DNA of 64,000 bases from Utricularia gibba (lineage: Eukaryota > Plantae > Magnoliophyta): contig NEEC01000015.1 of NCBI GenBank assembly GCA_002189035.1, positions 1,488,001 through 1,552,000 of the forward strand, in the 5' to 3' direction. A program made the translations under genes and the position numbers. This document shows, piece after piece, positions 1 to 64,000 of this stretch (its first letter is position 1; each line of letters begins with the position of its first letter). Below the pieces are notes generated by a model. The model was not told the origin of the DNA. It saw only the letters and a list, made by a program, of their open reading frames with translations, and did no database searches.

Positions 1-913
1 ACATGGATGGCGATTCATGGCAGCAATCCAGTAATTTAAGTACTGCTATGAAGTGCCAAACAAAGGCAACATCTGTTTTCACCAAAACAAGGGTTCTTGT
101 CCTGAAAAGAAAGCAGCAACTTTTACAGGATACCGTTCAGGAGACTTAACCAATGCCTGTGGTATGGGAGCAGGAAGGCTGCTTATGCAATGCTTAACCC
201 TGAGTAGCCCTGTTTCCAAACTGGACTGCGATCAAGATGATGATCAGAGAAGTCAAATCTCCAGCTTGTCCATAGCCGATAGTGTCGAACCAACTCTTTC
301 CCAAAGCATCACCTTTGATCACCAGAGAAGATCTAAAACAAGTTCAGCTAATGGAGTGAACTGGGAACGTGCTGCACTTGATGCGTCCCCTAGCACTATT
401 GGAGGGTCTGCTTTATCCCTTCATTATGCAAATGTGATCATAGTAATCGAGAAGCTTCTCCGATATCCACATCTGATCGGGGAAGAAGCTAGACACGAGC
501 TATACCAGATGCTCCCAACCAGCCTTCGAAAGAAGCTGAAGAAAAATCTGAAGTCATACACAAAAGATTTAGCAATTTATGATGCCCCAGTTGCTCATGA
601 CTGGAGTGAGCGTCTTGAACATGTGCTCAAGTGGCTCAGCCCGCTTGCACACAACACGATCAGGTGGCAAAGTGAGCGAAACTTTGAGCAGCAGCAGATC
701 GTCAGCAGGACAAATGTACTTTTGCTTCAGACATTATACTTTGCTGACAGAGAAAAAACAGAAACAGCAATTTGTGAACTTCTTGTCGGATTGAACTACA
801 TCTGCAGATACGAGCAACAGCAAAATGCTTTGCTGGATTGCGCAAGCAGTTTTGACTTCGAAGACTGCACTGAGTGGCAGCCACAGTTCGCTGCTACTGC
901 TACATTTCATTAG
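1..913 (+). CDS. PSK SIMULATOR-like DUF3475/DUF668 protein, 3' part (5' end lies outside the window)
   Basis: ORF 53-913 carries the DUF668 signature GGSALSLHYANVIIVIEKLLRYPHLIGEEARHELYQMLPTSLR...WLSPLAHNTIRWQSERNFEQQ...LLLQTLYFADREKTE. An in-frame TAA at 32-34 suggests a frameshift or splice site near 40-60. Confidence 0.9.
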
Positions 914-1298
914 TGATGCGTAGTTGAAGTATAGAGTGATTTTATGTTGACATTTGTAACCACTTGTCATATTTGTGATACTTCATCTGTTTCAAAGCAG
1001 ATCACTTGTTCTTTTTCTGAAAACAAGGGTGTATTCCATTCGAATGCCTATAAGATTCCAAATAGAAAAAATGTAAAATGGTAAAAGTTTTGTGTACAAG
1101 ATGAAGTGGGATGTATTTTAGAATTGAGTTGTGTTTTGAGAAATTTATCCATCATATTACATATGTTCCTCATCCAAAATTGGAAACCATGTGCCACAAA
1201 AATGACAGTTTTATTATAGCAAAATGAGGGCAGGTAAAGCTGCTTATTGACCTTCGTTTCACGACAACTGTGTAGTTGCCGTACGGTCGCTCTCTTCC

Positions 1299-1709
1299 TC
1301 ACTGACTATTTGTCCTAGTAATTTGCCATGGAGCGAACCGGAGGAGTTCCTTGGAATGCAGCCACGGCTTCACTACTACAACCGCGTTGAAGTTGTTGGC
1401 CTCTCCGCCGTGTGCGGTGGTGGCTCTGATCGTAAGATAATACTTCACTCCGGCAACGACTTGCGTCTCTGCTCTCACCACCTCCGTGAACACCAGCAAT
1501 TTGCTGCTGCTGCTGCGGCTTGCGTTGATCGTCCTCCGGTTGTATTCTCTGACGCAGAATCTCCCCAGTTCCTGTATCTCTTCATTGGATTCAACGTGCT
1601 TCACTTCCCTGCGGCCTCCCACTCTCCCTCCCGCAGAAACCGCCTCCTGCACGCACATCAGTAAAGTAAATCCCCATACGAGGACTAACAGGGCTCTGGC
1701 TTTCTCCAT
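1299..1709 (-). CDS. Secreted phytocystatin (cysteine protease inhibitor), intronless
   Basis: ATG at 1709 (MEKARALLVLVWGF..., signal peptide); LGRFCV (LARFAV-type motif), QVVAG and PW motifs; stop at 1299. Confidence 0.93.
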   Translation of the reverse strand: MEKARALLVLVWGFTLLMCVQEAVSAGGRVGGRREVKHVESNEEIQELGRFCVREYNRRTINASRSSSSKLLVFTEVVRAETQVVAGVKYYLTIRATTAHGGEANNFNAVVVVKPWLHSKELLRFAPWQITRTNSQ

Positions 1710-2746
1710 TGCAACCTTCTCTTCTTCCCCCTTTTGATGCCTTTCTTCCACAGAAAACCTTGTAATTGTCGCAGTCACGAGGATGAGGATGAGAATGAGA
1801 ATGAGGCGGATTTATACGCATGATTGAGCAGGTGGCAGAGCACAGAAGAGGAGGTGGCAACTTCAAGGCGCCGCGTCTCTTGATAGGATTTCTCTGGTGA
1901 ATGTGTTGTGTTGGTGAATCCGGACAAAATGTGTCGATATTACCAAAAGGATTTCAATTGGGAATTGAGCAGTTCATTTTTGGAACGTGACACATTATCT
2001 TCTATCAATTATCAGCTGCCAACAATCTCTTTATCCTCATACTTTTTACAACTCGTGCTGTGTGAGTGTCTGCGTCTGTGTTTTGCTTTTTTTTTTTAGT
2101 GAGTTAAGTAGCTAAATGAAAAAAGAAAGAGATGGGGAAGCGATTAGACCCACATACTGTGTGTGCTCACAGAATAGAATACAAATGCGATTGCACAATA
2201 CATATGGACCTCCACCTGTTAGCCGGTTTTTTCCCAGAGGAGCTCGCTTCCACTCCAGCTCCCCCATCTGTAACCCATTTTAAAAGCTTTTACAAGGGAA
2301 TTCAATGGATGGGTTTCCCCCATCTCACTCAAAACAGATAAAGTTGTCATCTTTAAGTGATTTCTACCAACAAAAAGAAAACTTTTATAACGCACAGTAA
2401 AAGATAGAACGAGGTTCTTGACTTGAATGTTTCTAGTTAATTGTACCAAGGGAATTGAAGTTTTTTTTTTTTTTCTTGAATACGATGTACAAATTGTAAC
2501 GTAGGGAATTAAATATGATTGAAAATGAAGTAGAGAATCCCTTTATTTCTTTGGAGGGCTCCCCCTCCTCATACTTCGTGGAAATTAAGGTTGGAAGAAG
2601 CCTGAAAAAGATGGATGGTGGGGAAGGGAAGGTGACGCTTTCAATGTCGTTGTACTCATTTCCTGATCCAATGGCCAGGATTTCTCTCTTCATCCACTGC
2701 TCATAAACCTCAAGCTCTCATCCTTTTAACCACCATCCCACACAAA

Positions 2747-3052
2747 ATGAATCATAAGACCATTTTCCATCTTCTCATTCTATCCTTCTACTTTCTTCAG
2801 ATCTTGAGAGGGGTCTCCGATTTGGAGGTTTACTCGGGCAGATCCGTGGAGTTAGATGCGCCCCTCGAATCCGGGAGCGGCAGAAGAAGGTTCCTGGTGC
2901 AGAAGAAATACATCAGTTACGACACTTTGACACGGGACTCGGTGCCCTGTGATCGCCCTGGTGCTTCTTATTACAATTGCAGGGGTCGTGGCGTAGCAAA
3001 TTTCTACAACAGAGGTTGCCAGATTATTACCAGATGCGTCCGGGGAGACTGA
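2747..3052 (+). CDS. RALF: RALF peptide precursor (RALFL24/32-like)
   Basis: Signal peptide, RRFL site-1-protease cleavage site, YISY motif, four Cys (PCDRPGASYYNC...RGCQIITRC). Confidence 0.95.
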   Translation: MNHKTIFHLLILSFYFLQILRGVSDLEVYSGRSVELDAPLESGSGRRRFLVQKKYISYDTLTRDSVPCDRPGASYYNCRGRGVANFYNRGCQIITRCVRGD

Positions 3053-3930
3053 TGAGGCTGGTAATTCGCGGTAAACTTCCAGGGCATCATCCTTATTAAC
3101 TTAAGTGGAATCATATGTCATCACTATGCTGTGTACCCATCTTATCTACCAAAGCATCATCTACTTCTTACTCTTCTTCCTCTTTCATTACTCTCATCAC
3201 GTTCTGTGCTTTCCTCTGGTTCACTCAACTTTTCTGTACTCCCTCCCAACACTTAGCCATCTTAAAAGCACAGCATCGTGTTTGTGTTTCCAGAACTGAG
3301 GGATACTCGAGTATTCTGACTGATAAAAAAAAACTCTTCCACTTTCGATTTTAACTTCTGTTGTGTGCATCTGATCTGCTTTCTTTTTCAACAGAACGAA
3401 TTCCTCCCTTGAAACGAAGTATATTTCTCTAGTTGGTTTTCCTAGTTTTTCGAGCAGACTGGGGCCTGTATGAATGAAGGTTTGGACAACGTAGATGAAC
3501 TGTCTTGTTAGGGACTTCCATACTGAACTTGTGGGGGTTTCATTTCGATATACATCGGACCACTTATTTAATACAATACATAGACAGATCAGAATTCATT
3601 GTCTGTTGTCCAAACGTGATAGCTTGATTGCTAGCAACTGGAGAAAAGTGGGTGGCAGCCGATTTAATTCCGAGTGAAACGTACCTCGATTCGTTATCCA
3701 TGTTGATTCAGAACATACTCAGGATTGGCATCTCGTAAGAAACAACATATTCGCTAGTTTGAATCGATGAAGGCGTTAGATTATACAGATCAAACACGAG
3801 CAATAGCTATGATATTCGAAATATGAAAGTATACAAGATCATCATCTGCGGTATGCAAGGCATGCTTCAACATAGTAGATAAGCATCACTAGTAGAACCA
3901 AGGGAAATAAATACTGGATAACACATAGAA

Positions 3931-4511
3931 TTAGACGTGATGGTGCTTCTTGTGGTGGTGCTTCTTGTGCTTATTTTTCTCATGATGCTCATGCCAAGCA
4001 TAGCCTCCAGCCGCCACGGCAGCCGCAGCCGCAATCTCTGCTTCTGTCTTGTGTCGTCGGGCGTGCTCGGGATCTGTTTTCACCTTGTGCTTCTCATACT
4101 GCAACAACAGTAATAACATCAAGGCGTCACTTCTACATCCCAATTCCATATACCACCTCATGGCACACACAGAAACCTCATAACCTCATGGAGTTGGCAT
4201 TTGGCCACCTCAAGAACCACCCCAATTCGAGGCGTGAGGCAAAAGCTCATATTCTATATTGAAATTTAGGGTTTTATGGATCCGGAGGACTGCATGCAAA
4301 GTGGTAAACAAACTTCTATCGATCTACTCATGCAACGTACCAGGGCGAAGGCACCAGCGGCAGCCGCTGCGATCTCAGCGAGATGCTCGTTGCGACTGTG
4401 TTGTTTCATTTCCTGCTGCCAGTTCTGGTTCTGGAAGTAGCTGCTGTTTTGGTCATGCTGCTGCTGTTGGTGGGAGTGAAGCTTTCTGTGATGATGATGA
4501 TTCCAAGACAT
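3931..4511 (-). CDS. ASR: ABA/stress/ripening (ASR, ABA-WDS) protein, 2 exons, 112 aa
   Basis: Exon 1 4511-4341 (...[16 protein letters not shown]|GTACGT), exon 2 4098-3931 (CAG|[39 protein letters not shown]...). The intron position is typical of ASR genes. Confidence 0.92.
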
Positions 4512-5029
4512 TTCAAAGCAGCGCAGGTGTCTGTAGTGCTGTGTTGTGTATCTGCAGCGAAGAGGGCGAGCAGTGCATACAATATATAGAGAAAACGCGA
4601 CATGGAAACTGGAAAGCAGCTTCTTCCCTTTTCACAGAAGTCAAAGAGTTTGGTTAGACAAATGCAATGGCTACTTCCCGAGATGTACAACGGCTACGCG
4701 TCTGCTTACGAGTTAAGTCACGACTCTAAATGAAAACCCTATTTGTTGCTAGAAGCGTAACGACAAAATATCATAGCTAAGTGATTCGAAATTTTAAAAC
4801 GTAAAAATAATCAAATGAAGACTATCATTTATTTATCTTAAATTTAAAATAATTTTAATTTTCAAATTTATTTTTTAACTTAATGAAATTAGAGATAATT
4901 ATGTGTAATAATTTAATACATGATTTTGATTCAAGTTTGAAAAATAAAATTTGAAGAATAAAAAATAGCGTCTAATATAAAAAAATTTGTATTATTTTAT
5001 TTATTTTTTAATACTTCATATTTTGAAGC

Positions 5030-5270
5030 TGTGTTGATTTACCGATGATTGAAACCGATTAACCATTTTTTAACAAGTTTTCAATTAATCGGACAAATTT
5101 CCAGTTCTATGAGATATGGTATCTAAATGACATCATCATTGCATTCCATTTTATTTAAAGTTATCACCTTTTTTTTGATTGGTCAAATCTGATTTTAATT
5201 GATCAAAACCGGATTTTGAACCGGTCTCATACCGATTTGATTTATAATACCGGTTTGAAAACATAGTTTT
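5030..5270. mobile_element. Possible degenerate MITE-like remnant
   Basis: AT-rich intergenic DNA with clustered AACCG/ACCGGT/CCGGTTTGAAAAC motifs resembling ends of common eudicot MITEs. No matching second TIR or TSD found. Confidence 0.25.
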
Positions 5271-5860
5271 GAAGCATTTTGAAAGGAAACCAACATGAAG
5301 ATAGATTTAGAAGCTTCTTAACATTACATAAAAAATGTACTTTTTATAATGAAAAAGAATTCAAGTCAATTGACTAATACACTTTGAAGATGTTTGATTG
5401 GTGGAATTAAATAAATTAACAACAGGTTTAACTTAATAGATAGATGTTTAGTTTCAACAAAGCTAGAAGTTCTTACACTTACCTAATCCTACTAACCATA
5501 CCTAATTATTTAATTAAAATCAAACAAAATTATTAAAGCCAAAACCTTTTTAAAATCATATAAAAAACCACAAGCTACCAAACAGAGGCTTCTTTATTTT
5601 ACAAGGGATTAGATGCAATAAAAATAGACCTTGGTTCAATGATGCAGGCAGGTTCACTTTAAAGCTTGAAAAGTCAAAGAACAGGTCTCTTGGGTTCATT
5701 GGTTTTTAATTTGATGAGATAAAATAAACATACATGCCTTTCAAAGAACTTGCATCCAGAAAACAGCGCCTTACAGATGGACAGAGCTCATCAAAGTCAG
5801 AAGAAAAAAAAAAAAGAAATTTAGTTGACAATAACCATGTGTTGCTATGCTTACAGGCAG

Positions 5861-8799
5861 TTAGTTGTTCACGGACGCATCAATACAAGCTAAGAAGGTC
5901 ACCTTTGGGGGCAGCAAAGTCTGCACGATGTTATTTGTTGTTAGCGTCATAAGAAGGGGGACTTTGCATTAGTTTTAAAGGGGTCAAATGCGTACTGGGA
6001 TTCTGCAGTGAGCATCAAGATCGTACTTCAGTTGTCTGAGACGCTCTTTTGCTCGATTTTCTGTTTCCGCTGCTCTCTCACATGCTTGGCTTATGTCAAC
6101 CTGCCAAACAAATCAGGGAATCATGTTCTGTTTATTTATCTAAAATGAATGCAGTAGATTATAGACCGAGAGTAAAAGATGCATGGTTAAGAATCACTTG
6201 TAGCTCAAGTAGTGTACTCACAGGACTTCGTTGTTCAGGACATGAGCTTCTCTCCAACAAAAGGCGAAGGCTTGCTAACTCTTTTATCAACTCCAGTGTG
6301 ATCTCTTCTGCATCAAACATTTGGTTCTGCGAGAACTCGAAGTTCTTCTCAGCATGAAGTCGAAAAGATGAGCAACTCAGACAACTGCACAGCCCTCTGC
6401 ACCCGAGTTTGTTTCGCTTCAGTATGCCCTTCGATGGGGCACTGCTGGTCTGCAAAGGCAATATATTATGTGGATTTTCAAATGATGGTCCAGTCATCTG
6501 AAAACCAATGTCCATGTCTGAACAAGTTTTTCTCTTCCCTGAACCAACTGCGTTCTTGAAATCCTGTTTCTGATCTAAAAGAACTTCGAGCTTTCCAGGA
6601 CTATCTGGATGAATGGGCGTTTCAGGAACATGTAATGCTACGGCAAGCGCTTCACCATTCGATTGCACGCTCATGCTTTGTGAAGATGACTGTGGTACTT
6701 GAACAACGGTATTTGGTGGACGCTGTTCACGGCAGGATTCCTGTTGTTTGAATGAACTTTGGTCATTATCAGCAGCTCCTGGTGAAGAATTTGTATCTGC
6801 TACTAAATTCTTCTCTGAAAGCGTGATCTGTTTCACACTCGAGTCACCTAAAGAGAAAGGTTGACATCAGCAAACAACTCACATATCATGTCATGTAACT
6901 TTGTTAACAAAGCAAAATTTACTTTCAGGATAAAGGACGAACCACGAATATTCTTGGAAATATCCATCAGATAAGGAAGAAGCTTCCTGTAGCTAACTGA
7001 TCTTTGGTTGTTGAAAAGCCGCCGCCGAGAGCAAGGAGCAAGTATCTACGCAGATGCAGTGAGTCAAATCCAGTACAAGAATATCTACTAACCAGGAAAA
7101 AATTACACAAAGCTATTCAATGAACAAATCCAATGTTGCAGTCAGGCAACACCATGAAGGTAAAAAATTCAGTAAGTTGTACCCGTTTTTTCAAAGAAGA
7201 CTCAGGTTTAGAAGGTGAACTGCGTTTAAGGACATCATGAACTGGGCAGCTACTGCTGTTTGGATTATCAGCAGGAATAGTAGACATGCATTCAAATTCT
7301 GTTCTCTTGAACATTTCAGGATCCGGAGGAGTCATCTGTCTATACTCTTCTCTTTCTGAAGCCATAAATCTTTTAGAATCAACTTGGTGAATCTCATGTC
7401 TTACCTTTTGAGGTGACACAGTTTCTACTATCTGATTCAGTTCATTCTCCATGGTTAAACGCGGACGCTTGGGGTCATCCTGAATTTCAGACTTGGGTTT
7501 TGAATCGCCTGCATTACATTTATTTTGTATGCATTCAGTGCTGATCCAAAGTATTAAAAATTCATAACTAGAAGAACTTTAACGGAGGAGAACTGACCGA
7601 GGGCATCACTCAGAATTCCCACGACATAAGGAAGCATTCTTCTGTAGCTGAATGAAGTGGAATATGAAAAAACCTTCATCTTTCCATTAGCAAGAGCCTG
7701 AACCGAATACTGGTATTAAGTTAAATACAGAAATAAGGATACAAATGAGGGACACACTTGTTAAAGTCTGACAGCTTCACTTATTCACTGAAAGAAAACT
7801 GGAAATGAAAATACCCTTTTAGTATTGGAAGCAGATTGTAAAATTGCTTTATCGTTTGAATTCAGACTATTTTTTGCGTCAGTATCAACTTGTCCTGCAT
7901 CAGCAAGCGCTGCTAAAGTTTCAGGTTTTTGAATGTTGTCAACCCGCTCCTGCTCAACCACCATCTCCGGCGAGCAGGAAGATCCTTTGTATTTTTCTAG
8001 ACAAAGCGACACCTGGGACTTCTCTAACCTTCCATCGCCTTCTTCAGTGCATTCCTCAGACAATGATGTTATAGATCCAGTACCATTGGGCTTGTCAACT
8101 TGCTCAACCATAGTCTTGGGGAATAGCAGGATCCCTCATCCTTCTGTGGATCAACTAAGTTCAACCGCGTCTGAGCCTCCTGGTGCTCTTGTTCTGCCAG
8201 ACTCTCTTCGGAAGCTGCTTCAAAAGTTTCAGATTCTTTGACATTGCCGGCTAGATCAACCATAATCCCGGGGAACAAGAAGACCCTTCGTCTTTTTCTG
8301 GAAAATTTGCGTCCAAAAGCAATTGGGCCTCTTCATTTTTCTGGATCTCTTCGTGTTGAACCCTATCACAGACAGTCGCTACAATTCCAGATCTTTCAAA
8401 ACTCTCAGCCTGCTGGGCCTCCTGGTTCACTTCTTTCTCCGATCTGTCTTCGGAAGCTGGTGCGATGGTTACAGATTCTTCGAGATCGCCAACCCTAATC
8501 TCCCCAGAAAAAGAAGAAGGGTCACCTGTCGCTGGACCAATTGAGCTACAAAACATCTGAGCCTTCACAATCTCCGATTTCTCTCCTTCTTCAACAGCAA
8601 GTAAATTTTGCATAGGAGAAAAAACCCTTCTAGACCGGATATCTCTGACACGCAGATTATATCCCGAAGTAGGAGCAGACATTCTATGAACGATTTGGGG
8701 ACGCCCAAATCCAGATCGGTTGAGGTGCAAGGTGTTGCTGCGGGTCAAAGGTCCGCAATTCGAAGGTGAAGGCTTCCTGCCGCCCTTCAGCTTCGCCAT
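5861..8799 (-). CDS. Conserved uncharacterised plant protein (twin SYRRxLPY motifs, C-terminal Cys-rich motif); two apparent frameshifts in exon 1
   Basis: ATG 8799; N-terminal RVRDIRSRRVFSP; exon 1 ends 7815 (AGG|GTATTT); exon from 7697 ALANGKMKVFSYSTSFSYRRMLPY; exon at about 7045-6956 ILAPCSRRRLFNNQRSVSYRKLLPYLMDI; exon with KGILKRNKLGCRGLCSCLSCSSFRLHAEKNFEFSQNQM; final exons VDISQACERAAETENRAKERLRQLKYDLDAHCRIP and TLLPPKVTF...NN*, TAA at 5861-5863. Confidence 0.82.
7940..8520 (-). repeat. Four degenerate copies of an in-exon motif, SS(C/F)S(P/G)x(I/M)xV(D/E/G)
   Basis: Copies at about 8500, 8270, 8115 and 7965. The shared plus-strand core TCAACCA lies at 8256, 8104 and 7954 (spacing 152 and 150 nt). 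Confidence 0.7.
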
Positions 8800-8853
8800 G
8801 GAAATGGATGCGCAAGTCTACCGAACAGATCCCGAGCTTGAATGATGCAGGGT

Positions 8854-8908
8854 TTTGGCGCCATGTTATGGAGGGAAAATCAGCGTCTACGCTCTTTATG
8901 GCGGGAAA
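8854..8908 (-). promoter_or_regulatory. Two canonical E2F-binding motifs upstream of the uncharacterised gene
   Basis: TTTGGCGC at 8854-8861 (+) and TTTCCCGCC (reverse of GGCGGGAAA at 8900-8908), 55-110 nt upstream of ATG 8799. Confidence 0.65.
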
Positions 8909-9098
8909 TCAGGAGAGATAAGGGTTAAAAGCGTCATTCAAAATATTCCGTCTAAAAAATTAATATTTTTAAAAGATGAAAAAAATTAAAAATAAATTTC
9001 ATGAAAATTTTAATAATTTTATTATAAAGCGATTCAAAATTTAAAATAATTCAATCAAGAAATGTTAATTATTAAGCCCTAAATCCACGAAATGAAAA

Positions 9099-10971
9099 TT
9101 ATTCTCCAATGAGAACAAGTGTATGATCAAAACCTGCTACCGCTTGCAGGGTCTCACAGCCCTCCGGACCGTCGATCTCAACCATCACCGGTTCAAGTTC
9201 GTCCATGGAGCCACCAGATCCAAGACGGCCATCGCGACCGCACCCCCAGCTCCAAACCCTTTTCTCCGCCGTGGCTGCTAACGAATGCGCACGCCCTCCT
9301 GCTATCATCGTTACCTTTTCACCATCCATGCTATCGCTCTGAATTACACCAGGAACATCTTCTTTACCTCGTCTACCTAGCTGCCCGTTCGCGTTCCATC
9401 CCCAAGACAGAAGGCTGTTGTTTTCCTCACATATTGCCAGTGAATGCCCCAGCCCACATGCTATTTTCGTAACCCGGAGGCCTGTTTCCACCGGATGCAG
9501 CCCCATATCCTTCTTGGCTCTCCCTAGCTGCCCATACACATCACTTCCCCCGCTCAGAAGAGTTCCATCTCCTAAAATAATGAGCATGCTTTTCACAAGG
9601 GTGGTAAAGGGAGGGGTGAATCTAACATGCACTTTGAAGCACAATAGGATTCTAAAATTTGTAGATCATTACCGAATGAACCTGAAGAAAATGCTTTTGA
9701 ATGAAAGGAAGCTACTCACGGAGTAATACCAATGAGTGATCAAGCCCACAAGCAATATCGATAACTTGTGTATTGTCGACTTCTTCAACTAATGTCGGCT
9801 CCCAGATGATCGGCATAGCTTTTTCCTTCTCCACAGCTTCTAAAACCAAATCATTGGCTATTGCAGATGTATTTCGGGGTGCTTTGATTTTATCAGCTAC
9901 AGAATCCAGAGGAGATACCTCAAAGGGTCTGCCAATCTTCCCTAATCTACCATCAGCATAATAACCCCAGCCAAAGAGTTTTCCAGCATCAGTCAATGCA
10001 AGTGCATGCCCCCAACCAAATGACACCTGCAATACCATAGAGAAAAGGGCACAACCAAACTTAATAGAACATGTTGAAAAATGCTTTCAACCCTGTAACT
10101 TAGTGTTGTTATGAAAGAAAACATTTGTGCCTTCTTGCTGATTTATTTACTGTTGATTCTAACTAGAGCATCAATCAAAGGCCACCTTAAGGATAACTTC
10201 TCCAACCAGTGCTTCCACTCTAGCTGGCATGACAGATTCGCAAATATCCTGCCCAAGTCCTAGTTGCCCACGTTTAGATCTTCCCCATGCCCACAAGGAA
10301 CCATCTTCTACAATGACAGCAGATATTACACCAGACGCAAATGCAGACGCAACTCGTAGTTGATCTAATCCTTCTACTCTCTGTGGTGTGCTCCACATAT
10401 CTCTATAGAATGTTTAGAAATTCTTTAAACTCAAAGTTCCAAAGCACGAGAACATAAGAGACAGAAAAAAATACATCAATGCTTCCCAACTCCTACAACG
10501 ATAAAGATACTTTCAGCACACCAATGACAAGAAACCCACATGTGTATGACATGATTATTCATCAAAAATTGTCGGGCATATGATTTATTTTTCCTCATCT
10601 AAATTCGGACCCGAAAACTTTACGCACTCAACAGACCCAACGTAAAATTAATAGAGAAACCTAGGTGAACGGAGCCCGCGAGATAGCTGAAACTCAGAAT
10701 TGCGACCCCATGCCCAGAGTTCGCCGGAAGAAGTGACGGCCAGTGAATGGTAGTGGCCAGCAGCGACGCTGCTGACGTCGGAGGGGAGACCGGCGACAGG
10801 GATGGGCTCATAGGCTTGGACCCCCGGCGAAAGACCCAACGCGCCATGTGTGCCATCGCCGCAACTCATCACCGTCGAGAACGAACGCCAGGAAAAACTC
10901 CTTAACCCCACCGATTGCCATCGATTTGCAGCCTTCCGAACAAGAAATGGAACTTCTCCCATCCCACTCAT
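9099..10971 (-). CDS. RUG2: RCC1/UVR8/GEF-like repeat protein, organelle-targeted (RUG2-like), 4 exons
   Basis: Transit-peptide-like N-terminus, then TVMSCGDGTHGALG; RCC1 repeats (AAGHYHSLAV...WAWGRN; IACGLDHSL; AGGRAHSLA; VAGFDHTLVL). Exons 10971-10661, about 10404-10186, about 10029-9722 and about 9571-9099 join in frame. The paralogue assignment is less certain than the family. Confidence 0.85.
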
Positions 10972-11746
10972 TTCGGTTTACCCATCTCCCATCTTCCTTT
11001 TTTCTGGGTAGGTGCCCACAACCCACACGTACGCATGGCCCAACCAGTTGCCCTGCCCTAGTACTCCTCCAGTCTGGATTTACAGCGAGGTCAAATGGAG
11101 ACGAAGCCCAAGTACACTCCTCTCTAACCGTCATTAACTGTCGCATTAGTTCATAATAAAAGTGAATTACTAATAAAAACTCTTAATAATGATAATTATT
11201 AATTATTTAAATAATTAAAGTAAATTACTATACATTTTTAATATAAATTATCTATTAAAATATTCTTAAAAAGAAAATTTGCACAAAATTAAACCCTTAA
11301 CAAATCTAGTGGAATAAATTGAAAATTTTTTGAAATAAAAATGTTTGATATTTCCGATTAACAATGACATAAACCATAAAAATTAAAAATAATAAATATT
11401 AACACCGAAATAAAAAGCTCGTCCATTTAGCAGCCACCGCACCACTCACCACTACCACCACCATCTTTTTTGCTTTCTTACGTGCGTTTCAGATTCCTCT
11501 TCTCTTTGCGTTGCTTTGCTTTGCTTTGTTTGGCTTTGCTTTTTTTTTATATATATATTTATTTGCGTCTTTTCTTCATTCACCTTCTTCCCCACTTCTA
11601 CTTTGGAATTTCCATCTCTTACAAATACTCCTTCTTCTCATGCTAAGGTTAATCTCAAACTGAGAGGGCCTTCAGTTTTTCTTTTTCTTTGAAACCCCTT
11701 TTTTACTCACGGAAAAAAGGCTTCTTCTTTGCATGTTTGGCTTCTG

Positions 11747-13559
11747 ATGGCGAGTTCAGGTGGGAATTTCATGGATGTTACTAGCAACAGCAGTAGTAAT
11801 AGTACTGGTGGTAGTAGTAATCCCTTGCATGGGGAGTGGGGTGTGCCGACTTTCCAGCACCAGCAGACTATTTCCATGAATTGGACACCTGAAGAACAGA
11901 CCAAATTGGAGGAGGGTATGGTGAAGTGAGTCACTGATTCTTCTTTCTCTAAATATCTTGATGTTATTTGTTGGCCCATTTTCAACGTCGATCGCTATCG
12001 TCGCCTAGTTTTCACCAATATCTGACAATTTCATGAAAGAAAACATTATGTTTATAGAGTAGAATCAAATTGGGGAAGAACAAACTTCTTGTTTCCTGGC
12101 TCATGGCGAGTGTGTGTTTTGAGTTCTAGGTTTTTTAGTGCGAAATGTGTTTCAGGAAGAGGGCTATTTTGTTCTGAAGCCTGAATCTTAAAAAGTCAGA
12201 AGCAAATCATTCTGCTTTAGAACAAAGTCAAAAGCATTCGATTCTGGCCCACGATATTTTGTTCACAAAACCTCTATCGACACGTAGCAAAATGTTGGCC
12301 GTGCACTTTGCACTCCTAGTTGCATTTTCCTTTGAAAAGGCTCAGGCAACTTGACTCAGACAAAAGATCTTCCAAGTGCCAGCGACCTCGTCCTGTTTCA
12401 TTTCAGACTTCAGTTGCATCTTTTTATAAAGATCGCACTCAGCCTGTTGAATTTTTTTAATGGGGTTGCTACAGTACACAATTCAAGGATGTCATGCACT
12501 TTCATCTCTTCCATGTTACACTTCCCATCATGGTTGAATTTTTTTAGTTGTTATTCACTGTGGGTTGTTCAGCGGTTTCATCTGTGCCGCAGGTATGCTT
12601 CTGAGTCGAACATTATTCGATATGCGAAGATTGCGGTCGACCTGCAGAATAAGAGTGTTCGTGATGTAGCATTGAGGTTCAAATGGATGGCTGTGAGTGT
12701 TCATCCAAATGTATCTCATATGGCCCTTCATCTTCTACACATGTTAAAGCTTATTCATTTCAACATTCTGCAGAGGAAGGAGAATAGCAAGAGAAGAAAA
12801 GAAGACCTTTACACAAGGAGAGGTAAAGACAAGAAGGTAACTGCTATTTATTCCAATTCAGAACCTTTCCCTGCCCGTGCTTGCTTTCTGGTTTACACTG
12901 TAATCGAATGGTGTTTATGTCTTTTGTAAAGGAAAAATTCGTCTATCCTCCAGAACAAACCTGCCACTTGGCTGTGCAGCAGCAGGCAGCTTCATCCTTC
13001 CCTCCTGACTGGATTTCTGGTTGCAATGGTGATGCCATATCCTTCAATGGTTTGTTCCACTCTATCTCGTTTGGTTTGCCTGCTGCATTAGTAAGCAAAA
13101 CCAAATGAACAACAGTTGGTTATTTCGCATCACAGACATGGTTGGTTCAACTCAGCGTCTTCTTCATCAGAATAGTTGGGCCCTCGAGCAGATATCTGCA
13201 AACCTCGCCGTTCATCAGGTACCATCGTTTGATCTGTGGCCCTTCTTCTCCTTCAACCAGCAACTGGTTTTAGTTTCAGAAAACGTAACAGCCATAGCCA
13301 TACATATGTACATTTCAGACAAGCGACAACATTGGACTCCTGAGCCAAGTTCGGGACAACATCCTCATAATACTGAGCAAGTACGATCGTTTCTTCTTGT
13401 TTTTTTCGATTGACAGAGAAACATAGAATGCGATAGCTTGGTGCATGCAGTTTAAAGGAGATGGGGCGGAGCTTGCGACAGATGCCTCCCCTCCCGAAGC
13501 TGAACGAAGAGCTGGCGAGGACGATCCTCCCGCTGCCGCTGCCGCTTCCCATACAATGA
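11747..13559 (+). CDS. DUF3755 family protein with SANT/Myb-like domain, 7 exons
   Basis: WTPEEQTKLEEG...RYAKIAVDLQNKSVRDVALRFKWM; RKENSKRRKED; DUF3755 core TQRLLHQNSWALEQISANL|TSDNIGLLSQVRDNILIILS|...QMPPLPKLNEELARTILP; TGA at 13557-13559. Confidence 0.88.
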
Positions 13560-14613
13560 ACACACACCAGATGAAGGGATGGCTGGCTGGTAGGGAGGCG
13601 TTCTTCTTATTGTAGTATTAATAGCATTGGTTATTGGCATAGCAGAAAGTAAAGTAAAGCAAAGCAGGAGGATGCCTGGAGATAGATGATAATCAGGTGT
13701 TGGCTAATGGAATTTGTTTCAATCATCACAAACACCGTAGGGCTTCCATTTCTGAAAAACAAGCAACAAACTATAAACATAGGCTTTATGTGATTTCATG
13801 GGCGAATAAGATCGATTTGGAATGAAATTCGAAATGATATATTATAAATAATATTACGAAAAATAAGGAGCCTTATAATTTTTTGTACTTAAAATTTTCG
13901 TGTGTTTCAATTTCATGTTTCATACGTTTTTATTTGAGTTTTGATTTTTTTAAAAAATCAAAATAATTAACATATTATTTTGATTATTTGTATGTAAGTG
14001 TAAAATTTCCAATTAATATATATTAATTTAGTACTTTTTCTGGTAAATATTAGAATAATGGAGTGCAAGAAATATTAATAATTTAGTTGATATAATTTTA
14101 TTTATTAAACTAAAAATTACAATTTTTTTTATAAAAGGCATTTGTATCCGGAAAATATTTTATTTAAATCATATGTTTTTGTAAAAAATATTTATAGATT
14201 AGGTTGTTTATTGGTTACATATCATTTTTTATACTGTTAATAAATTATGTTTTTTTAATTTATTTAATATAATTTATACTACATTTTATAGTATCATTTT
14301 TTGCTTCTAAAGAAATACCTTCGATTTAGTTATTAAATATACAAATGATTTTTACTTCGTTTATTAAAATTGTTTCTCGAAAAATGATTTTCAAGAAATG
14401 GACTCAAATAAGACCTTCGATTTGCAAATTATCGTAATTTTCTGTTAATGTAAAAACGGGAAAATTACGTTAACATTTTTACTGTTTAGCTAAATGACAT
14501 AATAAGATGTAATGGTTAAATATTAACATGGAAGTGAATACAGAGACTCATTTGACTAGAGACGGAAAAAGAATGGTCTAAAATCGGATCATTTACTGAC
14601 GTTCTCGAGTCGT

Positions 14614-14622
14614 GGCGGGAAT
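14614..14622 (-). promoter_or_regulatory. E2F-like motif in the MSH1 promoter
   Basis: GGCGGGAAT (reverse ATTCCCGCC, fits plant WTTSSCSS) about 135 nt upstream of the MSH1 ATG. Confidence 0.4.
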
Positions 14623-14755
14623 TGCATTGCAGTTCTCCAGTACGAGCGCCCATATCGGGATGCAGTTGAAAGAAGGCAGCAGCCAGTACAGTAGAGTCGT
14701 GCAGTAAGCCCCTGCCTGTGTCCACGGCACTCTGCAATCGGAAGCAGCCATAGCC

Positions 14756-17700
14756 ATGCAGTGGGTAGCTGTTCGAAACGTCGCCGTTTTGGTACCTCGT
14801 TGCCGCCCCTTCGCTTTCTTTCTTCACCGCCCCCTCCGCCGCTGTTTCGACCCCTCGTGGTGTCGCCCTCTGTAAGTATTTCTTCACTCCTTGGCTTTCT
14901 CATCCCGGATGTCTTCATTCTCTTTAAATGAACTCTCGTGTTCTTGAACTTCTGTTTTTTTTTTTTTTATTTTTTTATCTACTGTTATCTCGCCCCCGTG
15001 GCCGTGCCCTTTGTTTTATTTTTTTGCTACCATGGACAGAAGTTTCTATAATTAGTGGAGATTCATTCTTACTAAGGGTACACTTTGACTAGTGAAGTTA
15101 AGGATCTTGGTACTGATGGATTCGTTGTAAAATGTTTTCTTCTCACGCCATTCACAGCATGTGAGAATGGCAGCAACTATTTTAGGTAGAAAGAACCCTG
15201 TGCATCGTAATCATCGATGATGCAAGATATATCAATTCTTTTCTGAAGCTAAATTCTCAAAAATAACAATTTTCAGGTTGTGCAAATTTTAGATTCCACT
15301 CCCTAATGCAGTGTGGGTCTAGTAAAACTTAAAACAGTCAACGAATGGTCTTGGTGCTGGCATTAGTTTTTAAGAAATCACGTTTTTATGGTTTTGGATG
15401 CTTTTTATGATGAAGCGTGATAAGTAAACTTAAATAATCAGTGAATATGTTTGGTTTCTAGCACTAGGTGTTAAGAACTCGCGTTTTGACGGCTTTGCGC
15501 GCTTTTTACGATGAAACTCGATAAGTTCTTTTATGTATAGAACAACAAGAACTACCAAAGTGAATTCCCGTATGACTAATTTAACTTCATTTTTTCCATG
15601 TAATACTCTTCAGTTCGATATTGTCCTAGCATGTCCATCATAATATTCAACCTATGGTTTGATGTAAATGGTGAAGTTGTATGCTTCTGTATTTCACAAT
15701 GCCCCTACCTTCTTAGTCGGTATTTTTTTTTTTAGGGTCAAATTGTTATTTTGATCAATACGTATTGATCATTGTGGTTTCATCTAACATGATTAGGCTG
15801 CTCGAGCACATTTTTACAACTCAGGAGAGAAAGTTGCATGTTAAAGCCGCAAGGAAGTGCAGGGAGTTGAAAACTGACACACAAGAGAAAGATAATGGTC
15901 ATATTATGTGGTGGAAGGAGGTTGGGGACACGGCTGCTTTGGCAGTTGCTCTCAGAAATAGACAGCTGAAATTTTGAATTACGGTCATCTTTTGCAATGA
16001 TTTATGACTTTCAAGGAAGTCTAATTGAGCTCTATTTCTTGTTTCAGAAGTTGCGCATGTGCAGAAAGCCTTCTTCTGTTGCGCTTGTTAACCGTTTATC
16101 TTTTACTAATTTGCTTGGTTTGGATACTACACTAAAAAGTGGAAGGTGAATTTATCATGCATGTCCTCCACTGGTTTTTGGATCATATGTGTGGGTTATG
16201 CCTATTGGTGCTTGAAAGATATGGAATCTGAAATCATTTCCACCTGTAGATCTTGTTATGCCTGACACTGGTTCAGTTTCACCCCACCTTTACCTTATCA
16301 CATTCGTTTTCAAGGCCTGATGTCTCATGAAAACGTGCTTTTGACATCTTATACCTACTGAGTTATCTGTTCATCTTCGATTGAAATTGCTATTATAAAT
16401 TTATTGTTTGTCTGATTGTAGATCGCCAGCTTGAAAACCATAATGTCTTTGTATTCATTTTGAATGCAGATACGGATTATCATAGTTGAATGCATCACGT
16501 TTTTCAACTATTTTTTTTATAACTATGTTGTTTCATGACGAACCCTCATCTTATGCTTATACTCCTTGATTTCAGCCTAAAAGAAGGAAACCTCAACTCA
16601 GAAATGATGCAGTTCAAGCGAGAGTTTCCGCGTGAAGTTTTGCTCTGTAGGGTAAGTGAAGAGGGCCTCCTGTCCTTGTTGACTATGTTCGTGTGCTCTA
16701 TACCTGCATTTAATGTTGCAATGAACTAGAATTCAACAGTGTAAAAACCTGGATTTCATGCACTGCCTTGTGTCTTGTGCTGCCAATTGTTTACCCATGC
16801 AGAATCTCATTCTCAAAAGTGCTCTTGCATTCTCTTGCATTTTGTTATCTTACAAGGTCGGAGACTTTTATGAGGCAATTGGGTTTGATGCTTGCATTCT
16901 TGTGGAATATGCTGGGCTGAATCCTTTTGGTGGATTACGTTCAGAAAGCATCCCGAAGGCCGGTTGCCCTGTTGTGGTACTTATTTCTGTGAATGCTTAA
17001 TGATGATTTTTCTTTTTCTCAGAATAATCACTATGCTTAAGTGCACTACTTTTCCATTTTTTGTAAGTGTAAAAAAGCTTGAATGCCTAAACTGCTGCAT
17101 CATCTTCATATCCAGTGAGATTTTATGTGAAGATGAGTCTAGGGAAGATTAGGGGCTCCTTGATAATTATGCTTTATTGAACTGGATCTTTTTAAAGAAC
17201 TAACAATAAAATTTCACATTCCACTTTTTGCAGAATTTGCGTCAGACATTGGATGACTTGACACGTAATGGTTTTTCTGTTGTGAGTACTTGGAATTTAA
17301 ATCTGGTTGTGTCCTTCAAAATGTATATATTGTATTGCTACTGAACTACTAGAAACTTTGGATGTTGATACAGTTACTAGATTTCCTTATGGTAAATGAA
17401 ACTCATTTACTTTTCTAATTTTCAGTGCATTGTTGAGGAAGTTCAAGGTCCAACTCAAGCTCGTGGGCGGAAAAAACGCTTTATTTCTGGGTAACTGTAA
17501 ATTTTCCTAAGCAGTTTACTATGTGTGTTTTGTAAAAATGGTTATTTCAACATCTTGTCTAATTTTTAAGCTTTCATGGCCTCATCTATTACTGTTTTGG
17601 AATCTGTATGAGCTCAAGATTCGTGTGTTTTTTAAGCTTATTTATTGTCGTACACATTGCAAACACTTGGTTCATAGTCTATGAATTTATGGTTCTGTTA

Positions 17701-20700
17701 CTGCCACTTAGAAATATATCTTTCTCAGTGGGTTAAGGAGTTTTTCATCGTTAGAAGTTAGCATTCTACTAACTTGTAATTTTAAATTGGAACAACATTC
17801 TTTCAAGTGAATTGAGAATGTGAAGACCTGCTTTGATGTTGTTCGTGGTCTTTGTGCAATTTCCCCCTTGACAGTGTCATTTTATTGCCATCTTTTATGA
17901 TATGTTTGAGCATTTTTAGTAATCATTGCCAGAATTCACCATATGTTGGAGTGTGTATATTCGTTTGCCCCTGACTTGGCATATATTTTCAGGCATGCTC
18001 ATCCCGGTAGTCCTTATGTATATGGGCTTGTTGCTGATGACCGTGACTTAGATTTTCCCGATCCAATGCCAGTAGTTGGTACTGAAATGAAAATCTTCTT
18101 TCACGCACTTCCTTGGAAATTGTGAATTATTCATGCACCGTGGATCTTTTGATTAATAAAAATGAGCCATTTCTTGTTGCTATGCTTTTGAATTAAGTAG
18201 TCTACCATGGTTCTTGACGTACATTAAACATTTTTTTGGTTCAAAGGTATATCACGCTCTGCTAAAGGATATTGCATGGTCTCGGTGCTGGAAACAATGA
18301 AAACATATTCTGTAGAGGATGGCCTGACAGAGGAAGCACTGGTTACCAAGTTGCGGACTTGTAGATGCCATCTTTTGTTCCTCCACGGATCAGTGAGGCA
18401 CAATGCATCAGGTCTGCCACACAAATAGTTTTTCTTTATTTTTTTTTTTTTTAAAACAAGATGGTAAAGCGCTTCAAATTTTCATTACTGCATTTTTTTT
18501 TATTTCAGTGGGAAAGCTTTGCATATAATTAATTATTCATCCAGTGAGCAAAGGTCGTACATGACTAATGATAAGGATGCTGGCCTGGTTTTGGGAAAAA
18601 GTAATAGTAATGGAAACGAGAAATACGTATATACATGATGTGTTTCTAAATTTTGCTCTAGTTTCCTGTTTTCGATTGATTGACTGACCAGTCAAGGGAA
18701 GTTAAACTTGATTGGCTGTTCAGTAGCTCATTTTACCATTATATTTATGAATTATCAACCCAAAAAGGATGTTTTTTTCTGATCTGAAACTGGTAGCACT
18801 TTTCTTCACTTTTGTTGTTTAGGGGTAACTCTTTTTTTAGTGCTTTTAAATTTGCAATACTCTCTGCAACAAACTTGAACCTACAAGTTTTTTACAATTT
18901 TGTTTTACCAATTTAAATTTAGGAAGGAAAGGGTTAAAAAACACTTTTTCGTATGTATAATGCCTAGGATTCTATGCAGGAACTTGTCGTTGGGGAGAAT
19001 ATGGTGAAGGAGGGCTTCTGTGGGGAGAATGTACTGCTAGACAGCATGAATGGTTTGATGGTGATCCAGTAAACGAGCTTTTGTCCAAGGTCACATAGAA
19101 ATCCTTGCTTGAATGTTGAGCCTATCATGTTATCTTTTCTGTTATTATTTAATTTATAATATTCATTTTTAAATAACAAGGTAAAAGATCTCTATGGTCT
19201 CGAAGATGATACCATGTTTAGGAATGTTACTGTTGGCACTGACAATCGGCCCAGCCCTTTACATCTCGGAACAGCCTCACAGATAGGTGATTTTAGAACT
19301 TGATCCTCACATGCTGACACATTTTTCTCTTTGAGAAAAATCTGCATACATGCATTTTTGTACTGGAGTCCAACCACAGAAAAAGTTCCAATTTTTCAAG
19401 GACTGCTCATCGCCTTCATATTTTGCCAAGTCCTAATCACAGTGCAGTGACTGACGTTGAGATAACAGCCATATAATCCACATTGTTTGTCCTTTTCATG
19501 ATATTACAATAGAAAAAAGCCTTTTGTTCTCTTTTTGGTTGTCCATAAAAAAACGCTGGCTATATCATCTTTCGATCTTTAAATACTGAATGCATTTATA
19601 CTGCTTGCTATCAGGTGCTCTCCCAACTGAGGGTATCCCTTGCTTACTAAATGTGCTACTTCCATCTGATTGTACTGGCCTTCCTGTTATGTAAGTGAAA
19701 GTTTATGATGCACATTGTAGAGTTTTGCGTTGTGAAGTGTCTCGCCTGGTATGCCAGTGCCTATCCTTTCTGCTGTTTACTTATTGTGATCCTACGTTTG
19801 CATCAATGTTACTGCCAAAGGTATATCCGAGATCTCCTTTTGAATCCTCCACAATATGAAATTGCATCAGCTATTCAAGGTTAGCAGTGATGAATGTGCA
19901 AAACCTGTCTTCTTTTTTCTTCCTGAGAAATTGCAATATCTGTCGTCGGTGTATATGTTATTAATTTTAAGATGCATGTGTACTTTCACCGCTTTCAACT
20001 TACCTAAGTTAGTTATGAATGAAATAGAGAAATTATTATTTTAGGAACATACTTTTTTCTCCTGAGGATGTACCAGTTAAAACAAATTTTTAGTCGGGGA
20101 GCATCTTCAAAAACTTGTTAAAGAGTTGGAAAGAAATTTTGTTTCAGCTTACCAAATTTGCTTCAGTTTTCACTCTTTGGACATGCACGTGTTTTCATGT
20201 ACTGTTTGTTTCTAGGATATCTGCTTGGCCTCACTGATGTTTCTATTCTTGTTTTCAGAAGCCTGCAAACTTTTGAGTAACGTTAAATGCTCCATTCCTG
20301 AGCTAATCTGTATCCCCCAGCGAAGGTTGGATGCTACTTATTGCACGTACATGAACTGCCATGCTATAATAATGGAAAATTTTTGGCACTCTTTTCATGG
20401 CTAAAATTTTCAACCTCATAAGAGTTTAAGTAATTATTTGACGTTTGATGCAAATACTCAACTGGAAAGTTGTCCCTTTCTATTTTACGAATTTCAACTT
20501 CACAAGATCGATAGCACAGGCTCTTTATTTTCTATCGGATTTTGATTGTCTGCTATTGGTTTTGGCCAATCATTTGTCTTAGAAATTCTTTTCGCTCCTG
20601 TAGCTTGTGAAGTTGCTTGAGTCAAAGGAGACCAATCACGTTGAGTTTTGCAAAATAAAAAAAATCCTTGATGATATATTTCAAATGTACAAAAATGTTG

Positions 20701-23328
20701 AGCTTACAGAAATTCTAAAGTTATTAATGGATCCCGCTTGGGTGGCCACTGGATTAAGAGTTGAACTGGAAACATTAGTAAGTACCTCACTATTTTCATC
20801 ATCTTGTCAATCGATGTTTTTTGCAACTTACCTGATGAGTAAGTACTATCTTTTAGGTGACTGAATGTGAAGCAATTTCATGTCGAATTGCTGATGTGAT
20901 TGCTTTGGATGGTGAGAAGGAGCAGAACATATCATCATTTCCCATAATCCCAAAAGAGTTTTTCGAGGACATGGAATCATCCTGGAAAGGTCGTGTAAAG
21001 AGGATACATTTAGAAGAAGAATTTGCTGAAGCAGATGCTGTGGCAAAGACCTTATTTGTAGCTGTGAGTACTCTTTTCTATGCCAGACATGGCATAGTTA
21101 TTTCACGTGTGAGACTTGTAGAAAATACGCTTTGTACATGTATGTCTAAGGTAGTTGTCTTATTTTTTCTAGATACAAGAAGACTTCGGCCCCATTATTT
21201 CAAGAATTAGAGCATCAACTGCTCCCCTTGGAGGGCCAAAGGGTGAGATAATCTACGCTCGTGAACATAAAGCTGTATGGTTCAGGGGGAAACGCTTCAC
21301 GCCAAATATATGGGCTGGCACACCTGGAGAAGAGCAGATCAAACAACTTATGCCTGCGAAGGATTCTAAGGGTAAAAGAGTGGGTGAAGAATGGTTCACA
21401 ACAGAGAAAGTAGACGAAGCATTAGTGAGGTACCGTTGATTTGCGTGAGAGTTGATTCTGATATATTTTAAGTGCTGTCTCTGGAATTACTTTAATGTGT
21501 GCCTTTTCTAGGTATCATGAAGCTCAGGAAAAGGCGAAAGAAAAAGTATTGGAACTTTTGCGGGGATTGTCCAAGGAGCTGCAAACAAGTATCAATATTC
21601 TAGTGTATGCATCTGTGCTGCTTGTTATTATCAAGGCATTGCTTAGTCATGTGAGGTCAGCCATATTAATCTTCCTTTTTTCGCAATAAAATTCAATGTT
21701 ATGAGCATCTTGCATCTTGCCTACTCTCTGAAATATGTTTCGTACCAGTGAAGGAAGGAGGAGGAAATGGGTTTTCCCTACTCTTGTCCAGCATCACAAG
21801 TCTGAGGTATCTTTTTCTATATTTTTGACTAGTGGTTCTTTCATATATATTCAACCGAAAAACTTTGCTCTAAGTGATTTGCTATGTTTCGAATATGGTA
21901 ATTTTTTCGTCCACTTTGTGCCAAACCACTCTTTTGAAATCTGGCAGCTTGGAGCACTGAGATTGAAGATCGTTGGCTTATCCCATATTGGTTTGATGCA
22001 GCACAAGGCAGTGCTGTGCCAAACACTGTCGACATGGAGTCACTGTTTCTCTTGACAGGACCGAATGGAGGGGGGAAATCAAGTCTGCTCAGGTCGCTAT
22101 GTGCAGCCGCATTGCTGGGAATATGTGGGCTAATGGTCCCTGCAGAATCAGCTTATATTCCTCATTTTGACGCCATTATGCTGCACATGAAATCTTATGA
22201 CAGTCCTGCTGATGGAAAGAGCTCTTTTCAGGTATGATTTCCATGCTCCCAGGGAAAACCCCCTCAACATCACTTTTGAAAATTTCATATTTCTGTTTTC
22301 GTGGTCTTCTTAGATTGAGATGTCCGAGATTCGTTCTATTATTAAAAAAGCCACTTCAAGAAGCCTCGTTATGGTTGATGAGATATGCCGTGGTACTGAA
22401 ACAGCGAAGGGAACATGCATTGCTGGCAGTCTAATTGAAACTCTTGATGCAACTCGTTGTTTGGGAATCATATCAACTCACCTGCATGGGATCTTTGACT
22501 TACCGCTGAGAACAAGAAATGTTGTCTTTAAAGCGATGGGAGCAGAATGTGTAGGGAACAAAATCATGCCAACATGGAAACTGATGGACGGCATCTGCAA
22601 GGAGAGCCTTGCATTTGAAACCGCCAAGAGAGAAGGGGTTCCTGATGAGCTAATTGAAAGAGCCCAGGATTTGTATCATTCAGTTTATTTAAAGGATTCC
22701 TCGATGCAGCGTGTCCCAGAACTGATCCAATCCACTTCTTCAAGCGTTGTTGGTAAGCAAAGTTGTCATCAGGAAGATGTACCAGTGCTCCCTTCACAAT
22801 CAGTGGATTTCCACCAAGAAGTTGAAAATGCTGTCATTAGCATATGCCAGAAAAGATTGAGTGAAGTATACAAGTTGAATGAGATGGAGACGCATTCACT
22901 GGTAAAATGTGTTCACGTTGGTGCCAGAGAACAACCACCTCCATCAACCGTCGGCAATTCAAGCGTCTACATCATGCTTAGACCAGACAGAAAGGTGTAC
23001 GTTGGACAGGTACATGGAAGTCCTCTTTTGAGCTCGTTAAGGCTTCTGCTTCTCTTCTCTGTTTTGTATTTTTTTTGGTATAATGGTTGTTGGTTTTCAG
23101 TCAGATGATCTTCATACTCGAGTGCGTGCCCATCGTGCAAAGGAAGGGCTGCAGAATGCACAATTCTTGTACTTGGTGGTTCCAGGAAAGAGCATAGCTT
23201 GTGAATTGGAAACCCTTCTCATCAATCAGCTTCCAGATCGAGGTTTTCGCCTTATGAACACTGCTGATGGAATGCATCGCAACTTTGGAACTGGTCACTT
23301 TCTTGAAGCCCAGATTCTGCTGAGGTGA
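14756..23328 (+). CDS. MSH1: MSH1, organellar MutS homolog 1 with C-terminal GIY-YIG domain, 22 exons; two apparent -1 frameshifts
   Basis: ATG 14756; domain I FPREVLLCR|VGDFYEAIGFDACILVEYAGLNPFGG; Walker A LTGPNGGGKSSLLRS; DEICRGTETAKGTCIAG; GIY-YIG VYIMLRPDRKVYVGQ|SDDLHTRVRAHR; TGA 23326-23328. Exons traced with GT-AG ends. Frame breaks at 20314-20318 and 21982-21984. Confidence 0.97.
15371..15526. repeat. 55-nt imperfect direct repeat in MSH1 intron 1
   Basis: 15371-15425 vs 15472-15526: 43 of 55 positions identical by hand alignment. Several differences are CpG to TpG/CpA. Confidence 0.7.
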
Positions 23329-23575
23329 TAGCAAATGCTTCCATGTTTGAAATGGCGTTTTTTTGGCAGAGTTGAGCTTTGTTGAGCATCAACTTGCATG
23401 TATACGTACCATGTAGCCCCAGCAGTGACCTTCGGAAATGTAAATCAGCATTCCTGACCACTGCACCAGAGATGGTTGTGGCAACTCACGCATCTGATTA
23501 CCATGAAATGTAAATGCACTCGGCAACTTCAAGAGTTGCGAATTTTTGTTCTCGAGAGTTCTTTTATCCACACTT

Positions 23576-23657
23576 GTGGTCGTGCCGGAGTGGTTATCGG
23601 GCATGACTAGAAATCATGTGGGCTCTGCCCGCGCAGGTTCGAATCCTGCCGACCACG
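23576..23657 (+). tRNA. trnS-AGA: tRNA-Ser(AGA), nuclear, 82 nt with long variable arm
   Basis: GTGGTCG acceptor stem pairs with CGACCAC; A-box TGCCGGAGTGG; anticodon arm CATGA-CTAGAAA-TCATG; T-loop GGTTCGAATCC; T-rich Pol III terminator directly after. Confidence 0.97.
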
Positions 23658-24416
23658 TGTTTTGATTTTTTTTCTGGTTTGTGGAATATGCTGCCCATTG
23701 CAGCAACGGAGAGGCGATGATACATAGTTTCAAATCCAAAAAGATTTCTTGTGTTATTCCACACTTTCTCCCTTTTATTTTTAAAAAGAGACACTATTTT
23801 GTGTTAGAGTGAGATGCATTATGAACTTGCGTGTGTCACATTTTTCGGAAAATCCTTACAATGGGGTAAGAAAACGATGATGATCGGGCATTACATAAGA
23901 GTGATCGATCATGAATGATTAGAAACTAAAGTATAATCTTGAAATAAACAACCCAAAAAAATACCAACCCATGAAGCTATCAAGCACCATGCGTGATACA
24001 TGCAAGAAATTGCAAAAAGGGGATACGAAACTCAAAAACCCATCGTCATCAATACATAATATGCGTGAAAGAAGGTTGTTGGATTTTTTGAATGCATGGA
24101 ATTTGAAACAATATATATTCATGGTCTACATCTTTACTGGAAAATTTGTGTAATCATTGCACATTATTGCATCATGCAGAGATATATGTCTTGTCTTATG
24201 TATTCCATGCTCTACTACAACTCAGAGAGAGATCCGCTGGGTAATAGCGTTTTTGTGATAAATACCATTACCACATGGAAGGATAAACATGAGTCGCAAG
24301 GTTTTGATAAACTTCACGGCCGACCTATATATACACACCATCATGCACGTACAGATATATGTATTATATATCGAATATATGACGTAGCTAATGATAAGCT
24401 TGTAGGTGTTTCACAA

Positions 24417-25038
24417 ATGGGTTCTCTGATGTCCGGATGGGACTCTCCTGGACGCGGTTAGTGAATCATCTCTTCCAGCTTCTTCATGTCAGCTCTTCAT
24501 TTTAGTTGACAGTTGTATATGGCCTGTGCAGAAAAGTTCTTGAGGAGCAAGTCCTTGACGAGGGAGGAAATAGCAGCATTCTGGAAATCAAAGAAGCTCA
24601 AAGAAGAAGATGAAGAAGAGCATTTGGTAGGTTTTTCTTCTCTTCTGCTTTTCCAAAGCTTCCAATTCGGATCTTGATGATTGTGACTCAAGAGTCATGT
24701 TTATGAACAGAGTGTAGTGGTAATGCATGGCGATGAAGAGGATGAAAGAAGCGGGAGTCAGCAGCCTCTGGAAGAAGATATACCTCCGAAACATGGATGG
24801 TATGCTTTTCTTTTTTGTGGGATTTTGACAAGTTGCTAATGGGAACAAGCTTCCATTGTGCGGCTTCCTTTGATGTAATTGTAATGCTGCTGACTGGGGA
24901 GGGATTGATTTTCTGTGCTGGTTATTCAGGTGGCTATGCAGTAACTGGGCGTTTCTAAACCAGCCGCCAGTGCTGGAACAGGAAATCCAGAAAAGGAGGA
25001 AGCATGCTGCTGCCTCACAGCTTCACGTGGCCTACTAG
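24417..25038 (+). CDS. Small conserved uncharacterised plant protein, 4 exons
   Basis: Exons 24417-24456, 24532-24626, from 24711 and 24931-25038 splice in frame: MGSLMSGWDSPGR-EKFLRSKSLTREEIAAFWKSKK...KHGWWLCSNWAFLNQPP...ASQLHVAY*. Confidence 0.85.
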
Positions 25039-25727
25039 TGGTCGATGAATCAGTCCGTTTTGTGTTGTAAATTTTGTAGATAGGTGAGAGTTACACGAGT
25101 TTTAGTACGTGGCCTAAAGTAATCACATGGCTTCATGGTGTGAGTGTGTTCCTCTTCTTTTAGTGTTTTTTCTCCCAAACATAACATTCACTGCCATTAC
25201 ATATCTTCTGTACCTAACCCTGGTTAATGTTTCAGTAGAATATTGGGTCTGCATAACATAACACTCATTGGGATAGTATATCTTCTCTACTAAACCTGGC
25301 TAGTGTTTCTGTAGAAGTTTGGGCCTGCATAACTCTGTCTCCTTACAAACAACAACATGAATGACAAGGGTAGCCCACTTATCCGCAGAAGATAACTAAC
25401 AATCCCATATTGCAGCGTTCAGTTTCTTTCGGAATGTTGACCGTGAGAGCAAACACTAACTTGTATGTGGATATGTGGGGGAGTGGGCGTTCACCCAATC
25501 GTTGTCCAAGAACATTTTGTTGTTGTGGTAAGTTGGCAGCACAGCATTGACCTACAATGCACCAATAACATTTTCAACATTGAAAATCAACTTTAGTTAA
25601 TTCTAAAATGCACATGATGGAATTCTACCTTTCTTTTCCTACGAGAAAGACACTATCTTCACTACCAATCCCTTGCAGCGGAAGTTGTAATTTGGAAATA
25701 CATGGGGTTAGGATCAAGATGATGAGT

Positions 25728-27331
25728 CTAGGTTTGTCTGCTTTTCCTTCTCCTCTGTGTCCCAATGCAGTCTGTACAGTACCATTTCCCTTTCGGCGGT
25801 TCTTTAAGACCAACGCAGCCATAGTGGAACCATTCTATCTTGCACTGCCAGAAATATCATGGTGTTTTAAGCCTGAGGCAAAACATCGAACAAGATAATG
25901 AAACAGACCAAAGGATCCTCGCTTACATCAGGATTGTCACATGCAACCATTTCTCCATAGCTCACTTGGTTGCAGAAACAATAAGTTGGTTCATTTGGAT
26001 CAACGGGTAGATCTAATTCCATGGGAGTTGTACTGGAAGATGGTGTTGCAACGGCAGTAGCTGCAGCAGGGGTGGCAGCACCAGAAGCAGTTGCTGTTGC
26101 TAAGCGCGTCCTGAAAGGAAGATATTGTTGGCTCAATTAAAATGACATTGCTGATGAAAATATTAACTGGAAAGTAATCCAAAAGGCGTTGCTTAATACA
26201 GTGGAGCAAAAAGGATTACTTCTTGCGCCCTCTGTTGCTGCCCGTCTCAGCAGACCTTCCATCTTTGATATTTTTATTAGGGACTGAAGAAAATCCAACT
26301 GCGCCTACAGTGTCTCTTTCTGACGAGTTAGACACCAGAAACAAGTAAGATATTCATTACTGAGGAAGTTAGCAATTGCTATGGAGAGAAGGGAAAATAA
26401 GACTCGAGTATCCAAATGAATACCATGACGCTGCTCTTCATCGAATTTTTTAAGGAACTGATCGAGCTGCTGAATGTGAGTATCCACCTGTTTAGACGAA
26501 AAATTTCCAATTAAACAAAGAAATGATTGACGTACACTGCAAAACAAATATATGCAGGCTCCCAGACGACTAAAAGATTGTGCATGATAAAATCCATCAT
26601 ATATAAATCCAAGAATATCACGATTTTTACCATATCATAAGCCTGCATAGCCAATGCCACTTTCTCATCAGCAATTCTGATTGCATGTTTTTGCTCATCT
26701 AGAGCTTCACGGGAGAACTTAAAAAGAGAAGAATCTGGTAAAATGTTACCCGACTTGATATCCCGCTTCATATCATCAATCTCCTGCTCACAGCGGAGTT
26801 CATTCTGCCGCTGTATTTCTGTACACATAACATGGCAAATGCTACAGAATAATGCAAATAACGTATTAAAAAAACACCTTAGCTTCCTACTCAGAAAAAA
26901 AAAAGGGGCTAATTGATTACCCAGTTCACAAACTGTTTCTTTTAGTCCATACCTTGCAAGCTTTTATCCATATCCCGAAGCAGGGTATATTTCCTCCTCA
27001 GTATGTTTGGCAACGCTTCAAGGTCTGATTAAATGAAGCAAAAATATTAATCAACACAACCAGACTAACCAAAAAGGATAAGAAAATGACCAGAAATATC
27101 AAAGATCGAGTAAACAACAAGATTCAAATGCTGGTCTGGACGCAATAACAAAAACGTAAAATCTAATCAACATGGATCTGACTTGCATCACTAATCACAA
27201 CCTGGGCATCAGTAAGGAAACTTGACGTTCAAGATGAACCATGAATCAGAGACGATTAGCGTATCGACGCAAAAAAATGAAAATAAGATGAATTTGTAAT
27301 TACTAGCATGGAATTCCTCGCTGATAGGCAT
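25728..27331 (-). CDS. ING1: PHD finger protein ING1, 7 exons
   Basis: MPISEEFHA|[24 protein letters not shown]...[15 protein letters not shown]|VDTHIQQLD; [28 protein letters not shown]|[26 protein letters not shown]. All exons join in frame; TAG at 25728-25730. Confidence 0.95.
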
Positions 27332-27781
27332 CGCGCGGGAGGATTGCTCGCCAATAGGGGATTCAACTCGACAAGATTACGCTAGCCCTAGCGCCGGACA
27401 CAAGGTCGGTCACTCCACCCTCCAGATGAAAGGGTTGGAAAATGGCTTTTTCTATTATTTTTTTTAAAAAAATTTTGCCTCCTCGTTTAGCTTTCGTTGT
27501 ACGAGGTTTTTGAAATGATTTTGATTACATTTTTTATAATATTTCATTATTTTTATTTTCTTTGAAAAACGTTTTTATTAAAAAATTTTATTCAATAGAT
27601 ATTATTGATTTCATATAATAATAATTAATGAGAAATAAAACTACAAATCACTTCTTTATTATTAAATTAAATTAATTTTAAAATATTGATAATTTATACT
27701 TTGCAAGTGGAGGCTACTTTTTGCATGTGCCTGAGAGTTTATACAACACAGGGCAAGAGTGTTGAAGAAAGAGCCTTGAAT

Positions 27782-30700
27782 CTACTTGTACATGTCTTGG
27801 ATCTGGTTTCTGTACAGAGACATCACTTTCTCCCTCTTGATTTTCATTGTTGGAGTCATCAAACCATTTTCTATCTGCACTCAGAACGAAACTGAACCAG
27901 TCACAAAAACCAAAAGGATACATAGAATTTCGACATAGCCCTGACTATGCATACCGTGAATGGATCATCAACAACAAGGATGGGTCCAACTTGAAACGAG
28001 CAGTCAGATGTCCTGCGTTATAGAAAACACCAGCCAGGTTCAAATGAGATTTCAGAGGCAGCACTCGGCTGAACCCTCAGACTTAGAACACATGTTGATA
28101 GAAACGTTCTCCATTCAAAACACAGAAGAGGACAGAGAGTAGGGAAAGGAAGCATTCAATGAATGACAAATACAGGGAATATTAGTAGCTTTGAAAGAGA
28201 AGCAGTAGAATGTTGAATCACAAAAAAAAAAAAAAAAAAAAAAACCATTTACTGAAGTTTAATTTGTAGCTGTCAGACTGAAAGTGCAATGGTTTAAAAA
28301 TTGGCATTGACTAAGTAGTTCAAGCAATGGTCATGCTGGACCATTAGGACGGACCAAGAGAAAGTAAGAGGCTGTCTTACCATTTCTTTAACTCTTCGTG
28401 CAGCAGGTTCACCTGTTTCTGGTTACTAAGTTCTGAGAAATCGTGTTCCAAAATACCCAACCTTTTAGCTTCCGAAATGACTTCTTCCTTGTTTGGGACA
28501 ATTACAGCTCCAAGCCGTCGTTGATCCTACGTAATTATAATCAAAGCTTAGTATACAGTGAGGCGGCTCACACAAAAATGAGTATAAGTTGATTGTCACC
28601 TGTCCAACAACCATGATCTGTTGAATCAGGTTACTTTTCATTGCTGCTGCTTCAATATTTGATGGCTCAACATTTTCACCTGAAGAATAACAAGGAGATA
28701 CAAAAATTAACCATACAATGAAACGATCTCGATCATGTTTTTGATGAGACATGTATCTAGCATTCTCACATTAGGCAGGGAGCTTTTTTTTTGGAATCAG
28801 TAGTGTATTACAGCTACTGATTGCAACTACTAAAAACAAGACTTGAGGGATTTCACAGCTCATTAGCACTAGAATCATTAAACAATTAATGAATTTTATA
28901 AACAGGGATTCATCTGCACTTCTGAGAAACAAATCAAATTTTTGTCTTTGCGAGGTAAAAGTGAGACTTTCAAAGATGGAAACTAAAAGTTTATTTTCTA
29001 TGTTCTATCCAATTACGGTTTCATCTGGAAGATAATGACTAGTAATTCACAAAAGATGATACAATTAAAAGAAAAAAAGAAGGATTTGAATTTACCAGTG
29101 GAAAGAACAATTGTTTCCTTTGCACGTCCTTCTAGGACAATAACTCCTCCAGCTTCACGACTTCTTCCTCTAGAATGGTAAGGGCAAACCCAACCTATAT
29201 CCCCTGTATTTAGCCAGCCATCATCATCTATTGCTTGTGTTGTTGCCAAAGGATTCTAGTCATGTTAAAAAGTTGGCTTGAGTCTCACATGCTAAAGACG
29301 AAGCTTGGAAATGATGCGAAATACTTAAACTACAAACTGATTTACGGGGGAAAAAACATCAGTAAGCGTCCTACACTGCTTATAAGCTAGATTACAATTC
29401 GGATTACTATTCTCATTTTTGTATAAGAAAATGGTCATTATCAGTAATATAATTTACTCTAAAGGTTATCTAGTAATCTTATAGGCTTGGTTAGGAATAA
29501 GTACATTGTTAGCGAAAAGTACTATGTACGTAGCAAACATGCTCTTACTGTTCACCGTAATCTACAGTATATTGTCTTCTAATATCAACTCGCAAAACAG
29601 AAAGCATAGAAAATAATTTACAATTATTTGTGCTTGAAAACTGATTCATATAAAATCCCAGAGAGTTGGTGCCATAAAATCTAACTGCTTACTTAATACC
29701 TACTGATCCGTATGTTAGAGGCAGTAAGCCCTTATCGCATTCCCTTTTTATAACTCTAACTACGTTATAAAAACACAAGCTATGAGACTACCTTGTAATA
29801 ACCCTTCATCACTTGTGGACCTCGTACTTTCACGATGCCGCTGGATCCATTGGGAAGAATCACACCTGTCTCAACATCCACGATCTTTATCTCTGTGTGA
29901 CAAATAGGATGCCCGATGGAACCCAGAACCTTTATAATTATCACAAGTAAATATTTACAAGGCATGGCATATAAACGCTTATAAGAAGGTACTTGATGAG
30001 TTCATGCGTACATAAGATAAGAAGTATCATTTTTTCAGAAGGAAGGTAGCAGTAAAAAAATGTAAACCAGAAGTTTGAGTGGAAAACTTTGGCCACAATC
30101 ACTGCCAAATAACCTATTCATAAGCTTCATAGTATCTACATAAGAGTCTTTTGTGCTGAAAAGAGAATGAGGATATCTAATAACTGGATATAGATTCTCT
30201 CATGGGTTAAAAGCGCAGTAAAAGTGAAACAATGCATCCCCCCCAGTTGAGAGGAGGAAGCACAACAGGACACAGAAAACAAATTAACAACAGAAAAGGT
30301 TCCTTACGTTACAATCTAGTCGTCGAGCTGCAATGACAGGAGATGACTCTGTTAAACCATAGCCATTTTGCACATTCACTTCGATTGCCTGTTCAAACAT
30401 ATCTCTATACTGATTATGACAACTTCGTATCCTGATAATTGAAATGTTTTATTGATGAGATGAACCTCAAAGAACTTATCCACATGTAAAGGCAAGCTAC
30501 CACCCCCACTTATTCCAGCCTACAAAAAAGCCCAAATCATATCTGTATCAGATAGCTTGTCTCCACGTGCTAAAATCCATTTGAAAATGAGCATCTTGTG
30601 TGAATGAAAAGTAAATAGAAAAAAGACCTTGGAAATGCCAACTGAAGAATGAATTTTACTGTACACTATTTTCTTTGCCAACAGATGAAATGGCCATAAA

Positions 30701-33700
30701 AGAACTGCAATTATTCTGGACCACAACCATTCAATCCCCGCAGAGAGAATGGAAGGCTCCTCAAGATCTCTCGTGAGGCATTTTCCCTTGAGACAAGAAA
30801 AACGGCTTAATAAAGCATGGAATGGAAAAATGGCTTAATATATGTCCAAGGTTCAATATTGAAAAAATTTCAGAGAATGAGAAATGGCAATAAGAACAAA
30901 ATAAATTCAAATTAGAAACCATGTTCAGGGTGATTTCTATAGTACTCATAATGTTTCTAAATGAGTGAAATTCCGATTTACCAACTTCCGGCATTAAAAT
31001 TAGACAATACATCTTCTCCTGACATGTACTGCTCATAAAGTTCAATTTGCATACAGATCTGTACACTAGCTTGAGATAAAGCACAATGCCATCCTTAACT
31101 TCGTGAGATAGTTAAAAAAAATCAAGAATGAATCATTAAGTGCTGCCCATTTAACTGAATAATTACTTCAGACTAATTTCTTTCCATCCTTTTCAAATTT
31201 ACAAAAAGGAACATTGGAACTGCTCATTTAAAATCACAGGATACTTCATGAAGCTGATTTCTAAGCTGGGAAAAAATGAGCATATTGTACTATAAAGTGG
31301 CATCATCAACATAACGTAATCCCTTCAATCATTTCCAATTCAGTTGGAGATTTATGTATCATGTCGGCCTGTTTTCCTACTTCCCGAGTTTAAAGCAAGT
31401 AAAATCACTGGCATGCTATCTTACTGAAAATATTGACTATTTGGCACCCTATTCTCTAAAAAAAAAAAGATAAACAAAATCAGCATGTTGTTTAGACATG
31501 AAAATTTCTCCATTTCAGACTACTGGAAAAAAATTACATTCATCCAATAAAAAACATAAAAAATAAAATTTGAAAGGTCATGAATTTAACCTCATATGTT
31601 CGTTTAGCATCCATGTACGCATAACTGATCTTCAAGCACAACAGAGCAATATTCCTACGAATAGCCGAACTTTTGGAAATCTGCTTCATAACCCCCCTGC
31701 AGTACTGTGGTCAGCACTACCAAAGAAAAAAAAAAGAGCAAACAACGTGTTTAAACAGCACAAAGAACAGAAAATTTCTCGATGCTTATTTTAACAATTA
31801 GGTGTGAGCGAAACACATTACATAGAAATGCATTGGAAATCGTTAACTAACTTCAAGAAACAAAATTTAGATTCTTTTTACCGACACTTTTATGCTGAAC
31901 ATCAATTCACCAATGCAAATAGTTTGACACGTACCCTTAAATAATGAGCTGTTAGCATACTCAACCACATGCAAGGCACACTCATCAATTCAAAGAGAAA
32001 ATTTTCCACATTCACCTAGATAAAAAAAATGCACCAAAGAAATTTGCATTCATATGTAATAAAAATACTACATGATACCAGCCATACAGTTTTCTACATT
32101 TTTTTTTCCCAAAAGGCTTCCAAATATTCTTCCATGCAACAAGTGCAATGTCATTTATAGGAATAAGAGAAGAAGTGAATGTGTTTGACAACTTCAACAA
32201 AAATTTTTACCTGTAAAGTGTCTCGTAAACTAGAGGAACCGAGACAATATAGTGAGGTTGATAATTACGCAAATCTTCCTGCAATACACATGCACTACAT
32301 GATACATTATATCTATGAAATACATCAATAACATAAAAATTTAAGAGCATATTCCTCTTGGAATGAATCAAGTGCATCAATTGAAGGGAGTTCATGCCTT
32401 AAGCTTCTTTACTGAAGAATATACATGCTCAATGCCACATGTAAATGTAAAATATTCAGCAGCTCGCTCATATGCATGCCAGGGTGGTAGCATGCTTAAA
32501 AATCTATCCCCAGGAACAGCAGGAAGAACATCACCAAATTTACAACCTAAAATAAATTGAGCACGATTAGAAGCAATAAAAAAGGAATAGTAATTAACAG
32601 GCATTACGTAACTCAGCATCATGAAATAAACAACTAATGCTCATGCAAAAACTAAAAATTCTATTGTATATATATCATGGACAGAAAAGAATAACATGAA
32701 GTTGCATTTTTTTGGTGACATGAAATTATGGAGTATTACAGAGACTTGAGCTCAAAGTCATCAAATTTCATAGTTGGTCCAATGGCAACAATATATTTTG
32801 AAACTTCAGAAACATCGCATGAAGTAGTCAGCACTTCTGTCAAATAGGAGAATTTATACCTTCATGCTACTGATTTAGCAAATAAAATAACAATAATTTG
32901 CATTGCCTTTTTGGAAGAACTTTTCAGGGCAAAATATAACAACCCGTGCTGCATAGGATTTTATGGAAAGCAAAACAAAGATGGCGAAAGTAGTATTACT
33001 AGCAAAAGGATATTTACATAGTTAGATTGTACAAACACGTGGGGGAGCTCCACAGGCACTACACACCAATTGTATATCACAAAAACTGGGATCTGCTTCT
33101 TTTTATATCCAGTGTTACATGTAACTACCTCTAAATGTAAGAAAATGTAAATCATCTGCTAAAGTTGGCACATGGCTTGTTAGCTCAGAGAGAAATTGTT
33201 TTTTCACACAATGGATGCAGTACAATATAATATGTGTCGCTGACTCTTAGTAATATGTTCATGATCAACTTATGCAAATTTTCATGCTTACCTCCAAACA
33301 CAACAATTCTTTAATGGAAAGTTCAAAGTGCCTAAGTGCATCAATAGCTACTATACTGAACACTCCCTCAGAAAATTACTCCATTAACTGGGCATTTCAT
33401 TGATTTTATCAACAATTTTCTATCATTTTGACTGCGTAGTCAATGCAAGTTAAGAAGTGTAGAAATATTAAAATATATGAAAAGAGCACCCTAATGCACA
33501 CAATTAAATGCACACTTCATTCAAATCGAGGGCAAAATAAAAAGGAAAGGATCATATTATTAGAAGACACACAATTGACAATCAGTTCGCAGCTTAGTGC
33601 TACTCATGTTATTTGATCCAATATGATGGAAGTACTTATCATGAAACTTGAATCTGACCTGATGTAGCAAATTCCTATGGGTAAGCATGACACCTTTGGG

Positions 33701-36700
33701 ATTTCCAGTGGTGCCACTGGTATAAACCATCGTACAAACATCATCTGGCTGTAGAGTTTCGTGAATCTGCCTTTCTCCTCCCAGGGAAGAAACAAAACAT
33801 TCAATAAACGAAACATTAACAAATCAAAAGTTGAAATCAGTAACCAACACTTTATGGCATACACACAGAAAGCGAGTATTTTAAAGTTCAGTCGCATTCT
33901 TCATGGAATGGATCAGATAACACATCAAAAAACCACTAAAAAAAATAAAAGCGTACTGGCAACTTGAGGATTACCTAAAGCAGCACGACTTTTGACACCC
34001 AAATCAATAATATCATTGTAACTGTATACAGGAATATTTGCAACACTTGGAATCTTCCCCCATAGAAAAACAATGAACCTAATGCTGGCTTCAGACAGAA
34101 ATTCCTGTGAAATCTGCTGGTAAAATTGGGAATCATCCAACACCATGGCAATACTGCAGTGAAATTTTCAAATCACATTATCACCAATAAATGAAAAGGA
34201 AAGATAATTTTCTCTTTTAAAAAAAATTACGTGTTAAAACCGTTTGTTATGCCTGATGTTATTCTTCTAACATGGTTTACAAATTTTGAGAAATGAGATA
34301 TTTACTAAAGTCGACCAACAGTGCAGATGAAAACTATTAAACTAATGTGAAAATGTGTCAAAGCAGAACTTATATCACTCAAAGGTGAAAAATTTTCAGA
34401 AAATGTAACTTTTAAACAATATTTTGGGAAACATGCAAGAGTTTGCATTCAAATGTATCTAAATGAAGACTTCGAATGTAATCCAATTTCTGATATCATA
34501 TCACACCTTGCTTGTATAATCTAATAATGCATCTAGAGAAATCATATCCTGGGTCGTCAATTTAAGAAAAACTAAAAAATGAAAGGATTTTAAAACACTC
34601 GGAAGAAAATATGTAGTCTTATAGGTTGGAGAGTTTACAATAATTAATTGAACACTGTCCAGCATAAATTCAGAATGTTGTCGCATTAACTAGTTTCATT
34701 CGCATGCCATAACATGGTTGTGAACATCACAAGTTTTCATTAAGAATAATTTCCATATTTTGAACTCAATTATAATGAAACTGTGAAAAAATCAATTCAA
34801 TTCATTCTTCCATAACAGATTGAAGATATCATGCTCTACAACCGTGAGGTGCATACTTGCTATGTTCAACTTAATTCCACCATTCATGAGGCCTCCAGAT
34901 TAGCAAATTGTATTACTATATGAATGAACCTCAACATTGCATTTTTTACAGAAATTGCAGGTTTTGAAAAGAGTTACATGATTGGAGAGACACAAATAAC
35001 CTTTCAGAATGGTTGTAAATCTGCAGAAGCTCTTGACTGGATGACCTAGTGCCTCTTACAACGTTTATTGCTCCAGAAGCCATAATCCCTGAGGATAACA
35101 CGTGTTCCCAGAAGATTGTAAGACGAGATATAAAATTTAGTAGAGAAAATAAATGTTTTAAAAGAAAATAATAAAAATAATATTAAATTCAAGTAACACC
35201 GGCTTATTAATTATCAGGTGAGCATTATACATAATAGGATATGTGAATAATAATGGAAAAAATATTAGCTTTTTATTGCACAGATTCAGAGTCATCAATT
35301 CTAGAAACAATCATCTGATAGGCATTGATCGGAAAATGCAAGCATAGAAAAGACTACACATTCAGGAGAAAACATAAAGATTGTGTCACGTTATTGCTGA
35401 AGTTGAAGTGAATTTTGCATTAGTTTGTTGACTACCATTGGACTGAAAACATGTGGTCACTGACTCTAGATGCGGCTTCAAGACCAGAGAGTACCATAAG
35501 CATACTAGATGTTGTCAACATGTATACTAGCACATGGCCTTAGCCTTTCTCCAAAAATCATACAACAATAAAGAAATGATTCAAATTATCTTGCAGCTTA
35601 CCCACATAGGCAACTCTTACTTGGATTTGCAAATTCTAGATTCAAAGAAAAAAAAACATGGTAAATCACAAGTCTCTTCTGCTACGCATGCTTTCCATAC
35701 TCATTGCAAGTTCTTGTCGAAGTTACCAGAAAAATTATTATTAGTGATGTGTTACTTTTGTTACATGTATGTAATACAACAACCAGACGTTACTATGTGA
35801 ATGGCTAGGCTGGGGTGAACTAAGGTATGCTCACAGTGAAAATACAAATGATTGATGCATTGCAACTAAAAGGGGTTCATGAAAAGATTACGTGAACCAA
35901 ACTTAAAGACCCATGCTTTTCATCATACCTTGGTCAGAGATGAGCCATCGACAAGAATTATCAGCAAACAGAGCAATCTTTTCACCGGGTTTTAAACCAA
36001 CCACTCTCAGGCCTTCACAAAAATTCAAAATATCTTGCTCGAGCTGGACCCAGTAAAATCCTCGGGTTAAAAACCCCAGTGAAAACACACCAAATTGAAA
36101 AAAAAAATGAAAAGCTACGTAAGACCAAGGGATCTCCGAAGCCAAAATAGAAGTTTAAGATTTGACTAAGATTTAAAAAAGGAAAATGAAATTTGACTTA
36201 ATCGAAAATTTAGATAGTGGAAAACAACTTTATTGAAGGCAACATCTCCTAAGGTAACCTCTTAACATCTCAGAAAATAAACCTTTTAAGAGACTAGTCC
36301 ATAAGAACAAGAAAATAAACCTCCTCAACATAAATCTTGTCACATCCGGCTAAAATGATGGTATACTACAAGAAATTATCAGTAATTATGCTGCAGTCAT
36401 GTAACAACTCAAAAGAGGTTAAAACACATAAAATCTTGTAGGTGATTCTCTCTGTTTTTGAAAAATATCTTTTGTTGTTGTGAATTCAAAATAATAAAAA
36501 ATACTCCCCTAACAATTTTAGAGGCATAAGTCATATCCTCCCATTGCATACAGCATTAACCGTTTCCTACTCACATGATAATAAAACACACTACTGATAT
36601 ACTCCCTTAATAGCAACTACCAATTTCATATCTTAAAATTTCTGAATTTTTCATGAGTTGAAGAGAATTATCACTCCTACAAGAATATCCATTTAACTTT

Positions 36701-37638
36701 TCTTTTTATACTTTCCCTTGAACGCATTCGTGTTCCCCCCCCCCCCCCCCCCCAATTTAGAATTTGTACTTCATTTTTTCTGAATGCTAGATCAAGACTG
36801 TTATTGTGAATACCAAGAAATCGGAAAATTGACCTGCTTGTAGGAAATATTTGTTGGGGGATTGTGATAAGGATCCACCAAAGCAATGAGATCACCAAAT
36901 TTTTCTGCAGATGTTCTCCAGATCTCAGGTATTGTTTTCCATTCTTCAGAAGAAAAGGCCTTTTTTGTTGATACTGGATCACTTTCTACTGATGGTGAAA
37001 ACTTTGTTTTCTGCACGACTTTGATCTTAAAAATCATCATGTTGAAATAAAGCGGTTATGACGCAGAATGCAATGTTAGTACTTAATGATAATAATAAAT
37101 TAGTAAGCATCACAACGATGAAATAAACATCATTGATAGATATTTGTTATACCATGTGAAATATCTTGTTGTCCAAAAACATAAGATTTGATCTAAAGCC
37201 AGAAAACACGTTTCCATTTCATATAGCTCAAGTTTAAAATCTCTTTTTCAACAATCAGGCGGTCAACTTGCTTTCAAAACATCATGCTTCATCAACGTCC
37301 TCTGTCCTCGGATCACACAAATGTGTTTCTTTTAAATGCATCAGACGTCTTTCTAGCGATGTACAACTGCCGGTGGTATCCTTTTCCGCATGTTAGTAAT
37401 ATCGACAATGAGACCCCCCCCCCCCCCCCCCCAAAAAAAATGAAAACTGATAAAAAAATACCAAGCAAGAAAATGCAATTAGGGAAACAAAGGCTACCGA
37501 TGCGGCGCAGAAGACTCGAAAATCTGGAGTTGAGTACAGCGTATTAGCGCCACACTTCTTGTAAAAGCCTGAGGAGCCGATAAATTCATGCGTCAAAACG
37601 ATCCCACGATGGCAGCCGGAAACTGGTGCCGCGAACAT
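27782..37638 (-). CDS. AAE15/AAE16: Plastid long-chain acyl-[ACP]/acyl-CoA synthetase (AAE15/AAE16 clade); one apparent frameshift and one GC-AG intron
   Basis: ATG 37638 (transit peptide MFAAPVSG...); [18 protein letters not shown]; AMP-binding [12 protein letters not shown]; GISGGGSLP; [12 protein letters not shown]; GWLNTGDIG; [17 protein letters not shown]; last exon [14 protein letters not shown]...MYK*, TAG at 27782-27784. Confidence 0.95.
28222..28244 (+). repeat. A23 homopolymer (AAE intron)
   Basis: 23 consecutive A counted directly. Confidence 0.9.
36735..36753 (+). repeat. C19 homopolymer (G19 on the AAE sense strand, intron 2)
   Basis: 19 consecutive C counted directly. Confidence 0.9.
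37414..37432 (+). repeat. C19 homopolymer (G19 on the AAE sense strand, intron 1)
   Basis: 19 consecutive C counted directly. Confidence 0.9.
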
Positions 37639-38997
37639 GCTCGAAGAAGAAAAGAAAACTTCGATCCAAAGCGCTTCGTGTTGCGAGGGCGATGATCCTG
37701 AGGATAGCTTCAATTTCTACTTCAGCGGCATTCAAAACACACCAAACGACAAAAAACATTAAATATTAAATAATTTAAAATAAATAAATAAAAATAAGAG
37801 GCTGGTGTTCCAATTTTAGTTGAGAATGATGCAGAATTTTATCCTCCACAATAAATAAGAAACTTAGTTTTATAATAATTATATATTATTTTAATTCTCA
37901 TTTTTCAACGTCAATGAATGTACAATATGGTAATTTCACAATTGAAGAGAATATGGATCAGCAGTAGCAGCATAGTTGCACACGACTCAGCAACCAGAAG
38001 CAAAGTCGCACACGAAATTAGTTTGCAACGCTAGTTTCGGCTCCTCTTTCGTCTCCTTTTCTTCGTTTCCGACTCTCGGGTCGGACCCGGCTGCAGTCCT
38101 AACGATGCTTGAATCAATGGTGAAGTGCATGCCGGAGTTGGACTATGAAAATTGTACGCTCAAAGCTAGTTTCTTTATCTTCAAATGTGCAAAGGGGCAT
38201 CCAGAAGTTGTCTGTCTGCCCGCTCTCTCAGCAGTGCGCTATCGGCTCCGCTGCCTCGCCCCAGGACCAGATTTTCTTCCACCAATTAGGCTGCTGTTGA
38301 CCCGCCCCCAGATTTCCTAAAAACGTGCATCTTTGCTTCCTCCAGTCCTGGTTGTTACCAGAACTCGTTGCCAAGATGTTTCAGACACGTGCGGTATACT
38401 TTCTGATGAGCAAGCAATTACTCTTTATGGTCCCATGAACGCATCAGCAACCATGTTGATGCTGACTCAAGTTCAGGGTTTGCTAAAACCCCTTGTTGAG
38501 AGTATCACAACAGGTGCAAATGCGGATAAACTCCACATTAAAAATGAACTGCTACTTGAGCGGTTTGTGGCTGATCGCTTAACCAGTTAATCGCACGATT
38601 AGGCAACGCATGGGATGTTACCTACCTTAAACTAAAGCCTAAACTATAACTTAAACACAGACAGAGGACGAATAGGTTCATGCAATATAGTATTATTTTG
38701 TCAATGACTGTTAAAGCCGGTGGAAAAAGCAAGTGTTAGAGGGTTCCGTCCACTCAACTCCAAGAGGAAAGTTAGCACTCGGGCTACTTATCTTCCGTCT
38801 GAACTTGGTCATTTTAAGAGTGACATAACTAATTCATTTATTTATCTTATCAACTGGTATTTCCTGGTTCGTGGGCGCTTTCGATTTTGATCATTAGAAG
38901 AAGAAGAAAATGGGAATCGAGCTTCCAAGTGCACTACCTAAACAATTCCATTGCATAGAAAATGAATGAGAATGTGATCATAGACAGATGTGGGTTT

Positions 38998-39291
38998 TCA
39001 ATGCATCAATCCGGGCGTCTGGGGTTGAGGCGGAGGTGCAGCACCTTGAAGAAGCAGGAACCCCCCGCACGCCACCGGGATGAACGTACACGGAGACTCG
39101 GATGACGGTGGCACCGGCGCTCGGAAAGATTCCATCGTTGCATTTATATCACCTGCTGGTGGTGGTGCTGCTGCTATGGTTCTCGCACCCTCAGCTTCTA
39201 TGCAGCAACTAGAAATCCACACCAGGATGCATAACACGGCGATGCATGTGTAGCTACGGTGCCACGGCGGGAACGATGATGGCGATGCCAT
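38998..39291 (-). CDS. Small secreted peptide precursor, CTNIP/SCREW phytocytokine-like
   Basis: ATG 39291; hydrophobic signal ending EAEGAR; C-terminal RAPVPPSSESPCTFIP resembles the PVxxSGPxxCTxIP motif; TATAAATA about 45 nt upstream. The C-terminus is uncertain because of C/G runs. Confidence 0.72.
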   Translation of the reverse strand: MASPSSFPPWHRSYTCIAVLCILVWISSCCIEAEGARTIAAAPPPAGDINATMESFRAPVPPSSESPCTFIPVACGGFLLLQGAAPPPQPQTPGLMH

Positions 39292-39334
39292 CCTTTTGTT
39301 TGAACTCAGGGAAGTTTGGTGGAGGGAGGTGGAG

Positions 39335-39342
39335 TATTTATA
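39335..39342 (-). promoter_or_regulatory. TATA box of the CTNIP-like gene
   Basis: TATAAATA on the minus strand 44-51 nt upstream of ATG 39291. Confidence 0.6.
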
Positions 39343-39841
39343 GGCTAACCTTGTAAAATCAAAAATTCGGAAAATAATATATATATTAAATCCCATTCTA
39401 AAATCGTGTTATTATTTCAACAATTTAACTTATTATTCGAATATTTCTTATTTTTTACACAATAAAATAGAAAGTGGGTTTTATGATCGATTTAATATCA
39501 TTGAACTAACTAAAAAAGATTAAAAATGTTCTGTAAAATGTTTGGATAATATTTTTATTTCTATTTTTATCAAAAATAATTATATACAAAATATTTCTTA
39601 TTTCTATTTTTGTTTTTGATAAATTTTTAAATATAATTAAAAATAAATCAAAATTAGAAATAAAGAAATATCTAATTTTAATTTCTTTTTTTATTTTTAT
39701 CATTAAATTCCGGAAAATAATTTTATTTCAATAATTTTCCTATTCATCATTTATGTTTCTATTCTTCAATATATCTACAATGTGATGCAACAAGCCAACA
39801 CTGCAGCAAACAAATAAATAGTTTGACAAAGAGAAGATCGA

Positions 39842-41384
39842 TCATCTTCTTTTTCTACCACGAGGCTTGCGCGTGGAGCAACCCTTGAGGTCTTGCCTCT
39901 TGCCTCTCCTGAATCTTGCTCGCTGCCTTCATCAATGGTTTCAGTTCTCTCCGTGGAAGCACTCTCATTGTCTGTGGATTGAGGAGCAGCTTCTTCTTCT
40001 TTAGACAGGCGGTCTCGAAGCTCTCTGAGTTTTTCTTTTTTGCTGCTCAGAACTTGAACAAACTGACAGCAACAAAAAGATTGTTAGCTAATGGATCATG
40101 AATAAGGTACCGAAAAGAAAGCAAGCAAGGGAAAAGCATTTCTTGCCTTCCCATAAGTTTCTGTTTCGAACTCTGAACGTTCGCGGCAGAGTCTTTCACT
40201 TTGTGCTAGACATTTTTCTGTTTCTTCTTCCAGTTTTTCAAATTCTTGTTTTCTCCAGAGAACTTCCTCCTGATCAATCCAAGAAACAACTCAATAGGCA
40301 TACCAGAGTACATAATACTATGTCAACTAAAGAAATAAAAAACAGCCCAACTCAGCTATATCTATCATGATTGTAGCAAAGTGCAAATTTTTTTAAAAAA
40401 TGCTGATAGATTCACCATTATTTTTCACTTAATTCAACTAACAGCGAAAGGAGCTCGCTACCACATCAAAAGAAGATTGAAGCCAGCTCATAATATCCAT
40501 CATAGTTCACTATCTGCTGAGGTGAGTCTACGAAATCAACTCAAATCTTAGAGAAAAATAGGTAAGACTTATATCTGAAACGCCTTACACTCAGTTTTAT
40601 GTTGGAATCCATGAGAAAGTCTAAGATCTCTACTGTGGTTTCCTTGCTACTGAAAGAAGGTTGAAGCTTCCATCGCCATTCAAGCTTAACGCCTCCTTTC
40701 TCAAATGTCCAAGATAACTACTTCAAAAAAATGCAAAAGTAGCAGTTGTTTAAGGTTATCTCTATTTATCATCATTGAAACTCAGAGGAAGTATCACTAG
40801 TCCCAAATGTTGGAGCAGCTATTTGGAACTACTTTTTCATGATATGTGTTGTATAACAGCATGAGAGTTGATAAAACCAAAGCCCATGGATTAAAACAAC
40901 TTTCAAAACTCGGAATGGCCAGAAAACAAGCACCTTCCTTTGAGGAGCATCAAATATTCAAAACAACTAAGCGTGCAGCAAAACAAGCAATAAAGGAAGA
41001 TATTTGTACGAGCAAACCCGTTTGCATCCATTTCCAGCATCAGAAAAGCTGTAAACGGACCCCGGCTGCTGAAACCCAGGTATCTCTCGGAAAATTCGAT
41101 GTAATCAGATACCGTTAGGTCCCAGTTTGATGCCCTCTCTCTAACTTCCTCCTCAGTTGCTTCAACACAAAACAAAAAAGAGTGATTTACTTGAAGCACG
41201 TTCCCACAATTATGAGGTAGTTTGTGCATAGTCTCGTACCATTGCAAGTCCACGCATGGAGGCCATCAGTAACGGCAAGGTCGAAGCGGGCCGGAAAACA
41301 GGTCCCCTTGACGAACACAGGTGCCTGCCCGCCGCCGGCAGTGGGTGCTTCCAATTTCAAGCACGTGTGTTTCGCCATGGCCAT
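39842..41384 (-). CDS. XRCC4: DNA repair protein XRCC4 (NHEJ); two apparent frameshifts and one GC-AG intron
   Basis: KHTCLKLE...VFVKGTCFPARFDLAVTDGLHAWTCN|ATEEEVRERASNWD...|LSWTFEKGGVKLEWRWK...DFLMDSNIKLS|EEV...FETETYGK|FVQVLSSKKEKLRELRD; basic terminus KPRGRKRR* with TGA at 39842-39844 after frame correction. Confidence 0.93.
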
Positions 41385-41559
41385 CTCAGGTGCGACTACT
41401 AGGTCAACGATGACAACGACAAGAATTAGGAAAGATGACGGAAACCAGAGCTGCCAATGTCTGTAGAATTGGGCTGCATTTTCTTGTTTCATTTTTGGAC
41501 TTATCGAATATGGGCCCCGTACACTGTGCAGACCAGCCCACTCCTTTTCGTTCAAAATG

Positions 41560-41831
41560 ATATATATATATATATATAAATTATTTTATCACACATTTTT
41601 GCGTTGGTATATATTGAATTTTCATGTTTTTCATAAATTTTTAATTTTTGGAAAACTTACCTTTCCGATATTTTTAGAATGTTTTTGAATTGGGCCTATT
41701 TTTAGGAAGCTCTTCTTCTTATTTTTTTACTAGTATATATTTTTATGTTTTTTTAATATAAAATATGATCCATTAAAAATTTTAAATTTTCAAATATTGC
41801 TATATTTATGAATATATATATATATATATAT
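41560..41831. repeat. Two (AT)9-10 microsatellites in the XRCC4/HMGB divergent intergenic region
   Basis: AT runs at 41560-41578 and 41812-41831. Confidence 0.85.
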
Positions 41832-43081
41832 CCAAAATAGACATAAAGTAGATCATTTTAATACACTTATCAATAATAATGACAATGTGTTGGGAATTGG
41901 TATGTTTCATTACCTTTTATAAAATTTATAAATATTTTAATAATAAAGAATATAATTGAAATAAAATGTCTAATCAAATCATTGATTAAATTTGGAAACC
42001 TGAAGTCGAACAAATTCACTGTAAATGCAAATAAATAGAGTCCATATAAAAAGAAGCTAATTTCCTGCACAATATTTGCAACTAAACGCATTTTGAAATC
42101 TTGAATCTGATTTGGTTGTTATCTCTTCTTCTTCATCATCGCCTTCATTTTTCATGATAAAAAAAACTTCAATCTTGCTGATAAAAACATTATGAAGAAA
42201 TTGGGTGTGTTTCAGAATGAACTTTCGCAAAGCAAGGTAGAACGGTTATATTTCATTACATGCAACTGCCCTTTTGTCCAACCCACGTTTTCCATATTTC
42301 TACTTGATACCATTTATCTATCATGCATTTCGAAAACTCCATGGATTCACCACATTGGGATTCTCAATAGTGTTGGCGGTTGCATAAAGTATGTGTTTTT
42401 GGATGGTAAGGGATCTCTGGAAAGTTGATTCCGTGATGGGGTGGCTTCAATTTCATTTCATTTGTAGTGAAAAGCTTTGGATCCTCCGATTTCATTGACA
42501 AGTCCCCTTTTTAAATGATGTAATTGAATACCCATATCTTTTGTTGTCAGCCGAAGATTATATGTAGCGTAGCCCGAGTTTTGTCAGCTGAATATCATTT
42601 CGTAGCTTTATAGACCTGCTTTATGGCGTGATATCCAGCAGCTCATTTATGCTTTTTTTTGCTGCATGGGCATTTAATCTGATTAAGAGTGGCAAGAACC
42701 CGTATGATTTTTCAGGCTCTCTCGCCTTTTTATTTATCATCATGATGATGATCAAGTACCCTGCAATATTTTCTGCTCATAATGGCGCTGCTTTATGGCC
42801 CTGGGATTTGCATTTCTTTAAAACAGTAGACTTTTCCATTTTCTAGCATGTTCTTGGCTGCTTCTGGTCTTCTTGGACCTGTAGATTCTATTATGCACCC
42901 AAAAATGTTGATGCAAGATATTAAATATTACGGATGTTTTTCATCAATGAAGAAGGGGATCATTTAATGTGCCCTTCCACAACTGTAGATTCTTGGAGAT
43001 GTTGCTGTTCCCATTTTAGAGTATTTTCCCACTTTTCCTTCACCTTCTGTTGTTTTGGATTCTTTTTCAGTAAGGGAGACA

Positions 43082-44754
43082 ATGGTTGAGCGAGGAGTGC
43101 CGGATAATGGAAGCAAGGGACTGCATACTGTTGCTGAGGTTCCCCACTCACATTTCTCCAGCTACCATCCATATCCACTTCCTATGGCTGAGTATCATGA
43201 TATCGTTGGATCTCGTGATCTTTTCATGGATACTTTGAGGAAACACCATGCTTTTATGGGAACCAAGTTCATGTAACAGCTCTCTCTGTTCTTCATGCTC
43301 TTAATCCCAGTCTTCCCATATCTTCCAGCTTCATGTTACCTTGACAGTTTTGGTTGTTTTGATTCAGGATCCCAGTTGTTGGAGGACGAGACTTGGACCT
43401 GCATCGCCTCTTCGTAGATGTTACATCCCGTGGTGGCATTGAAAAGGTTACTTGCCTGCTACTTTTCTGCCAATCTTCCATGGAGGCTTCCTGTAAACTG
43501 GTTTGCTTTTGTTCTGATCATTTCTCCACAGGTTATGAAGGAGAAGAAGTGGAAGGAAGTAACTGCTGGCTTCAACTTCCCATCATCTGCAACAAATGCT
43601 TCTTTCATACTTCGCAAGTACTACGTTTCGCTGCTTTACCACTACGAGCAAATCCATTTCTTCAAAGCAAAATGCTGGGTTCCATGGCCTTCTGGTTAGT
43701 CCTTCAGACAGGAAGTTTTTATTTGGGTTCACTGTATCGTCTTCCCGGCAATGTATTGTTTTATGATCTTCTCAATGCAGATGCGCAGCAGCAAACTCAT
43801 GTGCACGCTGTGTTACCACCAAGATTTCATTCGCCGGGAGTTGCTGACAGCAGTGCAGGAGCATCCCAAACTGAAGGTTCTCTTCTCAGCTTTTCCGATC
43901 TTGTGAAGCGAATTCATTTTACAAGGCAAGCTTGTCACTTTTTTTTTGCAGTGTCATTCGGATCAGTGGGTGCTCCTGTGGTTGGTGTGATAGACGGGAA
44001 ATTCGATAGCGGATACCTTGTAACGGTGAAGTTCGGAGCGGAAGAGCTGAAGGGTGTTCTCTACCAAGTGCCTCCAGGTTCAGAGACCGATCATCCCGTT
44101 TGGTCGGAGTCAGGCCAGTTGATGAAACGTCGTCGGAGGCGTCGGAAAAAGTCGGAAATCAAGAAGAGGGATCCATCTCATCCCAAGCCTAACAGAAGTG
44201 GCTACAACTTCTTCTTTGCGGAGCAGCATGCCAAGCTCAAGCCTCAGTACCACGGCAGAGACAGAGAAATTAGTAGGATCATCGGCGAGTCATGGAACAA
44301 ACTCCAAGAATCCGATCGAACAGTAAGCCACAATCAATACATTACAACCAGACATCCAAAAGCTTTGTAATTGGCTCATTGCTGTGGACAGGTGTACAAG
44401 GAGCAAGCTCTCAAAGACAAGGAAAGATACATGACAGAGATGGAGGTGTACCGGGAGAAGCTGAGAATTGGTCAGCTTGTAATGAGTGGCAGCGCAGCCC
44501 GGATTCCCGAATCCACCATGTTGCACAATGCAGTAGAAGGTGAGATGATATTTGACCATGAAATGGTCATTGCACAAGTAGCTGCAGACGCAGATGGCAC
44601 ACTCAGGAGTGTGAATGTTGAGATGATGACCGAGGAAGAGGAGGAAGACGAGAAAACAGCCGGGATGACATGCGTGGATCATCATGAAGCGAATCAGCAA
44701 CAGGAACCAGAGAATGCTGCCGAGTATTTGGAACCACCAAGATCTCGGTCCTGA
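43082..44754 (+). CDS. HMGB15: ARID-HMG box protein (HMGB9/10/11/15 family, HMGB15-like), 6 coding exons
   Basis: ARID: IPVVGGRDLDLHRLFVDVTSRGGIEK|VMKEKKWKEVTAGFNFPSSATNASFILRKYY; linker GVIDGKFDSGYLVTV; HMG box DPSHPKPNRSGYNFFFAEQHAKLKP...|VYKEQALKDKERY. A 5'UTR intron acceptor lies at 43070. Confidence 0.9.
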
Positions 44755-45748
44755 ATCGTCCTTCCAAATCCATGACTTGCTTCAAAGCTTGAAATCTTTC
44801 AGTGGCTTGCTTCAAAGCCCTCTGGATAAGTTCTTTTTGTCTGCTTCAGCATGGACTTGACAACCCAGAAATCACCATCGGTATTTAGTGACATGAATGC
44901 ATATAACACAATGGGTTCCATCCCAAAATGAACAAAGAGGAATTTTCAAAATAATAAAATATTTTAGAAATAGAATATATAACGTATCCTGGAGGACTCA
45001 ATTCGGAACAAGAACGAAGCCCCATGTCGAATTGAAAAGGAGCGCGCGTCGTAGCTGGTGTCGCTGCGATTTCTGTAGAAAATCGGAGCTTTGTATGGCG
45101 ATTCACGTTATTTTTCAGGTACGACGGAGAATTCCTGGGTTTCACATGCTGTACTGTTTGTGAGTTGCACTCTGATATTTTGAGCCCGATTTTTAAGAAA
45201 TATTGTTTATGTATTATTCTTGTAATGTGAATTGTTGCCAGTGTGAAGATATTCCTAAGCCTTGTTGGGGGGTTTTTTCTCAAAACGTTCATTTTGTTCT
45301 GGAATTTGTAATGATATAATCACTGGCCTGTATTCTTTACCAGTTTCTTGAGTGATTTGACCATTTTGAATCTCGCCATAGGGTTCTAAGACGGCTTTAG
45401 TGTTGAGGTTACTATTTGGAAAATTCAGATGGCTGCATAATCATAACCGTTTGCATTATTGTTGGTGTATAATATAACTTTTTTTTCACTATAGCGAATT
45501 TTATTTTGCGCATCTGGTGTTGAGTAGGTCCAAGCTGCCTTTTGTTTGATGATTATGTTCAATATTCGTATTTATGGTTTATTTTTATTTAGAGTTTTCA
45601 TTTGGCAGCTTGCTTATACCGAGTGTCAATTTTTTTCTAATGCGATTGAAGTTTTGTCATGATCCGATACATAAATAATGCTGCCTAATTTCTTGATCCT
45701 GTGAACTCCTCTTTGCCAGTGTGCAGATTTTCGATAATCAGTAGAGAG

Positions 45749-48700
45749 ATGGATGTCTTGGGCTTTGAATCTGCATGGCAGAAAGTCCTGCGTTTGATTT
45801 TCATTGACACCCACCTCGGTGCATTTCATATAGTTCTCCTACTTTCCTTTCATCAAGTATATGGCATCAGGCACGCTAAATCTAATTCTCTGGTGTTTAG
45901 TGATTCTTGCCCATCTTTCTTTTTTGCTTGTCTTTTGTTTTCCTGTGAGATGTTTTATTTGGGATCATTAACCCGACACATGTTTGAGTGGATACAGGAT
46001 GGATCCAGTCATTCAGTTGAAGCACACATGCAGAGCCACGGTTCAGGGAGGTTCTTTCTTACTGATGACAATGGTGCGCCATTTTCTAGCATTTTCATTT
46101 AATGTCTTCTTTAATCGTTTGGTATATGGGATCAGTGCCCTGATGTGCTGGTGAGTGTGCGTTAGACATTACTGATTACATGAACCAAAATGATTAATAG
46201 GCAGGCGAATTGCATTCTTTCAACATGTTTCTGTTCGGAAGACTCCATCTGGAAAGAGAAAAGATATCAGACACGGGATACATCTATCCTGGAATATACA
46301 CCTGTAGTTGATTTATACGATAACATTGACATGCCTTTAGAGATATAGATTATATAAAGTAGTACTGGGGATACTTATGGGACTCGTTAGTAATTTTTTC
46401 GTCTTTTTTCTAATGAGTCGTTATTTCAGGGCGTGTGTGCAATTCATTCAGAGTTGATGCTTTGACTCGTTGTTGCCCTGAGAAGGGAGAGCGTTTTTCT
46501 TGTCAGTGAGTCCTCTTTCTGGAAAACACGGTCCTGATTATAGTCTTTAGGCTCTGCCACTGTTTGAACTATATGATTTGATGCGGAAATAGTGATTTCA
46601 ACTTCTTCAAAACTGTATATGCGCTTCAAATGAAAATTTTCATGTAAAAGTAGCGACCACTGATTAATTATTTTGGTTCTGTATTATATCCCTTCTTCCC
46701 TGATTTTTATTTTATTATCATCACTTCAAAGGTGTGTTGTGAATCTTTTCTTTTTTATTTGTTCTAATATCAGTGATGTTATTTCAAGGGAATTGGATAA
46801 ATTTTTACCTTTGCTATTAGGATATCAGAACTTGGCATCCTATAATCATTGATAATTATCCTTACGCCCCTTTCATTTGTTTTGATGTTAATATGGCAGA
46901 GGATGCAATCTCAGTTCTTCTTGTTGCAACTCATATGAGTTCTGTGTTTCATGCTGCTTGAATCCAGCTATGGTAACTTTTGTCTTTCATCCCCTTACTT
47001 TGGTGAATAGTCCATCAAGTTTGTCATAGTCCTTTTTTACCATGCAGACGAGTGAGAAATTGGCATTAAGAACAAACATGGCAAAGCATGCAACTTCTGG
47101 TGATGCTTTATTCAGTAGATAATATTTTAGCTTAGACAAGATGCTTTCTATGCCTCTTATGATGTGAAAAATTACTTCGTTTTTTAGAAAATATTTTAGT
47201 TGCATATTCCTACCAAACACTCCAGGAAAGACCTGGTGTTTCTCTATATGAATCTCACCTGTTTTTTCATGAAATTATGATTCTGAATATCTGTATACAT
47301 GTTATCTGTATTGTCAATATCATTGATTGCAGTAATAAAATTATGTATACAACCAATTAGAATTTTATCGTGAAGGCTTTCTTGTTTCTTGCTTACAGGA
47401 ACATACAAAACCCTTTTTGATTTTTGTGCTGGGAGGTGTCTTCACAATTCGGAGAGTGTGGTAATTATTTAGACTTGTTTATTCTTATGTGGGGTGTGAC
47501 TATTTGTCATACCAACATGTATGAGATGGCATCCCATACGGCATAAAAATTATGAACTATGATTAAGTGTGAGGTTTTGCTTTGCATTGCCATTTCTCTA
47601 TTATGCTTTACTCAAATAATATCATTGCACATCCTCTTTGATCTTTCAGGTGCATGAAAATGCTTATGTGAGTGAATATCATCATTGTTTCTCCATGCCG
47701 TCCAATTTTTCAGGTGAATGTTAAACTTAATTTTGGGCGTGGATGGATTATTGAAAATCAATAGTCTGGATTGTTTTTTATAAGGCAAATGAAAGAGCTC
47801 ACCGGGGTGATATCCCACAAAACCGGTGCATGTTATTGGCATTCTATGTTAAAATTTAGAAAGCCTCATGCACTGGCTCTCTCTTTGAATAATAGAAACA
47901 GTTTTCTGCTTTGTTGTGATGTTGCCCCCTGCTTTTTAACTGGGTTGGGCTTAGGAATGTGAGCAACGCAAGGTTGTATTTGTAAGAATTGAGCAGTTTA
48001 TTTATCTGTTGTACAATAGCTATTATTTGAAGGTGGCAGGTGCAGAATGGTCGAAATTTGGTATTACATGTTAGAAACTTCATATTAGGTACTCAGGAAT
48101 GAAGAAGTTAACATGGTTTCTTTTAAGTAACAGCGAGTTCTAGTTCCAGCACGCACCTAGATGCAAAATTGGCTGGGATCAGTATCATCGTCGGAAGGTA
48201 TAGCAAATGTTGTCATAAATTTGTAAATGATACCAATCCTAAACCTGGATCATCTTTTTTTTTTTTTTTCACGTAGGCAAGGTGACTCATGTAGCACAGT
48301 GTGCAAGGCCAACGGACAGTCTTGCGTTCCCAACAAACTTGCTCTACTTAATCGCTGTGAAGTGTAAGCTCAAAAATTTCCTTGATTACATAATTGCTTC
48401 TGGTCTTGGTCACACTTCATGTGATGATGCTCATATTCAGAAACGGAGGAGCAGCGTAGTTGCCTCTGTTTTTCTTTTTTTACCATCGACGTCACAACCT
48501 TAATCCATCAGAAAATAGTATTAGTCCATTGCTTACAATATGCATCTTGTATTTGAAATGGGCAGTATCCAGAAACATATGAGCTGCAAAGGAGGGTGCT
48601 GGTCAAGCATGGGACGTGACCAGCCAGCTGAAGTTGTTGAGAATGCTCCTGGACATCTGGTATGATATAATTATGCTTGTGTTACATTTTTAAGTTTGCG

Positions 48701-48834
48701 CATTCTTTCAATTTTGAAACTGAAAGCGGGCTGCTTCACAGAAACCCGGAGCATGTGTGTTCACCAACGCAGAGTCCAGTCTTTCCTGTGATGGTTGGCA
48801 TGCCCATACAAAGAGGCTCTGTCCATGCGCGTAA
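45749..48834 (+). CDS. SPRING1/C12orf49 (SREBP-regulating gene protein)-like Cys-rich protein with an extra C-terminal Cys-rich domain; one apparent frameshift and one GC-AG intron
   Basis: N-terminal hydrophobic anchor; CRATVQGRFFLTDDN|GRVCNSFRVDALTRCCP...|GCNLSSSCCNSYEFCVSCCLNP|...FDFCAGRCLHNSESV|VHENAY matches the recalled C12orf49 pattern; then GR|QGDSCSTVCKANGQSCVPN...KRLCPCA*, TAA at 48832-48834. Confidence 0.85.
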
Positions 48835-49307
48835 ACCCGAGATGGATGATTTGCTGTGAGGTTGTGTGGTAGGCGTTCTGTTCTGAGTTACGAAAGTTGT
48901 TTCCAATTAGTTAATATTCAGCCAGCGTGAAAGCACTCATTTTTGCAGCGTGAAACAGAATCGCAGGTTCCTTCCACGAACCCGGTAAATTGAAATTCAT
49001 ATTTGTATGAATTAAAACGTCTTTGAAATAAGCCCGTTGATATGGTTTTATTTGATATATACCGTAAGAAATAATCATAATGTAAAACTGTGGTGCAATC
49101 CCTTTACTTGCTTTTCTTGCTCTCACTGAAACACTGACGACAAGTCTAAGGCTGCACACACGCAATGCTGCTGCAAGACTTGTTGTACTGGAGCTGAGCT
49201 TGTAGCTCCACGCCAACACCTCATTGCTTCATAACAACGGGATCACAGCTAGTAAGCAATCAAGCAATCTAAGGAGAACAAGATGGGAGTAGTTCCCTTC
49301 ATGGTTT

Positions 49308-50742
49308 TTATTCAAAAAGTAGCTTCTTTCTGCCAGTAGGAGAAGTGCTCCTCTTCCTCTGCTGCAGACCGGTTCTACTTTTCCCCTGGCTGCTGTTCTC
49401 TGGTTTTCCCGCTTGCTTCATACCTCCAAAACATGCAGCCTTCGGGAAGGTCCTACCATTTGTTCCAGGGTTTGAACACAGAGGGCTTCGTCCCCGGATT
49501 CCATCATTATCTGACCAAGTAAGTTACCACTATTACACTACGAAAGACCTGCTTCTAAACAAGACAATACTACTCCAATGCTGTGCTGCTGGCTTACATG
49601 GACTTGATAAGACTGCACGAGGACGGGGAGCTGAATGAGGAGCTCTGGGGTTGCTAATCTTCCCCCTACAGCTGTTACATTGCTCTTAAGTTCTTCTGTG
49701 AGTGAAGGAAAAATTACCATTCATCAGCAGAACTGTAAACGCAATGCTGAGGGAAAGATAGTGAGTCGAACCATTGCTTGTAAGAATGCTGGGAGGTGGT
49801 GTTTTGGGGACAGCAACTCTCACCACGGATTCATCTGCGAGTTAGAACCTTTTATTAGCTTTCCCATCAAGAACATGCTTTGGAAACTTGTGAGAACTCA
49901 TGATTCCACCTTGAATTATTTTCACTCTAATGGATACCAAATGCATATAAATCAATGTCTATCAATGCATGTTTCACTTGGAAGGACATATCCTCCGATT
50001 CTTCTACTTCTCACTCTCAAAGCTAAAGTATGAATAGACATCACAGGATGAGAAGTGCTACACATCAACAAGCTACATTCTGAACCATCACATTCACTGA
50101 AAAGGGTTTGAACCACAAGCAAGACAGAAACTAGAAAGCAGTGTTTTGGGAGAAAAAATAATGCATTTGCAAGTTCTAATCCTCAGAGCAACAGTATGCA
50201 TCAAAATTCTTGATCCTACACAATGGAGAAAAAAGCAGTAAATGCAGCCTAAGTCCATTCCCTGTAGCTCTCCAGCACCACAAAGGGATGAAAGCTTCAG
50301 AATCTCTTTAACTCATTCTACGTTAAAAATGTCATGAAAAATCAATTTCAGTCATCGCCCCTGATCTACAGAACTTAAGAAAGCAGCTCACCGCGGACTC
50401 AAACGTGAAGCAACCGTAGAAACCAATAAAAATCACAGCTTTAAACAGAGGTAAAAGAACCTGTGGACGAGGAATTATTGAGAGACAACCAATCGAATGC
50501 CTTCAGAGACTGCAGAGAAGTCTTCTCGTAATCATATTGCCCAACTTCTTCTTCCACCTCGACTCTAACCCTCACTTTTGGGTACACTTTTTAAACAAAA
50601 AAAAAGTAAAAAACAGAGATGACGACAACCCATCAGAGCAAGATAGAAAAATGAAATCTCAGGTTCACGTTTCCATTTCTAGAGCAAGAGGAACCAAAGC
50701 TTACTGTTTGCTCGGCGATGAAGTCCAGGACAAAAACAGCAT
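49308..50742 (-). CDS. Conserved uncharacterised plant protein (YPKVRVR and PRPRAVLSSP motifs); start uncertain, at least one apparent frameshift
   Basis: Exon from 50586 YPKVRVRVEVEEE...SLKAFDWLSL; exon at about 49700-49598 ...SAPRPRAVLSSP; last exon NDGIRGRSP...RKKLLFE*, TAA at 49308-49310. Confidence 0.75.
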
Positions 50743-51197
50743 ATTGAGAGATCCGAGAGAATTTTTGTAGGGAGACGGCCGTTTCAAAAGTTGAATCGCC
50801 TTTTTTTTGGAAGTTTGAACTTTGAATTGTCGCTCTCTTCGTCAGCATAAGCATTTTTGTTTGTCGCGGTGGCAAATATTATTATAAATAAAATATTGAT
50901 TGGAATTTCCACTCAAAATAAATATTGGAATTTTCTTTTCTAATTCCCAATTTTAGAATTGCAATTTGTTGGTTTTTTTTTTCATTAAACCTATTATTTG
51001 ATCGAATTCAATTTAAATTTATAATTCTTTAATTTGAATCTAATAATTTTTATAAAAAAAATTAAAAAGAATTATAAAAATAGTAAACAAGGATTTCTAT
51101 TTTTAAATATTTTATAGTAAATATAATATTTTAAATAATTCAAATTTATGGACCATCAGAGTACCACCATCAACACACAAAGTACCATGACACCCGT

Positions 51198-51722
51198 TCA
51201 TGCCACATATGATGAAGTAGAAGAACGTTGCTGTTCATCATTCAGAAAGGTATTGGCAACTGCCATAAAGATCCCGAGGATATCCAGCGCCTGCAGCGCC
51301 GCCGCCTTCACCTTCTCCGGCACCTGATTCCCGAAGCTGCGGGTGCAGTCATTGATATCCAGCATGGCCTCCCACCCCTTCGTCAGCAGGAAGTTAACCG
51401 CCGTCGCGTCGCGGGGAGGCAGCCAAGCACTGCATTGCTTCAGGTCACCAATGGCCTCGGCGCCAAGCGACACGTATGCATCCACGGGCTCGCCCTGTCC
51501 GATCGACTTCACCGTCGTGATGACCCCGTCGGACGCCGCGATCGCCTTCTGAAGCACGATCTCGCCCAGAGTCGTGAGGTCGGCTCCCTTCGACCGCGCC
51601 TCTGATCTGAGTACGCCGCTGCAGGAGGAGGGGTTCGAAGTTTTGCTGCATACGACGTCGATCAAGTCGGCCCGAGCCGTCGTCAGAAAAGCCAACGTCA
51701 GGATGATGAGGATGGAAGCCAT
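51198..51722 (-). CDS. Plant invertase/pectin methylesterase inhibitor (PMEI) domain protein, intronless
   Basis: Signal peptide; IDVVCSKTSNPSSC (C-x8-C); helical body; C-terminal DCTRSF; GC-rich ORF; TATATA upstream at about 51768. Confidence 0.88.
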   Translation of the reverse strand: MASILIILTLAFLTTARADLIDVVCSKTSNPSSCSGVLRSEARSKGADLTTLGEIVLQKAIAASDGVITTVKSIGQGEPVDAYVSLGAEAIGDLKQCSAWLPPRDATAVNFLLTKGWEAMLDINDCTRSFGNQVPEKVKAAALQALDILGIFMAVANTFLNDEQQRSSTSSYVA

Positions 51723-52659
51723 GAGTGCAGTGCAGTTGCAGGTCTTGTGTGAGGGAAAACCCTAGAATATATAGAAGTTTTTTTTTCTTTTGGAAACCGA
51801 ATGTAATTACAAATTCTGCTTTGAAGATTATGGGAATTAATCTAAGGAAAAGGAAGGTCAGAACAAATTCTGAATTAAAATTCGTAATTATGACGTCAAC
51901 ATTAATTTTTGAAATGTAATTCAAAAATAGATTCTGAAAACAAAATCAATTTTAGGTATGAATTGAAATTCAATTCTCTTATTTTCCATACTCTAAAATT
52001 AAATTTACAAAATTAGAAAACATGAAAGCAATAATCTTTAACACAGATTATAACTACTTCAGACAAGTTTAGGATGTAATAACACTCATAGATTTAATGT
52101 GTGCTCTCCTCTTGAAACACTAGAAACAATAAAAAGTGTTCAAGTGTCTAAACACTCATTTGTTGACAATAATTTTGAAAAACTATTTTTGTTATTAATT
52201 ATTACAAATATTTATACTAAATATATTTATCAAATATAATATTTAAATATATGCATGTTGTTTCCAATTGATTAGATGGAAGATAATATGTGAATTTATT
52301 TTTATTTGAAATAAAAAAAATTCTTTAGGGTTATTTTTATTATTTATTACAGATTTCAATAGATTACTTTTTTTTATTCGTACATAATTTAAATAACCAA
52401 TCAAACGTATAAACAATATTTAGTTTACTATCAAAATCCTCATTATCAATCTAACAAAATACATACGTAAAATATATGTATCAAATAAATTTATGACATA
52501 TGTGTTTTCTAAATATAAATAATTTAAATACATTATTAATTAAAGAATATGGAGTCAAAATCAAAGTTCAAGCTTTCTTTGTGGTGCTCTGGAATGAGAA
52601 ATGAGAAGTGAAAAGAGAAGACTTGGTATCTATACATTCAGGTGATGAGTGTCTCTGTG

Positions 52660-53699
52660 TCACCTATTCATTATATCATCCTTCTTGACAGTGAAATCCC
52701 ATAAATCCCCATATTTCTCATTGAACTCCCAAATATCCATGGTGTTGTAATCAGCTATTAACTTGTCGCGGGCTCCTCTCTCCATGGTGTATATCTCAGG
52801 CTCGAAGTTGTGGGGTTCGCTGGGCTTCGTCATTTCGATGCCGATGAAAGTCACAGTGAACACTGCTGCCCCGATGTACAGATACTCTCCCTGCAGATAA
52901 AGATTGTTAGATGCGTTTGTGGGCGAATCATCAATCAGTCTTGGACTGGTTTGCAGTACCGGAACGTTGAAGTACAGCCCAGAAGCAATTGCGGGGAGGA
53001 AAAGCCATGAGATGAGACCTGAATCAGAGCAGGTTCTCATGATGGAGTTACATGTCCAATCTTGAATAGAAACATCATGAAAAAAGTTACAGTTTATCGC
53101 TCAATCCTCAGAGAAAATGGTACCTTGGAATCCTGTGGGAGGACCCATGGCTGCATAATCTTCAGCGATTGCACCCCAGAAGGATCCTGAGATGACAGAA
53201 CAAGGGACATTCTGGGATGGCAGTATAAGCAACTAAACTAAAAATAAAGGCCAATATAATCGATTCTGGAATGAACCCAGAACTCAGGGGCTAAGAGAAG
53301 AGGAGCAGATACCCCTTTCATCACTTTCGAAGTAGGTGTGGTGCCCATCATACTTGCCATACTCGAACTCATCCTACAGTTAAAAGAGAAGAGGGGCTTC
53401 AGTTAATATGCAGCAGGGAAGAAAGGAGTTCGAAATGAAATTACTTCATCGATCCCATTTGTTGCCCATTGATCCTTGAAATCTTCGTTGAGATCCGGCT
53501 CAATTTCTGAGAGCGCAGATTTCAAGCTTGCAGATTTTTTTCGGAGATGATTCGTCTCTATTTTCTGGTACATCTGACATGGGCTCCTACTGGATAACCC
53601 CCTTTTCCTGAAGGCGCTCTCTTGGAGCTTCTTGTGTGAAAAAAGATCGCTCTTTGAAGCAGTAGCCACAGGAAACGAGGGGCTCAACACGGCCGCCAT
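52660..53699 (-). CDS. PNSB5: Photosynthetic NDH subunit of subcomplex B 5 (PnsB5/NDH18), 5 exons
   Basis: Transit peptide; LSEIEPDLNED; EFEYGKYDGHHTY; GSFWGAIAED; LISWLFLPAIA; PHNFEPEIYTMERGARDKLIADYNTMDIWEFNEKYGDLWDFT. All exons in frame. Confidence 0.95.
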
Positions 53700-54096
53700 T
53701 TTTCGGAATTCAAGTATACTCAGAGGGCAGAGTGAACACCCTTCACCTGCATCTTATCCATCGGTTTCAAAAAGAGAGGAATCCATGACTACACATGGCG
53801 GCGAGTTGATTTCCTCCAATCCCAACCGTTTCAGATAATAAAAAAAACTTCTTTGTCACCAACACCACACAAGTGGCTTGCGCCATTTTCACCACTGCAC
53901 TGCCAAATAACTAAGAAAACCAAACTTGTTTAATTTTCTCTACGGTGGGTCATCTCAACTCAACCTTGAAGTGAGGGGAAAACCAAGCAGCAATAGTATT
54001 ACTTGACCAGAAATTGCGGTCATAAAAAAGCAGTACCGAATGTAACAACATTGGAGAGGGCGTGTGTAGGAGATATACATATCATTCAGAAGCCAC

Positions 54097-57000
54097 CTAA
54101 ACAGTGTAAATCCGCATGACTTGATCGATCTTGGAGCGGCAAACAGGGCACCCCCAGTTCTTGGCCTTGATCTCATTCAAACAAGACATGCATCCTGCCA
54201 AATGCCCACAAGGCACACAAGCACCCTCCACTGGCGCATCAAGGCAGATGGAGCAATTTGAAGGCGTGGACGAAGGAGCACCCTCTTCCTTCTTTTCACT
54301 AAGCATTTCCTTGTCATCGAGGAGGCTGCTAAGATCGATCGATGGATAATGAATCCGGCTATCGTGTTCCAAACCGGGGGGAGCTGAAGGCATTGGAAAT
54401 GTGGAGGTGGATGAAGGGCCAGCTTTAGATTCAGCTTGTTCAACGTCCCCATTACTGCGGTGATCATATCCATCAACGGAGGAGCTATCGGTAGAGTGTG
54501 AACTTGTAGCGGAGGAGGGACTGGGGGGCCCCTCGTTTATCCCAAGAACAATTGACGAAGCGCTTTGATTTTCGTGCTGTGCAACTGCAGCAGGAGCATC
54601 AAGGGCCTGTTGATGCTGAAAAGGAAATGCGGGATGAACCACCACCTGCCTCGTCAATTTTTTTTCGCAATGATTAGAGCTGGTTTATTGAAATGAATGC
54701 ATACGGAAAAATGTAGTAGCATCAAGTATGCAGGAAAACACGGAATTGCTGCAACCTGAGGAATTCCTTTGCAAGCGTTGCAGAATCTTCTTAGTTGTTC
54801 CTTCTCTGTTTCATTCAAGGGTCCAAGTTTAATCCTAATATCTGCGCCAACAACATTTATACGGTTCAAAAAAGTCAGCACCATACTCTGTGCCATCAAG
54901 CATGCAAATTAGACAGCCTATAAAAATACTATGCGGATCGCATGACCAGAGTGGAAACTGTACGTACTTCTTGCCTCCTGAGAGCGCCTAAGAGCTCGTC
55001 TTCTCCTCCAACGTCTAGGCACTGCAAAAATTAAAAACCAATTAACTTCTTAACACGAAAACTTTATAAGAAAATATATAAATAATCATGCCCCATTACT
55101 CCTTGATATATCAGATATGGTAGCCACGGGATCTGGCTGGTTAAAATTTGGTTCCTCTAGATTTGACTTCCACAGTGGGACAATTGTACGTGGCTCGGAC
55201 TCCTGAAAAAAGTGTAATACAAATAGCTTAAACCATTTTGCAAATAACAACTCGGAGAGGTGACAAGCAGTGTGTGCATAATCCTAATGCATGCGAAATA
55301 AATAAATAAATAAATAAGATATACAGCGTGCACTACAATAGGATATTTAAGCAGGAGATACAAGAGCAACTAAAATGGTTAGCTGGGAAGACAACACGAG
55401 ATTAAAGAAACTGAAAAATTAGTTTCAAGTCACCTGTGCACCATTATATATTGCAAGCTCTAGCTTCAAAGGTTTTTGAAGATTCCGTGAGCCACAGGGT
55501 AGAATGACCACCCAACTGTGATTACAAGAACTTTATCATTCGTATTTTTACCAAGTCACAACAATATAAAGGTAAATCAAAGTCTTGATCATTGATAAAA
55601 GCAGCCGTCTTCTTACCTTTTAATTAATAAATCAAAATACTTTTAAACAGGGTGACGGCCGCATGGAGGAAGCAAGTAAGGATATTTTCATTTTTTTTTT
55701 AAAAAAAATACAATCATATCAGGATGCAATCATCACGGCACGGTAGCAACATGCCCACGAAACTCACACTTTTCTAGAAAGCAATTGAGGAGCCAGAAGA
55801 TTCAGGAAGCCCAGTCCATAAAACTCCAGCAGCCAACCAGAAAATAAGCACAAACGGTCCTGTGCATATCACAAAAGAACACCAATTTAAGCTAATGCGC
55901 ATGAAGAATATATTCAGCAGAGCAGTACCTCAATTGCACGAACAACATAATTATAACCACCGGCCCTAGCAACATCGAGGGGTGTTTGGTAATCATCATT
56001 CATCACTAATGCATTAGCTGAAATTCAATAAAGAAAATGAATAACACGAGATGAGCATTGTATTTTTTACAGCAAGAATGCAATGACCTCCGTGTGAAAG
56101 AAGTAAGTTAACTGTCCCATAAAGGCCACATCTAGCAGCATGATGCAGAGGAGTTCCAGCTTGCCGTCCTGGAATTAAACTTAACCTATGAATTACAAGT
56201 ATGACGCAACAACTATCTTTTTCAGCTTATAAGTCTGAAATGTATTAATGCCACCAGAAACGGAAAAATAATGAGAGAAAGCCTAATGAACTCAAACTAC
56301 TCTTAAGATATGTAGCATGAAAAATCTGTTCATAGTTACAGAAAACTGTCCACATTACAACCCAAGAATGATTCTTTTCCAACACGATGATTTTATGAAA
56401 TCTCATTTTTTAACATCAGCCCTAAGCAAGGAATGCAATTCACCAACAAGAATCATGTCCTTGTGGATAAACTTACCTGGACGATAAGCATTAACATTGG
56501 CACCCAAGTCTATCAATGTCTCTGCTACATTATACAGCTCAGGTTTCATGCAAGCAGCAATGAGAGGAGTTTTTGATTCACGGTCCATCCACTGCAAGAT
56601 AAAACATAATGAGTGCCTTTTGATCATCAGATGCTGACTAATTTAATTTTCTTGTATTTTACTCCTACATGGATCCTATAAAGGGAAGGTATCATGAAGC
56701 TAACCACTCCTCCATGCTCTCAATGAAAAGTGCAAGACAGTTGTTTATTCCAGTTATATAATGAATATATTTGAGTTAGTCCTTTTTCCCCTGATCTTAA
56801 TCAACAGTCAGTGACAACACCCATGATGCTGTCCATGTTTGCTTGTGATCTATTGTCAAATAAAAACAGGAGCTTGGAAAAAAGGAGCAAGGATATTCCC
56901 CTAGAGAACACTTAGGAATCATATCATGATTACCAAAATAAAAACGCAGATTTCATTCACAGTCTCAGCCATCTCAATCTGAAAATCTAAGGAAAGAAGC

Positions 57001-57193
57001 AATATTACACCTCCGTCCCAAAAACACACGGGCAGGGAAGCATCAAAGCTCATCCAGAAGGCGTATAAGAAAGAATCTAAATTGTGTTCACCTCAAGACC
57101 AGCTCCTTCGCTCCGGAGAGCTTTGACCGCTTCAACGTTCCCCAAATTGACTTGATCATACAGCTGCTGATCCTTCGATTGCTGCAGCCCCAT
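54097..57193 (-). CDS. XBAT35: Ankyrin-repeat RING E3 ubiquitin ligase XBAT35/XBAT34-like
   Basis: MGLQQSKDQQLYDQV (N-terminal Gly2); ankyrin WMDRESKTPLIAAC, GTPLHHAA; WVVILPCGSRN...KLELAIY; C-terminal C3HC4 RING CSICLDAPVEGACVPCGHLAGCMSCL...CPVCR. Confidence 0.93.
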
Positions 57194-58387
57194 CCTCAGA
57201 CTAACGACGGATACTCCGAACCTCCGGAAAGAAAGCGAACAAGAAAAAACCACACAGATCCGATAACTGGAACTCGATAAGCAAGAGTATCCAGTGAAGA
57301 AGAGATATGAGAGAAACGCTTCTAGTAAGTCATTTTCCGCAAGTCCCAGGAGCTTTCCCTTGAAAATTGAAATGCTACGCGTTTTCCAAACCAACCAACC
57401 AACTATTCTCGTTTCACCAAAATACCCCCAATACGTATTTCAATTTCCAAAATAACCCTATTTTGAAATGCCTCACATATTAATTACCAGTACGAACGAA
57501 AGAGGCAGCCCCCGGAACCCTAACAGCTGACTCCATGCATCGTATCGTTTCATCTTCAAATAATGAGTTCAATTACGTATTTTAAATTAAATCGAAAAAT
57601 GGGATTAACTCATTTTAAAAAATAATTTTAATTTAAAAAAATTATGAAATGCGATTTAATTCATCTAAGATTAAATCGGAAAATCAGTCCGTATAAAAAT
57701 GTTAATTTTGATCAAAAGCTACTCCTGTTCTGTTCTGACAATAACTATTAGCTACATAACTAATTGACTCTTGAATCTGATTGGTGATCATTTGATTTCG
57801 CATTTAAATAAATTTTTTAAATTAGAAAAAAAAACTGCAAATTACTTGTATAAATGATTTGTAATTTCAACGGTTAAAATCGTAATTAAATCGTACAATT
57901 TTTTCTAAAAATTTTTTTTAAAAAAATATTTTATATAAAAATATTGAATTATTATGAACCGTAAGTAAATCACGATTAAATCTTAATTTATTTTATCCTA
58001 TTGTAAAACGATTTGAAATATGATATTTGAATCAAATAATAGTTTATGTCTTCACTAGTAGTTTCAAAAAAATGTTTCAAAAATAATCTCATTGTCAAAG
58101 TCATTTTGTTTCAAAAGAGAATAAATTTAAAAATATTCATTATTCTTAAGAAACTAAATAACAGTAACTTATATTACTTATATTTTATTAAAAACACTTA
58201 TTGAAAAATATTTTTAAAAAATATAATCAAAATGGAACTGTTGGACTATGGAGACTAGTATATGCACTCACTGTAAAGCTCAGAAACATTGAGACTTTAA
58301 AAATGAAATTCTGTGTCATGAATGAGGTCCTAATTTACTTACATGTCAAAATTTGGGTTGAGCTCCTCATCATCAAGCTGCAGCCCA

Positions 58388-60661
58388 TCACCAGAAGTCC
58401 CTGCAAGAGCAACAACCCTTTCTGCAGTGATGAAATCTAGTTCGATCTCTTATGATGATTTCCCTGTCAAGCACCTCAGATGCCAATTTCATGAACTTGT
58501 GGCAGTCTTCACATATTCTAAGGTTCTTGATTATACGTATGGGGCTGCTTGCTTCCTTGTGTATGAGCCCATAGCAAAGAGCTAGCTTCTCGCTGTGCCA
58601 AAGAACAACCTCTCGCTTTTCATCTTCATCCAAATCTACCAACACACCACGGGTATCTGGAGTGTATCCTACCTGTTTCAGCCTGTCAACTAATTCATAT
58701 AGCTTGGCATAAACCTCATCTGTGTGCTCATGGTTCTTGTCTGCTGTTAGGAATTCATGTATCACACCGTGTATTTCAACTCTGCTGCATCCTCGTTCTT
58801 TTGAGATTCCCTTCTCCTTCATGAACTGCCGCAAGCTACCAACGTTTTCCCAACATCTGTCTTTTGCGTACATATTTGATAGGAAAACATGAGCTCCATC
58901 ATGGTCAGGATCTAACTTGAGAACTTGTTTTGCAGCAAAGTCTCCCAGTTCGAAGTCACCATGAATCCGGCAGGCAGCCATGAGGGATCCCCAGATGATA
59001 ATATTTGGGGCCATTGGCATAGTCTCTACAACCTCTAGTGCACGACGCAGATGATTAGCTCGACCATAGAGGTCCACCAAGCATCCATAATGTTCCAATC
59101 TTGGTTTAATTCCGTAGTCATGTACCATTGATTCAAATGCCTTCTGTCCTTCATCCACTAAACCCGCATGACTGCAAGCATTGAGAACAGAAACGAAAGT
59201 AACCCAGTTCGGATCCACATTTCGGAGTTTCATCTGGTTGAAATGCTTTAGAGCATTTTCAGCATCTCCATGAACAGCAAAAGCATTAATCATGGAGGTC
59301 CAAGATATTACATTCCTCTTGCGCATTTCTGTAAAGACTTGTTTTGCATCCTGAAGACTACCACACTTGGCATACATATCAATGAGAGCATTGCGTACCG
59401 GCAAAGCTTTTCCAAATTCTTCTCCATCCACAGTTGCATGGATTTTTCTAGCATGATCAAGTGCACCAAGATGCGCGCATGCTGAGATGACACTTAACAT
59501 GGTCACTTGGTCGGGCTTGCATCCGGATTTCAGCATGTCGTCAAATAGCTTGAGAGCATCTTGAGGCTTATCGCTCTCTGCATAACCAGCAATCATTGCA
59601 CTCCAGCAGACCAAATCTCTGTCAACAATGCCATCAAAAATTGATCTAGCAGCCTGGATATTCCCATGTTTTGAATGGCCTGTTATCATCGCAGTTGATG
59701 CCACAACATTCTTGGGATTCAGGGTGCAATACATGGTTTCAGCCACATCCATGGAACCAGAGGCCGCGTACATGTTTAAAAGAGCTGTTTGTGTCTGCGA
59801 ATCAAGCACCATACGATTCTGAGTGATGAATTCATGCACTACTCTTCCTGCAGCCAAATTTTTAAAGCGAGCACAAGAAGAAAGAATAGTAGTGAGAACT
59901 CTCTCATCCGGTTCTATGCCGAATTTCTTCATCTCTTGCAGAAGGACTAAAGCATCATCAAAAAGCTGGCTTTGGCAATATCTGTTTGAAAATACGTCTT
60001 AAGAAATCAAAGAGAGATGAAAAAAACTCAATCTACTCAGACTAGAAGCATACCCGTCAATAACAATATTCCAAGCAACAATGTCTCTATGAGACATTTT
60101 ATCAAACAAGAGACGCGCATCAGTGATCAGACCACAGGCAGCGTACATGCCCACCAACGCAGTCTCCACATAAGGATCAGAATCATACCCAAGTTTCGCT
60201 ACAAGTGCATGAATCATCCTCCCTTCACTTAAAGCCGTGGACTTCGATGCCGCCTTGAGCAGTGGCGGGAAGCAGAATCTGTCCATAGGAAAAGATTTGC
60301 TTATCATAGTTTGAAAAAACAAGAGCGCATTCAGGGGATTGCTTGAGCGTGAGAGGTGCTTGATGATTTTGTTGGACAATTGACACGTAGGTGAAGAATT
60401 GGAGGGGATAGAGGAAAGCAGTGAGAGAGCGTACGACGGGAAGGAGAGGGACGAGAGTAGGAGATGAAATAGGTGGTGGTGGTGGTGGTGTCCACCGTGG
60501 GTGGGATTTCTGAGGATTTGGGCATGAATTTGCTTCAAGTGAGAAACTGAAGTGGCAGCGGAAATGAGGCTCGCGAAGTTTGTCTGGGTGTACGGTACGG
60601 CGATGGTGGCGCTTGTCGCCGGCGGCAAAGTGCCGTAGAGCAGCGGCTGGAGCACAGCCAT
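58388..60661 (-). CDS. PLS-class PPR protein with E/E+/DYW domain, 2 exons
   Basis: ATG 60661; intron 60053-59982 (GG|GTATGC...CAG|A); PLS repeats; HSEKLAL and CEDCH zinc-binding motifs; ends in DFW*. Confidence 0.95.
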
Positions 60662-61363
60662 CAAATCGTGAAGTTGAGGTTGGAAGTTGGGGACTATATA
60701 CCTTCCACTACCATGTCCCAAAATCAATTCGATTTAATCAAATATCCATTTTTTATTATTTTCTATTTAAAGAAAAAGAAAAAAAATTGAAAATACTTTT
60801 CAATAATGAGCTCAAGGGACCGTGTGTAAGGCTTTCAGCAAGGTGTACAACTCAACCTCATGTGTCAAATTTGGAATGTATCAAAAAAGTGATCAACATA
60901 TTTTGAATATGTAATAAAATTGATTATCCTATATGTAAAAAATTGATCTTAATACTTGAAAAATAAAAATAAGATGATTAATTTTCTAAATCCGTCAAAT
61001 TTGCACCATAAAACAATTAGGGACAAAATCAATGATTTTTGTGCTGCTTTTCTTCGATTGATGCTGAAAAAAAATCATAAATGTGGGGTATTACAATCAC
61101 GATTCAGATGATTGACCCTGGTCTACTTACACACCGCAATCCAAAGAACAGAATGAATTTTCACAAAAGAAGATCCAAAATTCAAACCTAATATATAACC
61201 TGGCATGAAACAAGGCTACCTTGTCATTCATGAGGCTTTTTTGGAAAATAACCCAGAACAAGCATATTGGCATATGCTAAATCAGAAGACCAATGCAGCT
61301 GCTAGTAGCCACCACTGGAGATGAAAAGAGAAACCACAGCCACCATTGGGAAAGTGGTGAGGG

Positions 61364-63941
61364 CTCAGAAATTAACTGGAGAATAGGAGCTCCGGTGACT
61401 GTATGAGGGGCCTCTGAATCTCCTCATTGTGGACAAAAAGAAACTCTGCAAGGGTACCACAACATGAAAACAAAGTATTGGTCATGTAATACTCCCAAAC
61501 AGTTTGTTTTTTTGGTTGTTTAGTTGATCCTGCAATTCATGCATTATGGGAGTAATACTGGTTATATAAACAGTTCATGCTCTTGATTGCAAGCTTCGTG
61601 AGGCAAAAAGCTTGAATAATATTGTAAAAGCTGCTCATGAAAAAATGGGGAATAAAAGCTTGCACATTTTGAGGAAGTTCCCTACCTGTGTTCTATGTGG
61701 TAAGCTTGTCCAAAACCCCAAGTTTGGAATGACCTGCAAGCAAAATGGAGAATGGAAAAATTTACTACCGATAACCTGATTTTGATTACCTAAAATTTTT
61801 AAAAATGAGATTTCGAGCATTAAAAGAAACATAGGCTTTCACCATAAAATGTGGAATTTGTCTCGAAATTAGAAGTCAAACAAACCTTTAAAAGTCACAC
61901 ATAACTAACCTATAGTTGAACATAATAAATGAAGCACACAATAAAGCTCACAGGCATTGAAGTTGATCCTGATTTTTCTTATATCTAAAAGTGTATTGTA
62001 AAAAACAGCTCAAGTTTCAAGGAAAACAGATATTTGACTCACATCTATCCCACGAATATGAAGAACAAAGTGCCGAAAAGCTGCACCAGCTAGAAAGTAA
62101 GCTCCGAAGATGCATAAGATGCTAGAATAAAGAATTCAAGCATATTAACCATATGATATTCTATCAAAAAAAATTTCAAAACGATCAGCACGGAATCAAA
62201 TTGCCTACATGACCATTATAGTACCAAACCATCCTATTCCATTTTCATTAGATGATACAATCTTCGCACAGCCTAATGGATGTTTCAAGTCTGTACTCTG
62301 TGACGTGAAACCAGCAGTAATCAGTGAAAACATAAAAACATGAAACAAGATAAAAGGTTCAAAAATACAAAGAGAAAGGCCAGTAAAAGGACACCCCACG
62401 AACATTAAAATACTTACATACTCACATGCTCCATGAAGTTGCAATGTCTGGGGGCCCTGCAAGAATTCAAGCATCAGCTAACTTGTTTAATAAGCAGTCA
62501 AACAAGTTGAGAGAGAGATACAGAATTTCATACATGCCATACAATCTCATACCTGAACTTTATGAGAATCACAAACGATCGACACAGATAGAGAACAGTT
62601 GCCCCTAGTTCCAACATTGATCATTTTAAGAATGACTCCTGTGTCAGGCGTCTTTTCATCTGATAAAAATATTATCCATGAAAAACTGGAAGCATAAATC
62701 ATGCGCATTTGTCAAAAGTGAATTGAAAACTCACCACGAGGACTGATGGTTGTACTTGATGGCTTACCAAGGGTTGTACAAACTGGGTAGCCTGTATGAA
62801 AATGCATCAACAACTTCAAGAACTTATATATGAAAAGCAAGCATTTATTCCATTCATTACATGGAGTGGGTAACCAAATAAAGAAAGCCTCCAGAATCAA
62901 AGTTGAACCTTAAGACACAAGCAACCAATAGAAAGACGAGATACATATAAAAATATATTTACCTTCTATTCGATTAGAAACAAGTGCACCGCAGCCCATG
63001 CCACAGTGTAAGCCACCACAGTCCTTCAGATAATAAAACGCCTTAGCGGGTTATACTAAAAGTTCAACCATGGAGAACAATAAATTTATACATAGAGAAG
63101 ATAAACAAATTCAAACTCTAGAAAGTGACAACTAGATTGGAACATAAGATAGTTTTCATCAGTAAACGACAAGCAATGTCCAGCAAAGTAACATCAATAA
63201 CACCCTACGAATAAATATTACGGTATATCATTAAAGTGAGAGACAGCACTAGGAAGAACATAGAGGCCATTTACTAATGAAATAAAACTGAAGTGACTCT
63301 TAATCTGTGAAACATAAATTTTGACAGAAAAGAAGGTTAACAGTAACTTTTCACTCGTAATGCGAAGACATAAGGGGCAAGAACCAAAAAAGGTGATCAT
63401 ATTCCGACGGAAGAAGAACTCACCTCACAATTAGCACATACTGGAGCATCATGATTAAATACCATTGAGCCACAAAGCTGTTTCGCATCACTAGAGAAAA
63501 TTACAAGACAAAAATACCGACGATCGAAAACAATAGTGACCACTATAAAACAAAAACAATATAAAGAGGAACCGTAAAACCAACCTGAAACCAAAGCGTA
63601 GACCCATTTGCAGTCACTTTGTAAAACCTAAATTCCAGGTTATCAAAACAAATTGTGAAGAGCAATGCTTTAACATGTGCAAATGACCCAGAGAAGAGAA
63701 TGGTATTTGCAGAAAATGGGTGGCAATTCATATGATTGAGAAATTACCCATCTTCACTAAGGATCCCATGTGGAAACATGGGCCGTGCACCAGCCAAGGC
63801 ATAGTGATACAGCTTGTTCTTTTCTTTCACCTTCAATTCACATAGCGAAGGAACCACGTCCGCCCAGCCTCCCCGGAGAATCGTCAGCACGAGAAGTAAA
63901 ACAAGAAACCGTCCGCTGATAAATACTCCATCAACTCCCAT
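61364..63941 (-). CDS. ATG27/mannose-6-phosphate-receptor-homology-like type I membrane protein, 11 exons
   Basis: Signal peptide; PHGILSEDG|FYKV...LWFQ|LCGSMVFNHDAP; Cys-rich lumenal part ending HPLGCAKIV; TM GWFGTIMV|ILCIFGAYFLAG; tail RGID|VIPNLGFW...SSYSPVNF*. All exons in frame. The ATG27 label is recalled, not searched. Confidence 0.8.
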
Positions 63942-64000
63942 TTCTTCCCAACCAAATAATGAGGGGAAGAAGCTGAAGCAGATAATCCCTTCAAATCAGG

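Follow-up and report, generated by a model that had tools for sequence, protein, structure and literature searches.

The window, a stretch of 64,000 nucleotides from Utricularia gibba (contig NEEC01000015.1), contains an expressed and correctly spliced gene that, from its sequence, is a plant orthologue of animal SPRING1 (C12orf49); this family membership is firm. The predicted product of ~275 aa begins with a hydrophobic segment, followed by a SPRING1/DUF2054 ('CREST') domain with 14 Cys and, at the C-terminus, a domain with 10 Cys. The SPRING1 domain is a candidate cofactor of site-1 protease (S1P/SBT6.1), and the U. gibba protein carries a Leu in place of an otherwise invariant Arg that contacts S1P in the human complex.

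RNA contigs define a gene of 12 exons on the + strand (45068–49085), comprising one non-coding 5′ exon and 11 coding exons, with a CDS (45749–48834) that runs from the ATG at 45749 to the TAA at 48832–48834. The splicing matches that read by the original prediction in spliced RNA contigs from three studies (X7, X11 and X12), and the X7 contig is identical to the window sequence except for an extra G. Every exon is colinear with positions 25–272 of a profile built from 94 plant orthologues. Intron 1 is of the GC..AG type and all others are GT..AG. At intron 8 (48198–48276), pieces of RNA contig flank both sides without a spanning joint because a T-run there was skipped. Three coding SNPs distinguish accessions, all of them synonymous. 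The features of the gene are as follows.

45068–45118, + strand: minimum extent of the non-coding 5′ exon; an X7 RNA contig has a loose end of 48 letters ahead of 45717, the last 30 of which place at 45086–45115, followed by CAG/GT
ATG 45096, + strand: short upstream ORF inside the non-coding 5′ exon, read from the sequence
45119–45719, + strand: 5′ UTR intron, GT..AG, from the RNA contig and the intron ends
45720–45870, + strand: coding exon 1, with the ATG at 45749 and a hydrophobic segment that may be a signal peptide or a signal anchor; the exon closes with ...HQVYGI plus the AG of a split Arg codon; RNA joint 45867/45995 with 4 ambiguous letters
45871–45997, + strand: intron 1, GC..AG, with the joint in X7 and X11 contigs
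45998–46073, + strand: exon 2, where the series of conserved Cys begins, encoding CRATVQG-RFFLTDDNG; RNA contigs and orthologue profile
46430–46505, + strand: exon 3 (RVCNSFRVDALTRCCPEKGERFSC); RNA joints and an orthologue-profile match of 30.9 bits
46900–46972, + strand: exon 4, the SPRING1 core (GCNLSSSCCNSYEFCVSCCLNPAM); Pfam PF10218 at 30 bits, 8uw8_B residues 108–124, and RNA joints
47048–47099, + strand: exon 5, a variable loop between two conserved SPRING1 segments; RNA joints, with a weak profile match
47399–47460, + strand: exon 6 (TYKTLFDFCAGRCLHNSESV), containing the Leu codon CTT at 47440–47442; RNA contigs, PF10218 and orthologue profile
47650–47713, + strand: exon 7 (VHENAYVSEYHHCFSMPSNFS), carrying the HENxY motif, the final Cys of the SPRING1 domain and the sequon N-F-S; RNA contigs and profile
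48134–48197, + strand: exon 8, a Ser-rich linker running into the beginning of the C-terminal domain; RNA contigs and profile
48277–48363, + strand: exon 9, the first part of the GnT-V-type C-terminal domain, with 4 Cys; RNA contigs and profile
48566–48659, + strand: exon 10, the middle of the C-terminal domain, with 2 Cys; RNA contigs and profile
48742–48834, + strand: coding part of exon 11, the end of the C-terminal domain (CVF..SC.G.H...RLCPCA), with the TAA at 48832–48834; RNA contigs and profile
48835–49085, + strand: 3′ UTR with an optional intron at 48868–48947; X7 contigs reach 48977 and 49085, with a joint at 48867/48948

The codon split between exons 1 and 2 (AG/G) encodes Arg, in agreement with the '...SAIRKD' of the orthologues, and the hydrophobic segment of exon 1 is predicted to direct the product into the secretory pathway. 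An alternative 5′ end (ATG at 45861, donor at 45945, phase 0 into exon 2), which would leave the frame intact without correction, was rejected: the RNA uses the ATG at 45749, the GC–AG intron at 45871–45997 and the extra G.

For homology searches the window exons were used singly, and orthologues were substituted for the full-length protein in profile and fold work; Atlas matches below 0.9 were disregarded. Exon 4 alone matches the Pfam SPRING1 family (PF10218) at 30 bits over profile positions 52–74, and a chance match is excluded because the cut-off is 22 bits. Exon 6 adds 14.2 bits at positions 99–116, colinear with the exon 4 match, and the orthologues score 122–125 bits over positions 2–131. 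In comparisons with human SPRING (8uw8_B), exon 4 alone returned this chain as its sole match (E 0.03), and the orthologue profile matched human residues 72–195 with an E-value of 7.5e-22. The SPRING1/C12orf49 identity proposed in the original prediction is thus borne out, and the HMM comparison that it suggested as a check proved significant. The 14 Cys of exons 2–7, with CC pairs in RCC, SCC and SCC, are invariant in both orthologue alignments, and the HENxY motif is kept in the window protein. Structure prediction was less informative for this part of the protein. AF2 run on 62 angiosperm sequences gave a pLDDT of 49, and with ferns and liverwort added the SPRING1 part stayed below 50 and only the C-terminal domain was confident; the Foldseek match of this low-confidence SPRING1 model (pLDDT <50) to 8uw8_B (E 0.017, rmsd 9.3 Å) is not a meaningful value.

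The combination of a SPRING1 domain with a GnT-V-type tail is present in >330 plant proteins, many of which are named in databases as 'SREBP regulating gene protein', 'UPF0454 protein C12orf49 like' or 'DUF2054', so the family is not the unrecognised one that it was first taken to be. The sampled sequences indicate that the two-domain architecture is common to liverwort, ferns and angiosperms, and plant SPRING1 is conserved and apparently low-copy. The nearest relatives of the window protein are from Lamiales (~70% identity). It is 66% identical to the consensus, the lowest value in the set, and lies on a long branch, yet it retains all 24 Cys and 77 of the 81 columns that are ≥97% invariant; two of the remaining four are split codons only. 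Conservation of the Cys-rich core is, in itself, expected under any function. A 2019 preprint places plant UPF0454 proteins beside a 'glycosyltransferase domain'. Our literature search found no plant functional study of the SPRING1 family, and no interaction, localisation or genetic test for any plant member, in keeping with the original prediction, which was aware of no such description in plants.

The C-terminal domain, which had been noted in the window as an added Cys-rich domain, is homologous to the non-catalytic accessory domain that ends GnT-V/MGAT5. The orthologue profile matches the MGAT5 C-terminus with an E-value of 1.5e-4, and the match to Pfam GT18 (PF15024) is limited to positions 456–557 of 557, with the Handroanthus orthologue P0074 scoring 29.1 bits where the cut-off is 28. 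AF2 models the tail with a pLDDT of 80–95, and with this model the top 19 Foldseek matches were all MGAT5 (E 8e-7, rmsd 2.2 Å over 97 columns, ~25% identity). The ten Cys of the tail, in exons 9–11, correspond in number to the five disulfides reported for the GnT-V C-terminal domain (PMC6107550). Weak C-type-lectin matches from Foldseek (E 0.3–2, probability ≤0.1) were set aside, and exon 9 found no match in the PDB. An exhaustive search with the 30 aa of exon 11 returned plant orthologues together with spurious repeats, among them fish fn3 proteins and a SOD-like protein, which were identified as such by look-ups in Pfam and in clusters.

RALF and GOLVEN peptides, bZIP17/28 and pectin methylesterases are all matured by S1P/SBT6.1, which places the protease upstream of signalling in salt and ER stress, in immunity and at the cell wall. 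Mammalian S1P is inactive on its substrates until SPRING strips off an inhibitory pro-domain fragment. To our knowledge the activation of plant S1P has been little studied; for this step the plant orthologue of SPRING1 suggests itself as a candidate, and it could easily be tested in Arabidopsis. Plants have S1P but are not known to have SREBP, so S1P is what the two kingdoms share. RALF, GLV1 and bZIP17 are substrates of plant S1P/SBT6.1 (PMC13084100). In the proposed mechanism, the SPRING1 domain would bind the mature catalytic body of S1P/SBT6.1 in the Golgi, as in mammals, and would displace the non-covalently held inhibitory fragment of its pro-domain, which would license cleavage of RxxL-type substrates such as RALFs, GOLVEN1, bZIP17 and PME pro-regions. 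Reasoning from orthology, we regard such a cofactor role as an even call for plants in general, and as a little less probable than that for U. gibba itself. The linkage to the RALF gene of the window, at a distance of 43 kb, is incidental, as the original prediction had supposed.

The residues at which human SPRING contacts S1P bear on this proposal from both sides. R174, which is central, and V180 are S1P contacts in the human complex, and R174A abolishes binding (PMC11231238). Both positions are invariant across the 94 plant sequences, which include ferns and a liverwort, and Arg occupies the R174 position in all 121 plant proteins that contain the motif, as well as in human. This conservation favours a putative role as S1P cofactor. 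Plant–human identity, as read off the profile alignment, is ~39% for the pair of segments that are resolved on S1P and ~12% for the unresolved loop. The window protein has Val at the V180 position but Leu at the R174 position (CTT, 47440–47442). No base difference is reported in this exon for the RNA contigs of the three studies, and the X12 piece covering 47410–47459 has 0 other letters. A third contact tested in human, R95, is not conserved in plants, being Ala in the consensus and Ser in the window protein. At the level of sequence, the Arg-to-Leu change in U. gibba and the non-conserved R95 count against a simple transfer of the human interface. Given the Leu at the R174 position, the S1P interface of U. 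gibba would therefore be either rebuilt, for example through a compensating change in S1P, or weaker.

Human SPRING has a juxtamembrane S1P cleavage motif that releases its ectodomain. The corresponding motif, RX(L/I/V)(L/K), is absent from all exon peptides of the window protein, the stem of which reads ...YGIRMDPVIQLKHTC, and S1P-dependent shedding as in human SPRING is probably not applicable here because of its absence.

Some of these differences would also suit a protein that works independently of S1P, with its Cys-rich and GnT-V-type domains forming a lumenal or secreted scaffold for another Golgi or apoplastic partner (in glycan or cell-wall biosynthesis, for example) and the S1P partnership being an animal specialisation. 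Such an account would fit the fusion of the GnT-V-type tail in all land plants sampled and its absence from animal SPRING (205 aa in human; the 201-aa chain 8uw8_B lacks the tail). It would also fit the missing cleavage motif, the lack of conservation at R95, the replacement of R174 by Leu in U. gibba while the rest of the protein is constrained, and plant N-termini that appear closer to cleavable signal peptides (...SA/IRKD) than to the human type II anchor. However, we know of no alternative partner for the SPRING1 family, whose one known biochemical activity is S1P binding (PMC11231238), and every other plant examined, from the liverwort onward, keeps both R174 and V180. We consider an S1P-independent function unlikely, although it deserves serious weight.

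A narrower alternative is that only the U. gibba lineage lost, weakened or changed the ancestral partner binding through the Arg-to-Leu substitution and kept the gene for a residual or new function. The loss of human binding in R174A (PMC11231238), the invariance of this Arg in the 121 plant proteins and in human, and the low consensus identity and long branch of the window protein would all be compatible with such a change. On the other hand, retention of every Cys and of nearly all invariant columns, expression in three studies and the synonymous nature of the SNPs between accessions speak against it, and a compensating change in U. gibba S1P is equally possible. On balance this reading seems improbable.

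Decay of the locus into a pseudogene is far less probable still. The window DNA has GGG at 46046–46048, where RNA contigs of X7 and X11 have GGGG (the extra G lying behind 46045). In the window as written, 'TCRATVQ(G)' and '(G)RFFLTDDNG' are consequently in different frames; the break between CRATVQG and RFFLTDDNG arises because the G-run is one base shorter than in RNA, and only the extra G brings the first SPRING1 Cys into frame. The peptide given in the original prediction agrees with the mRNA and not with the window DNA as it stands, since it passed over this break without comment. The broken frame and the Leu at the R174 position are what a decaying copy with a key residue lost might show, but contigs from two studies restore the frame, all introns are spliced correctly, every Cys is retained and no further disabling changes were seen, which largely refutes this interpretation. 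The shorter G-run may represent an allele or an error in the assembly; coverage by the independent DNA run X3 is confined to 48274–49100.

The view that the protein is a glycosyltransferase, suggested by the Pfam GT18 match and by 'glycosyltransferase family protein' names in Citrus, Tasmannia and Perilla records, has a negligible probability and is refuted by the domain boundaries, as positions 456–557 correspond to the accessory domain G628–L741, outside the GT-B catalytic fold, and ~100 residues leave no space for a catalytic domain; these names mislead because the tail is the accessory domain.

We return to the S1P cofactor as the preferred reading. The simplest guess for the GnT-V-type tail is that it would provide a second lumenal docking surface. 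Land-plant SPRING1 may then be the missing activating subunit of SBT6.1/S1P, with the tail as a second docking function and U. gibba as a natural 'R174L' with a co-evolved interface, a combination that we put forward tentatively and with some doubt. If it is true, a comparison of SBT6.1 from U. gibba with that of other plants would point directly at contact residues. The Leu at an otherwise invariant S1P-contact Arg is in any case a ready variant for structure–function work. Beyond the database label, the analysis adds an RNA-backed gene model, the assignment of the tail to the GnT-V accessory domain and this lineage-specific Leu.

Three known systems place the protein. Human SPRING1/C12orf49 (PDB 8uw8 chain B, 9csd; PF10218, DUF2054, UPF0454) shares with the plant protein the 14-Cys domain and its CC pairs, the CCxxYE(F/Y)CVSCCL core, the C-R-x-x-S-x-S-V-x-HENxY segment, a hydrophobic targeting segment at the N-terminus and a sequon for N-glycosylation. 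Plant proteins differ from it in adding the ~100-aa GnT-V-type domain, in their R95 position and in an N-terminus that, to judge from sequence, may be a cleaved signal peptide instead of a type II anchor; the window protein differs further in missing the juxtamembrane S1P cleavage motif and in having Leu at R174. The accessory domain of GnT-V/MGAT5 (G628–L741; PDB 5zib, 6yjq; the last ~100 positions of PF15024) has ten Cys in the same order as the plant tail and the same G-x-SC-x-x-VC ... CVF...SC.G.H...R.CPC signature, whereas the plant tail lacks the GT-B catalytic domain and is preceded by the SPRING1 domain instead. The plant orthologues (for example Arabidopsis lyrata XP_002876501, Handroanthus P0074, Sesamum P0072, fern P0180 and liverwort P0187) have the same two domains in ~272 aa, are colinear and contain all 24 Cys; among them, the U. 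gibba protein is the most divergent from the consensus and the sole one seen with Leu for the invariant Arg.

The SPRING1/C12orf49-like gene is a multi-exon gene on the + strand whose exon structure is set by spliced RNA contigs. We aligned contigs of four public runs to 45600–49100; three RNA studies (X7, X11 and X12) supplied spliced contigs, which confirm the start codon at 45749 where the original prediction had placed it. The first coding intron has non-canonical GC..AG ends and is used in both X7 and X11, and the introns between the ten exons that follow it are all GT..AG. Every exon is colinear with positions 25–272 of a profile of 94 plant orthologues.

Features of the SPRING1-like gene (window positions), from RNA contigs and, for the coding exons, also the orthologue profile
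ends 45118, +, non-coding 5' exon (loose end of an X7 contig maps to 45086–45115)
up to 45719, +, 5' UTR intron, GT..AG
45720–45870, +, first coding exon, ATG at 45749
45871–45997, +, intron 1, GC..AG
45998–46073, +, exon 2
46430–46505, +, exon 3
46900–46972, +, exon 4
47048–47099, +, exon 5
47399–47460, +, exon 6
47650–47713, +, exon 7
48134–48197, +, exon 8
48277–48363, +, exon 9
48566–48659, +, exon 10
48742–48834, +, exon 11, coding part
to at least 48977 and up to 49085, +, 3' UTR, optional intron 48868–48947

A short upstream ORF of ∼13 codons lies in the 5' UTR (ATG 45096; 45096–45118 joined to 45720–45737 across the UTR intron) and is not in the frame of the main ORF. In low-depth RNA contigs of X7 and X11, intron 7 is unspliced (47684–48160), through either intron retention or pre-mRNA; seven SNPs and a 1-nt deletion are present there in X11.

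In the window DNA, the exon 2 peptides TCRATVQG and RFFLTDDNG occupy separate frames. The orthologue profile aligns to the two successively, indicating that one base is absent relative to the family. Both X7 and X11 RNA contigs carry an additional G behind 46045 (GGGG vs the window GGG at 46046–46048), which gives back ...YGIR MDPVIQLKHTCRATVQG RFFLTDDNG RVC...; the X7 contigs match the window everywhere else. The gene is therefore intact in transcripts, and the window GGG is most likely a homopolymer error of the assembly, the alternative being a rare allele; the one independent DNA run aligned, X3, covers 48274–49100. The originally predicted peptide is exactly that of the RNA contigs with the additional G, but it passes over the break in the window sequence without mention. 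Automatic annotation would be led by this run to truncate or mis-model the gene.

Exon 4 alone matches Pfam SPRING1 (PF10218) with 30 bits (cut-off 22), and exon 6 matches a later part of that profile with 14 bits. In the PDB, exon 4 matches human SPRING (8uw8 chain B) and nothing else. An exhaustive search with exon 11 and two word searches of protein records yielded over 330 plant proteins of ∼272 aa with precomputed PF10218 and PF15024, many of them named 'SREBP regulating gene protein', 'UPF0454 protein C12orf49 like' or 'DUF2054 domain-containing'. The 'unrecognised' of the original prediction does not hold for the family. In full-length database searches and AF2 folding, orthologues stood in for the joined window protein. 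Full-length orthologues score 122–125 bits against Pfam SPRING1, and a profile of 62 of them matches 8uw8_B with E 7.5e-22 over human residues 72–195. We take chain numbering plus 14 to be UniProt numbering, which fits R174 and the modelled segment 76–138 of PMC11231238. All 14 Cys of the family are present in the window protein, and the proposed likeness to C12orf49 holds. The gene is a real, expressed and ordinary-looking member of a family already labelled in databases.

The added C-terminal Cys-rich domain of the original prediction is present and is a GnT-V-type accessory domain. Pfam and PDB matches of exon 11 are only to the extreme C-terminus of GT18/MGAT5. The orthologue profile matches MGAT5 chains with E 1.5e-4 over ∼92 residues, and P0074, the Handroanthus orthologue, matches Pfam GT18 with 29 bits at profile positions 456–557 of 557. 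The tail has a pLDDT of 80–95 in the second AF2 model (of orthologues), for which the best 19 Foldseek matches in the PDB are all MGAT5 (E 8e-7, rmsd 2.2 Å over 97 columns). Ten Cys are invariant in the plant tail; in GnT-V, the C-terminal accessory domain (G628–L741) contains five disulfides and is no part of the GT-B catalytic fold (PMC6107550). We rejected a glycosyltransferase identity because the matched part of GT18 lies beyond that fold. Among the orthologues P0101, P0105, P0147 and P0145, some are nevertheless called 'glycosyltransferase family protein', a misnomer given the nature of the tail, and one, from Capsicum, is called 'putative tetrapyrrole-binding protein, chloroplastic'; both names are likely annotation errors. 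The fusion is old: Adiantum and Ceratopteris, both ferns, and the liverwort Calypogeia carry SPRING1 and tail alike. P0013, a JGI metagenome protein of 220 aa, has the module twice in tandem (...TKRLCPC twice) without a SPRING1 domain, and haptophyte 'GT18 domain' proteins of ∼87 aa form one Atlas cluster (score 0.87), hinting that the module stands alone in protists.

Pieces of an ARID/HMG-box-like DNA-binding protein gene, judged by eye, lie upstream (∼43055–44754, +). Downstream is a PMEI-like ORF (51198–51722, −) of 174 aa with a signal peptide and an invertase/pectin-methylesterase-inhibitor-like Cys pattern. The predicted RALF precursor with an RRFL site is found at 2636–3049 (+; GRRRFL, then a YISY motif and four Cys), 43 kb away. 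The neighbourhood suggests no functional linkage with any of the three.

Our literature search on SPRING, C12orf49, DUF2054 or UPF0454 with plants or SBT6.1 (the plant site-1 protease, S1P) found no papers joining them and, as anticipated, no functional description in plants; plants go unmentioned in the SPRING papers, and one preprint notes that UPF0454 adjoins a glycosyltransferase domain in some plant proteins. New here are a gene model backed by RNA, the corrected frame, the tail identity and an Arg-to-Leu variant.

This variant is the codon at the position of human R174, which is Leu in the window (CTT 47440–47442). RNA contigs over exon 6 show no differing base there: the X12 piece 47410–47459 has no other letters, and X7 has no differences over the exon. 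Among the orthologues, 81 columns show at least 97% invariance, and the window protein keeps 77 of them; two of the other four are split codons only, leaving one conservative Leu-to-Val besides the Arg-to-Leu. All 24 Cys are kept, and none of the three coding SNPs that distinguish accessions changes an amino acid. In X11, CTT is inserted in frame at 45838, adding one Leu to an LLL run in the N-terminal hydrophobic segment. With 66% identity to the consensus, the window protein diverges most in the orthologue set (nearest relatives in Lamiales, ∼70%); together with the kept columns and Cys, this indicates a gene under constraint on a long branch.

In the human S1P–SPRING structure, R174 is central in the interface, with V180 and R95 making contacts at the periphery, and R174A abolishes binding (PMC11231238); when SPRING binds, the inhibitory A-domain is displaced and the S4 pocket opens. 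Plant S1P/SBT6.1 has RALF, GLV1 and bZIP17 as substrates (PMC13084100), and the S1P cofactor hypothesis for the plant protein is a sensible one. The window protein contains no strict S1P cleavage motif. Its Leu may reflect either an interface that co-evolved with the U. gibba S1P, weakened binding, or another role of the Arg. Plant C-R-H-N-S-E-S-V-V-HENAY aligns opposite human C-R174-T-S-S-Q-S-V180-Q-HENTY; all 121 plant proteins that have the motif carry Arg at the R174 position, and this Arg is invariant in both orthologue alignments (A1 and A2), ferns and liverwort included. Plant–human identity is ∼39% in the two S1P-resolved segments vs ∼12% in the unresolved loop, a contrast that the disulfide core on its own would also predict. 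Together with the presence of S1P in plants, these alignments lend indirect support to an ancient SPRING–S1P partnership, putative in plants, to which we give roughly even chances. Human R95 is not kept in plants, which have Ala there, whereas the V180 position, like that of R174, is invariant among them.
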